Counted from the first letter of the stretch, positions 1-64,000 are shown. The stretch: 64,000 nt of DNA from Candidatus Omnitrophota bacterium (GCA_044225175.1 JBGAJA010000001.1:134994-198993), one strand, 5' to 3'. Numbers and translations: made by a program. The notes: generated from the sequence alone by a model not told the origin.

Positions 1-1953
1 CATTTTTGTGCTGGAACTTTAGGCTGGCCGTATATTAAGAAGGATGTAAATTTTTCTGAGTTCTTCTTGCTTATATCGACTCATTTTTTGGCTGTCATAC
101 GAATGGTTATTCTATGTCTATGGGAAAACAAACTAGCATCAATGGATTTTATGTATGGGCTTTTCAAGAAAGAAAATGTCTTAGTTGAGCTAAAATTTGT
201 ACCTTTGCGTGTTTTAATTTGTATCCTTCTGCGCGAATTAATCACCCTTGGTGCCGTCATGGATACCATTCGAGGCCTGCCAATTATCCATCTTAATTAT
301 TTAGGATATGATGAACAAGCTCATCGGCGTAGTCCAGACTCCCAAACAGCCCATTGGGCATTAAAAGGAATAGATAAGTCTATCGCTAGAATTTATTCTG
401 CTGCGATCAAGTCATCTCGACGGCACTATGATGTCTGGGTTTATTCAGACCATGGGCAGGAAGCTACAATTCCTTATGTTGGTTTGTATGGAAAAACTGT
501 GGAAGAAGCTGTCGCTCAAGTCTTTCATGGCCTGTTTGATCCGAAAATAAAAGAAACTAGCAAATTCAATTCAGCAAAGAAAACACATGAGAGTATTCAG
601 CTGCAAAGGGCCCGTTATCTAGGTCAATGGGTTAGAAAAATAGGGATTTTGGATCAAGGACCAGATTTAGCTTTGGATGCTGATTTGGTTACAACTGCGA
701 TGGGACCTTTAGGAGGGATCTATGTATTTAAAGAATTGACGGCCGAGGAACGATTGCGTTTTGCTAAAGAGTTAGTGCGCACAGCCAAGATTCCATTGGT
801 TCTGATGCAGCAAGAAGAGGGCAAGGTGCTGGCATGGACTAATCAAGGTCAATTTAATCTGCCAGAGCAAGCCCGTGACGTTATAGGCGCTGATCATCCT
901 TTTTTTGAAGATATCCTCAAAGATCTTATTGCATTATGCCATCATCCTAATGCTGGAACTTTAACAATTTCTGGATGGCGGCCAAATGAAAAACCCTTGA
1001 GTTTTCCTTTTGAGAATGGGGCTCACGCGGGTCCAGGAAGACTAGAGACAAACGCGTTTGCGTTACTGCCAGCCAATGTTAAATTACGTTCTTACGAACG
1101 CACATATTTTAGAACTAAAGATTTGCGTGAATCTGCCTTGCGATTGTTGAAACGAACACCTGAATCTCATTTAAGTGCTTCTTCAAAAATCATTGTTCCA
1201 AATACGTCTCATCCATCGAAAACCATCCGAATCATGACCTACAATGTTCATGGTTGTAAAGGCTTAGATGGCAAGGTTTCTCCTGAGAGAATTGCCAAAG
1301 TGATTGGACGCTATGAACCGGATATCGTGGTGCTTCAAGAACTAGATATGGGGCGCAAGCGTTCTGGAAAAATGGACCAACCGCATGTGATTGCTAAAGA
1401 ATTAGAGATGATGTACCACTTTCATCCTGCCATTCACGTTGAAGAAGAACGATATGGTAATGCCATACTTAGCCGTTATCCCATGGATTTAATCCATGCA
1501 GCCGTATTGCCCCCTTTAAAAAATAGATTTAATTGCGAACCGCGTGGGGCTATGTGGGCTTCAGTCAAGGTAGGAGATGTTCATCTACAAGTCATTAACA
1601 CACATTTAAGTTTTCATAGCCATGAGGGATGGCATCAAGCGAATGCTTTAATGGGTGATGAGTGGACAGCGCATCCCCATTGTCAGGGGCCAGTTGTTCT
1701 TTGTGGAGATTTTAATTGTCTACCAAATTCTGCCACATGGCGTACAATTAATGGTAAATTTCAAGACGTTCAACGGATATTAGATAATCACCGTCCAAAG
1801 GCAACATGGTTTGGACATTATCCGATAGGGCGCATTGATCATGTTTTTATAAGTCCAGATATAAAGGTTTCTGCCATTGATGTTCCTAGGACTAAATTAA
1901 ATAAAATATCGTCGGATCATTTACCATTAATTGTAGATTTGGAGGTGTTTTAA
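1..1953 (+). CDS. 5-prime partial CDS (open to window start); alkaline-phosphatase-like/type I phosphodiesterase N-terminal region fused to an endonuclease/exonuclease/phosphatase (EEP) C-terminal domain
   Basis: Frame is open from nt 1 (no stop before the first Met at 67). SDHGQ motif is typical of the AP-superfamily phosphodiesterase core. C-terminal MTYNVHGC...VLQELD...SDHLPL pattern matches the EEP fold. Stop overlaps the start of the next gene. Confidence 0.5.
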   Translation, partial: HFCAGTLGWPYIKKDVNFSEFFLLISTHFLAVIRMVILCLWENKLASMDFMYGLFKKENVLVELKFVPLRVLICILLRELITLGAVMDTIRGLPIIHLNYLGYDEQAHRRSPDSQTAHWALKGIDKSIARIYSAAIKSSRRHYDVWVYSDHGQEATIPYVGLYGKTVEEAVAQVFHGLFDPKIKETSKFNSAKKTHESIQLQRARYLGQWVRKIGILDQGPDLALDADLVTTAMGPLGGIYVFKELTAEERLRFAKELVRTAKIPLVLMQQEEGKVLAWTNQGQFNLPEQARDVIGADHPFFEDILKDLIALCHHPNAGTLTISGWRPNEKPLSFPFENGAHAGPGRLETNAFALLPANVKLRSYERTYFRTKDLRESALRLLKRTPESHLSASSKIIVPNTSHPSKTIRIMTYNVHGCKGLDGKVSPERIAKVIGRYEPDIVVLQELDMGRKRSGKMDQPHVIAKELEMMYHFHPAIHVEEERYGNAILSRYPMDLIHAAVLPPLKNRFNCEPRGAMWASVKVGDVHLQVINTHLSFHSHEGWHQANALMGDEWTAHPHCQGPVVLCGDFNCLPNSATWRTINGKFQDVQRILDNHRPKATWFGHYPIGRIDHVFISPDIKVSAIDVPRTKLNKISSDHLPLIVDLEVF

Positions 1954-2615
1954 TGGGTGAACATTTTAAAGGTGATCAAAAGCATTTGGATCATGTTTTA
2001 CTTCAAAATGAAAAAAGACTTCTTAATTTTCTACTTCCTTTTGTTCCGTCTTGGATCAGCACTGTCCATTTAACATTGATGACTATTGTGTGGGCTTCTC
2101 TTATTGTTTTGTTTGGCTATTTGGCTAATACAAACATCATTTGGTTGCTTGGCTTCAATGCGTGCATATTTCTTCAATATGTGACAGATATGTTAGATGG
2201 GGCAGTAGGTCGTCAAAGAAATGAGGGGTTGATTAAATGGGGTTTTTATATGGACCATTTTCTTGATTATGTGTTTTTATGTTCAATCATTATCGGATAC
2301 TCATTTTTATTACCTTCATCTTATTTATTTTTAGTTTTATCTTGTTTAGCCATAACAGGTGGTTTTATGGTCCATGTTTTAATGGATTTTGCTATCACAA
2401 GTGATTTTAAAATCAGTTTCAATCATTTTGGTGTATCAGAAGTTCGAATTCTTTTGATTCTTTTTAATTTTTCTTTAATTTATTTAGGTAAAATGTTTTT
2501 TGTTCAAGTTTTTCCATGGGTTGTCTTATGTTCTCTACTTGCTTTAGTTGTTATGGTCTATCAATCTCAAAAAATATACGCAAGTATAGACATGCAGGAA
2601 AAGAAAAATAGTTAA
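1953..2615 (+). CDS. CDP-alcohol phosphatidyltransferase family membrane protein
   Basis: Polytopic membrane protein with DMLDGAVGRQRNEGLIKWGFYMDHFLD, resembling the D-G-x2-A-R...G-x3-D-x3-D signature. Translationally coupled to the upstream phosphodiesterase. Confidence 0.5.
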   Translation: MGEHFKGDQKHLDHVLLQNEKRLLNFLLPFVPSWISTVHLTLMTIVWASLIVLFGYLANTNIIWLLGFNACIFLQYVTDMLDGAVGRQRNEGLIKWGFYMDHFLDYVFLCSIIIGYSFLLPSSYLFLVLSCLAITGGFMVHVLMDFAITSDFKISFNHFGVSEVRILLILFNFSLIYLGKMFFVQVFPWVVLCSLLALVVMVYQSQKIYASIDMQEKKNS

Positions 2616-2632
2616 TCTAAGAAAGGACACTT

Positions 2633-2869
2633 ATGATTTTTTCAGAAGAAGAAATTTTGGCCATCCTAAAAAAAGAATTACCTGAAGTTAATGGTAAAAA
2701 CTTGGAAGATGTTGCCGGTTCTATTATTCGTTCAGGGAAACATTGGCAGGAAGTTGATTTGGACGAACATGTCCATGATGATGTCAAAATGCAGGTGCTT
2801 CATGATCTGTGCAAACCTACAAATAATAATGAGCCGCCCAAAGATGTTCGTTTATTTTTTAAAAAATAA
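2633..2869 (+). CDS. small acidic hypothetical protein (78 aa)
   Basis: ORF with SD-like AAGGA upstream and plausible composition. No family recognised. Confidence 0.3.
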   Translation: MIFSEEEILAILKKELPEVNGKNLEDVAGSIIRSGKHWQEVDLDEHVHDDVKMQVLHDLCKPTNNNEPPKDVRLFFKK

Positions 2870-2922
2870 AAAAACGTCAAAGCCATGGCATTGCCAGATC
2901 AACAAATTCCCAATAGAACCAT

Positions 2923-4323
2923 ATGAAAATCCAATTCTTAGGCGCTGCTTCGAATGTCACAGGATCTCGTTTCTTATTGGAAACTGACGATAAAGTTATT
3001 CTGATTGATTGCGGTTTATATCAAGAGCGGAATTTATTGGAAAGAAATTGGCAGAAGTTTCCCTTTAATCCATTTAAGATTGACGCTGTCATATTGACCC
3101 ACGCCCACATCGATCATTGCGGCTATTTACCGAAACTGATCAAAGAAGGGTATCGAGGGAAGATCTATTGCACCCCACCTACGGCCGAGATAGCCAAGGT
3201 TGCCTTGCTTGATTCGGCTAACATTCAAGAAGCTGATAGTGAATATAAGAGAAAACGTCATGCCAAAGAAGGAAGAAGGGGCCCTCATCCTGAAACACCT
3301 CTTTATACAGCTGATGATGCCAAAAAAGTGTTCCCTCATTTTCATCATATCCAATATGAAAAACCAATTGATCTAGGGAAGAATTTAACAGCGACATTTT
3401 ATGATGCAGGACATATCTTGGGTGCTGCGATGATCCAAATGGAATATCGAGAGAATAATACTACAAAGAAAATTGTTTTTTCAGGTGATATAGGAAGATG
3501 GAATAGACCCATTTTAAAAGACCCGCATCTTTTTAATGATGCAGATTATGTAATCATGGAGGGTACCTATGGGGATCGGTTTCATAGTGATGATGCCAGT
3601 TGTTTGAATGATTTGGAGAAGGTGATCAATAGAACCTATCAAAAGGGTGGGAATATTGTTATTCCAAGCTTTGCGATAGGAAGAACCCAGGAACTTTTAT
3701 ATGATTTGAACCTTCTTCTGAAAGCTAAAAAAATCCCTTCTATTTCAACTTTTGTTGATAGTCCAATGGCAATGGAGATTACAGAAATAGTTAAGTTTTA
3801 TTCTGATTATTTCGATACAGAGGCCCGTGAAATATTACGTCAAGGTTTGGAATTATTTGATTTTCCTTTATTGAAATTTACTGCAACTCCCAATGAATCA
3901 AAGGCCATCAATCACATTCAAGGAACATCCATTATTATGGCCGGAGGAGGGATGTGTACAGGAGGAAGAATTAAACATCACCTGGCTCTTAATCTACCCA
4001 GGCCAGAAAGCACTATTCTTTTTGTTGGATATCAAGCGCTTGGTACTTTAGGCAGAATCATATTAGAGAAACCCGAGGAAGTAAGACTTTTTGGAAAGAA
4101 TCTGAAGGTTAAGGCTAGCATTGAACATATCAATGGATTCTCAGCCCATGCGGATCAAAGAGAATTATTGAAATGGTTGAGCGCTTTTAAGAAACAGCCG
4201 CAAAAAGTCTTTATTGTCCATTCCGAGCAGAAAGCCGCAGAGGCTTTAAAGAACGAGATTCAAAAAACAATGTCCACAGAAGTACATATTCCTTCCTACC
4301 AAGAACAATTTATTTTTTCCTGA
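2923..4323 (+). CDS. MBL-fold beta-CASP RNA-metabolising hydrolase (RNase J-like)
   Basis: HAHIDHCGYLP (HxHxDH) metallo-beta-lactamase motif. beta-CASP-like C-terminal region with the conserved late His. Confidence 0.75.
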   Translation: MKIQFLGAASNVTGSRFLLETDDKVILIDCGLYQERNLLERNWQKFPFNPFKIDAVILTHAHIDHCGYLPKLIKEGYRGKIYCTPPTAEIAKVALLDSANIQEADSEYKRKRHAKEGRRGPHPETPLYTADDAKKVFPHFHHIQYEKPIDLGKNLTATFYDAGHILGAAMIQMEYRENNTTKKIVFSGDIGRWNRPILKDPHLFNDADYVIMEGTYGDRFHSDDASCLNDLEKVINRTYQKGGNIVIPSFAIGRTQELLYDLNLLLKAKKIPSISTFVDSPMAMEITEIVKFYSDYFDTEAREILRQGLELFDFPLLKFTATPNESKAINHIQGTSIIMAGGGMCTGGRIKHHLALNLPRPESTILFVGYQALGTLGRIILEKPEEVRLFGKNLKVKASIEHINGFSAHADQRELLKWLSAFKKQPQKVFIVHSEQKAAEALKNEIQKTMSTEVHIPSYQEQFIFS

Positions 4324-4428
4324 TGCCATAGTTTTGTTTGATGAATTAAGGGAATTGTATATAATCCTACATATTCAAAATATAAGAGAGAACGAAATAG
4401 GGGTACATCCCTTATTATTAGGTTAAAC

Positions 4429-5133
4429 GTGAAGAAAATTTCGAAATCAAACGGTATCAAATCATGGCCATTAGATGACAGGCCAAGAGAGAAATTGCTT
4501 AAAAAAGGTGCAGGCACTTTGAGCAACTCCGAACTCTTGGCTATTTTATTACGCACCGGCACAGCAGGCACCAGCGCCGTTGAACTTTCCCGCAAAATCC
4601 TTGGCAAATTCGGCTCCTTTAGGAGTATGGCCCATACCGACATCCGTGATTGGAAGGAATTCAAAGGTTTAGGCGGGGCTAAGATGGCTCACATTCAGGC
4701 CGCACTTGAAATCGGGCGGCGTTATCAACAGGACGTTGTGTTGTCTCCGGGCAAGCAGAAGATCGCTTCCGCCAAGGACATCGTTGATCTTGTTTTACCC
4801 CACATGCGCGATCTTAAAACCGAAGTCTTTAAAGTTATCTATCTTGATAACAATAACCGAATCATCGATATTACCGACGCCGCCATTGGAACGGTAGACC
4901 ATGCCTTTCCCATCATTCGCGAAATAATCCACAGCGCCTTACAGAAATTCGCCAAGTCGATTGTTTGTGTGCATAACCATCCAAGTGGCGAAACTGCCCC
5001 TAGTGTGCAGGATAAGAAATTTACCAAAGAAATAAATGATGCCGCGCGATTGATGGAAATTAAAGTGTTGGATCACATTATTATTGGTGGGGATAAGTAT
5101 TTTAGTTTTGCCGACGAAGGGCTTATATGTTGA
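4429..5133 (+). CDS. radC: RadC-like JAB/MPN (JAMM) domain protein
   Basis: N-terminal helix-hairpin-helix-like region (LSNSELLAILLRTGT). C-terminal JAMM motif HNHPSG. Stop overlaps the start of the SNF2 gene. Confidence 0.8.
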   Translation: MKKISKSNGIKSWPLDDRPREKLLKKGAGTLSNSELLAILLRTGTAGTSAVELSRKILGKFGSFRSMAHTDIRDWKEFKGLGGAKMAHIQAALEIGRRYQQDVVLSPGKQKIASAKDIVDLVLPHMRDLKTEVFKVIYLDNNNRIIDITDAAIGTVDHAFPIIREIIHSALQKFAKSIVCVHNHPSGETAPSVQDKKFTKEINDAARLMEIKVLDHIIIGGDKYFSFADEGLIC

Positions 5134-8009
5134 CAGATTACCACGCAAAATATTTTGCCTATGAGCTCACTAAACGGTGCGCATCCGATAGTTTAGAGAA
5201 GCTATCAGCAACTCTTTCTAATGCTCAGGTCGATTTAAATCCTCACCAAATTGAAGCCGCGCTTTTTGCCTTTCGTTCACCTCTCTCTAAAGGAGCTATT
5301 CTTGCTGATGAAGTTGGTTTAGGTAAAACAATTGAAGCTGGTATTGTTATTTCCCAAAAGTGGGCAGAGCGGCAGAGAAAGATTCTGATCATTGTTCCAG
5401 CGAATTTAAGAAAACAATGGAATGAAGAATTGTTGGATAAGTTTTTTATCCCGTCGATTATTCTTGAAAAGAAATCGTTCAATGAAGAAATCAAGAAAGG
5501 AAATTTAAATCCTTTAAACCAAAAGGATTTGGTTGTTATTTGTTCCTATCATTTTGCTAAATCCAAAGATGTTTATATTAAACAGGCTGGATTCGATTTA
5601 GTGATCATCGATGAAGCGCATCGTTTACGAAATGTTTATAAGGAATCGAATAAAATTGCCAACGCGATTAAAAATTGTTTGAAAGACTTTCCCAAAATTC
5701 TTTTAACCGCAACACCGCTTCAAAACTCGCTTGTTGAGCTTTATGGTTTAGTCAGCATTGTTGATGAGCAGGTCTTTGGTGATTTAGAAAGTTTCAAAGC
5801 ACAATATTGCCATAGTGAACCTCCGAATTATGCAGAATTAAAGGAGCGAATCAAGCCAGTATGTCTTCGGACGCTAAGAAGGCAAGTGTTGGAATATATC
5901 AAGTACACCAATCGTATTGCTATTACCCAAGAATTTTATCCCAAAAAAGAAGAGCAGGATTTGTATAACCTTGTTACCGATTATCTTCAACGAGACAGAC
6001 TTTATGCTCTTCCCAAAGCTCAACGACACTTGATGACGTTGATATTAAGAAAGCTTTTAGCATCGTCCACCTATGCTATTGCTGGCACATTATTGGGTTT
6101 AGCTCGCAAATTAGAATTTCTACTTAAGAATCAGGATAGGCCAGAGGTTGTCGAGGAAATCTTGGCTCAAGATTATGAAACCTATGAGGAAACCAAGGAT
6201 GAATGGCTTGATGATGAAGAAGGTGATGAAGATGAGAAGGATGAAGCTCCACAAACAAAATTAACCGAAGAGGATATTAACAATATTAATGAAGAAATCG
6301 GCTTATTGAAACAAATGCATGAATTAGCGAAATCGATACATAAGAACTCTAAAGGAGAGGTCTTATTAAAAGCTTTGCAGAAAGGGTTTGAAGAAGCTCA
6401 GAATAAGGGAGCATTAAAGAAAGCCATTATTTTTACAGAATCTACCCGAACACAAAGCTATATCCTTGAAATTTTAAGTCAAACGGAATATACGGGCAAG
6501 ATTGTCCTTTTTAATGGAAACAATAATAGTCCGCATGCGAGAGAGATTCTTAAGAAATGGACAGAACGGAATAAAGATACAGATCGAATCACCGATTCTT
6601 CAACTGCCAATATGAGAGCGGCCTTGGTTGATTATTTTCGTAATGAAGGTGTCATTATGATTGCGACTGAAGCTGCCGCTGAGGGCATCAATCTTCAATT
6701 TTGCTCTTTAATTGTTAATTATGACCTTCCTTGGAATCCACAACGCATCGAACAGCGCATAGGCCGCTGTCACCGATATGGCCAAAAGCACGATGTTGTT
6801 GTAGTTAATTTTCTCAATAAAAAGAACGCCGCAGATGTTCGGGTTTATGAATTATTGGAAAAGAAATTCCAGCTTTTTAGCGGTGTATTCGGGGCCAGTG
6901 ATGAAGTCTTAGGCGCTTTGGAGTCCGGTGTTGATTTCGAACGCCGTATTGCCGAGATTTATCAAAATTGCCGAACTGAAGCACAGATTCAAATCTCATT
7001 TGACCAGCTTCAAAAAGATTTGGAAGAAAATATATCAGAGAAAATCACCCAAACAAAACAACGTCTTTTGGAAAGTTTTGATGAGGAAGTTGCTGAAAAA
7101 CTAAGAATAAATTCGATTAAGAGTAATGAGTACAAAGACAAATATGAAAAGTGGCTTTGGGATTTAACGCAATATTTTTTACAACCTTACGCAAAGTTTG
7201 ACCAAGATAATTATTCTTTTGTGCTCGTCGATAATCCATTCCCATCTGAAAAAATTGATCCAGGCCCATACAGAATTGGCAAAAATGTTGATGATGCGCA
7301 TGTTTATAGGGTGGGTCATCCCTTAGCGCAGAAAGTCATTAGCCAATTTAAAAGCAAAGAATTGCCAGCAGTGGAAGTGTGCTTTGACTATGAGAATTCT
7401 GGAAAAAAAATTTCGATATTAGAAGGATTGATTAGCAAGGCGGGATGGCTTACTGTTTATAACTTCACAATCCAGTCTTTTGAAGAAGAGGATCATGTTG
7501 TGTTATGTGGTTTAACTGATGACGGGCAGGAGCTTAATGCAGATCAATGCCGAAGATTATTTTCACTTCCCGGTAGTGTGATAGCTGAAGCGATAACGCC
7601 GGACGGAATTAACAAAAGGATTGCTGAAATTGTGGGCAAACGAAAAGCAATGATTCTGGACACCAATATGCACCGCAACTCAGGATTTTTTGATAAGGAA
7701 ATAGATAAGCTTGACAAGTGGGCAGAAGATAAACGCAATTCATTAAAGCTATCTTTAAAAGATCTTGATGAAGAGATTAAAGAGTTAAAAAAGACAGCTA
7801 AACAAGCGCAGAGTTTGCCTGATAAGTTAGCCGCACAAAAGAAAGTAAAAGCATTAGAGAAAAAGCGAGATGAAGCATGGCGTGAGTACGATGCTACAGG
7901 TCGAAAGATTGAAGAAGAAAAAGATAAGCTTATAGAAACAATTGAACAAAAACTTTCTGCTAAAGAATGCTTAGGGGAAGTTTTTTCAATCCGCTGGAAG
8001 GTTGTTTGA
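5127..8009 (+). CDS. SNF2-family (SF2) ATPase/helicase with C-terminal coiled-coil domain
   Basis: Walker A GLGKT, DEAH box (DEAHRLRN), LLTATPLQN (SNF2 motif III), helicase C motifs (QRIGRCHRYGQ). About 300 aa non-helicase C-terminal extension with coiled coil. Overlaps the radC stop. Confidence 0.8.
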   Translation: MLTDYHAKYFAYELTKRCASDSLEKLSATLSNAQVDLNPHQIEAALFAFRSPLSKGAILADEVGLGKTIEAGIVISQKWAERQRKILIIVPANLRKQWNEELLDKFFIPSIILEKKSFNEEIKKGNLNPLNQKDLVVICSYHFAKSKDVYIKQAGFDLVIIDEAHRLRNVYKESNKIANAIKNCLKDFPKILLTATPLQNSLVELYGLVSIVDEQVFGDLESFKAQYCHSEPPNYAELKERIKPVCLRTLRRQVLEYIKYTNRIAITQEFYPKKEEQDLYNLVTDYLQRDRLYALPKAQRHLMTLILRKLLASSTYAIAGTLLGLARKLEFLLKNQDRPEVVEEILAQDYETYEETKDEWLDDEEGDEDEKDEAPQTKLTEEDINNINEEIGLLKQMHELAKSIHKNSKGEVLLKALQKGFEEAQNKGALKKAIIFTESTRTQSYILEILSQTEYTGKIVLFNGNNNSPHAREILKKWTERNKDTDRITDSSTANMRAALVDYFRNEGVIMIATEAAAEGINLQFCSLIVNYDLPWNPQRIEQRIGRCHRYGQKHDVVVVNFLNKKNAADVRVYELLEKKFQLFSGVFGASDEVLGALESGVDFERRIAEIYQNCRTEAQIQISFDQLQKDLEENISEKITQTKQRLLESFDEEVAEKLRINSIKSNEYKDKYEKWLWDLTQYFLQPYAKFDQDNYSFVLVDNPFPSEKIDPGPYRIGKNVDDAHVYRVGHPLAQKVISQFKSKELPAVEVCFDYENSGKKISILEGLISKAGWLTVYNFTIQSFEEEDHVVLCGLTDDGQELNADQCRRLFSLPGSVIAEAITPDGINKRIAEIVGKRKAMILDTNMHRNSGFFDKEIDKLDKWAEDKRNSLKLSLKDLDEEIKELKKTAKQAQSLPDKLAAQKKVKALEKKRDEAWREYDATGRKIEEEKDKLIETIEQKLSAKECLGEVFSIRWKVV

Positions 8010-8032
8010 TTTAAATGATAAGGAGATCGTAA

Positions 8033-9871
8033 ATGGAAGAACCGAAGAAAATGGATTTGCGCTCAATCGATATGACCGCAGAGCATAAAGCTAAATTAAT
8101 GCAGATTTTCCCGCATGTATTTAATGAGGACAAGATTGATTTTGAACGTCTCAAGCAAACACTTGGTGAAGATATTGATTCGGGCTTGGAGCGCTTTGGT
8201 TTGACATGGCCGGGGAAATCTGAATGCATGAAGATCATTCAGCAACCAAGCATTGGGACCTTAAAGCCATGTAAAGAGGAGTCGGTTAATTTTGATACGA
8301 CTGAAAATATTTTTATTGAAGGCGATAATCTGGAGGTATTAAAGCTTTTGCAGAAGTCCTATTATGGCAAGGTTAAGATGATCTATATCGACCCGCCCTA
8401 CAATACAGGAAAAGAATTTATTTACCCTGACAAGTATTCTGAAACTTTGGAAACATATCTTGCTTATACTGGGCAAGTTGACTCTGAAGGAAAAAAGTTT
8501 TCGACAAATACGGAGGCTGACGGGCGGTTTCATTCGAAGTGGCTTAATATGATGTTTCCACGTATATTTTTTGCGCGTAATTTATTAAAGGAAGATGGGG
8601 TAATTTTCATAAGTATTGATGATCATGAAGTTGATAATTTAAGAAAGTTATGCAGTGAGGTTTTTGGAGAAGAGAATTTTATTGCACAAATATGTCATAA
8701 GGCAAGAGCTTCAGTCTCAAACGACAAAATAATATCAAGCAATCATAACCATGTTCTTCTTTACGCAAAGAATGCACAAGAGATTCATGAAAAAAGGCAT
8801 TTATTTGGTTTAGATCCAGAGTTAGAAGGTTTTGATAAAAAGGATGATGTGGATTTTTATAAATTGGTACCAGTTGATGGGCCTGGAGGGGCTGCGAAAG
8901 GTAATCCATATTATGAATTTTTGGGTATAAAACAGTATTTCAGGTTTTCTTTAGAAACAATGAAAAGGAAATATGATGAAGGCCGCATTGTAAAAGTTGG
9001 CAATGGTATTCAGCAGAAACTTTATTTGAGTGAAGCTAAAAATACTAGAAAAACCGATACAACTTGGTGGGATGAAAAATTGTATACTTCTACAGCAACT
9101 GCAAGGCTTAGTGAGCTTATGGGGGGCGATTATTTTGACAACCCAAAACCAGTAGAGTTGATTCAAAGAATGCTTAGGTTATGGTCTAGAGATCAAACTG
9201 ATATTATCTTGGATTTTTTTGCAGGATCAGGCACTACCGCACAAGCTGTTATCGAATTAAATAAATCTGATGGGATAAATCGTAATTTTATTTTGATCCA
9301 ACTTCCAGAATTGTGTACACAAGATACGGAAGCCTTTAAGGCGGGTTATAAAACTATTGCTAGCATTACTAAAGAACGTATTAGGCGGGTTATTAAGAAA
9401 ATTCAAGAAGAATCAAAAAGCCAGTTGGATTTTAAGAATAGCAAAATTGATTTAGGTTTTAAAGTTTTCAAGCTCGACCAGTCGAACTTTAAGATTTGGG
9501 ATGGGGTCATCGATCAAGCTACAGATGGTAAGAGAATTGAGAAACAGCTTGAGCTTCAGATTGAACATATCAATCCCAAGGCAACGGAAGATGAAATCTT
9601 ATATGAGTTGTTGCTGAAGTCCGGGTTTGCATTAACGACCAAGGTGGAAGTTTTGCAAATGGCTGGGAAAAAGGTCTATTCCATTGAGAATGGGGCATTG
9701 TTGATTTGTTTGGATAAGAATTTAACCAAAGAAGTCATAACAGAAATGGCGCGTAAAGAGCCGGCCCGTGTGATATGCCTCGATTCTGGCTTTAGCGGGA
9801 ATGATCAATTAAAAACCAATGCAGTTCAGATCATGAAGTCACATAAAGTAGAAGATTTTCGAACGGTTTAA
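8033..9871 (+). CDS. mod: Type III restriction-modification Mod subunit (N6-adenine DNA methyltransferase, beta class)
   Basis: Motif IV DPPY (IYIDPPYNTG) precedes motif I (FFAGSGTT), the beta-class order typical of Type III Mod. N-terminus resembles annotated Type III Mod proteins. Confidence 0.8.
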   Translation: MEEPKKMDLRSIDMTAEHKAKLMQIFPHVFNEDKIDFERLKQTLGEDIDSGLERFGLTWPGKSECMKIIQQPSIGTLKPCKEESVNFDTTENIFIEGDNLEVLKLLQKSYYGKVKMIYIDPPYNTGKEFIYPDKYSETLETYLAYTGQVDSEGKKFSTNTEADGRFHSKWLNMMFPRIFFARNLLKEDGVIFISIDDHEVDNLRKLCSEVFGEENFIAQICHKARASVSNDKIISSNHNHVLLYAKNAQEIHEKRHLFGLDPELEGFDKKDDVDFYKLVPVDGPGGAAKGNPYYEFLGIKQYFRFSLETMKRKYDEGRIVKVGNGIQQKLYLSEAKNTRKTDTTWWDEKLYTSTATARLSELMGGDYFDNPKPVELIQRMLRLWSRDQTDIILDFFAGSGTTAQAVIELNKSDGINRNFILIQLPELCTQDTEAFKAGYKTIASITKERIRRVIKKIQEESKSQLDFKNSKIDLGFKVFKLDQSNFKIWDGVIDQATDGKRIEKQLELQIEHINPKATEDEILYELLLKSGFALTTKVEVLQMAGKKVYSIENGALLICLDKNLTKEVITEMARKEPARVICLDSGFSGNDQLKTNAVQIMKSHKVEDFRTV

Positions 9872-9873
9872 TT

Positions 9874-12774
9874 ATGAAATTTAAATTTGATGCTAATCAA
9901 CAATATCAACTAGACGCTGTGAATGCAGTAGTCGAGCTTTTTAAAGGGCAGCGTGAGAACCGCGGAGCCTATGAGATCAGTTTTCGCAAAGAGACTCAGT
10001 TTATGGGGCAATCCATGACTCAGAAAACGCTTGGTTTGGGGAATAATTTGGATATTGATGACGCTATTCTGCAAGATAATCTCACCTTAGTTCAAAAGAA
10101 TAACAGTATTTTTCAAGAAGCCTCAATTCATTCTAGAGGGCGGAATTTCTCTATTGAGATGGAAACAGGGACGGGTAAGACCTATGTTTATCTGCGAATG
10201 CTTTTTGAATTGAATAAAGTTTATGGTTTTAAGAAATTTATCATTGTTGTGCCATCGGTGGCCATCCGTGAAGGGGTTTTGAAATCTATTGAGATGATGG
10301 AGTCGCATTTTCGTGAGCTTTATAACAATGTGCCTTTTGATAAATTCCTTTATGATTCCAAAGATGTTGCCAAGCTTCGAGGGTTTGCCACAAGCAATGA
10401 AATGCAATTGATGATTATTAATATCGATTCATTCAACAAAAAATCTATCAACATCATTTATGACTATCGCGACCAGATGAGCGGCTATAAGCCGATTGAA
10501 TTTGTGCAGGCAACAAATCCTATTGTCATTATGGATGAGCCACAGAATATGGAAAGTGATAAGGCCAAAGAAGCCATTGCCTCTCTAAATCCGTTATGTA
10601 CGTTACGTTATTCTGCAACACATCGGGATAAGTACAATCTCATTTATCAATTAGATCCGATTAAAGCCTTCCAGATGCGCTTGGTTAAGAAGATATCAGT
10701 GAATTCCGTCACAGCTGAAAGCGATCCCACGCAAACATATCTAAGGGTGGAAGAAATCAAGAATCAAAGAGGCAGTTTTAAGGTCAAGCTTTCCTATTTT
10801 GAGCAAACTAAAGATGGGGTTCAAAAGAAAAGTAAGCAGTTTAAACAGCACGATGATCTTTTTGTGGCTTCTAAAGAATATGAGCCATATCGCAATGGAT
10901 TTGTTATTGATGAAATAAATGCGCGCCCGGGGATGGAGTTTGTGCGGTTTGCTAATGGAATTAGGCTGGGACTTGGGGAAGAGCAGGGAGGCAACCGAGA
11001 CGATATTGTAAAGAAGCAAATTAAAGAGACGATCAAAGCTCATTTTGAAAAAGAATATCAGGTCAAGGATATGGGTATCAAGGTATTGTCCTTATTCTTT
11101 TTGGATCGTGTTGAAAATTACCGTATTCATAAAAAAGATAGTTATGAATTAGGGAAATATGCCCAGTGGTTTGAAGAAATTTATACCAAGCTAGGGCAAG
11201 AATACCAAACATTGTTTAAGCAAGATGTTATGCCCGCTGATAAAGTCCACAATGGTTATTTTGCCAAAGATAAAAAGGGTGATTATAAGAATACATCGGG
11301 TGATACCAAGGATGATGAGGATACATATTCCCTGATCATGCAGGATAAAGAAAAACTTTTGGATCTATCTAATTCCTTGAAGTTTATTTTTTCGCATTCG
11401 GCTCTTCGTGAAGGATGGGACAATCCAAATGTTTTTCAAATCTGTAATTTGAGAGAAATGGGAACTGCTACGGAACGCAGGCAAACAATTGGACGAGGGT
11501 TGCGTTTGCCAGTGTCAGCATTAACAGGTGAACGGGTTCGTGATGAATATGTAAATAATTTAGTCGTGGTATGCACGGAATCTTTTAAAGACTTTGTGGA
11601 AGGTCTACAGAAAGAATTAGAAGACGATTGTGGCGTTGTTTTTGGTCGTTTGCCAATTGAAGCGTTTGTGGGGATTGATTTTAAGCAGTATGGCATGGAC
11701 AAGCTTGATAAAGAGTCATCCCAAGAGATTTGGAATCACCTTAAGAAAGACAAAGTGATCGCGGATGATGGGTTAATCTTATCGGCCTTTAAGGAAAAGG
11801 TCGATGCTCATACTTTTTCTGTTCCCGAAAAATACAAAGAAGTCACGAATGATATTATTCGCGCCATTGAGCAGTATCAAATGGAGCGCCATATCGAGGA
11901 TCATAATAAGAAGGTTAGAGTAAAGGTTAATGAAAAAGTTCTTTTAGATCCTGAATTTGAGAAATTCTGGAAGGCCATTAATACCAAAACAATTTATTCG
12001 GTCAAATACTCAACAGATGAGCTTATTGACAATGCTGTGCATGCGATATCCAAGATACCTAGGGTAGAACCATTGAGATTGCGCTCTGTTCTGGTTGGTC
12101 TTGATATTGATCAACGTGGGGTTACGGCTACCATGGAAAAGACTCCAGATGTGGAATATTCCAGTAAAGCTGTTCAACTGCCCGACATTTTATCTTATGT
12201 GCAAAGCAAGGTTGAACTAACACGCAGTACTATTTTTCAGATTTTAAAGAAATCCAGCCGATTGGATGAGTTTTCTATCAATCCCCAGCAATTTATGGAT
12301 GCTGTTGTTAAGGAAATCCGAGATGTACTTCACCGAATGGTGATTGAAGGAATTCAGTATGAAAAGCTTGATGAAATATCTTATGAGATGTCTTTATTCC
12401 GTGTAGATGAGCACAAAATGATGTTTGCGCAGGATAGAGTGGTGCCCACACAAAAGTCAGTCTATGACTATATTTTATGGGAATCAGGGGTAGAAAAGCG
12501 ATTTGCTGAAGGATTGGAAGGTTTAAAGAATATCAAATATTTTATTAAATTGCCCAGCTGGTTCAAAATTGAAACGCCTATTGGTACATATAATCCCGAT
12601 TGGGCAATTTTGAAGGAAAACGGCAAGATTGTCTATATGGTTCGAGAAACCAAGGCAACGAAGGAACAATTGAAACTGCGCTTACCCGAAGTAGACAAAA
12701 TCGAATGCGGCCGCCAGCATTTTCTCGCAATTGGCGTGAATTATGATGTTGCCACTTCGGTTGAAGAATTATGA
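9874..12774 (+). CDS. res: Type III restriction enzyme Res subunit (SF2 helicase plus PD-(D/E)xK nuclease)
   Basis: N-terminus MKFKFD...QLDAVNAVVELF is typical of Res. Walker A TGTGKT, DExx box IMDEPQN, C-terminal PD...ETK nuclease motif. Starts 3 nt after the mod stop. Confidence 0.8.
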   Translation: MKFKFDANQQYQLDAVNAVVELFKGQRENRGAYEISFRKETQFMGQSMTQKTLGLGNNLDIDDAILQDNLTLVQKNNSIFQEASIHSRGRNFSIEMETGTGKTYVYLRMLFELNKVYGFKKFIIVVPSVAIREGVLKSIEMMESHFRELYNNVPFDKFLYDSKDVAKLRGFATSNEMQLMIINIDSFNKKSINIIYDYRDQMSGYKPIEFVQATNPIVIMDEPQNMESDKAKEAIASLNPLCTLRYSATHRDKYNLIYQLDPIKAFQMRLVKKISVNSVTAESDPTQTYLRVEEIKNQRGSFKVKLSYFEQTKDGVQKKSKQFKQHDDLFVASKEYEPYRNGFVIDEINARPGMEFVRFANGIRLGLGEEQGGNRDDIVKKQIKETIKAHFEKEYQVKDMGIKVLSLFFLDRVENYRIHKKDSYELGKYAQWFEEIYTKLGQEYQTLFKQDVMPADKVHNGYFAKDKKGDYKNTSGDTKDDEDTYSLIMQDKEKLLDLSNSLKFIFSHSALREGWDNPNVFQICNLREMGTATERRQTIGRGLRLPVSALTGERVRDEYVNNLVVVCTESFKDFVEGLQKELEDDCGVVFGRLPIEAFVGIDFKQYGMDKLDKESSQEIWNHLKKDKVIADDGLILSAFKEKVDAHTFSVPEKYKEVTNDIIRAIEQYQMERHIEDHNKKVRVKVNEKVLLDPEFEKFWKAINTKTIYSVKYSTDELIDNAVHAISKIPRVEPLRLRSVLVGLDIDQRGVTATMEKTPDVEYSSKAVQLPDILSYVQSKVELTRSTIFQILKKSSRLDEFSINPQQFMDAVVKEIRDVLHRMVIEGIQYEKLDEISYEMSLFRVDEHKMMFAQDRVVPTQKSVYDYILWESGVEKRFAEGLEGLKNIKYFIKLPSWFKIETPIGTYNPDWAILKENGKIVYMVRETKATKEQLKLRLPEVDKIECGRQHFLAIGVNYDVATSVEEL

Positions 12775-12808
12775 AAAACCTAACGCCACTTAAAAGCACA
12801 TTAATATC

Positions 12809-13957
12809 ATGACCCGAGGCATTTTAATAGAAATTAACCCACAGCTCTTAAGATATGCTAGAGAGAGGGTTGGTTTGAATATTGAAGAAGCTGAAGCGCA
12901 TTCTGGTGTAGGCGATTTAGCTGTTCTAGAAAAGTCCGGGGGATATCTAAATTTATCCAATCTACGACAGCTCTCAAGTCTTTACAAAAGAGCTATTCCA
13001 TTCTTCTTATTGCCTGAGACTCCTAAAGAAAAACCAATACCAACAGAATTGAGAACAATTGCATCCCAAAGAAATGTTCATTTTTCATATGAAACTTGGT
13101 TAGCATTTAATAGAGGGTTGGATATACAAGCTATTGCTAAAGAATTGGCTGACAATATCGGCTATAAGAATAAATTGAACTTTAAATATATTAACTTAGA
13201 AAATGATCCGGAAAACGAAGCTCTAAATTTTAGAAAACATATAAAGCTGACTTTAGAAATACAAAGGAAATGGAAGAATTCTAGCGCTGCGTATACAGAA
13301 TTAAGAAAAATGATTGAAGAGATAGGTATCCTCACAGCTCAATGGCCTTTTCCATTTGAAGAAGCGAGAGGTTTTGCTATTAATGATCTAGAATTTCCAA
13401 TGATTATGGTTAATAGTAAAGACTGGCTTAATGGTCAGATATTTACTCTCTGTCATGAGCTCGCTCATATCTTGCTTAATCATAGTGGAGTTGTTCAAAA
13501 TGATCTCACCTTAACTTCCCGCCATAGAACAATAGAATCATTCTGTAATCATTTCGCTGGCGCGGTACTTGTTCCTAAGAAGGCCTTACTTGACAAATTA
13601 CCCTCAGATATTAATTTTGAGAAGGAGGAAGACGATTCAAAACTGCAAAGGTTGGCAACTTTCTTTCGTGTAAGTAAAGAAGCTATTCTTAGAAGGCTTG
13701 TAATTTTAGAGATAGTAAAACAAGATTTCTACAAGACCAAAAGAGCCCAGTGGGAAGTAGAATTCAAAAAATTATCTCCTCGCAAGATATTTGCTTCGGA
13801 CCCAGCTAAGCAATGCCTTACAAGAAACGGAAAGAAAGTCCTCGAATTAGGCTTTAAGAATTATAATTCCGGTAAAATCGGTGATTACGACTTTGGCTCT
13901 TATTTTAATGTTAAAGCTAAACATATTTCTAATATTGAACATATTTACCATTCATGA
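12809..13957 (+). CDS. XRE-family HTH fused to ImmA/IrrE-type zinc metallopeptidase domain
   Basis: N-terminal HTH_XRE-like segment. HEXXH (CHELAHILLNH) in the C-terminal half, typical of ImmA/IrrE (COG2856) peptidases. Confidence 0.7.
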   Translation: MTRGILIEINPQLLRYARERVGLNIEEAEAHSGVGDLAVLEKSGGYLNLSNLRQLSSLYKRAIPFFLLPETPKEKPIPTELRTIASQRNVHFSYETWLAFNRGLDIQAIAKELADNIGYKNKLNFKYINLENDPENEALNFRKHIKLTLEIQRKWKNSSAAYTELRKMIEEIGILTAQWPFPFEEARGFAINDLEFPMIMVNSKDWLNGQIFTLCHELAHILLNHSGVVQNDLTLTSRHRTIESFCNHFAGAVLVPKKALLDKLPSDINFEKEEDDSKLQRLATFFRVSKEAILRRLVILEIVKQDFYKTKRAQWEVEFKKLSPRKIFASDPAKQCLTRNGKKVLELGFKNYNSGKIGDYDFGSYFNVKAKHISNIEHIYHS

Positions 13958-14397
13958 AGAAATATTGTTTTGATACCTCAAGTTATATTCAATTTAAGCG
14001 ATATTACCCGCAAATACATCCAAAATTTAAAGATGACTGGACAAAATTCGAAGCAATGATTGACAAGGGATTAATTGTTTCCCCAAATGAAGTATTCGAA
14101 GAAATTGAAGAAGGTGGAGATGGGCTTTTTGATTGGATAAGAACCAGAAAAGATAAGATATTTGTTCTGCCAGATACGGCGATTTTTCAAAAGATGGGAG
14201 ATTTACTTAAAACTCATCCTGAATTACATGACATAAAAAAGAAGAGACATGATGCCGATCCATATGTAGTAGCTTTTGCTTCCTTAAATGGTGCAATTGT
14301 GGTTGCAGAAGAAAAGAAAATAAGGCTAATTTGTGAGAAATATAAAATAAAATCTATAAGTTTATTGGAATTCTTTAATGAATGTGACTTTCAATAA
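13954..14397 (+). CDS. PIN-like DUF4411-family protein (candidate toxin partner of the ImmA-like gene)
   Basis: 147 aa. N-terminal CFDTSSYI acidic motif fits a PIN-like fold. Start overlaps the ImmA-like stop, the pairing usually seen for DUF4411 genes. Family assignment is from memory, not a search. Confidence 0.45.
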   Translation: MKKYCFDTSSYIQFKRYYPQIHPKFKDDWTKFEAMIDKGLIVSPNEVFEEIEEGGDGLFDWIRTRKDKIFVLPDTAIFQKMGDLLKTHPELHDIKKKRHDADPYVVAFASLNGAIVVAEEKKIRLICEKYKIKSISLLEFFNECDFQ

Positions 14398-14436
14398 AGA
14401 ATAGGGACGCACCCCTAGTATTAAGGATAGGTAATC

Positions 14437-15096
14437 ATGGACAAAACCTTTTGGCATCACAAGTGGGAGGCAGGTGATACTGCGTTTCACCAAGATCAAG
14501 TTAATCCTGCTTTATGTAAATATTTCGATCAACTGAAAGTTAATAAAGGTGCGCGTATTCTTGTTCCTCTATGCGGTAAAACCTCAGATATAGCGTGGCT
14601 TTTATCGCAAGGGTATCAGGTGGTCGGGGTTGAATTAAGCCAAAAGGCCATTGATCAATTATTTGAAAACCTTGGAACTAAACCAATGATCAACCGTTTG
14701 GGTGCGTTTGAGCATTATCATGCTGAAAATATAGATATTTTGATAGGGGATTTCTTTCAGGTATCCAAAGGGATACTAGGCCATGTGGACGCCGTTTATG
14801 ATCGAGCCGCTTTGGTTGCTTTGCCTTATGAAATGCGAGAAAAATATACCAAACATTTATCGAGCATCTCAAATCAGGTGCCTCAATTACTGATTTGCTA
14901 TGAGTATGATCAGCGTTTACAAGAAGGCCCGCCTTTTTCAGTAAATAAAGAGGAAGTGAAGCGGCATTACAGCAATTTGTTTGAATTAACATTGCTTGAA
15001 ACGATAGACATTCCAGGCGGGCTTAAAGGTAAATGTGCTGCTCAAGAGGATGTGTGGTTGTTAAAAGCAAGAACAGGTAAGCAGAAAAATGTTTAA
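14437..15096 (+). CDS. tpm: thiopurine S-methyltransferase
   Basis: N-terminus FWHHKWEAGDTAFHQDQVNPALCKYF matches the TPMT family signature. SAM-binding class I MTase core. Confidence 0.8.
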   Translation: MDKTFWHHKWEAGDTAFHQDQVNPALCKYFDQLKVNKGARILVPLCGKTSDIAWLLSQGYQVVGVELSQKAIDQLFENLGTKPMINRLGAFEHYHAENIDILIGDFFQVSKGILGHVDAVYDRAALVALPYEMREKYTKHLSSISNQVPQLLICYEYDQRLQEGPPFSVNKEEVKRHYSNLFELTLLETIDIPGGLKGKCAAQEDVWLLKARTGKQKNV

Positions 15097-15223
15097 CGCA
15101 GCTGTAGTTTGTGGTAAAAAGTAGGTCAACGGTTTCCCAAATCGTTTGATATATAGCAGGGCGCCTTTCCCCGGGTGCAGAGAAATAAAATCCAAATTAA
15201 CCTGACTCTTCAAGGAGGGGAAA

Positions 15224-16060
15224 ATGAATCTTCAGAAAATCAACGGTCAAAAATCAGTGTTCGAAAGTATTAAACAGCAATCACCAGAAGGTCAAGAATT
15301 TTGGTTAGCTAGAGAGTTTCAGAATATTTTGGATTATAAAGAATGGCGTAAGTTTTCTAACGTTATAGAAAAAGCAAAAGAAGCTTGTATCAATTCAGGT
15401 TACAAGATAAGTGACCATTTCGTCCATATGGACAAAATGGTCCAAATTGGATCTAAAACTCATAGAGTTGTATCCGATATCAGGCTGTCTAGATATGCCT
15501 GCTATTTAATCGTTCAAAACGCTGATCCGTCCAAACCTATCGTTGCATTAGGGCAAACCTATTTTGCGGTACAAACACGCAAACAGGAAATCATGGAGCG
15601 GGAGGATTATGCGAATTTAAGATCAGAAGATGAAAAACGTTTATTTTTACGTAATCAATTAAAGGTTAATAATAAGAAATTAGCAGGTGCTGCCAAAGAA
15701 GCAGGTGTCATTACAGCCTTGGATTATGCTATTTTTCAAGATCATGGATATAAAGGGCTTTACGGTGGTTTAGGAGCTAAAGATTTGCATGAACGTAAAC
15801 GATTGAAGAAAAGTCAGGAAATATTGGATCATATGGGCAGCACAGAGTTAGCAGCCAATCTATTTAGAGCAACTCAGACGGAAGAAAAGATCAAGCGTGA
15901 GCAAATTAAGGGTAAGATTAAAGCTAATGTTACGCATTATGAAGTAGGACAAAAAGTTCGCCAGACCATTAAGGAATTGGGCGGTACTATGCCTGAACAG
16001 TTGCCCGCCTCAGATAATATTAAAGTAGTTAAGAAGAAGCTATTAAAAGTTCGAAGGTAG
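15224..16060 (+). CDS. dinD: DNA damage-inducible protein D
   Basis: Long collinear similarity to E. coli DinD (LSRYACYLIVQNADPSKP..., GQTYFAVQTRKQE, DEKRLFLRNQLK, LDHMGSTELAANLFRATQTEEK). Confidence 0.85.
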   Translation: MNLQKINGQKSVFESIKQQSPEGQEFWLAREFQNILDYKEWRKFSNVIEKAKEACINSGYKISDHFVHMDKMVQIGSKTHRVVSDIRLSRYACYLIVQNADPSKPIVALGQTYFAVQTRKQEIMEREDYANLRSEDEKRLFLRNQLKVNNKKLAGAAKEAGVITALDYAIFQDHGYKGLYGGLGAKDLHERKRLKKSQEILDHMGSTELAANLFRATQTEEKIKREQIKGKIKANVTHYEVGQKVRQTIKELGGTMPEQLPASDNIKVVKKKLLKVRR

Positions 16061-16061
16061 A

Positions 16062-16340
16062 ATGAAGAAAGAAAAAGGTGCGCCAATGAATCAGGAAAAT
16101 TCTAAAATGGATAAAGATACCTTACGGACAGTTTTGGCTAATGAACGTACAATGCTGGCGTATGTTCGCACTGCATTGTCGGCGGTTATTTTCGGCATGG
16201 CGATATTGAAGTTCTTTTATGAGTCTGCTTTTTTGGTTGTTATCGGCTGGGTGGCGGTTATTAGCGGGATCTATGTTTTTGTACGGGGAATGTTGGAGTA
16301 TGCCATGCGTAATCGAACCATCCGAAACATGAATGATTAA
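16062..16340 (+). CDS. yidH: DUF202/YidH-family small inner-membrane protein
   Basis: ERTMLAYVRTALS motif followed by two TM helices, typical of DUF202. Confidence 0.6.
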   Translation: MKKEKGAPMNQENSKMDKDTLRTVLANERTMLAYVRTALSAVIFGMAILKFFYESAFLVVIGWVAVISGIYVFVRGMLEYAMRNRTIRNMND

Positions 16341-16463
16341 ATAATCAGGACACGATGAATTTCTAAAAGAGTAATTCCGGCAATTGTTGGGGTGGGATTA
16401 CATTTAACAAAGGCAGTGATTTTGTAGTAGCGATGTTGATAGGCATGGCGTTGGCTAAATTCC

Positions 16464-16494
16464 TCCGTATTACCACGTAGTTTCTTACGTATTT
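16464..16494 (+). promoter_or_regulatory. Direct-repeat array GTATT-N5-GTAGT-N7-GTATT (10 and 12 bp centre spacing), about 29 nt upstream of a TACAAT -10-like box; candidate activator site (copy A)
   Basis: Same array and spacing recur at 20548-20574 and 22190-22226. The adjacent conserved block GAATTTATTT and the downstream AATTAAAGCATGTT are also shared. Confidence 0.4.
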
Positions 16495-16536
16495 CATCGA
16501 ATTTATTTCCTTCCTAGCTCCAGCTACAATTAAAGC

Positions 16537-16947
16537 ATGTTTAAACCATGCATCTTACTGATTGAAGACCACAAAGAATACCGGGAAGCTGTATTACATT
16601 TTCTCGAGTTAAGTAATATCAAGGCGCATTTTTTAGAAGCTTCTTCAGGGGAAGAGGGTGTGCTTTTAGCCAAAACAAAGAAGCCTAGCATTGTAATCAT
16701 AGATTTCTCTTTGGGAGGGATTGATGGATTGGAGGTATCCCGCCAAATTAAAAAATATCTGCCTCAATGCAGCATTATCATGCTCAGCATGTACGACCCC
16801 AAGGAAATTCTTCGAAGAAATGGACACGGAAATGTCAGCTCTTTTGTCAATAAAAGCGATCTATATGAACAGCTTGTACCTGCTATTAACAAGATTCTGA
16901 TTGATTCTAAAAAGAATAGAAAATATTTATTGAGTAAGAAAGGGTAG
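16537..16947 (+). CDS. single-domain response regulator (CheY-like receiver only)
   Basis: ILLIEDH...IVIIDFSLGGIDGL receiver motifs with the phospho-acceptor Asp. No output domain. Confidence 0.75.
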   Translation: MFKPCILLIEDHKEYREAVLHFLELSNIKAHFLEASSGEEGVLLAKTKKPSIVIIDFSLGGIDGLEVSRQIKKYLPQCSIIMLSMYDPKEILRRNGHGNVSSFVNKSDLYEQLVPAINKILIDSKKNRKYLLSKKG

Positions 16948-16949
16948 TT

Positions 16950-19172
16950 ATGTTTTGGAAATGGTTTCCATGGAGGTATTTGGTACGAAATGCTGCACGC
17001 AGGCGGGGTTTTTTGGATCCAGTCAAGATTCTTTCTCAAACACAAAATTTTGTTCAACCTTCGGAAGTAGCTGCACCTACGGAATTATTACGCTTGGGTG
17101 TTGTTTTACACGCCCGAGGGTTGATGAACAGTCTAGCGATTCAGCATAATCTTGACTGGATCTGGCCTTATTGGGTGGAATGTCAATACAATCCCCGCAA
17201 TCAAGCATTTATCCCTCGTGCATTTTCTTTGACACAAATCAATCTTACACAACGAAATTGGACGGCCATAGGCCTTCCCGGAAGCGACAAATTTCCCATT
17301 GTAGATCCACGAGGTCTTTTAACGCCGCATTATGACGGATGGTCTATTGATGTCTGGATTATTCCTAAAAACGGCCAGCCTTTGATTCCATCACGGATGC
17401 CATCGGTTGCTCAGAAATTAAATATCAACGGTAATCTTTCGGTCACAACGCAATCTTGTCTTGATCAAATGGAACTTCGCACGAAGGCGCAGGTCATTGG
17501 TTCTCCTGAATCACCTATTTGCAGAATGGAAATTTCTGGATTCTCGCTATTAGATGCTTGGCTAGTTATATCGTTACGTCCATATAATCCCGAAGGGGTA
17601 AGTTTTATTCAAAATATCGCTTTGCTGGACCATCATTTGGGTTGGCAGGTGAATAAGAAGCATCGTGTATATTTCGATACCCCTACCGATCAATGTGAAT
17701 TTTCTTATTATGCTCATGGAGATGTTTATAGCCGCCTGCCTGCCGGACAGGCAGCTTTGCCATCCAAAGAAGACAAGACCGAAGTTTTCTGTAAAGTTGG
17801 TATGGCAACCGCCGCAGCCATGTATCGAATCAAAGGTGGGAAAGAGCGTGAGATTGTTGTTGAAATACCATTGATAGACTTTCCTTTTGAAAAAGAATCT
17901 CATGAACATTATCCACAAGTGGCAGAGAAATCCTGGGACAATAATTTAAAAAATAAATGTTCTTTGAAAATCCCTGATCAACATTTTCAGTTTCTTTATG
18001 AGGCAGCGATACGTACGTTGATATTGCATTCTCCTAATGAAGTGTATCCTGGACCTTTTCTTTATCGGCGATTTTGGTTTCGTGATGCTGCATTCATTTT
18101 GAATGCTTTATTATGTGTAGGTTTTAAGGAACGTGTAGCCATGGTCCTGGATTGTTTTCGTCATAAACAGAATAGAAATGGATATTTTCTTTCCCAAGAA
18201 GGTGAATGGGATTCCAATGGGGAAGCATTGTGGATCATGCAGCGTTATTGTGCGTTGACTGGAAATCCACCACCGGATCAATGGAAGCAATCTATTGATA
18301 AAGGTGGACGCTGGATCCATGAAAAACGTTTGCCTGCCGGCTCAAAATTGGATCACGCGGGTTTACTTCCTGCGGGATTTAGTGCCGAACATTTTGGACC
18401 GAATGATTTTTATTATTGGGATGATTTCTGGGGTGTGGCTGGTTTAAAATCAGCGGCAAGTTTATGTAAGGCCTATAAAGATAATAATGAAGCTGGACAT
18501 TTTGAAGAAGAGGCTCATAAGTTATCAGAGTGTATTGATCAAAGTCTTAAACATGTGAGTTCACGTTTAAAAAGATTAGCTGTCCCATCATCCCCATATA
18601 GGCGTTTGGATACAGCAGCTATAGGTTCTTTAGTGGCAAGTTATCCTTTGCGTTTATGGAAAGAAGATGATTCTCGGATGTTGGATACAATTGAGTTTTT
18701 AATGCAAATGTGCATGTTCGAAGATGGTTTTTTTCATGATATGAGTCATTCAGGAATTAACCCTTATCTGACTCTCCATTTGGCGCAGGCTCTTTTACGG
18801 GCTGGAGATAAACGATATTTTGATTTGATGAAAGCAATTGCCAAGCTTGCTTCACCAACGGGACAATGGCCGGAAGCGATACATCCTATTACTAAAGGAG
18901 GATGTATGGGCGATGGACAACATGCCTGGGCTGCTGCAGAATGGATTATGATGATCAGAAATTGTTTTGTGCGTGAAGAGGAAAATCGATTGATTTTATG
19001 TTCAGGAATTCCAAAAGAATGGCTTGATAAGCAACAGACTATGTCTTTTGGACCAACTCCAACAGAATTTGGTGATATCCAAATAATCATCACATTTGCC
19101 GGAGAAAAACCAAAAGTAGAATGGAAAGGTCAATGGCGTGGAAAGTCACCTGAAATTGAGGTGCGACTATGA
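16950..19172 (+). CDS. six-hairpin (alpha/alpha)6 glycoside hydrolase-like protein (GDE_C/GH15/GH63-like), function unknown
   Basis: 740 aa. FWFRDAAF resembles the WGRD motif of GDE_C/GH15-type glycosidases. Coupled to the downstream GT4. Family call is tentative. Confidence 0.4.
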   Translation: MFWKWFPWRYLVRNAARRRGFLDPVKILSQTQNFVQPSEVAAPTELLRLGVVLHARGLMNSLAIQHNLDWIWPYWVECQYNPRNQAFIPRAFSLTQINLTQRNWTAIGLPGSDKFPIVDPRGLLTPHYDGWSIDVWIIPKNGQPLIPSRMPSVAQKLNINGNLSVTTQSCLDQMELRTKAQVIGSPESPICRMEISGFSLLDAWLVISLRPYNPEGVSFIQNIALLDHHLGWQVNKKHRVYFDTPTDQCEFSYYAHGDVYSRLPAGQAALPSKEDKTEVFCKVGMATAAAMYRIKGGKEREIVVEIPLIDFPFEKESHEHYPQVAEKSWDNNLKNKCSLKIPDQHFQFLYEAAIRTLILHSPNEVYPGPFLYRRFWFRDAAFILNALLCVGFKERVAMVLDCFRHKQNRNGYFLSQEGEWDSNGEALWIMQRYCALTGNPPPDQWKQSIDKGGRWIHEKRLPAGSKLDHAGLLPAGFSAEHFGPNDFYYWDDFWGVAGLKSAASLCKAYKDNNEAGHFEEEAHKLSECIDQSLKHVSSRLKRLAVPSSPYRRLDTAAIGSLVASYPLRLWKEDDSRMLDTIEFLMQMCMFEDGFFHDMSHSGINPYLTLHLAQALLRAGDKRYFDLMKAIAKLASPTGQWPEAIHPITKGGCMGDGQHAWAAAEWIMMIRNCFVREEENRLILCSGIPKEWLDKQQTMSFGPTPTEFGDIQIIITFAGEKPKVEWKGQWRGKSPEIEVRL

Positions 19173-20551
19173 AAATACTTATGATGACCAATACTTATGC
19201 GCCTATGGTTGGAGGAATAGAAGAATCCATTCGTTCCTTTACACATGAGTTTGAAAAGTTGGGCCATGAAGTTCTTATTGTTGCTCCTGAATCTGAGGGG
19301 GCGCCCCCTGATGAGGTGGGTGTGATACGTTTACGTGCCATTAAAAACTTTAATCATTCGCATTTTTCTATTGCCTTGCCCATGTCTGGTCTTTTGCCGG
19401 AACTCATGAAAACTTTTATGCCGGATATCATCCATTGTCATCATCCTTTTTGGATGGGAGATATTGCCTTACGTTTAAGCAGTCAATACCATATCCCACT
19501 GGTCTTTACTTATCATACGATGTTCGAGCAACATATGCATTATCTGCCCATTCAGAATGAAGGGGTAAAACGCTTCATCATTGATTTATTTGCCGGTTAC
19601 GCGAATTTGGTGACCCAAGTGATTGTTCCGAGTGAAAGTGTTCGCGACATTCTTTTGGCACGTGAGGTTAAGACACCTATAGAAGTAGCGCCAACGGGCG
19701 TAGATTTACAAAGATTTTCAAAAGGAAATGGAAATATTATTCGTCAACGTTTGGGTATTCCTTTAGATGCTGTCGTCATTGGTTATGTCGGTCGACTGGC
19801 TACAGAGAAAAATTTAGAGTTTTTAAGCCGCAGCATTGCAGAATATTTAAAGAAAGAAACCAAAGTGCATTTCTTGGTAGGTGGGGACGGTCCCCTTAAG
19901 GATACAGTCAAGAAGATCTTCAATGATCAAAGGGTTGAAAAACGGCTGCACTTGGCCGGTATGCTTAAAGACCAAGATTTGGTTGACGCTTATCATGCGA
20001 TGAATATTTTTGCTTTTGCCTCTTTAAGTGAGACACAGGGGATTGTTTTGGTTGAAGCGATGGCCGCTGGAGTTCCGGTAGTAGCCATTGATGCTCCAGG
20101 TGTTAGGGAAGTTGTTAAAGACGGCTACAACGGAAGATTAATTTTCGGAGAAAATCAAAACAATTTCTTAGAAGCCCTTACGTGGTGTCTCAAGCAGCCC
20201 GTTAGTGAATTTGATCAGATGAAGAAGAATGCCCAAGCAACGACAAAAGAATTCGCCGTTGATCTTTGCGCTAATCGGATGTTGAAGATTTATGAAGATG
20301 TCAGGGTTAAAGAATATACTTGGTCTGATCACAAAAATAGAGCCTGGGACTCTCTGACGGATCGTCTTAAAAGTGAATGGGATATGTTTAAAAATATGAT
20401 GCATGCCGGCAGTGCAGCTATGGACACGGCAGGTTCAGAAAAACCGATAGAAAAAAGAGCTAAGGGCTTGTTCCTTATTCTTCCTCGACTATTATCTTTA
20501 AGAGAGTGGTCTGCAAGACTTTTGCATCGCAGATATCCGTCCTCTAAGTAG
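19169..20551 (+). CDS. GT4-family glycosyltransferase
   Basis: N-terminal GT4-like domain. C-terminal E..AMAAGVPVVA nucleotide-sugar binding motif of GT-B retaining transferases. Start overlaps the upstream stop. Confidence 0.75.
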   Translation: MKILMMTNTYAPMVGGIEESIRSFTHEFEKLGHEVLIVAPESEGAPPDEVGVIRLRAIKNFNHSHFSIALPMSGLLPELMKTFMPDIIHCHHPFWMGDIALRLSSQYHIPLVFTYHTMFEQHMHYLPIQNEGVKRFIIDLFAGYANLVTQVIVPSESVRDILLAREVKTPIEVAPTGVDLQRFSKGNGNIIRQRLGIPLDAVVIGYVGRLATEKNLEFLSRSIAEYLKKETKVHFLVGGDGPLKDTVKKIFNDQRVEKRLHLAGMLKDQDLVDAYHAMNIFAFASLSETQGIVLVEAMAAGVPVVAIDAPGVREVVKDGYNGRLIFGENQNNFLEALTWCLKQPVSEFDQMKKNAQATTKEFAVDLCANRMLKIYEDVRVKEYTWSDHKNRAWDSLTDRLKSEWDMFKNMMHAGSAAMDTAGSEKPIEKRAKGLFLILPRLLSLREWSARLLHRRYPSSK

Positions 20552-20574
20552 TTCCACGTAGTTCCTCCCGTATT
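20548..20574 (+). promoter_or_regulatory. Direct-repeat array GTAGT-N5-GTAGT-N7-GTATT, candidate activator site (copy B), upstream of CBS-ldhA
   Basis: Same box sequence and 10/12 bp spacing as copies A and C. Followed by GGATTTATTT and a TAAACT -10-like box at similar distance. Confidence 0.4.
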
Positions 20575-20714
20575 TCTGCGGATTTATTTATCGAATAACC
20601 AGTGATAAACTTAATTTATAACGTTCAAAGAAAGGGGATGGTAGCGAACATGCAGTACATCATCCACAACAATAAAGAAATTGTCTTATATTAAGACCAA
20701 AAGGAAGGATTTTT

Positions 20715-21140
20715 ATGTCAAAAGCTATTCCATCAGTTCAAAAATTTATGACTTACAACCCTATCACTATTAATGCCTCAAAATCAGTAGCTGAGGCTCA
20801 AAATTTAATGAAGGAAAAACAAATCCGTCATTTACCTGTAATGGATCAAGATAAAATTGTCGGTATTATTTCTGATCGGGATGTAAAGTTGGTTTTGAGT
20901 TTGGTTCTTACTACACCCCAGAGTTTAAAGATTAAAGACATTGCACATGGCAGTGTGTATACGGTACATCCTGAAACCCCTATCGATCAGGTTGCTGATG
21001 AAATGGCTTCTAAGCATTATGGTTGCGCAGTAGTGGAAGATAATCATAAGATAGTGGGTATATTTACCGTTCTCGATGGATTAAAAGCGATTTCAGACAT
21101 TTGTCATCAAAGATATCATGTTAATCATGGGGAAAAATAA
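20715..21140 (+). CDS. CBS-pair domain protein
   Basis: Two CBS-like segments (IRHLPVMDQDKIVGIISDRDV and HYGCAVVEDNHKIVGIFTVLD). Confidence 0.7.
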   Translation: MSKAIPSVQKFMTYNPITINASKSVAEAQNLMKEKQIRHLPVMDQDKIVGIISDRDVKLVLSLVLTTPQSLKIKDIAHGSVYTVHPETPIDQVADEMASKHYGCAVVEDNHKIVGIFTVLDGLKAISDICHQRYHVNHGEK

Positions 21141-22147
21141 TGAAGGTGGCTGTTTTTAATACTAAACCATATGACAGGGAGTTTTTGGGTGAGGCAAACA
21201 AGAAATTTGGGCATGATTTTACATATTTTGAAGTTCATCTGAATCGTGACACCTGCAAGCTGGCTTTTGGCTTTGAGGCTGTTTGCGCATTCGTTAATGA
21301 TCGTTTAGATAAGGAAATATTAACTTTAATGGCAAATAACGGAGTTCGCCTAATTGCTTTGCGGTGTGCTGGATTTAACAATGTGGATTTGCAGGCGGCT
21401 TGCGCATTGAAATTAACGGTTGTCCGTGTTCCTGCGTATGCTCCTCATGGCGTGGCAGAACATGCGGTAGCATTGATACTGGATTTAGACAGAAAGATTC
21501 ACAGGGCCCACAATCGTATCCATGATGGCAATTTTTCTTTGGATGGCCTGCTTGGTTTTGAAATTTATGGCCGCACTGTTGGTATCATAGGGACAGGAAA
21601 GATTGGGAGTATAGTGGCCCGCATTATGAGTGGTTTCGGTACAAAAGTCCTAGCTTATGATCCTATAAAAAATAACGATTGTCTGGCGTTAGGAGTCGAA
21701 TATGTCAGTTTAGAAGAGCTTTACAGGCAAAGCGATATCCTTTCATTACATCTTCCTTTGACTAAAGAAACTCATCATATGATAAATGAACAGGCAATTA
21801 GCCAAATGAAAAGCGGTGTCATGCTTATTAACACCAGCCGTGGCGGACTTGTCGATACAGTCAGTATCATTGAAGGGCTGAAATCAGGACGCATTGGTTT
21901 TTTAGGTCTTGATGTTTATGAAGAAGAAGGAGACATGTTTTTTGAGGATTTTTCCGGACACATCATTCAGGATGACATTTTTGCCAGACTTTTAACCTTC
22001 CCTAATGTGGTTATAACCGGTCATCAGGCTTTCTTTACAAAAGAGGCGCTCACCAATATTGCTGAGACGACGCTCAAAAATATCACTGCCTTTGAGCGCG
22101 GCCAGGTGGCCCCAGAGAATTGCGTAACTATAAATTTAATCCGATGA
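21140..22147 (+). CDS. ldhA: fermentative D-lactate dehydrogenase (D-isomer-specific 2-hydroxyacid dehydrogenase)
   Basis: Collinear with E. coli LdhA: ALRCAGFNNVDL, VVRVPAYAPHGVAEHA, GIIGTGKIGS NAD-binding motif, INTSRGGLVD, GLDVYEEE. Confidence 0.85.
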   Translation: MKVAVFNTKPYDREFLGEANKKFGHDFTYFEVHLNRDTCKLAFGFEAVCAFVNDRLDKEILTLMANNGVRLIALRCAGFNNVDLQAACALKLTVVRVPAYAPHGVAEHAVALILDLDRKIHRAHNRIHDGNFSLDGLLGFEIYGRTVGIIGTGKIGSIVARIMSGFGTKVLAYDPIKNNDCLALGVEYVSLEELYRQSDILSLHLPLTKETHHMINEQAISQMKSGVMLINTSRGGLVDTVSIIEGLKSGRIGFLGLDVYEEEGDMFFEDFSGHIIQDDIFARLLTFPNVVITGHQAFFTKEALTNIAETTLKNITAFERGQVAPENCVTINLIR

Positions 22148-22189
22148 ACCGACCTTTTGAACCAAAATTATTTACTGTTTTCGCGAAAG

Positions 22190-22226
22190 GTAGTACTAGG
22201 TAGTACTACGTAGTTATTTCCGTATT
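22190..22226 (+). promoter_or_regulatory. Direct-repeat array GTAGT x3 (10 bp spacing) plus GTATT (12 bp), candidate activator site (copy C), upstream of the tandem winged-helix/response-regulator operon
   Basis: Followed about 29 nt later by a TTATAAT -10 box and the conserved AATTAAAGCATGTT leader. Confidence 0.4.
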
Positions 22227-22288
22227 TTAGCGAATCACTCCTCGTCATATCCTCAGTTATAATTAAAGCATGTTAATCAACCACCTAT

Positions 22289-22861
22289 ATGGAGAAGATT
22301 ATGATTACTGAAATAGGAGTAGTTTCTGGTGAAATTCTTGAGCTTCTTGAACAGCGAAATGGTTTTGTTGTTTTTAGTGAAATCAAAAGTGTCTTGCAGG
22401 AATCCCATGATATGGTTTTGATGAGTTTAGGTTGGCTTCTTCGAGAGGGGCATGTGCAGGTCATGGAAGATGCTTTAACAGCGCCCTATCATAAGGAAGA
22501 CATCAGAGCAGATGTGAGCGAAGTGTGTATGAATGATTTGGTTATAGCCAAGAATGTATCAGATATTTCACCACATAGAATTAAACATATGTCTGAGCAT
22601 ATCGATGCTGTTTCTAAAAAAATATTATTTTTTCTTAAAAAGTGTGGAGATTTATCCGATTTACCAACGATTGAAGCTAATATTAATGAGCACAGGGATA
22701 TTATTTTAATGGGATTGGGCTGGCTCATTCGAGAAGAATTTGTTAAGGGTGTCGTGAAATTACAAAATGTTTACATTATTAGATTAAATCATAAAAAGGA
22801 AGATGTAGCCTCATTGAATGAGCTTGAAAGAAGTGAAGTTAACGCAGGAGGTATTAAATGA
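22289..22861 (+). CDS. hypothetical protein with two tandem winged-helix-like repeats
   Basis: Internal duplication (…VLMSLGWLLREGHVQV… and …ILMGLGWLIREEFVKG…). True start may be the ATG at 22301 (GGAG 8 nt upstream). Stop overlaps the next response-regulator start. Confidence 0.35.
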   Translation: MEKIMITEIGVVSGEILELLEQRNGFVVFSEIKSVLQESHDMVLMSLGWLLREGHVQVMEDALTAPYHKEDIRADVSEVCMNDLVIAKNVSDISPHRIKHMSEHIDAVSKKILFFLKKCGDLSDLPTIEANINEHRDIILMGLGWLIREEFVKGVVKLQNVYIIRLNHKKEDVASLNELERSEVNAGGIK

Positions 22862-23226
22862 GGAAGAAAATATTAATCGTAGATGATCATGCGGATTTTC
22901 GAAAGGTAGTAAAAAATTATCTCAATTTGCATAAGCTTAATATAGAGATTTTTGAAGCCAATAGCGGTGAAATGGGGGTGACGAAAGCATCCTTTGTAAA
23001 GCCGCATATTGTTTTAATGGATATTAATTTGCCGAATATTAATGGATTAGAAGCTGTTCGCCGCATCAGGGAAGATCATCCGGTATGCGATGTTATTATT
23101 TTAACTGTATTTGATGTCCCGGTTATGAAAAAGGTAGCAGAGAAAATTAAGGCCGTAGATTTTATAGGAAAGAATGATATTTATGACAGACTAATGCCAG
23201 CTCTTATGAAATGTCTTGAAAAATAA
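22858..23226 (+). CDS. single-domain response regulator (receiver only)
   Basis: ILIVDDH...IVLMDINLPNINGLE receiver motifs. 122 aa, no output domain. Confidence 0.75.
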   Translation: MRKKILIVDDHADFRKVVKNYLNLHKLNIEIFEANSGEMGVTKASFVKPHIVLMDINLPNINGLEAVRRIREDHPVCDVIILTVFDVPVMKKVAEKIKAVDFIGKNDIYDRLMPALMKCLEK

Positions 23227-23252
23227 CGAAGTGATTAAGAAGGGAATGCTTT

Positions 23253-23639
23253 ATGATAAAAAAGATTCTTGTATGTAATGTCGAGCATGAATTTATAAAA
23301 ACAGTTGTTGCGAGATTGAAATCTTGGGGATATCAAGTTGTTATTGCTGAAGATGCTCCACAGAGTGTGCATTTAGCTCATCTTGAAAAACCAGATTTGA
23401 TCCTTTTAGATATTATGATGCCTGCAGGTGGAGGAGCGGCAGTCTGTAAGAATTTAGGTCTTTCTATTGAAACCGAATTAATTCCTATTCTTCTTTTTGC
23501 GGATCTTCCAGAAGAGGAAGTATGCATTCTGGCTGAGAAATATGGTGCTGCAGATTATATAATTAAACATTATGATCCTTATGTTTTGCATTCCAAGATT
23601 CAAAAAATTTTTGGTGATGCACAACAGTATAAGGTTTGA
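23253..23639 (+). CDS. single-domain response regulator (receiver only)
   Basis: DLILLDIMMP receiver core. 128 aa. Confidence 0.7.
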   Translation: MIKKILVCNVEHEFIKTVVARLKSWGYQVVIAEDAPQSVHLAHLEKPDLILLDIMMPAGGGAAVCKNLGLSIETELIPILLFADLPEEEVCILAEKYGAADYIIKHYDPYVLHSKIQKIFGDAQQYKV

Positions 23640-23663
23640 GATTTTTGAGTTTTTCCTAAAACT

Positions 23664-24308
23664 ATGATGAATAAAAACCGTATAGAGGCCTTAAGTGACG
23701 CGGTATTTGCCGTTGCGATGACGATCCTTGTCATTGACATCAAGGTGCCGCCGTTAGCAGGGCCAGCCAACGGTTATGAGTTGATAGAACAGTTATGGAA
23801 GATGTGGCCGCTGTTTCGCAGTTATTACATCAGTTTTGCGATTTTGGGGATGTACTGGATTGCTCACCACACACTTTTTCATTATTTTGCCAAACATGCC
23901 AATAGACCGCTGACCTATTTAAATATATTATTTTTGTGTCTCATCACCTTGATTCCTTTTTCCACTCATTTGATTGGGGAGTATCCGATCAATACGGTGG
24001 CGGTCGCTATTTATGGGGTCAATGTCATTGTTATCGGCACTGTACAATATTGGATGTTTCGTCTGACAATTAAAGATCCGCAGGCGCTTCACGAGGGGAT
24101 ACCCCCACAGATGCTTATGCATTCAAACGTAAGTATGCTGATGCCTCCAGCCTTTGCGGTGCTCGGTATCATTGCCGGGTTTTACCATTCTTCAGTCAGC
24201 TTTTTCTTATTCGCATTTCCCGTGGTATTTAATATTATCCCAGGCAGTTTAGGTTTTATTGAACGTTTCTTTTTAAAAAGAGCCGCTAATCAGGAAAGAA
24301 ATAATTAA
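23664..24308 (+). CDS. TMEM175/DUF1211-family membrane protein (putative K+ channel), paralog 1
   Basis: N-terminal RIEALSDAVFAVAMTILV signature of DUF1211. Six predicted TM helices. Confidence 0.6.
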   Translation: MMNKNRIEALSDAVFAVAMTILVIDIKVPPLAGPANGYELIEQLWKMWPLFRSYYISFAILGMYWIAHHTLFHYFAKHANRPLTYLNILFLCLITLIPFSTHLIGEYPINTVAVAIYGVNVIVIGTVQYWMFRLTIKDPQALHEGIPPQMLMHSNVSMLMPPAFAVLGIIAGFYHSSVSFFLFAFPVVFNIIPGSLGFIERFFLKRAANQERNN

Positions 24309-24311
24309 GAT

Positions 24312-26165
24312 ATGACATTTCTTAGGGTCGATAAGGAAATTTATATTGCTTTCTTAGCCATCCTTGGGATTAGTCTATATTTATTTTTCCATTTCTTTTT
24401 AGGTGTTCCCAAAGATATAGCCAATTGGCCATTGTGGATCACTCTTTTTCTAGGCGGGATCCCGTTGGTTTGGGATCTTTTGCTTAAACTTTCCAAACGT
24501 CAATTCGGTTCTGATCTTTTAGCCGGGATTTCAATTATTACCTCTGTTTTATTGGGTGAATATTTAGCTGGAACCCTGGTGGTTTTAATGCTTTCCGGCG
24601 GGGAGGCTTTAGAAAGTTTTGCTGTGCGACGCGCCTCATCGGTGTTAGCTGCATTAGCCAAACGTATGCCGAATAAAGCACACCGTAAAAGCGCGGGAGC
24701 TGTGATTGATATTACAATTGATCAGATCAATATCGGTGATGAGTTGGTCATTTTTCCACATGAGATTTGTCCAGTTGATGGTCAAGTAATTGAAGGTCAT
24801 GGTGCCATGGATGAATCGTATTTAACTGGAGAGCCGTTTATTATTTCAAAGGTGGCTGGATCAAATGTTCTTTCCGGTGCTATTAATGGTGAAGCTTCTC
24901 TGACGATTGCTGCAACAAAACGCGCGATGGATTCACGCTATGCCAAAATTATGGAAGTCATGCGTGCAGCTGAAGAGAAACGTCCGAGTATTCAACGTTT
25001 AGGCGATCAACTAGGCGCGATCTATACGCCGGTGGCCTTAATATTGGCGATTGGTGCTTGGATTTTTAGCCATGATCCCATGAGGTTCTTATCAGTTTTA
25101 GTTATTGCGACACCTTGCCCATTGTTGATTGCCATTCCGGTTGCTGTTATAGGATCAATTTCTTTGAGTGCCCGTCGTGGGATTATCATCCGAAATCCAG
25201 CAATTCTTGAACAAATTGACCGCTGCCGCACCATTATCTTAGATAAGACAGGGACATTGACCTATGGGAGGCCGACTGTTACGGAAGTCAATTGTTTCAA
25301 TGGTTTTGATAAGTCCAAAGTGTTGAAATATGCATCAAGTTTAGAACAGTATTCCAAACATCCTTTAGCGCATTCAATTGTTGAGGCAGCCCAAAAGGCA
25401 GGTGCTGGTTTTATAGAAGTAGGCCAAATCAGTGAGGCAGCAGGGGAAGGTTTACGAGGCGTTGTTGATGGGCATACAGTTTTAATCACCAGTCGCGGTA
25501 AATTGATTAAACAAGGTAAGGAGTCATGGTTTAAGGATATTCCACAAATGGGCGGTTTGGAATGTGTACTCGTCATTGACAATAAAATGGCTGGGCACTT
25601 TCATTTTCACGATGAACCTCGTTTAGAGGGGAAATCGTTTATTAAACATTTAAGCCCTCGGCATAAAATCAATCGAGTCATGATTGTTTCTGGTGACCGT
25701 GAGAGTGAAGTGAAATATTTGGCTGATAAAGTAGGCATTGATATGGTTTATGCTGGTAAAAGCCCCGAGGAGAAAATCGAGATTGTTCGTAAGGAAACTC
25801 TTTCTGGGCCGACTATTTATTTGGGTGACGGCATCAATGATGCGCCTGCACTTACCGCCGCGACGGTCGGAATTGCATTCGGCCAAAATAGTGATATTAC
25901 TGCGGAAGCCGCTGGGGCTGTGATCATGGAGAGTTCCTTAGCCAAGGTGGATGAGTTAATGCATATTAGCCGTAGGATGAGGACAATTGCACTTCAGAGC
26001 GCGCTGGGAGGGATGGCCTTGTCAATTTTTGGAATGTTGCTGGCAGCTGGGGGACATTTGACACCTGTAGCGGGTGCCATAGGTCAGGAAATTATTGATG
26101 TCATTGCTGTTCTTAATGCTTTACGCGCAGCTTTTCCTCCTAAAGACCTGACGGATTTTGCTTAA
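24312..26165 (+). CDS. P1B-type heavy-metal translocating P-type ATPase (no N-terminal metal-binding domain)
   Basis: CPx motif (ATPCPL) in TM6, DKTGTLT phosphorylation site, GDGINDAPAL hinge motif. Confidence 0.8.
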   Translation: MTFLRVDKEIYIAFLAILGISLYLFFHFFLGVPKDIANWPLWITLFLGGIPLVWDLLLKLSKRQFGSDLLAGISIITSVLLGEYLAGTLVVLMLSGGEALESFAVRRASSVLAALAKRMPNKAHRKSAGAVIDITIDQINIGDELVIFPHEICPVDGQVIEGHGAMDESYLTGEPFIISKVAGSNVLSGAINGEASLTIAATKRAMDSRYAKIMEVMRAAEEKRPSIQRLGDQLGAIYTPVALILAIGAWIFSHDPMRFLSVLVIATPCPLLIAIPVAVIGSISLSARRGIIIRNPAILEQIDRCRTIILDKTGTLTYGRPTVTEVNCFNGFDKSKVLKYASSLEQYSKHPLAHSIVEAAQKAGAGFIEVGQISEAAGEGLRGVVDGHTVLITSRGKLIKQGKESWFKDIPQMGGLECVLVIDNKMAGHFHFHDEPRLEGKSFIKHLSPRHKINRVMIVSGDRESEVKYLADKVGIDMVYAGKSPEEKIEIVRKETLSGPTIYLGDGINDAPALTAATVGIAFGQNSDITAEAAGAVIMESSLAKVDELMHISRRMRTIALQSALGGMALSIFGMLLAAGGHLTPVAGAIGQEIIDVIAVLNALRAAFPPKDLTDFA

Positions 26166-26496
26166 ATCTTAAAGAATGCTATCTGGTCCAAGATTCAATA
26201 TTAAAATTTCTTTATAATTGCTTTAAACTTCATGATTTGCTTCACTTATTCCCAAAGAATCAATTGAAAAAATCCATATACAAAAAGATAATCTATTGGA
26301 ATTTATCGTCGATAAACCACAGATTTTTCCTTTAACCTGTTTGACTCTATTTTAACCACTTTTGCGTAAAAGTGGACACTTTTTGGACACCAAATGGTTT
26401 CTAAATTTCATATTAGATATCTAGAACCTTGTTGCTCTTTTATTTTTATTTGATAGTATAAATTTGGGTCTGGAGAATTTTTCCAGAGGGTGTTTT

Positions 26497-26543
26497 GATG
26501 GTCGGGCCGCCATCTGATTGAAAAATCAGATGGCTTTTTTTTT
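26497..26543 (+). promoter_or_regulatory. Conserved leader element, copy 1. GATGG-N8-CCATC competes with an 11 bp hairpin GCCATCTGATT/AATCAGATGGC followed by a 9-T run; candidate attenuator immediately upstream of the nhaD-like start
   Basis: Shares the GATGGTCGGGCCGCCATCTGRTTGAAAAAYCAG core with copy 2 at 29428. The stem differs by a compensatory change (A-T to G-C). The U-tract abuts the RBS. Confidence 0.4.
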
Positions 26544-26556
26544 GGAAAGGAAGTGT

Positions 26557-27831
26557 ATGTTTGAAGCTTTGATTGTGAGTGTATTCTTGTTTGGATATGC
26601 GGCAATGGCGTTTGAACATAAGATTGGGGTTAATAAGGCTGCTTCGGCACTTTTAACAGCAGTTGTTTGCTGGGTTCTTTTGGCTTTGCAACATATGAAT
26701 CTTTCTAGTGGGAATGGTCATCAAATTGTAGAAAGTTTATCCCATCATTTAGAGGAGGCTGCGCAGATTGTTTTCTTCCTAATTGGAGCTATGACTATTG
26801 TGCAGTTAATGGAAACGCATGGAGGATTTCAGGTTGTTACAAAAATGCTTCAGATCAAGAATAAGAAACTGCTTTTGTGGGTGATTTCTTTGATCACTTT
26901 TTTTCTTTCACCTGTTTTAGATAATTTAACAACATCAATTGTTATGGTTTCGCTGATGCATCGTTTAATAAGCGATAAAGATGATCGTCTTATTTTTAGC
27001 AGTATGGTTATTATTGCTGCTAATGCGGGAGGCGCTTGGTCGCCGATTGGTGATGTGACAACAACAATGCTGTGGATTGGAGGGCAGGTAAGCGCTTTAA
27101 GGATCGTGCAGATGCTTTTTGTCCCAAGCTTGATTGCTATGCTTATACCCTTAATATATTTTACTTTGATGATGAAAAAAGGAGAGGTTTTGAAGTTTGC
27201 TCCTTTTGCTGATGAATGGCAGGTTGGTACCAAAAGAGTGTTCTATTTAGGATTATGTGCGCTCATTTTTGTTCCAATTTTTAAGGCGGTTACAGGCCTT
27301 CCCCCATTTATTGGGGTGCTTTTGGGGCTGGGTTTGGTATGGATGGTGACTGACCTTATTCATAATGAAGATAGGGATTACTTAAAAGTTCCAAAAGCAT
27401 TAAATAAGATTGATATGTCAAGCATACTATTCTTTCTTGCTATTTTATTAGCTGTGGCTGCTCTGGATACTTGCGGGGCTTTAAAGAGTATGGCTATATG
27501 GATGGATCGGACAATCATTAATAAAGATCTTATTGCAACTACACTGGGGCTTTTATCTGCAATTATAGACAATGTTCCGTTAACTGCGGCGACGATGGGG
27601 ATGTATGATTTAACACATTATCCGATGGATTCAAAATTATGGGAACTTTTAGCTTTTACTGTTGGAACGGGAGGAAGTGTCCTCATTATAGGGTCAGCGG
27701 CAGGTGTTGTGGTGATGGGGATTGAGAAGATAAGTTTTCTTTGGTATCTAAAAAAGGTGTCATTGCCCGTTTTATTAGGTTATTTTGCTGGCGTTGGTGC
27801 GTATTTATTAATTTATCGAATTATTGCTTAA
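26557..27831 (+). CDS. ArsB/NhaD-superfamily ion permease (NhaD-like Na+/H+ antiporter)
   Basis: Polytopic membrane protein with the PF03600-like repeated topology. ORF-track start 26518 (TTG) lies inside the leader hairpin. The ATG at 26557 with GGAAAGGAAG upstream is the more likely start. Confidence 0.55.
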   Translation: MFEALIVSVFLFGYAAMAFEHKIGVNKAASALLTAVVCWVLLALQHMNLSSGNGHQIVESLSHHLEEAAQIVFFLIGAMTIVQLMETHGGFQVVTKMLQIKNKKLLLWVISLITFFLSPVLDNLTTSIVMVSLMHRLISDKDDRLIFSSMVIIAANAGGAWSPIGDVTTTMLWIGGQVSALRIVQMLFVPSLIAMLIPLIYFTLMMKKGEVLKFAPFADEWQVGTKRVFYLGLCALIFVPIFKAVTGLPPFIGVLLGLGLVWMVTDLIHNEDRDYLKVPKALNKIDMSSILFFLAILLAVAALDTCGALKSMAIWMDRTIINKDLIATTLGLLSAIIDNVPLTAATMGMYDLTHYPMDSKLWELLAFTVGTGGSVLIIGSAAGVVVMGIEKISFLWYLKKVSLPVLLGYFAGVGAYLLIYRIIA

Positions 27832-27853
27832 ATAACTTTCAGGTGGAGTTGCT

Positions 27854-28687
27854 TTGAAAATAAATAAAAGCTTACCAATTAAGTTAATAAGCGCAACAAG
27901 CATAGCCATTGCGATTTGTTTTATTGTTCAACCTTCTTTTCTAGTTATGGCTCAACCAATTTTCTTATCATTAGAGGAAATTGAGCAAATCGGAGTTAAG
28001 GTTTTTAAAAATGAATGTGCAGGTAAAAATGAATGTCTTTTGGAGTGGAATGAAGGAGAGGGTTTTCTCTCTTTAGGGATAGGGCATTTTATTTGGTATC
28101 CTCAAGGAGTTACAGAACCTTTTGAAGAGAGTTTTCCAGTCCTGATTAAATATTTAAAAGAAAAGGGAATAAAACTTCCAGCCTGGCTAGATCAAGAACC
28201 TTTTCCAACATGTCCGTGGATAACAAGAGAAGATTTCATAAAGAACAAATCTGGTTTTAAAGCACAGGAACTATATAAATTATTAAGCGAGACTAAGTCA
28301 TTGCAAAGCGCTTTTTTAGTATCACGTTTGGATGTGATTTTATCTTTAATATTAGAAAACGTTGATGATAGGGATGATTTTAGAATTAAGAATAAATTTA
28401 AAAGACTTGCCAGTACTCCTCAAGGAATTTTTGTATTGGTCGATTATGCTAATTTTAAAGGTCTAGGGATTTCTTTAGGTGAGCGTTATCAAGAGCAGGG
28501 TTGGGGGCTTGTACAGGTTTTATCTAGAATGAAAGATGATGAACAAGAATTAAATCCTGTCGAAGAATTTGTAAAAGAGGCTCAAAAAATTTTGACAGAA
28601 CGTGTTAATAATGCTCCTGTAGGAAGGCAGGAGCAAAAATGGTTGCTTGGTTGGCAAAACAGGGTTAATTCGTATTTAAAAGAATAA
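27854..28687 (+). CDS. secreted hypothetical protein (signal peptide)
   Basis: N-terminal hydrophobic signal, then MAQP. No recognised family. Confidence 0.4.
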   Translation: MKINKSLPIKLISATSIAIAICFIVQPSFLVMAQPIFLSLEEIEQIGVKVFKNECAGKNECLLEWNEGEGFLSLGIGHFIWYPQGVTEPFEESFPVLIKYLKEKGIKLPAWLDQEPFPTCPWITREDFIKNKSGFKAQELYKLLSETKSLQSAFLVSRLDVILSLILENVDDRDDFRIKNKFKRLASTPQGIFVLVDYANFKGLGISLGERYQEQGWGLVQVLSRMKDDEQELNPVEEFVKEAQKILTERVNNAPVGRQEQKWLLGWQNRVNSYLKE

Positions 28688-28756
28688 TTAGCAATCAAAT
28701 TTATTTTTAATGGGAAATCTAAATTGACAAGAACGTTCTTTTATATATACTCGTGA

Positions 28757-28772
28757 GTAAGCATTTGCTTAC
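28757..28772 (+). promoter_or_regulatory. Perfect palindrome GTAAGCA-TT-TGCTTAC, candidate TetR operator overlapping the tetR promoter
   Basis: 16 bp inverted repeat 20 nt upstream of the tetR-family start. TetR regulators commonly autoregulate via such operators. Confidence 0.35.
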
Positions 28773-28793
28773 ATTTATTTGATAGAGGACAGA

Positions 28794-29387
28794 ATGTCAA
28801 AATTAAGAACTGTTCGTCAACAAAAGATAATTGATGCGTCACGTAGAATTATTATTCTTAAGGGGATGGAAAAGTTAACCGTAAGAGAGATTGCTAAAGA
28901 GCTCGGAATCACGGACGGGGCTTTATACAGACATTTTAAGGGAAAAAAACAAATTATAAGTCTTTTAATTGATGATATTGAAGAAACTCTATTAAGTGCA
29001 ATTGATGAAGCAGCTTCAACAACAGAGAATCCTTTAAAAAAGTTGGAAAATGTATTCTGGTCTCATCTTTCTTATGTAGAAAAACGTAAAGGAGTTTCGT
29101 TTATTGTTATTAACAATATTCTGGGTATGAAAGATAAATATCTTCAAAACAAAATTTATAGCCTTATTAATCAATATTTAAAAAGAATAAAGAAAATTTT
29201 AAACGAAGGAATTAAAAAAGGTCTTTTTCGAAAGAGTCTGGATATTGAGGCAGCCAGTACAGCATTTTTTGGAATCATTCAATCTAAAGTAACGCTCTGG
29301 GGATTGAGCGATTATAAATATTCAATAGGAAATGAACATATGGCAGGGTCATTTGATTTTTTTGAGAAAGGAATTCTAGCAAAATAA
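28794..29387 (+). CDS. TetR/AcrR-family transcriptional regulator
   Basis: N-terminal HTH (LTVREIAKELGITDGALYRHF). ATG at 28794 with a GAGGA SD is preferred over the track's TTG at 28779. Confidence 0.75.
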   Translation: MSKLRTVRQQKIIDASRRIIILKGMEKLTVREIAKELGITDGALYRHFKGKKQIISLLIDDIEETLLSAIDEAASTTENPLKKLENVFWSHLSYVEKRKGVSFIVINNILGMKDKYLQNKIYSLINQYLKRIKKILNEGIKKGLFRKSLDIEAASTAFFGIIQSKVTLWGLSDYKYSIGNEHMAGSFDFFEKGILAK

Positions 29388-29427
29388 TTTAATAAAGGGT
29401 CCATAAGGTTTGCCTTATGGAGGATTA

Positions 29428-29474
29428 GATGGTCGGGCCGCCATCTGGTTGAAAAACCAGGGGGTGGCCTTTTT
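29428..29474 (+). promoter_or_regulatory. Conserved leader element, copy 2 (GATGG...CCATC, hairpin CCATCTGGTT/AACCAGGGGGTGG, then TTTTT), 22 nt upstream of the otsA start
   Basis: See copy 1. Hairpin plus U-tract sits between the tetR stop and the otsA RBS, leaving no room for an independent promoter. Confidence 0.4.
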
Positions 29475-29495
29475 AGTTGTAAAAGGAGAATTTTA

Positions 29496-31742
29496 ATGAA
29501 GATAACTCTACGTTTAATTTTATATTTAGTATCTATAGTTGCTTTAGTAGCTTTTGGGTTTTCATTTTGGCAGGCACGTCAGGAAGATTTCCGTCTCAGG
29601 AATGAATTAGAAAAAAGAGCTAATTTTATTGCTGATAGTTTGAGGGTTTCAGTTGAACCATTATTATCTATTGAAGGAGGAAATCAGAGTCTACAGAAGA
29701 TTGTAGATAGATTTTCTAATCGTGAAAAATTGGTTGGTATTGATATACATGACATTAGAGGAAATTTGATTGTTTCCTCTTCAGGAATTCGACCTAAGAT
29801 TGAAGCTAATTCTCAAGTTTTATCTGAAGTGATTCAAGAGATTGAACGGCTAGGCTCTGAGCGAGGTAGTTTTGTTAATCTTGGTAAAGAATCTTTATAT
29901 GCCTATGCAGTACCTTTAACCACAGCAGAGAAACCAACCCATGTTTTAACTCTCTTTTATGATGTTGATTATATTCAAGATCGAGTACAGAGACTTTTAA
30001 TTAATAGTTTTTGGAGAGCGTTGATACAGGCTTTTTTAATATCATTGACGACATTTATTATTATTTATTTTAATGTCATGGCACCTATTAGAAAAACGAC
30101 AGATTGGATTAAAAGAATCCGTAGAGGAGATAGAGTTAAGCCATTAGATGGAAAAGGGCAGCTGCTATTAGGTCCTTTGGCACAAGAAATTTCTCAAATG
30201 GCTAAGAGTTTAGAAATGGCCAGGGCTGCAGCTGAAGAAGAAGCTCGGTTAAGATATTCATCTGAGTCTCGATGGACTCCAGAGCGATTAAAAGAATTTG
30301 TTCGTTTGAAATTGGAGGATCGTCCGCTTTTTGTGGTTTCTAATCGGGAACCCTATATGCATATTAAAAATAAAGACAAAATTGAATGTATTGTTCCAGC
30401 TAGTGGGCTGGTTACTGCTTTGGAACCTATACTTAATGCCTGTGGTGGAACCTGGATTGCTCAAGGAAGTGGAAGCGGGGATCGAGAAACTGTCGATAAA
30501 AATGACAGGTTAAGAGTTCCTCCAGAAGAACCAAAATATACCTTACGGCGGGTTTGGGTGGATAAAGATTTAGAAGAAGGTTTCTATTCTGGATTTTCTA
30601 ATGAAGGTCTTTGGCCTCTATGTCATATTGCTCATACCAGGCCCATTTTTAGAGCCAAAGATTGGGAAGATTACAAAGCTGTTAACCAGAAATTTGCTCA
30701 GGCAGTTGCCCAAGAGATCGATGGAATATCAAATCCGTTTGTTTTAATTCAAGATTACCACTTTGCTCTTTTACCTGGTTTGATCAAAAAACTCAAAGCC
30801 GATGCAAAGATAGCAATATTCTGGCACATTCCCTGGCCTAATCCTGAATCATTTGGTATATGTCCCTGGCGAAAAGAGCTTCTGCAAGGAATGTTAGGGG
30901 CTGACATTATTGGCTTTCATACACAGTTTCACTGTAATAATTTTATTGAGTCTGTTGATAGATTTTTGGAGTCCCGTATTGATTATGAGCATTTTACAAT
31001 CAATCGTGAAGGACATACAACATTCATAAAACCATTCCCTATTAGTATTAATTTTGAATCAGCCAATGAAAGTGCTACTAAAGCAGAAGAGAGCAAGGCA
31101 GCGCTTTTAAAGAGCTATGGTATTCAAGCTAAATTCTTGGGGGTGGGTGTCGATCGTTTGGATTATACGAAGGGTATTTTGGAAAGATTTCGTGCGGTTG
31201 AAAGTTTGATGGAGCTTGATCAATCATACATAGGAAAATTTACTTTTGTAGAACTTGGTGCCCCTAGTCGAACTATGATTCCTAAGTATAAAGAATTTAT
31301 CGATGAAATAGTCAAAGAAGTTGAACGGATTAATACAAAATTTAAGACAAAAAATTGGCAGCCGATTCTTTTGTTGATGAAGCACCATAGTCATAAGGAT
31401 ATTTTACCTTTTTATAAAGCAGCAGATGTGTGCATGGTTACTTCTTTACACGATGGAATGAATTTAGTAGCTAAAGAGTTCATTTCTGCTCGCAGCGATG
31501 AACAGGGTGTTTTAATTCTGAGTCAGTTTACTGGTGCTGCTAGAGAATTGCAGGATGCTTTAATTGTCAATCCTTACGACGTAGGCCAGACATCACGAGC
31601 CATCAAATGTGCTTTGGAAATGCCAAAAGAAGATCAAGCAAAGCGCATGAAACAAATGAGAGAAATAGTTAAAAGTAATAATATTTATCGATGGGCAGGA
31701 GAATTAGTTGGCCAATTGACACAAGTTCGTACAGAGAGTTAG
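29496..31742 (+). CDS. otsA: membrane-anchored sensor-domain/HAMP-like linker fused to trehalose-6-phosphate synthase (GT20, OtsA)
   Basis: Residues 1-260: TM helix, about 150 aa extracytoplasmic domain, second TM, HAMP-like amphipathic linker. Residues about 270-748: GT20 OtsA core (VVSNREPY..., GFFLHIPWP-like motifs). Confidence 0.8.
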   Translation: MKITLRLILYLVSIVALVAFGFSFWQARQEDFRLRNELEKRANFIADSLRVSVEPLLSIEGGNQSLQKIVDRFSNREKLVGIDIHDIRGNLIVSSSGIRPKIEANSQVLSEVIQEIERLGSERGSFVNLGKESLYAYAVPLTTAEKPTHVLTLFYDVDYIQDRVQRLLINSFWRALIQAFLISLTTFIIIYFNVMAPIRKTTDWIKRIRRGDRVKPLDGKGQLLLGPLAQEISQMAKSLEMARAAAEEEARLRYSSESRWTPERLKEFVRLKLEDRPLFVVSNREPYMHIKNKDKIECIVPASGLVTALEPILNACGGTWIAQGSGSGDRETVDKNDRLRVPPEEPKYTLRRVWVDKDLEEGFYSGFSNEGLWPLCHIAHTRPIFRAKDWEDYKAVNQKFAQAVAQEIDGISNPFVLIQDYHFALLPGLIKKLKADAKIAIFWHIPWPNPESFGICPWRKELLQGMLGADIIGFHTQFHCNNFIESVDRFLESRIDYEHFTINREGHTTFIKPFPISINFESANESATKAEESKAALLKSYGIQAKFLGVGVDRLDYTKGILERFRAVESLMELDQSYIGKFTFVELGAPSRTMIPKYKEFIDEIVKEVERINTKFKTKNWQPILLLMKHHSHKDILPFYKAADVCMVTSLHDGMNLVAKEFISARSDEQGVLILSQFTGAARELQDALIVNPYDVGQTSRAIKCALEMPKEDQAKRMKQMREIVKSNNIYRWAGELVGQLTQVRTES

Positions 31743-31751
31743 GAGGGTATT

Positions 31752-32846
31752 ATGACAAACTTAATTGAAAATTTAAGAATAATTCAGGGAACGGTTATTT
31801 TTAAGAATACGATACAGGATTATTGCGTTGCATTGGTCGCCTTTTTAATTTTATTTTATGGTCTATCTATCTTTAAAAGAATAATTGTTAAGCATCTAGG
31901 GAAATTGGCTTCTAAAACGAGTTCTGATTTTGATGACTTTATTGTCAGGCTGCTTTCTCAAATTGGTTGGCCTTCTTTTAGTGTTGTGTCGTTGTTTCTA
32001 GCTACCGCTTCTCTTGAAATGCCTTCAATGGTTCATTCAATGATTAAATATGTAATGGTTTTTGTTCTGACCATCCGATCCATTTTATTACTACAAGAAA
32101 TAATTCAGTATGGTGTTAATAAAACATTGCTTAGGCGTATGGGGGCTGATAATTCCTCATCCAAGGCGATGATTAATAGTGTTGTATGGGTCATCAAATG
32201 GGCAATATGGATATTAGGGGCTGTTTTCATTTTGGATAATTTGGGGGTCAATATATCTTCCTTAGTTGCTGGAATTGGAATCGGTGGTATTGCAGTTGCA
32301 ATGGCTTCTCAAGCTGTATTGGGGGATGCTTTTAGTGCACTATCCATTTATATGGATAGGCCATTTGAAATTGGTGATTTTATCATCATTGATGATTGTA
32401 TGGGTACTGTTGAGCATATTGGAGTTAAAACAACCCGTATCAGAAGTCTTTCGGGGGAACAGTTAGTTCTTTCGAATTCAGATTTAACAAAGAGCCGTGT
32501 TAAAAATTATAAACGCATGCAAACACGACGTATTGCCTTCAAGATTGGTGTTACTTATCAAACTTCTCTGGAAAAGGTCGAAAGAATTCCACAAATAATT
32601 AAGGGTTTATTAGAGAAAGCTGAAGTCAAAATAGACCGCGTGCATTTTCAGAGTTTTGGAGATTTTTCTCTTGTTTATGAGATTGTCTACTATGTTTTAA
32701 GTGCGGATTACAACGTTTATATGGATAAGCAGCAGGCTATTAATCTTGCTATTATGCAAGAGTTTGAGCGCGAGGGAATTGAATTTGCATATCCGACCCA
32801 GACTCTTTTTATAAGAAATGAAATGGCAAATAATCTATCGAGGTGA
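31752..32846 (+). CDS. MscS-family mechanosensitive channel
   Basis: Conserved TM3/pore region LVAGIGIGGIAVAMASQAVLGDAFSALSIYMDRPFEIGDFI and a beta-domain C-terminus. Confidence 0.8.
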   Translation: MTNLIENLRIIQGTVIFKNTIQDYCVALVAFLILFYGLSIFKRIIVKHLGKLASKTSSDFDDFIVRLLSQIGWPSFSVVSLFLATASLEMPSMVHSMIKYVMVFVLTIRSILLLQEIIQYGVNKTLLRRMGADNSSSKAMINSVVWVIKWAIWILGAVFILDNLGVNISSLVAGIGIGGIAVAMASQAVLGDAFSALSIYMDRPFEIGDFIIIDDCMGTVEHIGVKTTRIRSLSGEQLVLSNSDLTKSRVKNYKRMQTRRIAFKIGVTYQTSLEKVERIPQIIKGLLEKAEVKIDRVHFQSFGDFSLVYEIVYYVLSADYNVYMDKQQAINLAIMQEFEREGIEFAYPTQTLFIRNEMANNLSR

Positions 32847-33648
32847 AAATTGGATAATGGAACATCTTTTTAAAAAATTAGATACATTAAAAAAACAATT
32901 ACATAAGAGTCAAGCTGCACTTTTTCTAGATTACGATGGCACTTTAACTCCGATTGTTGAGAGGCCTGAGTTAGCCATTCTTTCTTCTAAAACAAAGAAC
33001 CAATTAAAGAAATTAGCTAAAAACGAACGGTTTAAAGTTTTTATTATTAGTGGAAGAGCTTTAGCTGATGTAAAAAGGTTGGTTGGTGTTAGTAATATTG
33101 AATACGTAGGTAATCATGGCTTTGAAATTCAAGGGGCAGATTTAGATTTTGGGGATTTTTCTTTTTTGCGATTTAGAGAAATCTTGGAATATTTAAAATG
33201 GGAGATTACCAAAGAACTTGTCTTTTTTAAAGGAGCTTTTGTAGAGGATAAGGGTCTTGGTTTAAGTGTGCACTATCGTTTGCTTAATTTGAAGGATGAA
33301 TCAATTTTTAATACTTTTCTTAAGGTTATTACTCGTGAATTTTCTTCAAGAGGTGAAATTCGAATTACTCAAGGTAAAAAAGTATTTGAAATTCAAGCGC
33401 CATTGGATTGGGATAAAGGTAAAGCAGTCGCTTTGATTCTTAAAAATAAAGAATTAATCCATGGAAAACATAAAGTCCTTCCGATTTATATAGGGGATGA
33501 TGTTACAGATGAAGATGCTTTTTCAGTTTTGAAAAATACCGGGATTACAGTTTTTGTAGGTGAGTTGAGGCCGTCTCAGGCGCAATATTACTTAAATAAT
33601 GCTAATGAAGTTGTCGAATTCTTAAAATATATAAATGAGGTTAAATAA
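32818..33648 (+). CDS. otsB: trehalose-6-phosphate phosphatase (HAD-IIB)
   Basis: DYDGTL motif (LFLDYDGTLTPIV), HAD motifs II-IV, GDDVTDEDAF. Alternative start ATG at 32857. Confidence 0.8.
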   Translation: MKWQIIYRGENWIMEHLFKKLDTLKKQLHKSQAALFLDYDGTLTPIVERPELAILSSKTKNQLKKLAKNERFKVFIISGRALADVKRLVGVSNIEYVGNHGFEIQGADLDFGDFSFLRFREILEYLKWEITKELVFFKGAFVEDKGLGLSVHYRLLNLKDESIFNTFLKVITREFSSRGEIRITQGKKVFEIQAPLDWDKGKAVALILKNKELIHGKHKVLPIYIGDDVTDEDAFSVLKNTGITVFVGELRPSQAQYYLNNANEVVEFLKYINEVK

Positions 33649-35481
33649 ATGAAACAATTAAAGAATCTTAACTATGCCATTATTGGTAATTGCACGAGCG
33701 CTGCCTTGATTAATGATGATTGTTCGATAGATTGGCTATGTCTACCTTTTTTCGATTCTTCTTCCATATTTGCTCGAATTCTTGACGACCAAAAAGGAGG
33801 ATATTTTAAAATAGGGGCTAAAGACATTATCAGTGTTGAACAGACTTATTTGTATCATACGCCTATTTTGAAAACGGTCTTTACGACCAAGGATGGCATA
33901 TTTGAGGTGCGTGATTATATGCCTCGATTTGATACTAATGATGTTCAGATTTATTGTCCAGCTGAGATCCACCGAAGTATTTATTTAGTTCAAGGTAGTC
34001 CGAAGGTGCTTATTGAATTTAATCCGAGGCCTAATTATGGCTTAAGTGAAGCAAAATTGACGCCTTTTCCTGAGTATTTAAAAATTACATCTTTAGAAGG
34101 AGAATATAATAGTTACTATCTTTACACAAATTTCAATATGAGTGATCTTGTTGATGGTAAAGAAATTGAACTTAAAGAGTCCGCTTATTTTCTTTTGTCC
34201 TATCATGAAAAAATTGAACCAATAACCAAAGAGAGAATGTTTTTGGAGTACGAGAAAACAAAGAGTTATTGGCTGTATTGGGCTTATCGAACGGAAGTTC
34301 CTGAAAAGTACAAGGAATTGGTAATTCGCTCTATTATTACGCTCAAACTTCTCATGTTTCAGCGAACTGGAGCAGTCATTGCAGCGCCAACTACCTCTTT
34401 GCCAGAAATCATAGGGAAAGAACGTAATTGGGACTACCGTTACTGCTGGGTGAGAGATGCGTCTATGATTATTGATTTGTTTGCCCGTATGGGGCATTCC
34501 AAAACTTCTTTAAGATATATTAATTTTATTCTTAACCGAATGCGGCTTAAAGATTACAAAATATCTGTTATGTATGGAATTAATGGGGAAGAGAATTTGG
34601 AGGAAAGAACCCTTGATCATTTAAGTGGGTATGAAGGTTCCCTTCCGGTACGAATAGGTAATGCTGCTTACAATCAGAAACAAAATGATGTCTATGGGCA
34701 ATTAATTGAGACAATTTACACTTCATTTGTGGTTGATTTTAGAAATGATTTAATATTGAATGAAGAAACCTGGACAGTGGTTCGCTCATTAGCAAAGAAA
34801 GTGCAAGAAATATGGAAAGAAGCTGATTGCGGTATATGGGAACGCCGGGGGCCAATGCAACACTTTGTACATTCTAAATTAATGAGTTGGGTTGCCATGG
34901 ATCGTGCAGCTAAGATTGCTAAATTTATCGGTAAAAAACAATATGTTGCTAAGTATTTATCAGTAGCTAATGAAATCAAGGAAGATATTCTTAAGAACGG
35001 ATGGGATGAAGAGTTAAAAAGTTTTGTGATGTATTATGGGTCTAAAGAATTGGATGCATCTAATCTTTTGATGCTTCATTATGGTTTTTTAGATAAGAGT
35101 GATCCGCGTATCATCAATACAGTGCTTAATACGTATAAAGAACTAGCTAAAGATGGTCTTATCTTACGTTATAAAGCTGCTGATGAATTTGGGGTCCCTC
35201 AAAATGCATTTATTGTATGCACCTTCTGGATGATTAATTCTTTGTATCTTATTGGAAAAGAAAAGGAAGCTCGCATAATGCTTGAGAAAATTGTATCTCA
35301 TGCCAACAGAGTTGGGCTTTTTTCTGAAGATATCGAAACAGATACTGGGCGTTTAACTGGCAATTTTCCCCAAGGGTACTCACACCTAGCTTTTATCCAA
35401 ACAGTCTTTTTGTTAGAAACACAGTATGATTGGAGTGATGCAGTTAAATCTGGGCGTTCTTTATTTAAAGCTCCTGATTAA
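33649..35481 (+). CDS. GH15-family glycoside hydrolase (glucoamylase/trehalase-like)
   Basis: WDYRYCWVRDAS (GH15 WxRD motif) and GIWERRG (catalytic acid region). Start abuts the otsB stop. Confidence 0.8.
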   Translation: MKQLKNLNYAIIGNCTSAALINDDCSIDWLCLPFFDSSSIFARILDDQKGGYFKIGAKDIISVEQTYLYHTPILKTVFTTKDGIFEVRDYMPRFDTNDVQIYCPAEIHRSIYLVQGSPKVLIEFNPRPNYGLSEAKLTPFPEYLKITSLEGEYNSYYLYTNFNMSDLVDGKEIELKESAYFLLSYHEKIEPITKERMFLEYEKTKSYWLYWAYRTEVPEKYKELVIRSIITLKLLMFQRTGAVIAAPTTSLPEIIGKERNWDYRYCWVRDASMIIDLFARMGHSKTSLRYINFILNRMRLKDYKISVMYGINGEENLEERTLDHLSGYEGSLPVRIGNAAYNQKQNDVYGQLIETIYTSFVVDFRNDLILNEETWTVVRSLAKKVQEIWKEADCGIWERRGPMQHFVHSKLMSWVAMDRAAKIAKFIGKKQYVAKYLSVANEIKEDILKNGWDEELKSFVMYYGSKELDASNLLMLHYGFLDKSDPRIINTVLNTYKELAKDGLILRYKAADEFGVPQNAFIVCTFWMINSLYLIGKEKEARIMLEKIVSHANRVGLFSEDIETDTGRLTGNFPQGYSHLAFIQTVFLLETQYDWSDAVKSGRSLFKAPD

Positions 35482-35519
35482 TTCGGATGACGAAATAAAG
35501 TGAGAATTTTTTTGAATAA

Positions 35520-35774
35520 GTGCTCTCTAACCAAAACGAAAGTAACACAAAATTGCTCCAATTAAAGCTATTGCCTATTAAATTAAGAATTATTGTAACA
35601 ATTTTTTATATAACCTTCTTGGGGCAAGGATGTTGCATTATTGAACGTAATAAGCAAAAGGATTTAACTAAGCTTAGCCTAGAGGATCTAATGAATATTG
35701 AAGTCAGTTCAACCCAAGAACTAAAATTGAATAATCGTCCTCTGAAGCTTCCATTAATCTATCCAAGAATTTAA
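35520..35774 (+). pseudogene. N-terminal remnant of a TonB-dependent receptor gene
   Basis: LSLEDLMNIEVSS matches the conserved TBDR N-terminal motif, but the ORF stops after 84 aa in a 450 bp AT-rich gap. Confidence 0.35.
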
Positions 35775-35931
35775 CAAATTGATTTTGTAAGAATGAAAAG
35801 AATGGTTAATGAGAAGAAACAGTAAGAGAAAATATCGGAAATATTTTATTAATACATTCTGATGTCGGTATTATTATTAAATAATTTGATCGGTGTATAT
35901 TGCAGTTGCTTAATTAGATTTCTAAAAGGAG

Positions 35932-36153
35932 TTAATCGTTTAATAAATCGCCAGGTTTGATTTTGAGGGCTTTGGCGATCACATCTAGGTTTTGGACGCC
36001 TATATTCTTCTCACCACGTTCAATTTGACCAATATAAGCACGATGTAAATCAGCTTCATGGGCTATTAGTTCTTTCTTGAGATATCTATGAAATCCTTCT
36101 TTACAGCCCATAATAATTCCGGTATAAAATCCTCTCTTTACCGTTCTTTTCAA
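35932..36153 (-). CDS. XRE-family helix-turn-helix regulator (73 aa)
   Basis: HTH_XRE core ...IGQIERGEKNIGVQNLDVIAKALKIKPGDLL. TTG start at 36153. First about 23 codons lie inside the 177 bp repeat. Confidence 0.6.
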   Translation of the reverse strand: MKRTVKRGFYTGIIMGCKEGFHRYLKKELIAHEADLHRAYIGQIERGEKNIGVQNLDVIAKALKIKPGDLLND

Positions 36154-36260
36154 GTTATAATTTTTGCTTCAGCCAAAGGCTGATCCGCCTTGGGCGGAGG
36201 CTTTACAGTTAAATAAATTTACGCTGGCTTAGCTCAGTTGGTAGAGCAGCTGATTTGTAA
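36084..36260 (+). repeat. 177 bp direct repeat, copy 1 (tRNA-Thr upstream region plus tRNA positions 1-38); attL-like
   Basis: About 98% identical to 42008-42184 (2 substitutions, 1 indel). Identity stops exactly in the anticodon loop. Confidence 0.8.
36223..36260 (+). other. 5-prime fragment of tRNA-Thr (positions 1-38, acceptor/D-arm/anticodon stem-loop only)
   Basis: Identical to the first 38 nt of the intact tRNA-Thr(UGU) at 42147. Followed by unrelated sequence. Confidence 0.8.
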
Positions 36261-36483
36261 ACCCTAACAGCAAAATCTTCTAACCCGCTCCAATTCTTGT
36301 AATTACGTCTACTACCAATAAGTTGCGACAAAATCCAAAACACACCAATTGCTACAATTTAGTTTATTTTGCCTTTCCGTTTAGCACGTTTTAAGCACAA
36401 AGTGAGGTGAGTAAGCGTTTTCTCATATTGCCATTCCAGCCCTTGTTTTTACTTATCTATAGTCTAAACTTTATAGTAAGACT

Positions 36484-39400
36484 ATGAGATACCCCATATC
36501 ATCTAAATATTGGCAAAAGGCCATTAGTTTATTCGTCATTGTTACGTTTATTTTGACTGGTTTTAATATTCCTTTGGCTCAAGCTCAAGAATTTCATTTA
36601 CCAAAGCCTGGGGTAATGGTTCATTTAAGTCCTGAATTTAATCCGCCGATTTTAAAAGGTATTAAAGTCCATGCCGATAATCCTTTCAGATTTGAATTCA
36701 TTTTGGACAAAGGGGATAGCAATAAAAATAACGATCAGCTAAAAGAGGAATCTTCTAAGCTGATTAAATATTTTTTAGCTTCTTTAACCATCCCTGAGAA
36801 AGACCTTTGGGTCAATTTAAGCCCTTATGAAAAAGATCGTATTATTCCTAATAGTTTTGGTTTAACCGAAATGGGTCGTGATTTGTTGGCGCAAGATTAT
36901 ATGCTCAAACAGATAACAGCTTCTTTGATCTACCCTGAAGATGAAATAGGAAAGAAATTTTGGAAACGCATATACGAAGAATCTTCTAAGAAATATGGAA
37001 CAACTAATATTCCAGTGAACACATTTAATAAGGTTTGGATTGTTCCTGAGAAAGCTGTTGTGTATGAGAACGCTAAGGCGGGGACAGCATATGTGGTGGA
37101 ATCTAGGCTCAAGGTTATGTTAGAGCAAGATTACCTTTCATTACAAAAGCATGAAGGCGAAACACAATCTCAGGTCAAGGAAACTAATCAATTAGGTAGT
37201 CAAGTTATCCGTGAGATTGTTATTCCTGAACTTACCAAAGAGGTTAATGAAAATAAAAATTTTACCCAGCTTCGCCAAGTCTACAATTCTTTAATTCTTG
37301 CAACGTGGTATAAGAAGAAAATAAAAGACAGTATTCTGTCTCAAGTGTATGCCGATAAAAATAAGGTAATGGGAGTAAACATTGATAATCATAAAGAGAA
37401 AGAAAAGATTTATCAGCAATACTTACAAGCTTTCAAGAAGGGTGTCTATAGCTACATTAAAGAGGAGCAAGACCATTTAACTGGGCAACCTATTCCAAGG
37501 AAATATTTTTCAGGAGGAGCAACATTTTTTGGATTAGCGGATAAGGCAATGGTAATCATGCCAGTAGGTGGAAATGTTGTTATTGATAATGCCCCTAATT
37601 CCATGTTAACTGTTTCAACTGCTCTCAATGTTATTGGAGCGGCTGAAGAAAGTAGACCATTTAAAACTCAAATACCTCAGAATCCAGAAATGGATGGTAT
37701 GTTCGAAAGAGGAAGAAGTTTAATACAAGAAAGTTTAAACCAGGAATTAGTGTATCTAAGACTTTTCCGAGGGAATAAAGTGTTAGCTATGAATGACATT
37801 GAAATTCCTTCCGCCTTAAAAGGAATGATCGGAGAAACAGGGAAGGTTGTTCAAATTTATGATAGCGATCTTCTTGCTTCTATGCGTAGAGAAGCTCCAG
37901 ATGTCATGGAAGAAGAAACAGCAAAATCGTTTTTGGTTACTTTTAACCAAAATGGAGATGTTTTTAAAATCTATTTAATCGCGCCACATAATATGGCATA
38001 TGCTTTAGATGAATTAGAGACTGAGAATCAATTAGCCAAACAAATTAAAGTTATGGTAGTAAAAATATTAAGTACTCAAGCACAGGCTAACAAGATACAA
38101 ACAAGTTTAGACCAGGTAAAGAATCAGGACTTACACACAAGGTATGGAAATATTCTTATTCCTTTTGGAGTTGAACTGAATTTAGTCCAAAGTATATTGA
38201 AACATCCTATAGCAAGGAATTTATTGTCTGGACTCCAGGGGAGGGTTTCTTTACTGAGCGCTGGTCAGGTTATTTACGTATCAGGTTCTCAGGTTGGTTA
38301 TGATGACTATGAGGAATCTTTGTTTCAAGAAAGTCAGATTGATGAGGAATTAATTGCTCATCTTACACAAATGGTAGTTATGGATCAGAAAGAAAAGCCC
38401 TTCGACTACCGATCACCGAAAGAAAAAAGAAATCATTGGCTAAGAGGACTAGCTGATTCAAATAAATTGATTACAGGAGCATTGCAAGGGCAAAGAATAA
38501 ATGGAGTATTTTATAATCCTAAACTTTATGACCAAGGAGAACAAGGTGTTTTAGGGACAATCGTTCACGAAATAGTTCATCTTTATTTGAAAGAGGCGCT
38601 AGCGCAAGTAAGGCCAATATTATTGAGAATAAAGGCGCGCCATGGAGATTTTATTGAATCTTTAAGTAATCCCAATGGTTTATTTTTTAATCTTCAATTA
38701 TCTGATGAAGATCAAAAAGATTTACGAGAGGTGGGCATTTTACCTAGAGTTGTGGGGGATGAGGCAATGGTGGCAGCTTCCGAATTTTATAGTAGAACAT
38801 TGCAGCCGACAATTGGGACCACATGGAGTGAATTAGATGAAAGTATTCAAAAAATGATTGGAAGGCATGTCGATGATCCTGATTTAATTGAAATGGTGAA
38901 AGCATCGAACAATGAAGCTAAGAACTCATTGGCCTGGATTGTACGTGTTGTTACACAAGAAGTGCTTTTTAAGGCTATTTATGAGTCTATGGCAGGAGAT
39001 TTTGATCGTGAACAATTCGAAAAACAATTATTTAAGATAGGGAAACTTCACGGAGAACATGCAGCTACTTTCTTTGCTATCTTAAATGTAATTTCTCCCT
39101 CGAAAAGACCAAAGATAGAAGATATCAGCAAAATAATGATAGAGGAATCTAATCATAATCTAGCCACGGGGCGGCATTATTATGTCGCTTTAAAAACACT
39201 TACTTTTCTTGTTACAAAAGATAATTTTAAAGAGGTCTGGGAGCAAATAGGTGAGCTTTTGGATTCTGTTTTTGAGGAAGGTACAGATTATTTTTTAAAT
39301 GTTACGCTACCGTCATTTAAGGGCTTAATAAAAACCCTGGCCGATTTAAAGAAGTTTTATACAATTTTTAGAAAAGCCATTGATGAAGATGAACTCGAGG

Positions 39401-40554
39401 ATATAGATACTTCAGAATTTCTGTTGGCATTAAATGTCGTCAAGGATGTCGTAAAAACTCTACAAGATTTAAGGGGAGTTGCAAAGATTGTTGTCGAATT
39501 GGAAAACTCTTTACCTTATTATACAAATTCTGCCTATATCCTTTTAACAGCATTAAAGCATATAATTAAAACAAAAGATGATTTAGTTGCGGTGCATAAA
39601 GCTCTCTTAAGAATTAAGAAAAAACATGAAGAAGAATTTGAGAATTTATGTCGGTATGGGTTTCCGAGTATAGGTAGTTCAATTCAAAAAGTTGAGGATT
39701 TAGAGACAGCTGCCGACCAACTTGTTTTACTTTTAGATTCGGCAAAAATGGGAAGTAAAGAGACTGTAGAACATTTAGTGAGTATTATGGAATCTAGTCA
39801 GAAAATAGAGGGAGATCAACAGCACGGTTCAGCATTCATTGTTGCAGGGTTATGGCAAATTTTTTTAGCAGATGCAAAATTTTTTCAAGAAAAATCTACG
39901 GATGAAAGAACTATCTGGGTTAGAGAAGTATTAAGAAAGTTTGGAAAATATACCGTTAAGCAATTGATGGAAGCTAAAATAGAAAAATCCTCTTCCGGTG
40001 ATAAACTTTACGTAAATGAGTATCTAAGTATGATGATGATAGATGAAATTAAGCCTTTATTTGATAGATTGACTGCTGTTCCTCTTGAGGAAGCTCAGTT
40101 AATGTTAAATGAAGCTTTACCTGATGATGAGCAATACGGTAAGTTTTTGTTGGCAATGGTTCCTTATGTTTTATTCTTCAAAGATAGAAAAATGAGAGAT
40201 ATTTTGATTTCTAAAAGGACCAGAAAAGTTATTGCTAGTTTGGGAGAAAAAGAGGCGGAGGTCAGTTATCTACCAAAGCTTTTGGTAGGGGGAGAAATGC
40301 CCGAGATAGATCTGGCGATGCTCAATATACCGATTCAAGTTAAAAGTACATCCGATAAAAATTTTACCAAAGGTGGTATTGACTTAACCCCCGTCAATAT
40401 GAATTTACAAACCAAAAATAGCGGGAACGAATTCAAATTTCATATTGACCCTGCTATGCTGAAACAACTCCAAAATGCCCCAGGTTTTTATCCTGTCATT
40501 ATTAATATTCAGCCAATGACGGATTTACAAATGTTCCTTGGCTTAAAAAATTAG
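36484..40554 (+). CDS. 1356 aa secreted protein with HExxH motif (candidate zinc-metallopeptidase-like effector/toxin), cargo of the tRNA islet
   Basis: Signal peptide (…NIPLAQA-QE). Single HEIVH motif near residue 700 with Glu/His candidates downstream. No other family recognised. Confidence 0.55.
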   Translation: MRYPISSKYWQKAISLFVIVTFILTGFNIPLAQAQEFHLPKPGVMVHLSPEFNPPILKGIKVHADNPFRFEFILDKGDSNKNNDQLKEESSKLIKYFLASLTIPEKDLWVNLSPYEKDRIIPNSFGLTEMGRDLLAQDYMLKQITASLIYPEDEIGKKFWKRIYEESSKKYGTTNIPVNTFNKVWIVPEKAVVYENAKAGTAYVVESRLKVMLEQDYLSLQKHEGETQSQVKETNQLGSQVIREIVIPELTKEVNENKNFTQLRQVYNSLILATWYKKKIKDSILSQVYADKNKVMGVNIDNHKEKEKIYQQYLQAFKKGVYSYIKEEQDHLTGQPIPRKYFSGGATFFGLADKAMVIMPVGGNVVIDNAPNSMLTVSTALNVIGAAEESRPFKTQIPQNPEMDGMFERGRSLIQESLNQELVYLRLFRGNKVLAMNDIEIPSALKGMIGETGKVVQIYDSDLLASMRREAPDVMEEETAKSFLVTFNQNGDVFKIYLIAPHNMAYALDELETENQLAKQIKVMVVKILSTQAQANKIQTSLDQVKNQDLHTRYGNILIPFGVELNLVQSILKHPIARNLLSGLQGRVSLLSAGQVIYVSGSQVGYDDYEESLFQESQIDEELIAHLTQMVVMDQKEKPFDYRSPKEKRNHWLRGLADSNKLITGALQGQRINGVFYNPKLYDQGEQGVLGTIVHEIVHLYLKEALAQVRPILLRIKARHGDFIESLSNPNGLFFNLQLSDEDQKDLREVGILPRVVGDEAMVAASEFYSRTLQPTIGTTWSELDESIQKMIGRHVDDPDLIEMVKASNNEAKNSLAWIVRVVTQEVLFKAIYESMAGDFDREQFEKQLFKIGKLHGEHAATFFAILNVISPSKRPKIEDISKIMIEESNHNLATGRHYYVALKTLTFLVTKDNFKEVWEQIGELLDSVFEEGTDYFLNVTLPSFKGLIKTLADLKKFYTIFRKAIDEDELEDIDTSEFLLALNVVKDVVKTLQDLRGVAKIVVELENSLPYYTNSAYILLTALKHIIKTKDDLVAVHKALLRIKKKHEEEFENLCRYGFPSIGSSIQKVEDLETAADQLVLLLDSAKMGSKETVEHLVSIMESSQKIEGDQQHGSAFIVAGLWQIFLADAKFFQEKSTDERTIWVREVLRKFGKYTVKQLMEAKIEKSSSGDKLYVNEYLSMMMIDEIKPLFDRLTAVPLEEAQLMLNEALPDDEQYGKFLLAMVPYVLFFKDRKMRDILISKRTRKVIASLGEKEAEVSYLPKLLVGGEMPEIDLAMLNIPIQVKSTSDKNFTKGGIDLTPVNMNLQTKNSGNEFKFHIDPAMLKQLQNAPGFYPVIINIQPMTDLQMFLGLKN

Positions 40555-40609
40555 GAAAATGCTCTAGTAAGAATTTAAATTAAGCTTTTTGCTTTAAATC
40601 CTTTGTAAT

Positions 40610-42000
40610 ACCAAAATAGAATTGTCCGGATTGACCAAAATAAGAATGTCCGCTTTTAGAATGTTCATAATGCAATCAAGGAGGCATTATGGACAACGGG
40701 AAGGACATTTTTATGATGAGTCGCAAGGAGATCAAAAGATATCGTGATTCGAAAAGTCATTGATAAGCAGATCAAGCAAAAGGAAGCGGCAGAATATTTA
40801 AAATTGGATAGCAGGCAAGTGCGGCGAATCATAAGACGCATTGAGCGTGAAGGAGAAGCTGGGGTCATTCATAAGCTTAGAGGTAAAGAAGGCAACCGTA
40901 AGATAGGATTAAGCTTTAGGAAGAAGGTTTTAGATTTATACAGGAAGAGTTATTGGGATTTTGGACCTGTGTTAGCGTCGGAGAAGTTGTTGGAGCGGGA
41001 TGGAATTACGGTCTGTGATGAGACGTTGCGATTATGGTTGATTAAAGAAGGTCTTTGGCAATTAAGCAAGAGAGCAAAGCCTAAAGATAGGACAAGGCGA
41101 GAACGCCGTGAACATTTTGGGCAGATGGTGCAGATGGATGGCAGTCATCATGATTGGTTGGAAGGCCGAGGGCCTAAATTGGTATTAATGGGATATATTG
41201 ATGATGCTAATAGTCGATTTCATGGTGAATTTCATGATTATGAAGGTACGATGCCTGCGATGGCAGGATTGAAGGGCTATATTCAGCGTTATGGGCTGCC
41301 GGCAAGCATTTATTTAGATAAACACTCGACGTACAAAAACAATCGTAAGAATACTTTTATAGATTGGCCATTTAGAGATGAAGAAGAATTGACTCAGTTT
41401 GGCAGAGCCTGTCACGAGCTTGGTATAGAGCTTATATTTGCCCATAGTCCGCAGGCTAAGGGACGTGTTGAGCGGGTCTTTGAGACTCTACAAGATAGAT
41501 TAGTTAAAGAATTACGTTTAGAACAGATCAATAGCCTTGAAGATGCCAACCGACTACTTAAAACGTATTTACCTGTTTTTAATAAGAAGTTTGAGGTATT
41601 GGCCCGTGGCAGTGGGGATTTTCACAGGTCGGTTCCTAAAAAGACTAACCTCGAGGATATATTATCTGTGCAGACAGGACATGTGTTACGTAATGACCGA
41701 ACATTGGTGCACAATAATCAATGGTATCAGGTGTTAGACAAAACCAGGGCTCAGCGGGTTGTGGTGCATGAATATCTTGATGGACAGATAGGTATCTTGC
41801 ATGGTAAAAACAGGCTTAATTTTAAGCCAATAGATAGACCAGCAGCCAAAGTATATCAACCAGTTAAGCGTAGATTTCCTAAATTTAGAAGCAGAAGACC
41901 AGTGGCCTTGACCAATGGTTTTCGCTTATTTAAGTTGCCAGGCAGTTATACAAAAAGCGGACATTTCTAATTTGGTAGAAAGCGGACATTTCTATTTTGG
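40610..42000 (+). mobile_element. Insertion sequence (about 1.39 kb) with about 48 bp imperfect terminal inverted repeats, each containing two copies of CCAAAATAGAA(A/T)TGTCCG
   Basis: Left end CCAAAATAGAATTGTCCG...CCAAAATAAGAATGTCCGCTTTT matches the reverse complement of the right end. Single DDE transposase gene inside. Ends plus or minus 2 nt. Confidence 0.6.
40744..41970 (+). CDS. DDE transposase (rve integrase-core, IS481/ISNCY-like); N-terminus apparently frameshifted
   Basis: HTH N-terminus then DDE core (VQMDGSHHDW, GYIDDANSR). Upstream ATG-ATG encodes MMSRKEIKRY, the typical family N-terminus, in another frame ending after 16 codons. Track ORF restarts at GTG. Confidence 0.7.
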   Translation: MIRKVIDKQIKQKEAAEYLKLDSRQVRRIIRRIEREGEAGVIHKLRGKEGNRKIGLSFRKKVLDLYRKSYWDFGPVLASEKLLERDGITVCDETLRLWLIKEGLWQLSKRAKPKDRTRRERREHFGQMVQMDGSHHDWLEGRGPKLVLMGYIDDANSRFHGEFHDYEGTMPAMAGLKGYIQRYGLPASIYLDKHSTYKNNRKNTFIDWPFRDEEELTQFGRACHELGIELIFAHSPQAKGRVERVFETLQDRLVKELRLEQINSLEDANRLLKTYLPVFNKKFEVLARGSGDFHRSVPKKTNLEDILSVQTGHVLRNDRTLVHNNQWYQVLDKTRAQRVVVHEYLDGQIGILHGKNRLNFKPIDRPAAKVYQPVKRRFPKFRSRRPVALTNGFRLFKLPGSYTKSGHF

Positions 42001-42007
42001 CGGGACA

Positions 42008-42184
42008 ATCTATGAAATCCTTCTTTACAGTCCATAATAATTCTGGTATAAAATCCTCTCTTTACCGTTCTTTTCAAGTTATAATTTTTGCTTCAGCCAA
42101 AGGCTGATCCGCCTTTGGCGGAGGCTTTACAGTTAAATAAATTTACGCTGGCTTAGCTCAGTTGGTAGAGCAGCTGATTTGTAA
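42008..42184 (+). repeat. 177 bp direct repeat, copy 2 (includes the 5-prime 38 nt of the intact tRNA-Thr); attR-like
   Basis: See copy 1. Begins 7 nt after the IS right end. Confidence 0.8.
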
Positions 42185-42219
42185 TCAGCAGGTCGGGGGT
42201 TCGAAGCCTCTAGCCAGCT
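42147..42219 (+). tRNA. tRNA-Thr (anticodon UGU)
   Basis: Cloverleaf: 7 bp acceptor GCTGGCT/AGCCAGC, D-arm GCTC-AGTTGGTA-GAGC, anticodon stem GCTGA/TCAGC with loop TTTGTAA, T-arm GGGGG-TTCGAAG-CCTCT. No encoded CCA. Confidence 0.85.
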
Positions 42220-42289
42220 TTATTTTTGAGATTTGAAATTAGAGATTGGATTATCCAATTTCGAATTTCTAATATCAAATTTCTATAAT

Positions 42290-42370
42290 GGGCAGTTACC
42301 CAAGTGGTCAACGGGGGCAGATTGTAAATCTGCTGCACACGCTTCGGAGGTTCGAATCCTTCACTGCCCA
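42290..42370 (+). tRNA. tRNA-Tyr (anticodon GUA), class II with long variable arm
   Basis: Acceptor GGGCAGT/ACTGCCC, anticodon stem-loop GCAGA-TTGTAAA-TCTGC, T-loop TTCGAAT. Closely resembles E. coli tRNA-Tyr. Confidence 0.85.
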
Positions 42371-42438
42371 TTCTACTTCGCCCTTAAATTTTCATGTAAG
42401 GGCTTCGTAGAATGAGTTCTTTATAGTTAGCGAGTTAT

Positions 42439-42512
42439 GCGGGAGTAGTTCAGTGGTAGAACTCTAGCCTTCCAAGCTAGTAGCGAGGGTTCGATTCTCT
42501 CCTCCCGCTCCA
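42439..42512 (+). tRNA. tRNA-Gly (anticodon UCC), CCA encoded
   Basis: Acceptor GCGGGAG/CTCCCGC, anticodon stem-loop CTAGC-CTTCCAA-GCTAG, T-loop TTCGATT, 3-prime TCCA. Confidence 0.85.
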
Positions 42513-42655
42513 TTCTACTTTGTCCTTAAATTTTCATGTAAGGGCTTCGTAGGAATGGTTCCTGCGAAGCTCAATTTGTAAACATTGAGCGAAGCAGAAC
42601 AAATTATTAATAAATACCTATCACAAGAATCTAATCTCAATATAATATCCCAAAT

Positions 42656-43360
42656 ATGAAAGTTACCCTTTTAATCCCTACCCTTAACGAATCTGTTGGT
42701 ATGCGAACTGTCATGCCTAAGGTCAAAAAAGAGTGGGTGGATCAAATCTTAGTGGTCGATGGTAAATCCAAAGACGGCACTGCTGACATTGCCCGCGAAA
42801 TGGGTTATGACGTGGTTATCCAAGAAACCCCTGGGATTCGAGGGGCTTATATGGATGCGCTTCCTTTTGTCAAGGGAGACGTCATTTTGACATTCAGTCC
42901 TGATGGAAATTCTATCCCTGAACTTATTCCTGTATGCATTGCTAAAATGAAAGAAGGCTATGACATGGTCATAGTCTCCCGATATGCTCAAGGTGCTAAG
43001 AGCTATGATGATGATGCGGTCACAAGCTTTGGTAATTGGCTTTTTACCGGTACTGTGAATAATTTACATGGTGCAAAGTATACAGATGCTATGGTTATCT
43101 ATCGTGCCTACTATAAGAAACTAATTTATGATTTAGATTTGGATAAAGATTCAAGCTATGAATTTGAAGAAAAGCTTTTTAAAACTAAGATTAGTTGGGA
43201 ACCATTGCTTTCTGTCAGAGCTGCAAAACGAAAATTAAAGATTGCCGAAATTCCAGGTGATGAACCTGCCCGAGAAGGAGGAGAGCGTAAATTACAAGTT
43301 CTCAAGTGGGGGGCAGCTTACATGTTTGAATTCTGGCGTGAAATTTTTATCTGGCGATAA
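42656..43360 (+). CDS. GT2-family polyprenyl-phosphate sugar synthase (dolichyl-phosphate mannose synthase/GtrB-like)
   Basis: N-terminal GT-A fold: LIPTLNE, VVDGKSKDGT, DxD-like region. 234 aa. Confidence 0.75.
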   Translation: MKVTLLIPTLNESVGMRTVMPKVKKEWVDQILVVDGKSKDGTADIAREMGYDVVIQETPGIRGAYMDALPFVKGDVILTFSPDGNSIPELIPVCIAKMKEGYDMVIVSRYAQGAKSYDDDAVTSFGNWLFTGTVNNLHGAKYTDAMVIYRAYYKKLIYDLDLDKDSSYEFEEKLFKTKISWEPLLSVRAAKRKLKIAEIPGDEPAREGGERKLQVLKWGAAYMFEFWREIFIWR

Positions 43361-43362
43361 AT

Positions 43363-45087
43363 ATGGTCGAATCTTTCCAGGAACGCTTCAGAAAACTCTT
43401 CCTCAATGATTTTTTTCTCGCTTTACTTTTTCTTATTGGTTACTTGTGTACGAACAGCTATGTGTATGGCTGGGATGATCAGCATTTAGAAATACCCTTA
43501 CTGAAACATCTGATTGATCCTTCGTTATATAAAGGGGACTATTATGTTGAAGGTCTAACCAAGCATTTTTCTTCTTATCTTTTTCCAGTTTTATCAAAAT
43601 TTATTTCTGTTGCTCAAATTCCTACTGCATATTTGATATTATTCTTGATTGCTCGCTATTGCATGTTTTTGTGGGTCTTTAAACTGTGGAATTTTATTTC
43701 CAAAGACAGATTTTCGGCCATTTGTGCGACGGTCATGTTTTTTGTTTTAGGCCGCACCGAAGAATTTCTTTATCGAACTTTTTCCCACCAAGAATTAGCA
43801 GAAGGCATCATGTTTGCAGGAATTTATTTCTTCTTTAAAGAGAGATATATTCTTGCGGCTTTTATTTTCGGTTTTGCAGCGAATATTCATGCCATTTATA
43901 ATTTATTTCCAATGTGTTTTATGATGGTCTTTTTGGTTTTATTTCATCCCGACCGCTGGCGTGTTGCTTTCAAAGCTGGTTTAACGTTCACAATCACTTG
44001 CTTACCTTTCTTAATGTGGCAAATCCCAGGATCGTTGCATGACAAGATTATGAATGTTCCGGTCCCTTTGAGTGAGTGGATGCCTTTGTACCTAAAGTCT
44101 AATCCTCAGAATTTTCTATTTACAGATAAGCCAATTGGAGAGGCTCTCAGTAATCCTTTGTTCATTTTTCAACAATTAGAGCCGTATTTATTTCTCATAG
44201 TGGTTTATATATTTCTTTTGTTTTTATATCCTGCCTTTAGAAGTGATCGAAAAGTCCACACAAGTATATGGACGGCATATGCGTTTATCATTATTTCTTG
44301 TATTTTTACCTATGTCATTCCCAGCCGTTTTGCTATAGATCTTAATCTTTTACGTAATGAGCAGTATGTTCGGTTCTTTTTAATGGGTTACACTACGCTG
44401 TGGGCGGTCAAATCTGTGAAAGAAGGCTCTGTATGGAAGGCCCTATTAGCTGCCGTTATGTTCGTGTTCATTGGTTTTGGAAATGTTTTTTACTTCTGGC
44501 CTAAAATTCAGAAATATCATGTCAGTTTAATATTAATGCTCCTTGTATGGGTCTTAATTTATTTAAAAAAATGGCCACAATGGGACTCTTATTTAAGAAA
44601 ACTACTGATTATTATTCCATTAACAGGTGCTTTTATAGGATTTTGTCAGCTTCACTATGACTATTTACAGGCCAAAAATCATGGTTTAGGATTCTGGCAG
44701 TTTCAAAGAAATTGGGTAGATATGCAGCTTTATGTTAAGGATCATACTCCCAAAGATGCTCTGATCTTGACGCCTATCAATACAGATATGGGGGGGTTTC
44801 GGGTTCGTAGTGAAAGAAAGATAGTTGTTTGTATTCGAGATTGTGGGATTATAGGATTTGACTATAAAGCTTCTGAAGAATGGCAGAGGCGTATGGAAGA
44901 TTTAAAAGACTATATGTGGATGACGCAAAAGCCTGTTGATCAAGCTATTTTTACAGCTATTTTTAAATATAAAGTAGATTATATTGTTTTTATGAATTAT
45001 TATGAACCCAAAAAGGACAACCCTGTCTTAACCAAAATGTATCAAAACGAAGTCCTTTCTTTATATAAGGTGAATATTCCGCGATGA
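43363..45087 (+). CDS. polytopic membrane protein, putative GT-C-type glycosyltransferase
   Basis: 574 aa, at least 10 TM helices, acidic GWDDQH motif in the first extracytoplasmic loop as in GT-C enzymes. Follows a polyprenyl-P-sugar synthase. Confidence 0.4.
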   Translation: MVESFQERFRKLFLNDFFLALLFLIGYLCTNSYVYGWDDQHLEIPLLKHLIDPSLYKGDYYVEGLTKHFSSYLFPVLSKFISVAQIPTAYLILFLIARYCMFLWVFKLWNFISKDRFSAICATVMFFVLGRTEEFLYRTFSHQELAEGIMFAGIYFFFKERYILAAFIFGFAANIHAIYNLFPMCFMMVFLVLFHPDRWRVAFKAGLTFTITCLPFLMWQIPGSLHDKIMNVPVPLSEWMPLYLKSNPQNFLFTDKPIGEALSNPLFIFQQLEPYLFLIVVYIFLLFLYPAFRSDRKVHTSIWTAYAFIIISCIFTYVIPSRFAIDLNLLRNEQYVRFFLMGYTTLWAVKSVKEGSVWKALLAAVMFVFIGFGNVFYFWPKIQKYHVSLILMLLVWVLIYLKKWPQWDSYLRKLLIIIPLTGAFIGFCQLHYDYLQAKNHGLGFWQFQRNWVDMQLYVKDHTPKDALILTPINTDMGGFRVRSERKIVVCIRDCGIIGFDYKASEEWQRRMEDLKDYMWMTQKPVDQAIFTAIFKYKVDYIVFMNYYEPKKDNPVLTKMYQNEVLSLYKVNIPR

Positions 45088-46088
45088 AAACAATCAGAAA
45101 AATAACTATTATTGGAGATGGTGGCTGGGGAACAACATTAGCTATTCATTTGGCAAAGAAGAAATATCCTGTTGTTCTTTGGGGAGCATTTCCAGAATAT
45201 GTTGCTACAGTTAAAAAAACCAGGATAAATCAGAAATTCTTACCAGGGTATAAAATTCCTCCTAATGTGAAATTAACCTCCGATCTTAATGAAGCCATTG
45301 CTTTTGGAGATTTAATAGTTCTAGCCAGTCCTTCTGAATATTTAAGCCAAGTTGTCCGTCAAATTAAAAACACTATGTATCGAGGTAAGGTTTTCTTAAG
45401 TGTTGTTAAAGGAATTCACCCTCAATCATTCTTACGGATGTCTCAGATTATCCAAGAAGCATTAGGCAATATTCATTTGGCTGTATTATCAGGACCAACC
45501 ATTGCTTCAGAAGTGGCGGCTGGTGTTGCGACGACAGCGGTTGTTTCTTGCAAGAAGAAAGACTTGGCCCAACAAATTCAAAAAATCTTTCATTCGCCAA
45601 CCTTTCGAATTTATACCAATAATGATGTCATTGGAACAGAAGTGGGAGCTAGTATTAAGAATGTCATTGCTATTGCTTGTGGGATCTGTGACGGCTTGAA
45701 GCTTGGCACCAATGCAAAAGCAGCTTTGTTAACGCGGGGATTAGTGGAAGTTACTCGTTTAGGAGTTGCTTTAGGGGGAAAGAAAGAAACTTTCTATGGC
45801 TTGACCTGTTTAGGAGATTTGGTGACAACATGTATGAGTGCTCAAAGCCGTAATAGAACAGTAGGTGAGGCTTTAGGAAAAGGGCAAGATATAAAGAAGA
45901 TTCTGGGTTCTATGTCTATGGTTGCAGAGGGCGTTATTACTTCTAAAGCAGTTTATTTTTTAAGTCGTAAGAAGAAGATCCCAATGCCAATTACGGAACA
46001 AGTTTATAAAATTATTTTTCAACGTAAAAATGCTTCAAAAGCAATGCAAGAGCTGATGACCCGCCAGTTAAAATCTGAAAATGATTAA
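45084..46088 (+). CDS. gpsA: NAD(P)H-dependent glycerol-3-phosphate dehydrogenase
   Basis: ITIIGDGGWGTTLA Rossmann motif, NVIAIACGICDGL, C-terminal GpsA-like region. Confidence 0.8.
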   Translation: MKTIRKITIIGDGGWGTTLAIHLAKKKYPVVLWGAFPEYVATVKKTRINQKFLPGYKIPPNVKLTSDLNEAIAFGDLIVLASPSEYLSQVVRQIKNTMYRGKVFLSVVKGIHPQSFLRMSQIIQEALGNIHLAVLSGPTIASEVAAGVATTAVVSCKKKDLAQQIQKIFHSPTFRIYTNNDVIGTEVGASIKNVIAIACGICDGLKLGTNAKAALLTRGLVEVTRLGVALGGKKETFYGLTCLGDLVTTCMSAQSRNRTVGEALGKGQDIKKILGSMSMVAEGVITSKAVYFLSRKKKIPMPITEQVYKIIFQRKNASKAMQELMTRQLKSEND

Positions 46089-48213
46089 ACAAAAATTTTT
46101 ACGACTTAATTCTTCCTTTTTTTGGATGATTTTGAGTTTTGCTATTTGGATCTTTGCTTTTAGAGGATTTTTGGCCTCCAAGCTTGCCATTGTAGATGAT
46201 GCTGTCCCCTATCAAGATCACACGAGATTTTTTATAGAAAATATTGCAAAAGGTGTTTTGCCTCTTTGGGATCCATTTTGGTTTCAGGGTGTGTCCAATG
46301 ATTTCTTTTTACGACGATTAGGTATCATAAACCCGCTTTATTACGGCATTCTTTTCTTTGAAGCATTTGGAATTCCTTATAAATTAGCTTACATATGGAC
46401 GATGGCAGGTAATTATCTTGGTGGGACGGTGGCTTTTTATTTATTGGCCATGCGGGTTTTTAACCATCGTTTAATTGCCTATGGTGGCTTTCTCATTCTT
46501 TTATTTTCTGCTTTGGGAACAAGGCTATTTGATTCTTATATGATGCTGGTTGCTGTACCTTTTATTTGGTTTTTTTACTTTCTTGTCGCATTCACTCAGA
46601 CTCCCAGAATAAATTTCTTTCTTGGTATTTGCTTATCTTTCATGATATTAGCGAGCACCTATATTCCTTTTTATTTTATTTTTTTCTTTGGAATTTTTCT
46701 GGTCATTTTCACTCTTTTCTATTTTAAATCTATTCCAGAAATATTATCTAAATACGCTCAATTCTTTAGGTCGAACAAGTTGTTAGTTGTTATCTCCGGG
46801 CTTATTGTTCTATTTTCTTTTGTTCCGCTCTTAGAGTTTTATCATTACTCGTCTAAAGGACAAATTGTTCTACCAGGACGACATGGTACTTCTGAGGCTA
46901 GCGAGATCTTAACAGTTCCTTCTTGGACGTATAAATGGGGGGCAATGGAGGACATCTATTACTCTTCTTATTTTACTGATTTAAGATCATATAAATTTGC
47001 AATTATCTACATACCATTTTTTGTCTGCATTCTCTTAGGATTGGGGCTGTTTTGTCGAAACACGGTAAGAACAGCCTTTATATTTACACTGGGAATAGTT
47101 TCATTGCTTTCTATTTTGCCTTTTGGGTTACCATTTTTCCCTTTTTTCTATAAATATATTTTCTTTTTAAAATATTTTCGAAATCTGCATTTTTTCTTGT
47201 GGTTTGTGCTTATTCCATTGTTTATTTTGTTCGCTCTAGAGAATTGGTCCTTATTTGAAAAGCTCAGGGAAGGAAAGGCTATTAAGAAGAAATTTCTTCT
47301 ATTGTATGTATTGGCTGTCCATCTTTTGGCTGTTTTATTTGTGTGGTACAAAGGAACGCCACTGATAACCACTTATTTGATGCTTATTTTAAGTCTTATA
47401 TTCTGGGTTATAGTTGTTTGGAAAGATTTTAAAAATGATTTCTGGAAATTCTTAATATTAACTGCAGTTGTTGTTATACAGCCGCTAGAAGTCTATTCAT
47501 ACCTATCTCTTAGAGCCTTACAGGCACCTAAAGATTATGGGTATAGATTTTCATTTCAGAAATTAGATCTTCAGGAATATCTTGAAATCCCTTCTAAAGA
47601 GAATTTGCCTATTAAGAAATCAGCGATATATTATGCCAATAAAAATTATGATGCTCTTTATGAGAATATTGATATGTATTCTTTTTTGAAATATAACCAA
47701 AGCAAATTCTTGTTAGTAGATCATTTAGTCGTTATAGATCCTAAGAAAGTCAATTTTGTTATTTTAGGTAAACAATTTTTAAATAATGAAAATAGGGCCT
47801 TTGTTTTTGCAGATCCATCTGCAAACATAAAGAAGCAAAGTAATGATCCTTCTGATCGACTGCAGGCAGTACAGATCACTCAAGAGGATGATCGTTTTAA
47901 AATCCTGTCTTTTAATGCTAATACTGTGAAGATTTTCATAGATGTTCCTTATGAGAAATTTCTTATTTATAACGATAGTTACGATTCTCATTGGCAGGCT
48001 TTTGTTAATGGAAAAAAGACCCCTATTTATCAAACGAACGTTGCTTTTAAGGGGATTTGGCTTCCTGCAGGTAAGAGTATTGTTGAATTCAAATATGGTT
48101 TTTGGTGGCAGTATGCCATGAACATCTTCTTAATGGTCTCTTCGGTTGTTATTCTTATGGGGATTATCTGGTCCTCTAGGGATTTAATATTTTGTAAGGT
48201 AAAAGATCAATGA
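46081..48213 (+). CDS. large polytopic membrane protein, putative GT-C/YfhO-like glycosyltransferase
   Basis: 710 aa. DD motif (IVDDAVPYQDH) after TM1, at least 12 TM helices, about 250 aa soluble C-terminal domain. Confidence 0.35.
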   Translation: MIKQKFLRLNSSFFWMILSFAIWIFAFRGFLASKLAIVDDAVPYQDHTRFFIENIAKGVLPLWDPFWFQGVSNDFFLRRLGIINPLYYGILFFEAFGIPYKLAYIWTMAGNYLGGTVAFYLLAMRVFNHRLIAYGGFLILLFSALGTRLFDSYMMLVAVPFIWFFYFLVAFTQTPRINFFLGICLSFMILASTYIPFYFIFFFGIFLVIFTLFYFKSIPEILSKYAQFFRSNKLLVVISGLIVLFSFVPLLEFYHYSSKGQIVLPGRHGTSEASEILTVPSWTYKWGAMEDIYYSSYFTDLRSYKFAIIYIPFFVCILLGLGLFCRNTVRTAFIFTLGIVSLLSILPFGLPFFPFFYKYIFFLKYFRNLHFFLWFVLIPLFILFALENWSLFEKLREGKAIKKKFLLLYVLAVHLLAVLFVWYKGTPLITTYLMLILSLIFWVIVVWKDFKNDFWKFLILTAVVVIQPLEVYSYLSLRALQAPKDYGYRFSFQKLDLQEYLEIPSKENLPIKKSAIYYANKNYDALYENIDMYSFLKYNQSKFLLVDHLVVIDPKKVNFVILGKQFLNNENRAFVFADPSANIKKQSNDPSDRLQAVQITQEDDRFKILSFNANTVKIFIDVPYEKFLIYNDSYDSHWQAFVNGKKTPIYQTNVAFKGIWLPAGKSIVEFKYGFWWQYAMNIFLMVSSVVILMGIIWSSRDLIFCKVKDQ

Positions 48214-49130
48214 TTCTTCAATTTATAAAGATTTTTGCAACAAGAACAATTTTTATGTATTTAGTATGTGCATTGATTGTTTGGCGAATTTTAGATTATC
48301 CTGTTTTTAAGAAGAATGCTGTAGAACAAAGCATGAATCGTTTGCCTCCTTTAGTGAATTATTTTAAAGATTTTGTTCAGAACAAAGGTCCTTATGATTC
48401 TTTTTTGTTGAGCCGGTGCATTGTTTATCATCAAAAGGTGGTTGATTTTTTTCCTTTCGAAAGAGCTGAAGCTTATTCTATCTTGGGTTATCTTTATGAT
48501 CTTAGCGGAGATTCTCAAAAGGCAATTAAGGCCTACAAGGCTTGCTTGGACTTGAATCCGAATTACTTCTGGCCTTGGTATAATTTAGGAATCGGGGCAT
48601 TTAAAAAAGGCAATTATTCTAAAGCAGTTGAATATTTTCAAACTGCACTCGAGAGAAATGTTAACATTAATATGCTTCTTTTGATACGAGCCAAAGTCTA
48701 CTCTGATATCCGATTAACGGACGCAAATTTTACAAACTATGATTTTGAACAGGCTATTGATGAAGGGCGGGAAAATTCCTACATTTTTTTGATGGAGAGT
48801 TTATTTAAGCTAGGACAATATCCCAAGATTTTTAATGTAGCCATGCTTGGTTTAAAAGAAGAACATGTTTCACATCCAGACATCTTTTATTTTTACGCGG
48901 GGAAAGCTGCATATCATCAGAAAATGTATGGTGAAGCTTTCTCAGTGTTGGAACTAGCCCTTAAGAATAATCCGGTAAATTCTGATGCAATATATTATGC
49001 AGCCTTGACTTTGGATAATATGGGAAGAAAAAGTGAGGCTGCAGAATATTATAAAAAAGCACAAGACCTGCAAGCATTGGGTGGGTCTATCATTGATCAA
49101 CATTTAAAAGCTGGGGTCAGATTTTATTAA
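48210..49130 (+). CDS. TPR-repeat protein with N-terminal membrane anchor
   Basis: TPR-like repeats (AIKAYKACLDLNPNYFWPWYNLGIGAFKKGNYSKAVEYFQTAL). Confidence 0.6.
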   Translation: MILQFIKIFATRTIFMYLVCALIVWRILDYPVFKKNAVEQSMNRLPPLVNYFKDFVQNKGPYDSFLLSRCIVYHQKVVDFFPFERAEAYSILGYLYDLSGDSQKAIKAYKACLDLNPNYFWPWYNLGIGAFKKGNYSKAVEYFQTALERNVNINMLLLIRAKVYSDIRLTDANFTNYDFEQAIDEGRENSYIFLMESLFKLGQYPKIFNVAMLGLKEEHVSHPDIFYFYAGKAAYHQKMYGEAFSVLELALKNNPVNSDAIYYAALTLDNMGRKSEAAEYYKKAQDLQALGGSIIDQHLKAGVRFY

Positions 49131-49131
49131 T

Positions 49132-49827
49132 ATGAAATATCAAGATGTAGTTGATGAATTTAAGAAAAGGTCTAGTGATAAAAAAGCAGTTCTTTCACAA
49201 AGATTCTTTAAAACCGCTTCAGGAGAATATGGTTATGGGGATGTCTTTTGGGGAATCTCTGTTCCTCAAAATAGATTGATTTCTAAGAAGTTCAAAGATC
49301 TGCCCTTGAAAGATATTGTTAAATTAGTAGAACATGATGTGCATGAAATTAGGCTTTGCGGTTTATTAATTCTTATTGATCAATACAAAAGCCAGCCTAA
49401 ACAGGTTTTTCAGACCTATATTGCTAATAAGAAAAGGATCAATAATTGGGATTTGGTTGATTTAAGTGCTGATAAAATTGTGGGCGCTTATTTGGAGAAT
49501 AACTCTAAAAAAATTCTCTATGATCTTGCGCAATCGAAAAGTCTCTGGGATCGCAGGATAGCTATTGTTTCTACTTTTTATTACATCAAAAGAGGTTGTT
49601 CCAAAGAAACATTTAAAATAGCAGATATATTATTAAATGATAAAGAAGATTTGATTCATAAGGCTGTAGGATGGATGTTAAGAGAAGTGGGAAAACGCTG
49701 CAGTACAGAAGAGCTAGAGATTTATTTGAGAGAACGTTATAAGAAAATGCCGCGTACAATGCTACGTTATGCTATTGAACGTTTTTCTATGAATATGAGA
49801 AAGAAGTATCTTGCAGGTCAAATTTAA
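49132..49827 (+). CDS. DNA alkylation repair enzyme family (AlkD/AlkC-like HEAT-repeat glycosylase)
   Basis: Pattern FFKT..GEYGYGDVFWGISVP, NNWDLVDLSA and WMLREVGK resembles PF08713. Confidence 0.6.
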   Translation: MKYQDVVDEFKKRSSDKKAVLSQRFFKTASGEYGYGDVFWGISVPQNRLISKKFKDLPLKDIVKLVEHDVHEIRLCGLLILIDQYKSQPKQVFQTYIANKKRINNWDLVDLSADKIVGAYLENNSKKILYDLAQSKSLWDRRIAIVSTFYYIKRGCSKETFKIADILLNDKEDLIHKAVGWMLREVGKRCSTEELEIYLRERYKKMPRTMLRYAIERFSMNMRKKYLAGQI

Positions 49828-49838
49828 GGAGTTTTACG

Positions 49839-50096
49839 ATGAATTGGGATAGAACGACAAAAGAAAATTTTGATAAAATGATAGAAAAGGTGCCTGTTTT
49901 TATGCGGTCTTTGGCTCAAGAAACAGTTTCTAAGAAGATAGAAAGTCTTGCTCAGAAACTAGGTAATAGTGAAGTGACTGAGAAGGATATGGTGGATGGT
50001 TTCTTTTTGGCGACACCTTTTGGGTTTCATGGGCCAATGAAAGAAGATTTGGAATCTTTAGGGGTTGATTATACAAAATATGGATATGATCAATGA
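49839..50096 (+). CDS. small PCP_red-like domain protein
   Basis: KVPVFMRSLAQETVSKKIESLAQKLG resembles the PF08369 (PCP reductase-like) helical domain found standalone in bacteria. Confidence 0.4.
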   Translation: MNWDRTTKENFDKMIEKVPVFMRSLAQETVSKKIESLAQKLGNSEVTEKDMVDGFFLATPFGFHGPMKEDLESLGVDYTKYGYDQ

Positions 50097-50176
50097 TTGA
50101 AGTTATAAATATTTGCAAGAAAGGGTTTAAAAGGTTATATTAAAAACTCTTTATAGGAATATGGAATTGATTTCTT

Positions 50177-51097
50177 ATGTTAAAAAAATATATTTTAAAT
50201 AACGGTCGTTTAAAAGAAACGATTGAGAGCAAAGCTGATATCTTTGTTTATATTGATCCCGATGATAAAGAAAAAGCTAGCTTAGTCTCATTTCTTTTGG
50301 TTGATGAGCATACGTTAAATTCCTCTTTGGATCCGGATGAATTGGGCCGTGTGGAATTTGAAGCAGAGCACGTGGCAGCCATTGTTAAGCGTCCTAAGAA
50401 ATATTGTCAGAATGATAATTTTGTTTTCAAAATTTCCTCCACAGGGCTTTTTTTATTTTCAGATAAGTTGGTGGTGGTTCTCAGTGAGGAAGATATTAAT
50501 TGGGATGCCAGGGTATTCGGTAGATTAAACTCGATTAAAGACATCTTCCTGAGAATTATTTATCATTACGTAATCCATTTTGAAGAACATCTTAAGGTTA
50601 TTCGTAAGATATCCGAAGAACTAGAAGGAGAGATTAATCAAGCTGTAACTAATAAAGATCTCCTGCACATGTTTAAATTAACTAAGGGCCTTGTTTATTA
50701 TTTGGATGCTATCAACTCTAATAGTAAAGTGATTGAAAGGCTTAAAATTCATTCTCCTAAGATTTCATTTGATCAAACGATGAATGATTTTCTGGACGAT
50801 CTTATTATTGAAAGTTCTCAATGTTATCAACAAGCTGATTCCTACATGGACGTTTTGTCAGGAATGACAGATGCTTTAGCATCAATCATTAATAATAATC
50901 TTAATATTCGCCTTAAACGTCTTACAGTTGTCTCCATTTGTATTATGACTCCCACCTTTGTCGTAAGTCTATTTTCTATGAATGTTCCTTTACCTTTACC
51001 CCAGACAGGGACATTATTTTCGTTTTGGGTGGTTATGAGTATGTCTGCTGTTTCTGTGATTGCATTATTAATTGTGGGTCAGTTTAAAAAACTATGA
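50177..51097 (+). CDS. CorA-superfamily divalent cation transporter
   Basis: 306 aa, two C-terminal TM helices flanking a (G/S)MN loop (FSMNVPLP), large N-terminal cytoplasmic domain. Confidence 0.55.
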   Translation: MLKKYILNNGRLKETIESKADIFVYIDPDDKEKASLVSFLLVDEHTLNSSLDPDELGRVEFEAEHVAAIVKRPKKYCQNDNFVFKISSTGLFLFSDKLVVVLSEEDINWDARVFGRLNSIKDIFLRIIYHYVIHFEEHLKVIRKISEELEGEINQAVTNKDLLHMFKLTKGLVYYLDAINSNSKVIERLKIHSPKISFDQTMNDFLDDLIIESSQCYQQADSYMDVLSGMTDALASIINNNLNIRLKRLTVVSICIMTPTFVVSLFSMNVPLPLPQTGTLFSFWVVMSMSAVSVIALLIVGQFKKL

Positions 51098-51408
51098 TTA
51101 GAATTGCCGCAGTCTATCCTCGCGAACAAGGAAAAAAGTTTGATGCAGAGTATTATGTGCATACTCATTTGCCTTTAGTTCAAAAGAAATTTTCTCCTTA
51201 TGGCTTAACTAAAATTGAAGTTGATCGAGGGTTAGAAACACCAGGTAGAGGAGAATCTCCATTTTTTGCAATTGGATACCTGTACTTTAAAGATTTAGAT
51301 GGTTTTAGACAGGCTTATGCCGCCGTAGGAGCGGGGGTCATCGCAGATATCTCCAAATATACGGATGTTAAGCCTATGATTCAAGTTGGAGAAATAATAG
51401 AGTGTTAA
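51094..51408 (+). CDS. EthD-family protein (ferredoxin-like fold)
   Basis: 104 aa. The AAVYPREQG..FDAEYYVHTHLPLV..YTDVKPMIQVGE pattern is typical of EthD domain proteins. Confidence 0.65.
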   Translation: MIRIAAVYPREQGKKFDAEYYVHTHLPLVQKKFSPYGLTKIEVDRGLETPGRGESPFFAIGYLYFKDLDGFRQAYAAVGAGVIADISKYTDVKPMIQVGEIIEC

Positions 51409-51409
51409 T

Positions 51410-52633
51410 GTGAAGAAACAATCCTTCCTTCAAGCTTACAATTCCTCAATCATTTTAATTATTGCTATTGTTATTGGGTCTATCCTTGGTTTTATGTTAA
51501 AAGAACAGGCGGTTATTCTTAAACCGTTGGGTGATGTTTTTTTGAATCTACTTTTTACTGTTGTTGTTCCTCTAGTTTTTTTTTCTATTTCTTCTTCTGT
51601 AGCTCAAATGACAGATATCAAGCGTTTAGGTAAGATCGTATCCGCCATGCTTGTAGTATTTCTTGTTACGGGAATAGGCGCTTCTATTCTTATGATTATA
51701 GGTGTTAAATTTTATCCTCCAACCTTAGGAAGCCAATTCGCCTTTAACCATCCTATGAATGCAGAGCATGCTGATATTGCCTCCCAGATTGTGCGAACAT
51801 TAACAGTTTCAGATTTTATGGACTTGTTCTCCAAGAAGAACATGTTGGCTTTGATTATTTTTTCATTTCTCATAGGATTAGCAACTTCGGCTGTAGGTGA
51901 CAGGGGAAGATATTTCGCGCAATTTTTAGTTGCAGGAAATGAAGTAATGACGAAAGTCATAGGATATGTGATGCTGTATGCACCGATCGGTCTTGGAGCT
52001 TATTTTGCATACTTAGTCGGGACACTAGGGGCACAATTATTTGGTTCATATTTTCGTGCGATGGCGCTTTATTATCCATTAGCGCTTATATATTTTGCTG
52101 TGGGATCAACTTTTTATGTATGGCTTGCTGGAGGCAGGCAAGCTATCGATGTGTTTTGGAAGAATATTATTCCGCCAGCATTGACAGCCTGGGGAACGGG
52201 AAGTGGCCTGGCGACGCTGCCGATCAATCTTGAGGCTGCTAGAAAAATAGGGATCCCTGATGATGTGAGGCAGGTTGTTGTTAATATGGGGGCCTCTATA
52301 CATAGCGATGGTTCATGTTTAGCAGCGGTTATGAAGATCGCTTTGTTGTTTGGCATTTTTGGTGTTCCTTTTACAGGTATTGAGACATATGTATCTGTTA
52401 TTGCAGTAGCTCTATTATGTGGCACAGTGATCAGTGGTATTCCTTCAGGAGGCATGTTAGGGGAGCTTCTCATTATTACTATGTTTGGATTTCCAATTGA
52501 AGCTATGCCTATTATTACCATGCTAGGAACATTAGTTGATCCGCCAGCAACTATGATCAATGTTGTTGGTGATAATGTGGGTGGTATGTTAGTTTCAAGG
52601 ATGATTAATGGTAAACGCTGGATGGAAAAGTAG
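51410..52633 (+). CDS. dicarboxylate/amino acid:cation symporter family (DAACS/SLC1-like) transporter
   Basis: 407 aa polytopic protein with re-entrant loop-like NMGASIHSDGS and C-terminal conserved region. Confidence 0.5.
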   Translation: MKKQSFLQAYNSSIILIIAIVIGSILGFMLKEQAVILKPLGDVFLNLLFTVVVPLVFFSISSSVAQMTDIKRLGKIVSAMLVVFLVTGIGASILMIIGVKFYPPTLGSQFAFNHPMNAEHADIASQIVRTLTVSDFMDLFSKKNMLALIIFSFLIGLATSAVGDRGRYFAQFLVAGNEVMTKVIGYVMLYAPIGLGAYFAYLVGTLGAQLFGSYFRAMALYYPLALIYFAVGSTFYVWLAGGRQAIDVFWKNIIPPALTAWGTGSGLATLPINLEAARKIGIPDDVRQVVVNMGASIHSDGSCLAAVMKIALLFGIFGVPFTGIETYVSVIAVALLCGTVISGIPSGGMLGELLIITMFGFPIEAMPIITMLGTLVDPPATMINVVGDNVGGMLVSRMINGKRWMEK

Positions 52634-52654
52634 TATAAAAAGATTGGGATTATC

Positions 52655-53440
52655 ATGAATCCAATAATCCTGTTAATTATATTTTTTTTTAGTCCTTTTG
52701 CTTGGGGGCAAGAGATTGTCTCTTCATCTTCGTCCAATCCTACGCAAATCCTCTTTAAAGAAGCTCTTTCTGCTAAAGAAAAAGGATATTTTCTTAAAGC
52801 CCGTTGGGATTTAGAGAAAATTCTAAAAAATTCTCCTGATTTTTCTCAAATTAATGAAGTCCACGATCAATGGGCCCGTGTGATGTGGAAAATAATCCAT
52901 TTAAATATTTCAACACCTGAGACTGATATCTACGAGGTCAAGAATGGCGACACCATTAGGAAAATTGCTAAGAAATTTGGAACAACGGTTGAGCTTATTA
53001 AAAAGAGAAACCGTCTCAAGGACAATAAGATTAGGGTACATCAAGAACTATCACTTTGGGTTACTCCTTTGATCATCCATGTTAATAAAAAAACAAATCA
53101 GCTTAGAGTCGTTTTGAAAGGCAAAACTATTAAAACTTTCCCCGTTTCTACGGGAAAATCTGAGACCACAACACCATTAGGACAATTTGTGATTCAAGAG
53201 CGTTATCCAAATCCTGTTTGGTTTCATCATGGAGAAATTGTTCCAGCCGGCAGTCCAGATAATTTTCTAGGAACACGGTGGTTAGGTTTCAATATTCCTA
53301 AATATGGAATTCATGGGACCATTTATCCCGAATTAATTGGTCAGTCAGTATCCGGTGGTTGTATAAGAATGAAAAATGCAGATGTGGAAGAACTGTACGA
53401 TGTGATTCCTGTGGGGACGAAGGTTATTATAGAGGACTAA
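52655..53440 (+). CDS. LysM-domain L,D-transpeptidase (YkuD fold)
   Basis: Signal peptide, LysM (NGDTIRKIAKKFGTTVELIKKRN), catalytic HGT...SGGCIRM motif. Confidence 0.75.
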   Translation: MNPIILLIIFFFSPFAWGQEIVSSSSSNPTQILFKEALSAKEKGYFLKARWDLEKILKNSPDFSQINEVHDQWARVMWKIIHLNISTPETDIYEVKNGDTIRKIAKKFGTTVELIKKRNRLKDNKIRVHQELSLWVTPLIIHVNKKTNQLRVVLKGKTIKTFPVSTGKSETTTPLGQFVIQERYPNPVWFHHGEIVPAGSPDNFLGTRWLGFNIPKYGIHGTIYPELIGQSVSGGCIRMKNADVEELYDVIPVGTKVIIED

Positions 53441-53442
53441 TA

Positions 53443-54030
53443 GTGAAGAAGAAAGAAGCGCAACTTAAAACGTTAAGAGCATTAATGGAAAAGGCGGAAT
53501 TGCCTTTAAAGAAGACGGCGCATACTCTCGTCTTTGGTGAAGGAAGTCCTGATGCAAAAATATTTTTTATTGGAGAAGCTCCAGGTAAGAATGAAGACCT
53601 TAAAGGACTACCTTTTATTGGCAGTGCAGGAAAGATTTTAGATCAACTTCTTTGCTCAATTAATTTAAATAGAGCAGATATATTTATCAGTAGTATTTTA
53701 AAATATCGTCCTCCTCATAATCGCAACCCTAGCTTGTCAGAAATCGTAGCGCATACTCCGTACTTGATTGATCAAATAAGAATTATTCGACCTCATGTAA
53801 TTGTGCCTCTTGGAAATTTTGCGACACGGTTTGTTTTAAGTGGTTTTGATGTCAAAAAGATGTCTGCAATTCCAGGGATTTCTGCCTTACATGGTAAGGT
53901 CGAGCAAATAAATTTTGAAAACATGAGTTTTTCAGTTATGGCTTTGTATCATCCCGCAGCTGTCCTCTATAACTCGTCTTTGCGTAAGGTTCTACAAAAG
54001 GACTTTCAGCTAATTAAAAAAGTAATTTAA
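53443..54030 (+). CDS. uracil-DNA glycosylase superfamily protein (family 4-like)
   Basis: VFGEGSPDAKIFFIGEAPG (GE[AG]PG motif), PFIGSAGKIL, YHPAAVLYN. Track ORF starts at 53359, overlapping the L,D-transpeptidase gene by 82 nt. GTG at 53443 or ATG near 53482 is more likely. Confidence 0.6.
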   Translation: MKKKEAQLKTLRALMEKAELPLKKTAHTLVFGEGSPDAKIFFIGEAPGKNEDLKGLPFIGSAGKILDQLLCSINLNRADIFISSILKYRPPHNRNPSLSEIVAHTPYLIDQIRIIRPHVIVPLGNFATRFVLSGFDVKKMSAIPGISALHGKVEQINFENMSFSVMALYHPAAVLYNSSLRKVLQKDFQLIKKVI

Positions 54031-54250
54031 TTCTATATTCATCTTCTGTTTATTTTTCAATGATTAATCTGGATTTAACGGGAGGTTAATCTATGAGAAT
54101 ACATTACCTCAGGTTGTATTTAATGGGTATGAATGGTTAGGGGAGACAAAGTGGTATTTCGTTATTAATTGCTCCTGACAGTAAATGGTAGTTGTGTTAT
54201 ACTTTTTCTTTTGCTTGTCTGTTAGATGATGATATTGAAAGGAAAGTTGT

Positions 54251-54769
54251 ATGAATATGTTTGTGGCAATTATTCCGTTGTTTTTGTTGGTTTTTCTTGT
54301 TGCTGGAGTTGTGGATGTTAAAAGAATTCGTAAAGAAGCTGATATAAAGACTACTAATGTTGATATCGTAGCTAGGAATATCTCGGATCTTCAGATTCTT
54401 GATATAGAAAATAATAAAGACGTCGGAAGATGGAGCAAGGCTGGTTTCGAAAGAATGATTGAAAGAAAGCAAAAGATCTATCAACTCCTTAAAGCAACTA
54501 CGATGACAAATGAGGAAATTGAGCAAAAAGTTAAAATTATTGATGGGAGCATCATAAAAGATTTAGAATTTCAATTTGATCTTGAACTACAAGATCCTTC
54601 TTTTCTTCCTTCCACTCTTGAGGAGGAAAGAAAGGAAGTTGTTAATACAATTCATCAACTATTAAAAGATTCTATGATTGTTAAACTTAAAGATTACCTC
54701 GCCTCTAAGGATCTGTATCATTCTAGCCTGAAGGAAATTATCAATGCTATTCAATTACTTAAATCATAG
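54251..54769 (+). CDS. hypothetical membrane-anchored protein
   Basis: N-terminal TM helix, charged coiled-coil-like remainder. The antisense ORF 54197-54526 is considered spurious. Confidence 0.35.
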   Translation: MNMFVAIIPLFLLVFLVAGVVDVKRIRKEADIKTTNVDIVARNISDLQILDIENNKDVGRWSKAGFERMIERKQKIYQLLKATTMTNEEIEQKVKIIDGSIIKDLEFQFDLELQDPSFLPSTLEEERKEVVNTIHQLLKDSMIVKLKDYLASKDLYHSSLKEIINAIQLLKS

Positions 54770-54790
54770 TCATTTCATTAAGGGAATAAT

Positions 54791-55171
54791 ATGACCAATC
54801 AGAAGAATGTTTTAGGTGGATTGCTTCAATCTTGCTGTAAGTTTCCCATGACAGGATTTTATCGGGATGGATATTGTCATACCGGTGTGGAAGATATTGG
54901 TCGACATGTTGTTTGTATCAGAGTTACGCTTGAGTTTTTGGAATTTTCTAAAAATGCTGGTAATGATCTTTCAACCCCAATGCCACAGGCAGACTTTCCA
55001 GGACTTATTGAGGGAGACCAATGGTGCTTATGTGCTTTGCGCTGGCAAGAAGCTTTTGAAGTTGGGGCTGCTCCTAAGGTAGTACTAGAGTCTACTCATG
55101 AATCTGCCCTAGAGGTTTTAAAGCTTGAAGATTTGAAAAAACATGCGTTTCAAGAGAACTTGCAGTTTTAA
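54791..55171 (+). CDS. DUF2237-family protein
   Basis: LGGLLQSCC...TGFYRDGYCHTG...GNDLSTPMP...GDQWCLCALRW conserved pattern. Confidence 0.55.
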   Translation: MTNQKNVLGGLLQSCCKFPMTGFYRDGYCHTGVEDIGRHVVCIRVTLEFLEFSKNAGNDLSTPMPQADFPGLIEGDQWCLCALRWQEAFEVGAAPKVVLESTHESALEVLKLEDLKKHAFQENLQF

Positions 55172-55194
55172 GCGAATCTAAGAAAGGAAATGAG

Positions 55195-55842
55195 ATGGGA
55201 AAAATTATTTTTAATGTAGTTTTAGTGTGTTCTTTTTTAGTAATGGGAACTATAAGTTTTAGCGCAAATGTCAAGATGACTAAAGAAGACTTTGAAAAAA
55301 TGAAAACAAATATGCCGGCAATGTCGGAAGAGCAAAAAGTTATGCAGGCGAGAATGATGGATTATACAACTCCTAATAGCAATCATGAGGTGCTTAAATC
55401 TTGGGTTGGATCATGGAAAGCGGAAGTGAAGTTTTGGATGGACCCTAAAGCCCCTGCAGAAGTCTCGCAAGGAACAAGTGAGAACAAATTGGTTATGGGA
55501 GGGCGTTTTTTGGAAGAGACATATAATGGAAGCATGATGGGAAAAGCATTTGAAGGTCGTGGTCTAATCGGATATGACAATTTACGTAAGCAATACACTA
55601 GTCTATGGTTTGATAATATGGCAACGGGTATCATGATAAGTTCTGCTAAATATGATCCTACAGCTAAAAAATTGACGGAAGAAGGCAGTATGTCCTGTCC
55701 TATTACTCAGGAAGCCCATCGCTGGTATAAGGCTGTGACGACATGGGTTGATGCAGATCACTATACGTATGAATCTTTTATGAAGGATAAAGATGGTAAA
55801 GAATTTAGGGGAATGATGATTAATTATTCTCGTTCTAAGTAA
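55195..55842 (+). CDS. secreted DUF1579-like protein
   Basis: Signal peptide. LKSWVGSWKAEVKFW...GYDNLRKQYTSLWFDNMATG pattern. Confidence 0.45.
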   Translation: MGKIIFNVVLVCSFLVMGTISFSANVKMTKEDFEKMKTNMPAMSEEQKVMQARMMDYTTPNSNHEVLKSWVGSWKAEVKFWMDPKAPAEVSQGTSENKLVMGGRFLEETYNGSMMGKAFEGRGLIGYDNLRKQYTSLWFDNMATGIMISSAKYDPTAKKLTEEGSMSCPITQEAHRWYKAVTTWVDADHYTYESFMKDKDGKEFRGMMINYSRSK

Positions 55843-55852
55843 TAAACTTGCT

Positions 55853-55888
55853 GACGGACACCTCTTAATGAGGGTGTCCGTTATTTTT
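55853..55888 (+). terminator. Rho-independent terminator
   Basis: GC-rich hairpin ACGGACACC...GGTGTCCGT followed by TATTTTTT, directly after the stop at 55842. Confidence 0.6.
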
Positions 55889-55908
55889 TCTAAGGAGATT
55901 CTAATTAT

Positions 55909-56439
55909 ATGTTAAAGATTATTTTTATTTGTGTGCTTGTTATTATTATGGGTTTAGTTGTTATTGTTAATATGCAGCCCAATGAATTTAAAGTCACTCG
56001 ATCACTAGCTATATCAGCACCTCCCTCTGCAATTTTTGTGCATGTCAATAATCTGCATAATTGGAATGGTTGGTCTCCTTGGTCCAAGATGGATCCCAAT
56101 TCTAAAGCAATTTATCAAGGTCCTGTAGAAGGGGTTGGAGCTGGTTTCAAATGGGAGGGTAACGATAAGGTTGGTGTTGGAATTATGACAATTACAGAGA
56201 GTCGCCCTAATGAGTATGTGGAGTTTCATCTGGAATTTATTAAGCCTTTTACAGCTACAAATATTGCTGAGTTCACATTTAAGCCTCAAGGTAGTGAAAC
56301 TATTGTAACCTGGAGTATGTCAGGACAAAATAATTTTATAGGTAAGGCCATGGGACTTATTATGAATTGTGACAAGTTAGTTGGTGACCAATTTGAAAAA
56401 GGTCTGACAGATTTGAAATCGGTAGTTGAAAATAAATAA
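55909..56439 (+). CDS. SRPBCC-superfamily protein (membrane-anchored)
   Basis: N-terminal TM helix, then START/Bet v1-like length and pattern. Confidence 0.5.
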   Translation: MLKIIFICVLVIIMGLVVIVNMQPNEFKVTRSLAISAPPSAIFVHVNNLHNWNGWSPWSKMDPNSKAIYQGPVEGVGAGFKWEGNDKVGVGIMTITESRPNEYVEFHLEFIKPFTATNIAEFTFKPQGSETIVTWSMSGQNNFIGKAMGLIMNCDKLVGDQFEKGLTDLKSVVENK

Positions 56440-56499
56440 GAAGTGTCAAAGGTTCGGTTGAAATAGCCTGAATTTACAAAAGCCAAAGGATGATAAATA

Positions 56500-56859
56500 A
56501 TGAATGTTGCGGTCATAGGAGCTTCAGATAAACCTGATCGTTTTTCATACAAAGCTTTCAAACTCCTTCAAGAAAAAGGCCATCAGGTCTATCCTGTGCA
56601 TCAGAGGATCAAAACAGTGGAAGGAACTCCTGTTTTTGCTTCAATTAAGGATATTCCACAAGACATTGATACGGTGACACTATATGTCGCAGCTGATATC
56701 TCTAATCAATTAACAAACGACATCCTTGAGTGTGTTCCTCAACGAATTATTTTTAATCCAGGCGCCGAAAATCCCCAACTTGCCGCAAAAGCCCAGGCCA
56801 AAGGAATCCACACTGTTGAAGATTGCACATTGGTTATGTTACGTACAGGTCAATTCTAA
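56500..56859 (+). CDS. CoA-binding domain protein (YccU-like)
   Basis: VAVIGASDKPDRFSYKAFKLLQEKGHQVYPV Rossmann-like CoA-binding motif. 119 aa. Confidence 0.65.
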   Translation: MNVAVIGASDKPDRFSYKAFKLLQEKGHQVYPVHQRIKTVEGTPVFASIKDIPQDIDTVTLYVAADISNQLTNDILECVPQRIIFNPGAENPQLAAKAQAKGIHTVEDCTLVMLRTGQF

Positions 56860-56883
56860 ATAAAATAGATCTTACATATAGAA

Positions 56884-58752
56884 ATGATCAAAACATTCTA
56901 CTGTTTTCTTGTTGGACTCTTTTCATTAATCACTATCTCTAGTGTCTACGCTGAGCCTGTTTACGATGCCCATACCCATGTGGATCTTGTGGCTAAGAAT
57001 GAAAGCATTAGGGCGGGAGAGTCGTTTACTGTGGGTTTATTCATGACGATCGATGATGATTGGCATGTTTATTGGGTCAATCCAGGTGACTCAGGATTAC
57101 CGCCTACAATCAATTGGCAATTACCAGAAAGATTACATGCAGGTCAAATCCAATGGCCTTACCCAAAACGCATCAATGTCAGTTCTTTAACGAGTTATGG
57201 TTATGAGAAACAAGTATTATTTCCTATCCAAATGGATGTGGAACCTTCTATTCAATCCTCTTCAATTACGTTAAAAGCAAAAGTAAGTTGGTTAGCCTGC
57301 AAAATTGAATGCATTCCAGGTAAAGCAGAACTTCAGTTAACATTGCCTATTTCTTCAGAAATACCTCAGCTGAATTCCAAATTTAAAGAAATTTTTGAAC
57401 AAGCCCAACAAAATTTGCCTAAGCATGATTCAACTCAACAGCCTTTCGCTCAAATGAACGCATCTTCCATCCATTTGGTTTTTAAAAAAGCTCCATTAGA
57501 CAATCTCGAATTCTTTCCAGAACGTTCAGATTTAATCGAGCATTCTGCAGTACAGAAGATGGAATCCCATAAAGATGGTTTTCATTTAGTGATTCCAAAA
57601 TCAAATCTATTCCCATCAGAGGTGAATCGTTTAAAAGGAATAGTAGTCCGTCAAGGCTCTCAAGCTTTATCTATAGATGTACCAATCACCTTTGTACCGG
57701 TTTCACAAAGTTCAAACTTAAACCTTTGGTTGGCCTGCGTCTTTGCAATTATAGGAGGATTAATCCTTAATCTAATGCCTTGTGTTTTACCCGTGTTATC
57801 GCTCAAAGTTTTAAGCTTAGTAAAACATAAAGATAATCGGCTAGAGTCGTTCTTTCATGGATTGATTTTTACCCTGGGAATTCTATGTTCTTTTTGGATT
57901 CTAGCTGGCGTTCTCATTTTTTTAAAGACTGCCGGTCAAAATATAGGGTGGGGCTTTCAGTTTCAATCTCCATTTTTTGTAGGTTCCATGGCATTATTAT
58001 TGTTTGTTTTAGGGTTGAATCTTTTTGGGGTTTTTGAATGGAATATTTTCTTAGCAAGTCGTCCTAGCCAGGGCAAAGGTTTTATATCGAGTTTTTGGGG
58101 AGGAGTTCTAGCTACAGTATTAGCTACGCCTTGTACGGCTCCATTCATGGGGGCCGCTTTAAGCTATGCTTTGACTCAAACTTCCGTAGTTGCTTTACTT
58201 ATTTTCACATGTTTGGGTTTGGGCATGGCGCTTCCATATTTAATCTTAAGTGCAAACCCTGCATGGCTTACATTGATCCCTAAACCTGGTCCTTGGATGG
58301 TCACTTTAAAAAGAATTTTTGGAGTCTTGATGATGTTTTGTGTCGTGTGGTTAGTATGGGTCTTTAGTTTACAAACAGGCCTCTATAAACCTTCCATTAA
58401 CTTAAATAAGGGTGGAATTGCTTGGCAGGAGTTTTCCTCGTCGAAACTACAGACACTAAGGTCTGGAACTCAGCCTATCTTCATTGATTTTACAGCTGCC
58501 TGGTGTCTGACATGTCAGGTTAATGACCGTACGGTCTTTAATCAAGAAAGTGTCATCAAAAGATTCCAAGAATTGTCTATTGTTCCACTTAAAGCTGATT
58601 GGACTAATTATGATCAGGACATCACCAATGCTTTAAAGGCCTATGGAAGAAATAGTATTCCTTTATATATCTATTATCCAAAACCTAATGGAGAGCCTAT
58701 CATTTTGCCAGAGCTTATAACGGCTGCTATAATAACCGAACGTTTAGAATAA
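56884..58752 (+). CDS. dsbD: thiol:disulfide interchange protein DsbD (protein-disulfide reductase)
   Basis: N-terminal DsbD-alpha periplasmic domain, central CcdA-like TM core (LMPCVLPVL), C-terminal thioredoxin domain with CxxC (WCLTCQ). Confidence 0.8.
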   Translation: MIKTFYCFLVGLFSLITISSVYAEPVYDAHTHVDLVAKNESIRAGESFTVGLFMTIDDDWHVYWVNPGDSGLPPTINWQLPERLHAGQIQWPYPKRINVSSLTSYGYEKQVLFPIQMDVEPSIQSSSITLKAKVSWLACKIECIPGKAELQLTLPISSEIPQLNSKFKEIFEQAQQNLPKHDSTQQPFAQMNASSIHLVFKKAPLDNLEFFPERSDLIEHSAVQKMESHKDGFHLVIPKSNLFPSEVNRLKGIVVRQGSQALSIDVPITFVPVSQSSNLNLWLACVFAIIGGLILNLMPCVLPVLSLKVLSLVKHKDNRLESFFHGLIFTLGILCSFWILAGVLIFLKTAGQNIGWGFQFQSPFFVGSMALLLFVLGLNLFGVFEWNIFLASRPSQGKGFISSFWGGVLATVLATPCTAPFMGAALSYALTQTSVVALLIFTCLGLGMALPYLILSANPAWLTLIPKPGPWMVTLKRIFGVLMMFCVVWLVWVFSLQTGLYKPSINLNKGGIAWQEFSSSKLQTLRSGTQPIFIDFTAAWCLTCQVNDRTVFNQESVIKRFQELSIVPLKADWTNYDQDITNALKAYGRNSIPLYIYYPKPNGEPIILPELITAAIITERLE

Positions 58753-58774
58753 CAATCACTAAAGGAGAGAGCAT

Positions 58775-59380
58775 ATGTCAGTCTTAAAATTGCTGGTCGT
58801 AACATTAGGGTTATTCTTATCAGTCCAACCACTTCATGCAGCTGTAACCACAGGTCAACCTGCACCCGATTTTTCTTTAGCAGACACTAAGGCAGTAGCT
58901 CACAGCCTATCGCAATATAAAGGTAAGTATGTTGTATTGGAATGGTTAAATCATGGATGCCCTTTTGTAAAAAAACATTATGAAAGTAACAATATGCAAA
59001 GTTTACAAAAAGAATTTACAGGCAAAGGCGTGATTTGGCTTTCTATCAATTCTTCCTCAAAAGGCAAAGAAGGTTACACATCTGGCCAAGAAGCAGATCA
59101 ATTAACTCAGCAGAAGAATGCATCCCCGACCGCCGTGCTCTTAGATCCTAAGGGAACAGTTGGTCATTTATATGCTGCCAAGACAACCCCCCATATGTAT
59201 ATCATTAATCCAGAAGGTATTTTGATTTACCAAGGTGCTATTGACGATAAACCAAGTGCAGATACAGCTGATGTGGCATCAGCTAAAAATTATGTTAAAG
59301 CAGCTCTAGATCAATCCATGGCTGGTCAACCCGTTGAAGTATCATCCACTAAATCTTACGGATGCGGTGTGAAATATTAG
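58775..59380 (+). CDS. secreted thioredoxin-fold (redoxin-like) protein
   Basis: Signal peptide. EWLNHGCPFVKKHY active-site-like region of AhpC/TSA-redoxin proteins. Adjacent to dsbD. Confidence 0.5.
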   Translation: MSVLKLLVVTLGLFLSVQPLHAAVTTGQPAPDFSLADTKAVAHSLSQYKGKYVVLEWLNHGCPFVKKHYESNNMQSLQKEFTGKGVIWLSINSSSKGKEGYTSGQEADQLTQQKNASPTAVLLDPKGTVGHLYAAKTTPHMYIINPEGILIYQGAIDDKPSADTADVASAKNYVKAALDQSMAGQPVEVSSTKSYGCGVKY

Positions 59381-59447
59381 TATGTCATCATTTTTTGCTG
59401 TGACTAAGAGGTATTTAACTGCCAGGCTTCTTGGCAAGTAAGGGAAT

Positions 59448-60251
59448 ATGATCTGGAGAGATAATTTACGCAAGGTTGTGGATGAATCAAAAACCCACTT
59501 TGGACGTGCTTTTGACGTCATGGTTTTTGTTTCTATTGGTTTGAGTGTGATTGTAGTTATTTTAGAAAGCATTCCTTCCGTAAAAGCTGTTCATGGAGAG
59601 CTATTACGTCAAGTGGAATGGGGAGTGACAATTTGGTTTACCATTGAATACCTCATGAGACTGATAACGGCGCATAATGCTATTAAGTATGCGACAGGAT
59701 TTTACGGGATTATTGATCTTTTGGCTGTCATCCCGACGTATCTTAGTCTCTTTGTTGTGGGATCCCAGTCATTGATCGTCTTTCGAGCATTTCGTTTCTT
59801 GAGAATTTTTCGAGTTTTTAAGCTGATACGTTGCATTAATGAAGCAGCGACCCTGATGGTGGCTATGAAAGCGAGCCGTCAAAAAATTACTGTCTTTATG
59901 TGCGTGGTGCTTGCTATAGCGCTTGTGATGGGAACATTGATGTATATGGTGGAAGGTGAAAGCGGAGGGTTTGATAGCATTCCCTCGGGAATTTACTGGG
60001 CAATTGTCACCATGACAACGGTTGGGTATGGGGATTTGGCACCGCATACTCCACTAGGTAAACTCTTAGCATCATTTTTAATGCTGATAGGATACTCTAT
60101 TATTGCTATTCCCACGGGTATAGTTTCTGTTGAGATTGCTCAGGCAAATCGTGTTGCCATGGAATCACGGGTCTGTCCTGTTTGTAGCCGTCAAGGACAT
60201 CAAAGCGAGTCTTCTTTCTGTCGATTTTGTGGTGGAAAACTTAATACATGA
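59448..60251 (+). CDS. voltage-gated-like K+ channel (selectivity filter TVGYGD) with C-terminal zinc-ribbon
   Basis: S4-like RAFRFLRIFRVFKLIR, pore TTVGYGDL, C-terminal CPVC-x13-CRFC. Confidence 0.75.
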   Translation: MIWRDNLRKVVDESKTHFGRAFDVMVFVSIGLSVIVVILESIPSVKAVHGELLRQVEWGVTIWFTIEYLMRLITAHNAIKYATGFYGIIDLLAVIPTYLSLFVVGSQSLIVFRAFRFLRIFRVFKLIRCINEAATLMVAMKASRQKITVFMCVVLAIALVMGTLMYMVEGESGGFDSIPSGIYWAIVTMTTVGYGDLAPHTPLGKLLASFLMLIGYSIIAIPTGIVSVEIAQANRVAMESRVCPVCSRQGHQSESSFCRFCGGKLNT

Positions 60252-60271
60252 TATTTTTATAAGGAGAACAG

Positions 60272-60574
60272 ATGGCATTAAAACAGTTATTCAAAAGGGG
60301 TGGTTTATTAAGTATTTGTTTAGTTGCTTTTGTTATTATTCCTCAACCATCCCAAGCAGAATTGCATTTTTCACCTATAGATGGCGGCCTTACTTTTCAA
60401 GATAGCGTTAGGGTAGATGATGCTCCTGCTCATACGGATCAGATTTATCCTGAAGTTGCTGTGGATCAGAATAACAATGTTTATACAGTTTGGAATGATG
60501 CCCGTAATAGCGACTCTCCAGACATCTATTTCTCAAGAAATGCTTTCATGTTAAAAACTCCAAGAGAAAGATAA
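60272..60574 (+). CDS. secreted hypothetical protein (100 aa)
   Basis: Signal peptide, no family recognised. Confidence 0.3.
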   Translation: MALKQLFKRGGLLSICLVAFVIIPQPSQAELHFSPIDGGLTFQDSVRVDDAPAHTDQIYPEVAVDQNNNVYTVWNDARNSDSPDIYFSRNAFMLKTPRER

Positions 60575-60590
60575 AGAAAAGGAGCATTAA

Positions 60591-61034
60591 ATGTCAACTA
60601 ATACCGTTCGTCTTCATCGTGTTTTACGTACAACACCAGAGAAGCTGTACAGGGCTTTTCTTGAGCCGGATGCTATTGCCAAATGGATTCCGCCCAATGG
60701 ATTTACGTGTAAGGTTCACCATATGGATGTGAAGGTGGGGGGTACATACAAAATGTCTTTCACTAACTTTACAACGGGGCAAAACCATTCCTTCGGGGGC
60801 AAATATATTGAATTGATGCCTAATCGCTTGCGCTATACGGACAAATTTGATGACCCAAACATGCCGGGCGAAATCATGGTTACGATTGAATTCAAAAAGG
60901 TCTCTTGTGGTACAGAACTTAACATTGTTCAAGAAGGTTTACCTGCAGTTATACCTGTAGAAATGTGCTATTTAGGCTGGCAAGAGTCGCTTAGTTCTCT
61001 AGCAAAACTTGTGGAGCCGGAAATTAAAGAGTAG
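60591..61034 (+). CDS. SRPBCC/AHSA1-like (activator of Hsp90 ATPase homolog) domain protein
   Basis: 147 aa. The LHRVLRTTPEKLYRAFLEPDAIAKWIPP pattern is typical of AHSA1-domain proteins. Confidence 0.65.
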   Translation: MSTNTVRLHRVLRTTPEKLYRAFLEPDAIAKWIPPNGFTCKVHHMDVKVGGTYKMSFTNFTTGQNHSFGGKYIELMPNRLRYTDKFDDPNMPGEIMVTIEFKKVSCGTELNIVQEGLPAVIPVEMCYLGWQESLSSLAKLVEPEIKE

Positions 61035-61037
61035 CTT

Positions 61038-61913
61038 ATGAAATATTGGTGTATAAGCTTTGTTTTGGTATGCTTTTTGGCAGGCTGTGCTTCTGTCATA
61101 AAGAAAGAAGATATCCTGATTGAAGCTAAACAGATTAAAGCAGAGTCGATTGCTCAACCCGCTGTGAATGTAGAACAAAATCCCGTCATAACTACAGAGT
61201 CTAATCCTGTCTCTAGTATTCCCGCTACAGTGCCGTTATCTTCTCCTATATATCCTACTCAAAAACTTATTTATAAGGCGAAATATTTAGGGATACCTTT
61301 TTGTGAATATATTGTCCAGAATAAGGGGAAAACAGCCGTAAATGGTAAAGAAGCCTATTTGTTAGAAATTGAAGTTAAAACAAATCCTATTTTGGAGAAA
61401 CTCTTTCAAAATAAAGACCGGTATGTGTCCTATATGGATACAGAGAAGTTGGTGGTTTTGCGTCATGAGGAATATGTGAACAAAGGGGTCTTATTAGAAT
61501 CCAGTGTGGATTTTGATTATACGACGCATGTGGCTCGTTATAAGAATTATATTAATCACAGTGAGAAGACAACGCCCATACCAGATAAGATTTTTGACAT
61601 TGTCAGTGGAGGTTTTTATTTGCGAATGATTCCTTGGGAATTAGGTGATGTGGTTGAGATGAATATTTATGCAGATGAGAAGATTTATAATTTTGTAGGC
61701 CTGGTGCATTCAAGAACAGTATTAAATTTGCCGCCCCATGGCAAGCAGGAAGCATATCTTTTTAAGCCATACTTATTTGAAAATGGAGTCCAGGTGAAAA
61801 ATCTTTCTGCTGAAGCGTTCTTTTCTCCAGTTATTCTTAGAACGCCTCTTCGTGCTATTCTTCACACCTTTTTAGGTAGTATAGCCGTCGTGTTAGTCGA
61901 AGAACCCATATAA
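61038..61913 (+). CDS. lipoprotein, function unknown
   Basis: Lipobox LAGC after a signal peptide. Confidence 0.45.
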   Translation: MKYWCISFVLVCFLAGCASVIKKEDILIEAKQIKAESIAQPAVNVEQNPVITTESNPVSSIPATVPLSSPIYPTQKLIYKAKYLGIPFCEYIVQNKGKTAVNGKEAYLLEIEVKTNPILEKLFQNKDRYVSYMDTEKLVVLRHEEYVNKGVLLESSVDFDYTTHVARYKNYINHSEKTTPIPDKIFDIVSGGFYLRMIPWELGDVVEMNIYADEKIYNFVGLVHSRTVLNLPPHGKQEAYLFKPYLFENGVQVKNLSAEAFFSPVILRTPLRAILHTFLGSIAVVLVEEPI

Positions 61914-62037
61914 GTTCCTTCTTTTGTTCCTTTTCACGATCATGATTAATTTACTTTTAATCTTCCCTTAATTTCTTTTCTTTTATATTGAAATCAGTAG
62001 TGATGATTTTAATAACTCTAAAGAAAGGAATTAAACT

Positions 62038-62235
62038 ATGAATAAGGGAACCGCTATAGCTCTAGTAGTTGTAGGAATTATTTTATTGATCTTTGGATAT
62101 AACTCTTATCATTCAGCTAGTTCAAGTATTTCTGAAGTTGTAACAGGTTCGCCCACCTCTAAGGCCATCTGGCTTTTAATTGGTGGATTAATTGCAACAA
62201 TTGTAGGTGGATTTAATTTAGCTCGTGCTAAATAA
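62038..62235 (+). CDS. small two-TM membrane protein
   Basis: 65 aa, two hydrophobic helices. Confidence 0.4.
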   Translation: MNKGTAIALVVVGIILLIFGYNSYHSASSSISEVVTGSPTSKAIWLLIGGLIATIVGGFNLARAK

Positions 62236-62294
62236 ATCTAAGTGCATTCCAAAATCCCACTGCATAGGAATTATGCAGTGGGAAGATAAAGGAG

Positions 62295-62477
62295 ATGGTT
62301 ATGCCAAAATACGGTCAAAAAGCTAAAGATACTGTTGAAAATGCCATGCATAAATATAAAAGAGGCAAATTAAAAAGCGGAAAAAGTGCTAAAACCGTTC
62401 AAAGTCGCCAACAAGCAATAGCCATTGGTCTTTCCGAAGCCCGAAAAAAGGGAGCGAAGGTTCCTGAAAAAAAGTAA
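62295..62477 (+). CDS. small basic conserved hypothetical protein
   Basis: 60 aa with KYGQKAKDTVENAMHKYKRGKLKSG...QAIAIGLSEARKKG, a recurrent small-protein pattern in bacteria. Confidence 0.35.
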   Translation: MVMPKYGQKAKDTVENAMHKYKRGKLKSGKSAKTVQSRQQAIAIGLSEARKKGAKVPEKK

Positions 62478-62607
62478 TTTTTACCTACCCTGCCTAGTAT
62501 TTACTCAAATAAAGAAATCTTGATCGATCCCAAAGAAATAGTTAGAATCGAGCCTTAAATACAGGTATCCCAGAAATTTTTCAAAGAACACATTTTATAG
62601 AGGCATT

Positions 62608-62787
62608 ATGAAAAAATATGGTTTTTCGTTTTCATGGAAACGAGCCATTGGACTTTCGGGTCTCAAGGCTAAGATTTCAAGGAAAATAGGCGTTCCATTA
62701 ACTCAAAGCGGCCGAGAACGTAAGTTGGGGCATGTTATTTTTCAATTCTTGGCTGATCTCTTGGGGCGCTTGTTTAATAGAAAATAG
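62608..62787 (+). CDS. unannotated small ORF (59 aa), hypothetical
   Basis: ATG with an upstream AGAGG-like SD. Below the ORF-track length cutoff. Basic protein MKKYGFSFSWKRAIGLSGLKAKISRKIGVPLTQSGRERKLG... Confidence 0.25.
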   Translation: MKKYGFSFSWKRAIGLSGLKAKISRKIGVPLTQSGRERKLGHVIFQFLADLLGRLFNRK

Positions 62788-62827
62788 ATGTATGGCTCTA
62801 TACCATTAACCGACATATGGAGAGAAT

Positions 62828-63436
62828 ATGTTTAGATCTTTTAGAAAAATAATGAGTGGCCAGAAGTTTGGAGCAACTCGATTAGAAGCTTTTAGCGACG
62901 GGGTATTTGCTATTGTGATCACTCTTTTAGTTTTAGAGTTGCGTGTTCCAGAGGTTCATAGCGCAGAAGAATTGGTTCAGGGTTTAAAAGAACTCATGCC
63001 TAAGTTTATCAGTTTCATCGTCAGTTTTATCTACATTACAATTTATTGGATTAATCACCATCAATTATTCAGCATGATTAAAAGTACCAATAGAGGGCTA
63101 TTTTGGCTTAATAGTCTTTTTTTAATGTGCCTTACCTTTATTCCATTTCCAACGGCGTTAATTGGAAGCTACCCTAATGAATCAGTGGCTGTCATTTTTT
63201 ATGGTTTAGCTATGATAGCAACCGCGATCAGTTTTGTTTTAATGAAAAGTTATGCGTTTTTTGGGCCTCTGGTGGATGAGAAGCATGCCAGACCCAAAGT
63301 TAGATTTTTAATAGCGGGTCCTTTGCTTTATTTAATCGCTGTTGGGCTGGCTCAATTGAACCCAATGTATGCCATCAGCATTTATTTATTAATTCCAATT
63401 ATTTATTTCTTTGCGAGCGGAATAGAAGAGATTTAG
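62828..63436 (+). CDS. TMEM175/DUF1211-family membrane protein, paralog 2
   Basis: RLEAFSDGVFAIVITLLVLELRVP signature. Same family as 23664-24308. Confidence 0.6.
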   Translation: MFRSFRKIMSGQKFGATRLEAFSDGVFAIVITLLVLELRVPEVHSAEELVQGLKELMPKFISFIVSFIYITIYWINHHQLFSMIKSTNRGLFWLNSLFLMCLTFIPFPTALIGSYPNESVAVIFYGLAMIATAISFVLMKSYAFFGPLVDEKHARPKVRFLIAGPLLYLIAVGLAQLNPMYAISIYLLIPIIYFFASGIEEI

Positions 63437-63448
63437 GAGTTTATAAAT

Positions 63449-63634
63449 ATGAATGAGAATAAGAAAACAGTTGAGAAATACTTAGATGGTTTTAATAAAT
63501 TGGATCATACTCAGATTCTGTCGTGTTTGACAGAAGATGTAGAGTGGATTATCCCAGGTATGTTTCATATTAAAGGTCAAGAAGCATTTGATAAAGAAAT
63601 AGAAAATGATGCTAGTTTTTTGAGAAAATATTGA
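63449..63634 (+). pseudogene. truncated NTF2/SnoaL-like fold protein fragment (61 aa)
   Basis: N-terminal VEKYLDGFNKLDHTQILSCLTEDVEWIIPG matches the first half of SnoaL-like proteins (normally 120-140 aa). Premature stop. Confidence 0.35.
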
Positions 63635-63693
63635 AATGTAAAAGAAGTCATGATAAGTTAAAGCCAATTTCTTGTAATTTATAAAGTATTATT

Positions 63694-63996
63694 ATGGACA
63701 ATAAGTCACAAATTCTCTCAGCGATTATTGAAGCAATTAAAGAGGTCAACCAGACCCTACCATTGGAGCGGCAAATAACCACAGATCTTCAAGCTCCTTT
63801 ATATGGCCCACCAAGTCCTGTAGATTCATTGACGGTAACGCTTTTAATTGTGGCCATTGAACAAAAAATCGAACAGAGTATGGGAAAAGTCGTAACATTA
63901 GTGGATTATTCCGTTGGTTTATCGCCTTTAAAGAACATTCATACTTTATTGGAGTATATCGCTTCTTTAATTGAGCGTGATAGTTATGCCGTCTAA
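63694..63996 (+). CDS. possible carrier-protein-like (PP-binding) small protein
   Basis: DSL motif in a helical context (PVDSLTVTLLIVAIEQ) resembles the phosphopantetheine attachment site. Tentative. Confidence 0.3.
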   Translation: MDNKSQILSAIIEAIKEVNQTLPLERQITTDLQAPLYGPPSPVDSLTVTLLIVAIEQKIEQSMGKVVTLVDYSVGLSPLKNIHTLLEYIASLIERDSYAV

Positions 63997-64000
63997 TCTT

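Follow-up and report, generated by a model that had tools for sequence, protein, structure and literature searches.

A probable decayed tyrosine-integrase island in a tRNA-Thr(UGU) gene of an Omnitrophota chromosome

Organization of the locus

Within a stretch of 64,000 nucleotides from a Candidatus Omnitrophota bacterium (GCA_044225175.1, JBGAJA010000001.1:134994-198993), analysed as a whole and called the window below, ARAGORN and Rfam recognize a cluster of three intact tRNA genes on the plus strand (42147-42512), comprising tRNA-Thr(UGU) (42147-42219; TGT in the DNA), tRNA-Tyr(GUA) (42289-42371) and tRNA-Gly(UCC) (42439-42512), with tRNA-Thr as the putative integration target. A repeat search recovered one pair of direct repeats on the plus strand, at 36084-36260 and 42008-42184, each 177 nt long with 174/177 positions identical (98%), in agreement with the coordinates, identity and tRNA content given by a preliminary description of this DNA; this pair is the sole long repeat of such kind within the window. 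Each copy consists of the vestige of an integrase 3' end, a double hairpin, a spacer of 24 nt and nucleotides 1-38 of tRNA-Thr, and the three mismatches between the copies (36107, C/T; 36120, C/T; 36192, G/T) are all situated upstream of the tRNA portion. In the left copy (attL side), the tRNA half at 36223-36260, the only tRNA fragment in the window, is identical to the intact gene over 38/38 nucleotides with both on the plus strand, and, as had been noticed before, identity stops after nucleotide 38 at the 3' edge of the anticodon loop TTTGTAA. The right copy (attR side) continues directly into the intact tRNA-Thr-Tyr-Gly cluster, and GCTGATTTGTAA is retained at both att-type junctions.

The left flank (35932-36083, minus strand) contains an HTH gene without its 5' end, a homologue of the controller (C) proteins of restriction-modification systems; this gene had been taken for a divergent XRE gene with its first approximately 23 codons duplicated in the left repeat. 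Pfam HTH_3 covers residues 25-70 of this open reading frame (profile positions 10-55 of 55), and the alignments with C.AhdI, C.BclI and C.Esp1396I from the PDB begin only at query residue 23-25, with these proteins possessing approximately 22-25 residues of their own ahead of that start. As residue 23/24 corresponds to base 36084, the gene is truncated exactly at 36083|36084, and its open frame extends to 36153 only by antisense reading of the repeat; the supposedly duplicated codons are not homologous to XRE-type proteins, and the gene is a C-protein fragment. An exact-protein look-up of this frame gave no match.

Between the repeats, the island-side arm next to the crossover together with the upstream region of the cargo gene (36261-36483, plus strand, starting with ACCCT) is followed by a single open reading frame (36484-40554, plus strand) coding for a 1356-amino-acid protein with a predicted signal peptide and by a single insertion sequence, which bears out the earlier view of the cargo as a giant secreted protein, an insertion sequence and little else. 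The protein has a conserved 330-residue N-terminal module, a unique centre and a conserved C-terminal module of approximately 60 residues, and it belongs to a very large and patchily distributed family of secreted proteins of Omnitrophota. No sequence match was found in Pfam, NCBIfam or PDB, and with AlphaFold2 the N-terminal module yielded a low-confidence model (pLDDT 62), for which Foldseek retrieved no PDB match at E<=0.001. In the literature on giant proteins of Omnitrophota, this type of locus is not described.

The insertion sequence, whose presence had been recognized correctly, is a 1404-bp element of the ISNCY family (NCBIfam NF033594; transposase 392.5 bits at a curated cut-off of 250) on the plus strand, with coordinates now corrected to 40604-42007 from the termini of related copies (TGTAATACC...GGCGGGACA). 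Its transposase gene, extending from ATG 40689 or GTG 40744 to 41970, carries a -2 frameshift at codon 19 and gave no match in an exact-protein look-up; the element has terminal inverted repeats and doubled 22-nt subterminal repeats. The ends and the 15-bp target duplication of a simple insertion were derived from four loci with related copies (L172-L175), with L172 displaying the duplication AAGACGTAAATCATT; the duplicated target ends in AAATCMTT, and the element is site-specific. The copy in the window is without target-site duplication and its flanks, TTGCTTTAAATCCTT and ATCTATGAAATCCTT, have only the motif in common, as would be expected for a hybrid of two insertion sites. As the element ends at 42007, no base separates it from the right repeat; the left repeat begins at the equivalent position though no insertion sequence is there, and the flank beside its start has no match to the target motif. 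The insertion sequence end, and not the recombination, defines where the repeat stops on its outer side. The end motif is confined to 40611-40656 and 41954-42000, which amounts to one copy, and a composite transposon, which needs two copies bracketing the cargo, has been rejected.

The vestige of a tyrosine integrase

L173, an independent contig, carries a tyrosine-integrase gene whose 3' end is matched by the first 46 nt of each repeat at 37/46 positions (80%), ungapped and at the same offset from the insertion sequence end, a level reached by 0/400,000 random pairs of 46-mers. Read on the plus strand, the repeat specifies MKSFFT(A/V)HNNSGIKS against KKSFFTACIKSGIKS in L173. The vestige is clear at 36084-36129 and decayed to about 36168; the homology within the window comprises 46 nt (14 codons), and translation by itself gives no significant match (E=4.8). 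In L173, an insertion sequence is followed by the integrase C-terminus (PF00589, E=7e-16, profile 112-171 of 172), the identical 38-nt half of tRNA-Thr, ending equally at the 3' edge of the anticodon loop, and then, with no full tRNA on the contig, non-tRNA DNA starting with TCCCT at the place where the window has ACCCT. In both, a related ISNCY element interrupts the integrase at the identical codon. Common ancestry of the entire block of giant gene, insertion sequence and vestige in the window and L173 has been rejected for the gene body, with only the family-wide C-terminal 69 residues of the cargo proteins aligning; the similarity of the island-side arms is likewise not significant (equalled in 43/500 shuffles).

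In viral contigs, the genes of related integrases terminate within the 5' end of a tRNA gene or tRNA half, or overlap it. In three loci (L179, L208 and L209) they end at or overlap co-oriented tRNA genes, and in two others (L180 and L195) they end in 5' tRNA fragments, with the fragment in L195 stopping after the anticodon loop; D-arm matches were found in 3 of 80 integrase loci against about 0.15 expected. Neither the 24-mer of the hairpin nor a tRNA half running into NCCCT, the att-type junction, is present in the same viral collection. In the window, 75 related integrase queries identified no recombinase gene (tblastn, E<=0.01), and no integrase Pfam family is present among the pre-annotated genes approximately 12 kb to either side, in line with the view that the element is degraded. 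The initial statement that no integrase is present consequently stands for an open reading frame and has to be amended for the vestige opening each repeat. As an intact integrase of the L173 type beside an intact tRNA-Thr was not found in any Omnitrophota genome, we infer the active form of this integrase family.

With the L173 integrase gene entering the same tRNA half, the sequence comparison supports the boundary in the anticodon loop as a probable att signature of an integrase, and strand exchange would presumably have taken place there. In this respect the proposed reading of the repeats as attL and attR is retained, but not for the whole 177 nt as an att block. Canonical integration into a naive site duplicates the tRNA half only and leaves 139 nt of decayed integrase and hairpin unaccounted for, so that the repeat, containing both, is not a simple attL/attR identity block.

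Related Omnitrophota genomes keep tRNA-Thr-Tyr-Gly upstream of GT2-DUF6798-GpsA with an identical anticodon stem-loop, and their DNA upstream of the cluster is unrelated and contains no 5' tRNA fragment. Two genomes with 62-66% identical orthologues (L085 and L086), too distant to represent a true empty site, possess the cluster without upstream fragment, vestige or insert. Among the contexts of DUF6798 orthologues, the nearest of which are 62-73% identical, no close relative with an empty site was found, and a contig scan with the neighbouring GH15 gene found nothing closer than approximately 60% identity and no synteny.

Proposed origin and alternative explanations

The anatomy of the locus, the integrase homology, the insertion sequence ends and the truncations are directly observable, and the 5.9-kb segment is probably the remnant of a decayed tyrosine-integrase genomic island in tRNA-Thr(UGU) of an Omnitrophota chromosome. 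In the order of events envisaged, the island would have entered tRNA-Thr(UGU) from the upstream side with the crossover in the anticodon loop. The integrase gene would have been located at the right end of the island, reading into an island-borne 5' half of the tRNA, so that the chromosomal 5' half moved to the far left end and tRNA-Thr was rebuilt from the island 5' half and the chromosomal 3' half. Later, the site-specific ISNCY element would have inserted into the integrase gene, and recombination between insertion sequences or adjacent deletion would have removed the stretch between the cargo gene and the integrase codon '...SMKSFF'. The remainder of the integrase gene might have decayed to 139 nt and gained the 30-nt hairpin element, with the end state being a CIME-like element devoid of integrase that has kept both att-type junctions and one secreted-protein gene.

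As the integrase vestige is present on both sides, the 177 nt exceed the att identity block and a second event is needed. Either an earlier copy would have been lost, with the break at the right end of the insertion sequence joined into the controller-protein gene, before a sibling copy re-entered, with RecA recombining inside the repeat or with an integrase supplied in trans; or a tandem duplication of the island would have been followed by the same deletion. This two-step history for the start of the left repeat at an insertion sequence end is ad hoc, and its last step may have been site-specific or homologous.

Homologous (RecA) recombination alone, a possibility to which we give a minor though appreciable probability, might have made the duplication, either through a circular or sister-chromosome copy of giant gene, insertion sequence and 177 nt recombining within this segment or through unequal sister exchange, with the edge in the anticodon loop being an inherited old junction. 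The 139 nt of non-att sequence (vestige and hairpin) at 98% identity, the lack of an integrase gene in the window and the R-Q-R layout, as in a product of Campbell-type recombination, would fit. The origin of the junction between tRNA half and non-tRNA DNA, which L173 links to an integrase, is however left unexplained, and this makes RecA recombination a variant of the last step of the island history rather than an alternative origin.

It is quite improbable that the ISNCY element alone, by one-ended transposition, flank transduction or an overlong target duplication, created the arrangement in a history without integrase. The right repeat does start at the first base past the insertion sequence and the left at the equivalent base, the element lacks a target duplication, and the anticodon loop holds TGTAAT, the same six bases as its left terminus. 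Its duplication in L172 is nevertheless 15 bp, for which reason a target duplication of 177 bp was rejected; the window has a single copy with a frameshifted transposase gene and none at the left repeat, and the repeat has its inner edge exactly where, in L173, the tRNA half behind the integrase gene ends.

A misassembly appears just as improbable. The true order might have been an uninterrupted XRE'-repeat-tRNA-Thr, with a separate copy of the insert, on a circle or at another locus, misthreaded through the repeat. Logan assemblies of SRR28480385 and SRR28480388 are 100% identical to the window and their contigs break inside the repeat copies and at the insertion sequence, as expected for real repeats longer than the assembly k-mer. 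As all these k-mer contigs break inside the repeat, short-read graphs cannot phase 177 nt, and the contigs would be identical whether the insert is integrated or exists as a circle beside an empty site. No independent contig was found across the junction of insertion sequence and right repeat. One contig (L002, window 36231-40633) begins in the left tRNA half and continues past the junction into the insert. Against a misassembly, the source record is a contig of 819,945 bp, independent contigs phase the three repeat differences consistently with the flanks (L003 and L004 with the left variants), two separate runs break at the same base, and a 5.9-kb circle without replication gene is unlikely to persist. 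Finally, an ancient tandem duplication of chromosomal DNA without mobile element can be dismissed almost entirely: a unique segment is flanked by direct repeats, but it contains an insertion sequence and a gene whose family is patchily distributed, one copy is followed by the insert and the other by the tRNA 3' half, so that no unit was duplicated, and repeats of 98% identity argue against an ancient event.

Relation to known integrative elements

Most likely, the insert represents, in decayed form, a class of islands that is uncommon but already known, and the mechanism is not new. Among the 3,919 islands of Islander, 159 belong to the 5'-fragment class, and anticodon-centred sites, tandem arrays and integrase ORFs crossing attP are recorded (PMC4383910). 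[quoted passage not shown] The end of identity in the anticodon loop equals the Islander sublocation site A, the size is within the range of 2-200 kb, and an integrase at the tRNA-proximal end reading into or across att resembles Mx8 and SSV. In contrast to the Islander integrase criterion, only a vestige of approximately 46-80 nt is left, and the repeat is longer than an Islander tRNA fragment, including the integrase vestige. L173, with an integrase remnant and tRNA-half end followed by further non-tRNA DNA, is similar to a tandem array. No such island was found described in Omnitrophota.

Loss of integration genes with conservation of attL- and attR-type junctions is shared with CIMEs of the accretion concept (Pavlovic 2004; Bellanger 2011; reviewed in PMC5704250), although CIMEs have been defined for relatives of ICEs and IMEs of Firmicutes integrating at 3' ends, and the likeness is one of sequence alone. 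On the other hand, a single insertion sequence with non-matching flanks, each bearing the target motif of the element, and with a truncated gene to either side resembles island decay mediated by insertion sequences; a classical adjacent deletion retains the insertion sequence, whereas the left repeat starts at the insertion sequence end position without one.

For genome annotation, the locus exemplifies how a related contig in which the gene is preserved allows even an 'integrase-less tRNA islet' to be placed in an integrase family. Furthermore, the rarer upstream (5'-fragment) mode of tRNA integration would be documented in Omnitrophota, a phylum for which metagenomes are nearly the only source of knowledge, with one concrete route for the possible gain of genes of the very large secreted-protein family and an example of island erosion by a site-specific insertion sequence.

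The double hairpin

The double hairpin of 30 nt within the repeat (36169-36198 on the left and 42093-42122 on the right) has no Rfam family, nor has the repeat, at gathering and permissive thresholds, and a literature search for its sequence found no paper. A closing stem of at least 6 bp around the hairpin is weakly enriched (9% versus 2.7%), and a three-way junction closed by such a stem was rejected as a defining feature with this weak enrichment.

We consider it unlikely, though somewhat less so than a misassembly, that, in this lineage of Omnitrophota, the DNA upstream of tRNA-Thr is a hotspot of element exchange with integrase acting in trans and that the hairpin represents an undescribed mobile or structured element. 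Small, integrase-defective elements bearing an insertion sequence and one hyper-variable secreted-protein member each would be swapped repeatedly, and the hairpin would be an element that, in several uncultivated lineages, targets tRNA genes in their 5' parts. If so, the integrated element would supply the promoter and the 5' half of the three-tRNA operon, and the expression of the host Thr, Tyr and Gly tRNAs would come to depend on it.

As observations in their own right, the 30-nt double hairpin sequence occurs exactly in 82 metagenome contigs, and there are small cassettes in which a GIY-YIG gene is combined with a tRNA fragment and an intact tRNA. This ultra-conserved hairpin and the cassettes of tRNA fragment and GIY-YIG gene are the most original, if incidental, material of the analysis.

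The direct repeat, its verification and the integrase vestige

A repeat search of the window finds a 177-nt direct repeat with copies at 36084-36260 and 42008-42184, which are identical at 174 of 177 positions, differ only at 36107 (C/T), 36120 (C/T) and 36192 (G/T), and constitute the sole long repeat of such kind in the 64-kb window. An intact tRNA-Thr(UGU), predicted by ARAGORN and Rfam, lies at 42147-42219 with tRNA-Tyr and then tRNA-Gly downstream, and the left repeat copy terminates in nt 1-38 of this tRNA (36223-36260), the only tRNA fragment in the window. Identity stops directly past the anticodon loop TTTGTAA, from where the island-side sequence continues as ACCCTAAC (from 36261). 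The interval between the copies contains an ORF of 1356 aa that encodes a signal peptide (36484-40554) and a single insertion sequence (IS) of the ISNCY family, so that the preliminary description, which had reported a 177-bp duplication of about 98% identity ending at the anticodon loop and a cargo of a large secreted protein plus an IS, is borne out in these respects. Each repeat copy opens with a decayed remnant of the integrase 3' end, after which come a 30-nt double hairpin, a spacer of 24 nt and the 5' half of the tRNA.

Logan assemblies from two independent sequencing runs (SRR28480385, SRR28480388) match the window at 100%, and one Logan contig spans the junction of the left tRNA half with the insert, which confirms the observation. 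These contigs are interrupted within the repeats and within the IS; an assembly artefact, as might be considered with k-mer-based contigs, is nevertheless disfavoured by the three variant positions, which are phased consistently in both runs.

The preliminary description had stated that there is no integrase. This holds for the gene, as none was found in the window and no integrase Pfam family occurs among the pre-annotated genes about 12 kb either side, yet not for the repeats, which start with the 3' vestige of an integrase gene. The vestige is recognized by comparison with L173, a 4.2-kb JGI contig with the same arrangement as Logan contig L174, which carries in order the 3' end of a gene of the giant cargo family, a related IS, an integrase C-terminal region and a 38-nt tRNA-Thr half. 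Its tyrosine-integrase remnant, the C-terminal catalytic region (KKSFFTACIKSGIKSFRFHDLRHTFASQ...LRYSHLSP, also denoted FRFHDLRHTFAS...LRYSHLSP; PF00589, E=7e-16), passes gaplessly into the same 38 nt of tRNA-Thr as in the window and then into TCCCTTCC..., the tRNA 3' half being absent past the 38-nt half in L173. Nucleotides 1-46 of the window repeat, the + strand translation of which reads MKSFFT(A/V)HNNSGIKS, are identical to this remnant at 37 of 46 positions, ungapped and at equal offset from the IS end, a level reached by 0 of 400,000 random 46-mer pairs. Since flank (80% identical) and IS (76%) have diverged about equally between window and L173, the junction of IS and integrase may be ancestral to both; the strong target preference of the IS also allows independent insertions at one integrase codon.

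The insertion sequence and the left neighbour

The termini of the IS (TGTAATACC...GGYGGGACA) were defined from copies with 76-78% identical transposases (L172-L175), which places the window IS at 40604-42007 with the right repeat starting at the next base. A simple insertion in L172 displays a 15-bp target duplication, AAGACGTAAATCATT. The element appears strongly site-specific (L172, L173, L175), its 15-bp duplication terminating in (T/G)AAATC(A/C)TT. The flanks of the window IS, TTGCTTTAAATCCTT and ATCTATGAAATCCTT, have only the 3' motif AAATCCTT in common, as expected of a hybrid of two insertion sites that results from IS-by-IS recombination or from an adjacent deletion. In the window transposase gene the reading frame is shifted by -2 at codon 19 compared with its homologues. 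Elsewhere, an identical transposase (P0243) recurs in two distinct contexts among samples of three origins, and the IS is therefore active in a further lineage. That the entire structure has been made purely by the IS is unlikely, as its target duplication comprises 15 bp, the window contains a single IS copy and L173 links the tRNA half to an integrase.

The 'XRE' ORF, a helix-turn-helix (HTH) gene on the - strand left of the left repeat, aligns with HTH_3 and with R-M controller proteins of solved structure only from residue 23-25 on, while the controller proteins possess their own approximately 22-25 residues ahead of the aligned part, which the ORF does not match. As residue 23/24 corresponds to base 36084, the gene is 5'-truncated exactly at the repeat edge, its first 23 codons being the antisense of the integrase vestige; a duplication of the first approximately 23 genuine XRE codons, as proposed initially, can consequently not be upheld. 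The truncation also identifies 36083|36084 as a rearrangement junction. Between the GH15 gene and this truncated gene, an 84-aa ORF without family match (35520-35774) is located where the GC content of the region is lowest (30%) and may be part of an older island remnant.

A minority class of genomic islands and the proposed history

In the Islander catalogue of tDNA genomic islands, the tDNA fragment is a 5' one in 159 islands and a 3' one in 3,760; sites centred on the anticodon, tandem arrays and integrase ORFs extending across attP are recorded as well (PMC4383910). The architecture seen here is thus a known minority class. Among 80 loci with related integrases in viral contigs, three (L179, L208, L209) have a co-oriented tRNA gene that starts at or overlaps the integrase stop. 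A D-arm motif was detected at integrase ends in 3/80 compared to about 0.15 expected. Two further viral-contig integrase loci, L180 and L195, terminate in 5' tRNA fragments, whereby the tRNA-Met half in L195 stops directly past the anticodon loop. In lacking an integrase while keeping both att-type junctions, the window element resembles a cis-mobilizable element (CIME; PMC5704250).

The earlier suggestion of an integrative element is thus broadly right and its repeat real, although incomplete, as the integrase vestige had been missed; what is seen here is a known kind of element in decayed form. In the proposed history, a 5'-fragment-type island would have entered tRNA-Thr and lost its integrase to the IS and a deletion accompanying it. 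The remaining integrase stump would then have decayed and gained the hairpin, which leaves an element that retains both att-type junctions but no integrase. As the decayed stump is present on both sides of the insert at 98% identity, the present duplication cannot have arisen when an element first entered a naive site, and one of two histories is needed to account for it. In one, a deletion running from the right end of the IS into the controller gene preceded the re-entry of a sibling element, which was brought about by an integrase acting in trans or by RecA recombination within the repeat; in the other, the island was duplicated in tandem before the same deletion took place. The left repeat starts exactly at the IS-end position, although no IS is present there and the neighbouring flank lacks the IS target motif. 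The anatomy of the locus contradicts an ancient tandem duplication.

By its neighbouring proteins the window, part of an 819,945-bp NCBI contig, belongs to Omnitrophota. Relatives with 62-66% identical orthologues retain the tRNA-Thr-Tyr-Gly, GT2, DUF6798 and GpsA block with an anticodon stem-loop identical to the window's; the DNA upstream of tRNA-Thr differs from one relative to the next and none carries a 5' tRNA-Thr fragment. No closer relative that would offer a true empty site was found. The main value of the locus is to document the 5'-fragment island class in Omnitrophota, together with an incidental hairpin element.

Cargo protein family

The cargo protein shares its N-terminal 330 aa, at 70-83% identity, with more than 4,800 proteins of differing remainders, and the C-terminal approximately 60 aa are also conserved in the family; no full-length relative of the central part was found. 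Family centres (P0002-P0120) are unrelated and include kinases, methyltransferases, phosphoesterases and others. Orthologues of the neighbouring DUF6798 gene are less conserved (62-73%) than the N-terminal module. In a relative (L088, 9710-12322), a further family member is situated between corA and the SDF transporter gene, an interval which in the window contains only a 104-aa ORF.

The double hairpin and GIY-YIG mini-cassettes

The 30-nt double hairpin (36169-36198 and 42093-42122) reads TCAGCC-AAA-GGCTGA followed by TCCGCC-NNN-GGCGGA, with a few compensatory stem variants. Its 24-nt core, GCTTCAGCCAAAGGCTGATCCGCC, occurs exactly in 82 metagenome contigs (L090-L171) of 34 to 68% GC and is absent from a set of 2.9 million viral contigs; neither an Rfam family nor, in the literature searched, a paper containing the sequence was found. 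Flanks are variable, being tRNA D-loops, inverted flanks or 7-8-nt direct repeats, and 16 of the 55 copies with distinct flanks are located in D-loops of tRNA genes or 5' tRNA fragments. Several D-loop copies form mini-cassettes of fixed order, in which a tRNA 5' fragment of roughly nt 1-21, interrupted by the hairpin, is followed by an approximately 85-aa GIY-YIG nuclease ORF and an intact copy of that tRNA (L090 11927-12291; L093 1571-1932; L117 7250-7694; L127 95-464; L153, minus strand), the intact tRNA 5' end matching the fragment in the first four. ORF-less variants occur in L095, L107, L140 and L169. These mini-cassettes look like homing-type insertions that supply a replacement tRNA 5' part.

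Other repeats and regulatory elements

Downstream in the tRNA cluster, a 52-nt repeat (42368-42419 and 42510-42561; 88% identical) with a hairpin inside overlaps the final bases of tRNA-Tyr and tRNA-Gly, extends into their 3' flanks and may be a processing or terminator signal. A repeat of about 75 nt, beginning GTAKTWCCACGTAGTT..., is present in three copies (16467-16541, 20548-20622, 22200-22274; 63-73% identical), two of which closely precede ORFs on the + strand. The Rfam gathering score is exceeded by two matches to the nhaA-I (Na+-type) riboswitch (26466-26515 and 29397-29446), which directly precede a CitMHS transporter gene and a trehalose-6-phosphate synthase gene, respectively; the latter belongs to a trehalose operon comprising otsA, a mechanosensitive channel, otsB and a GH15 trehalase.
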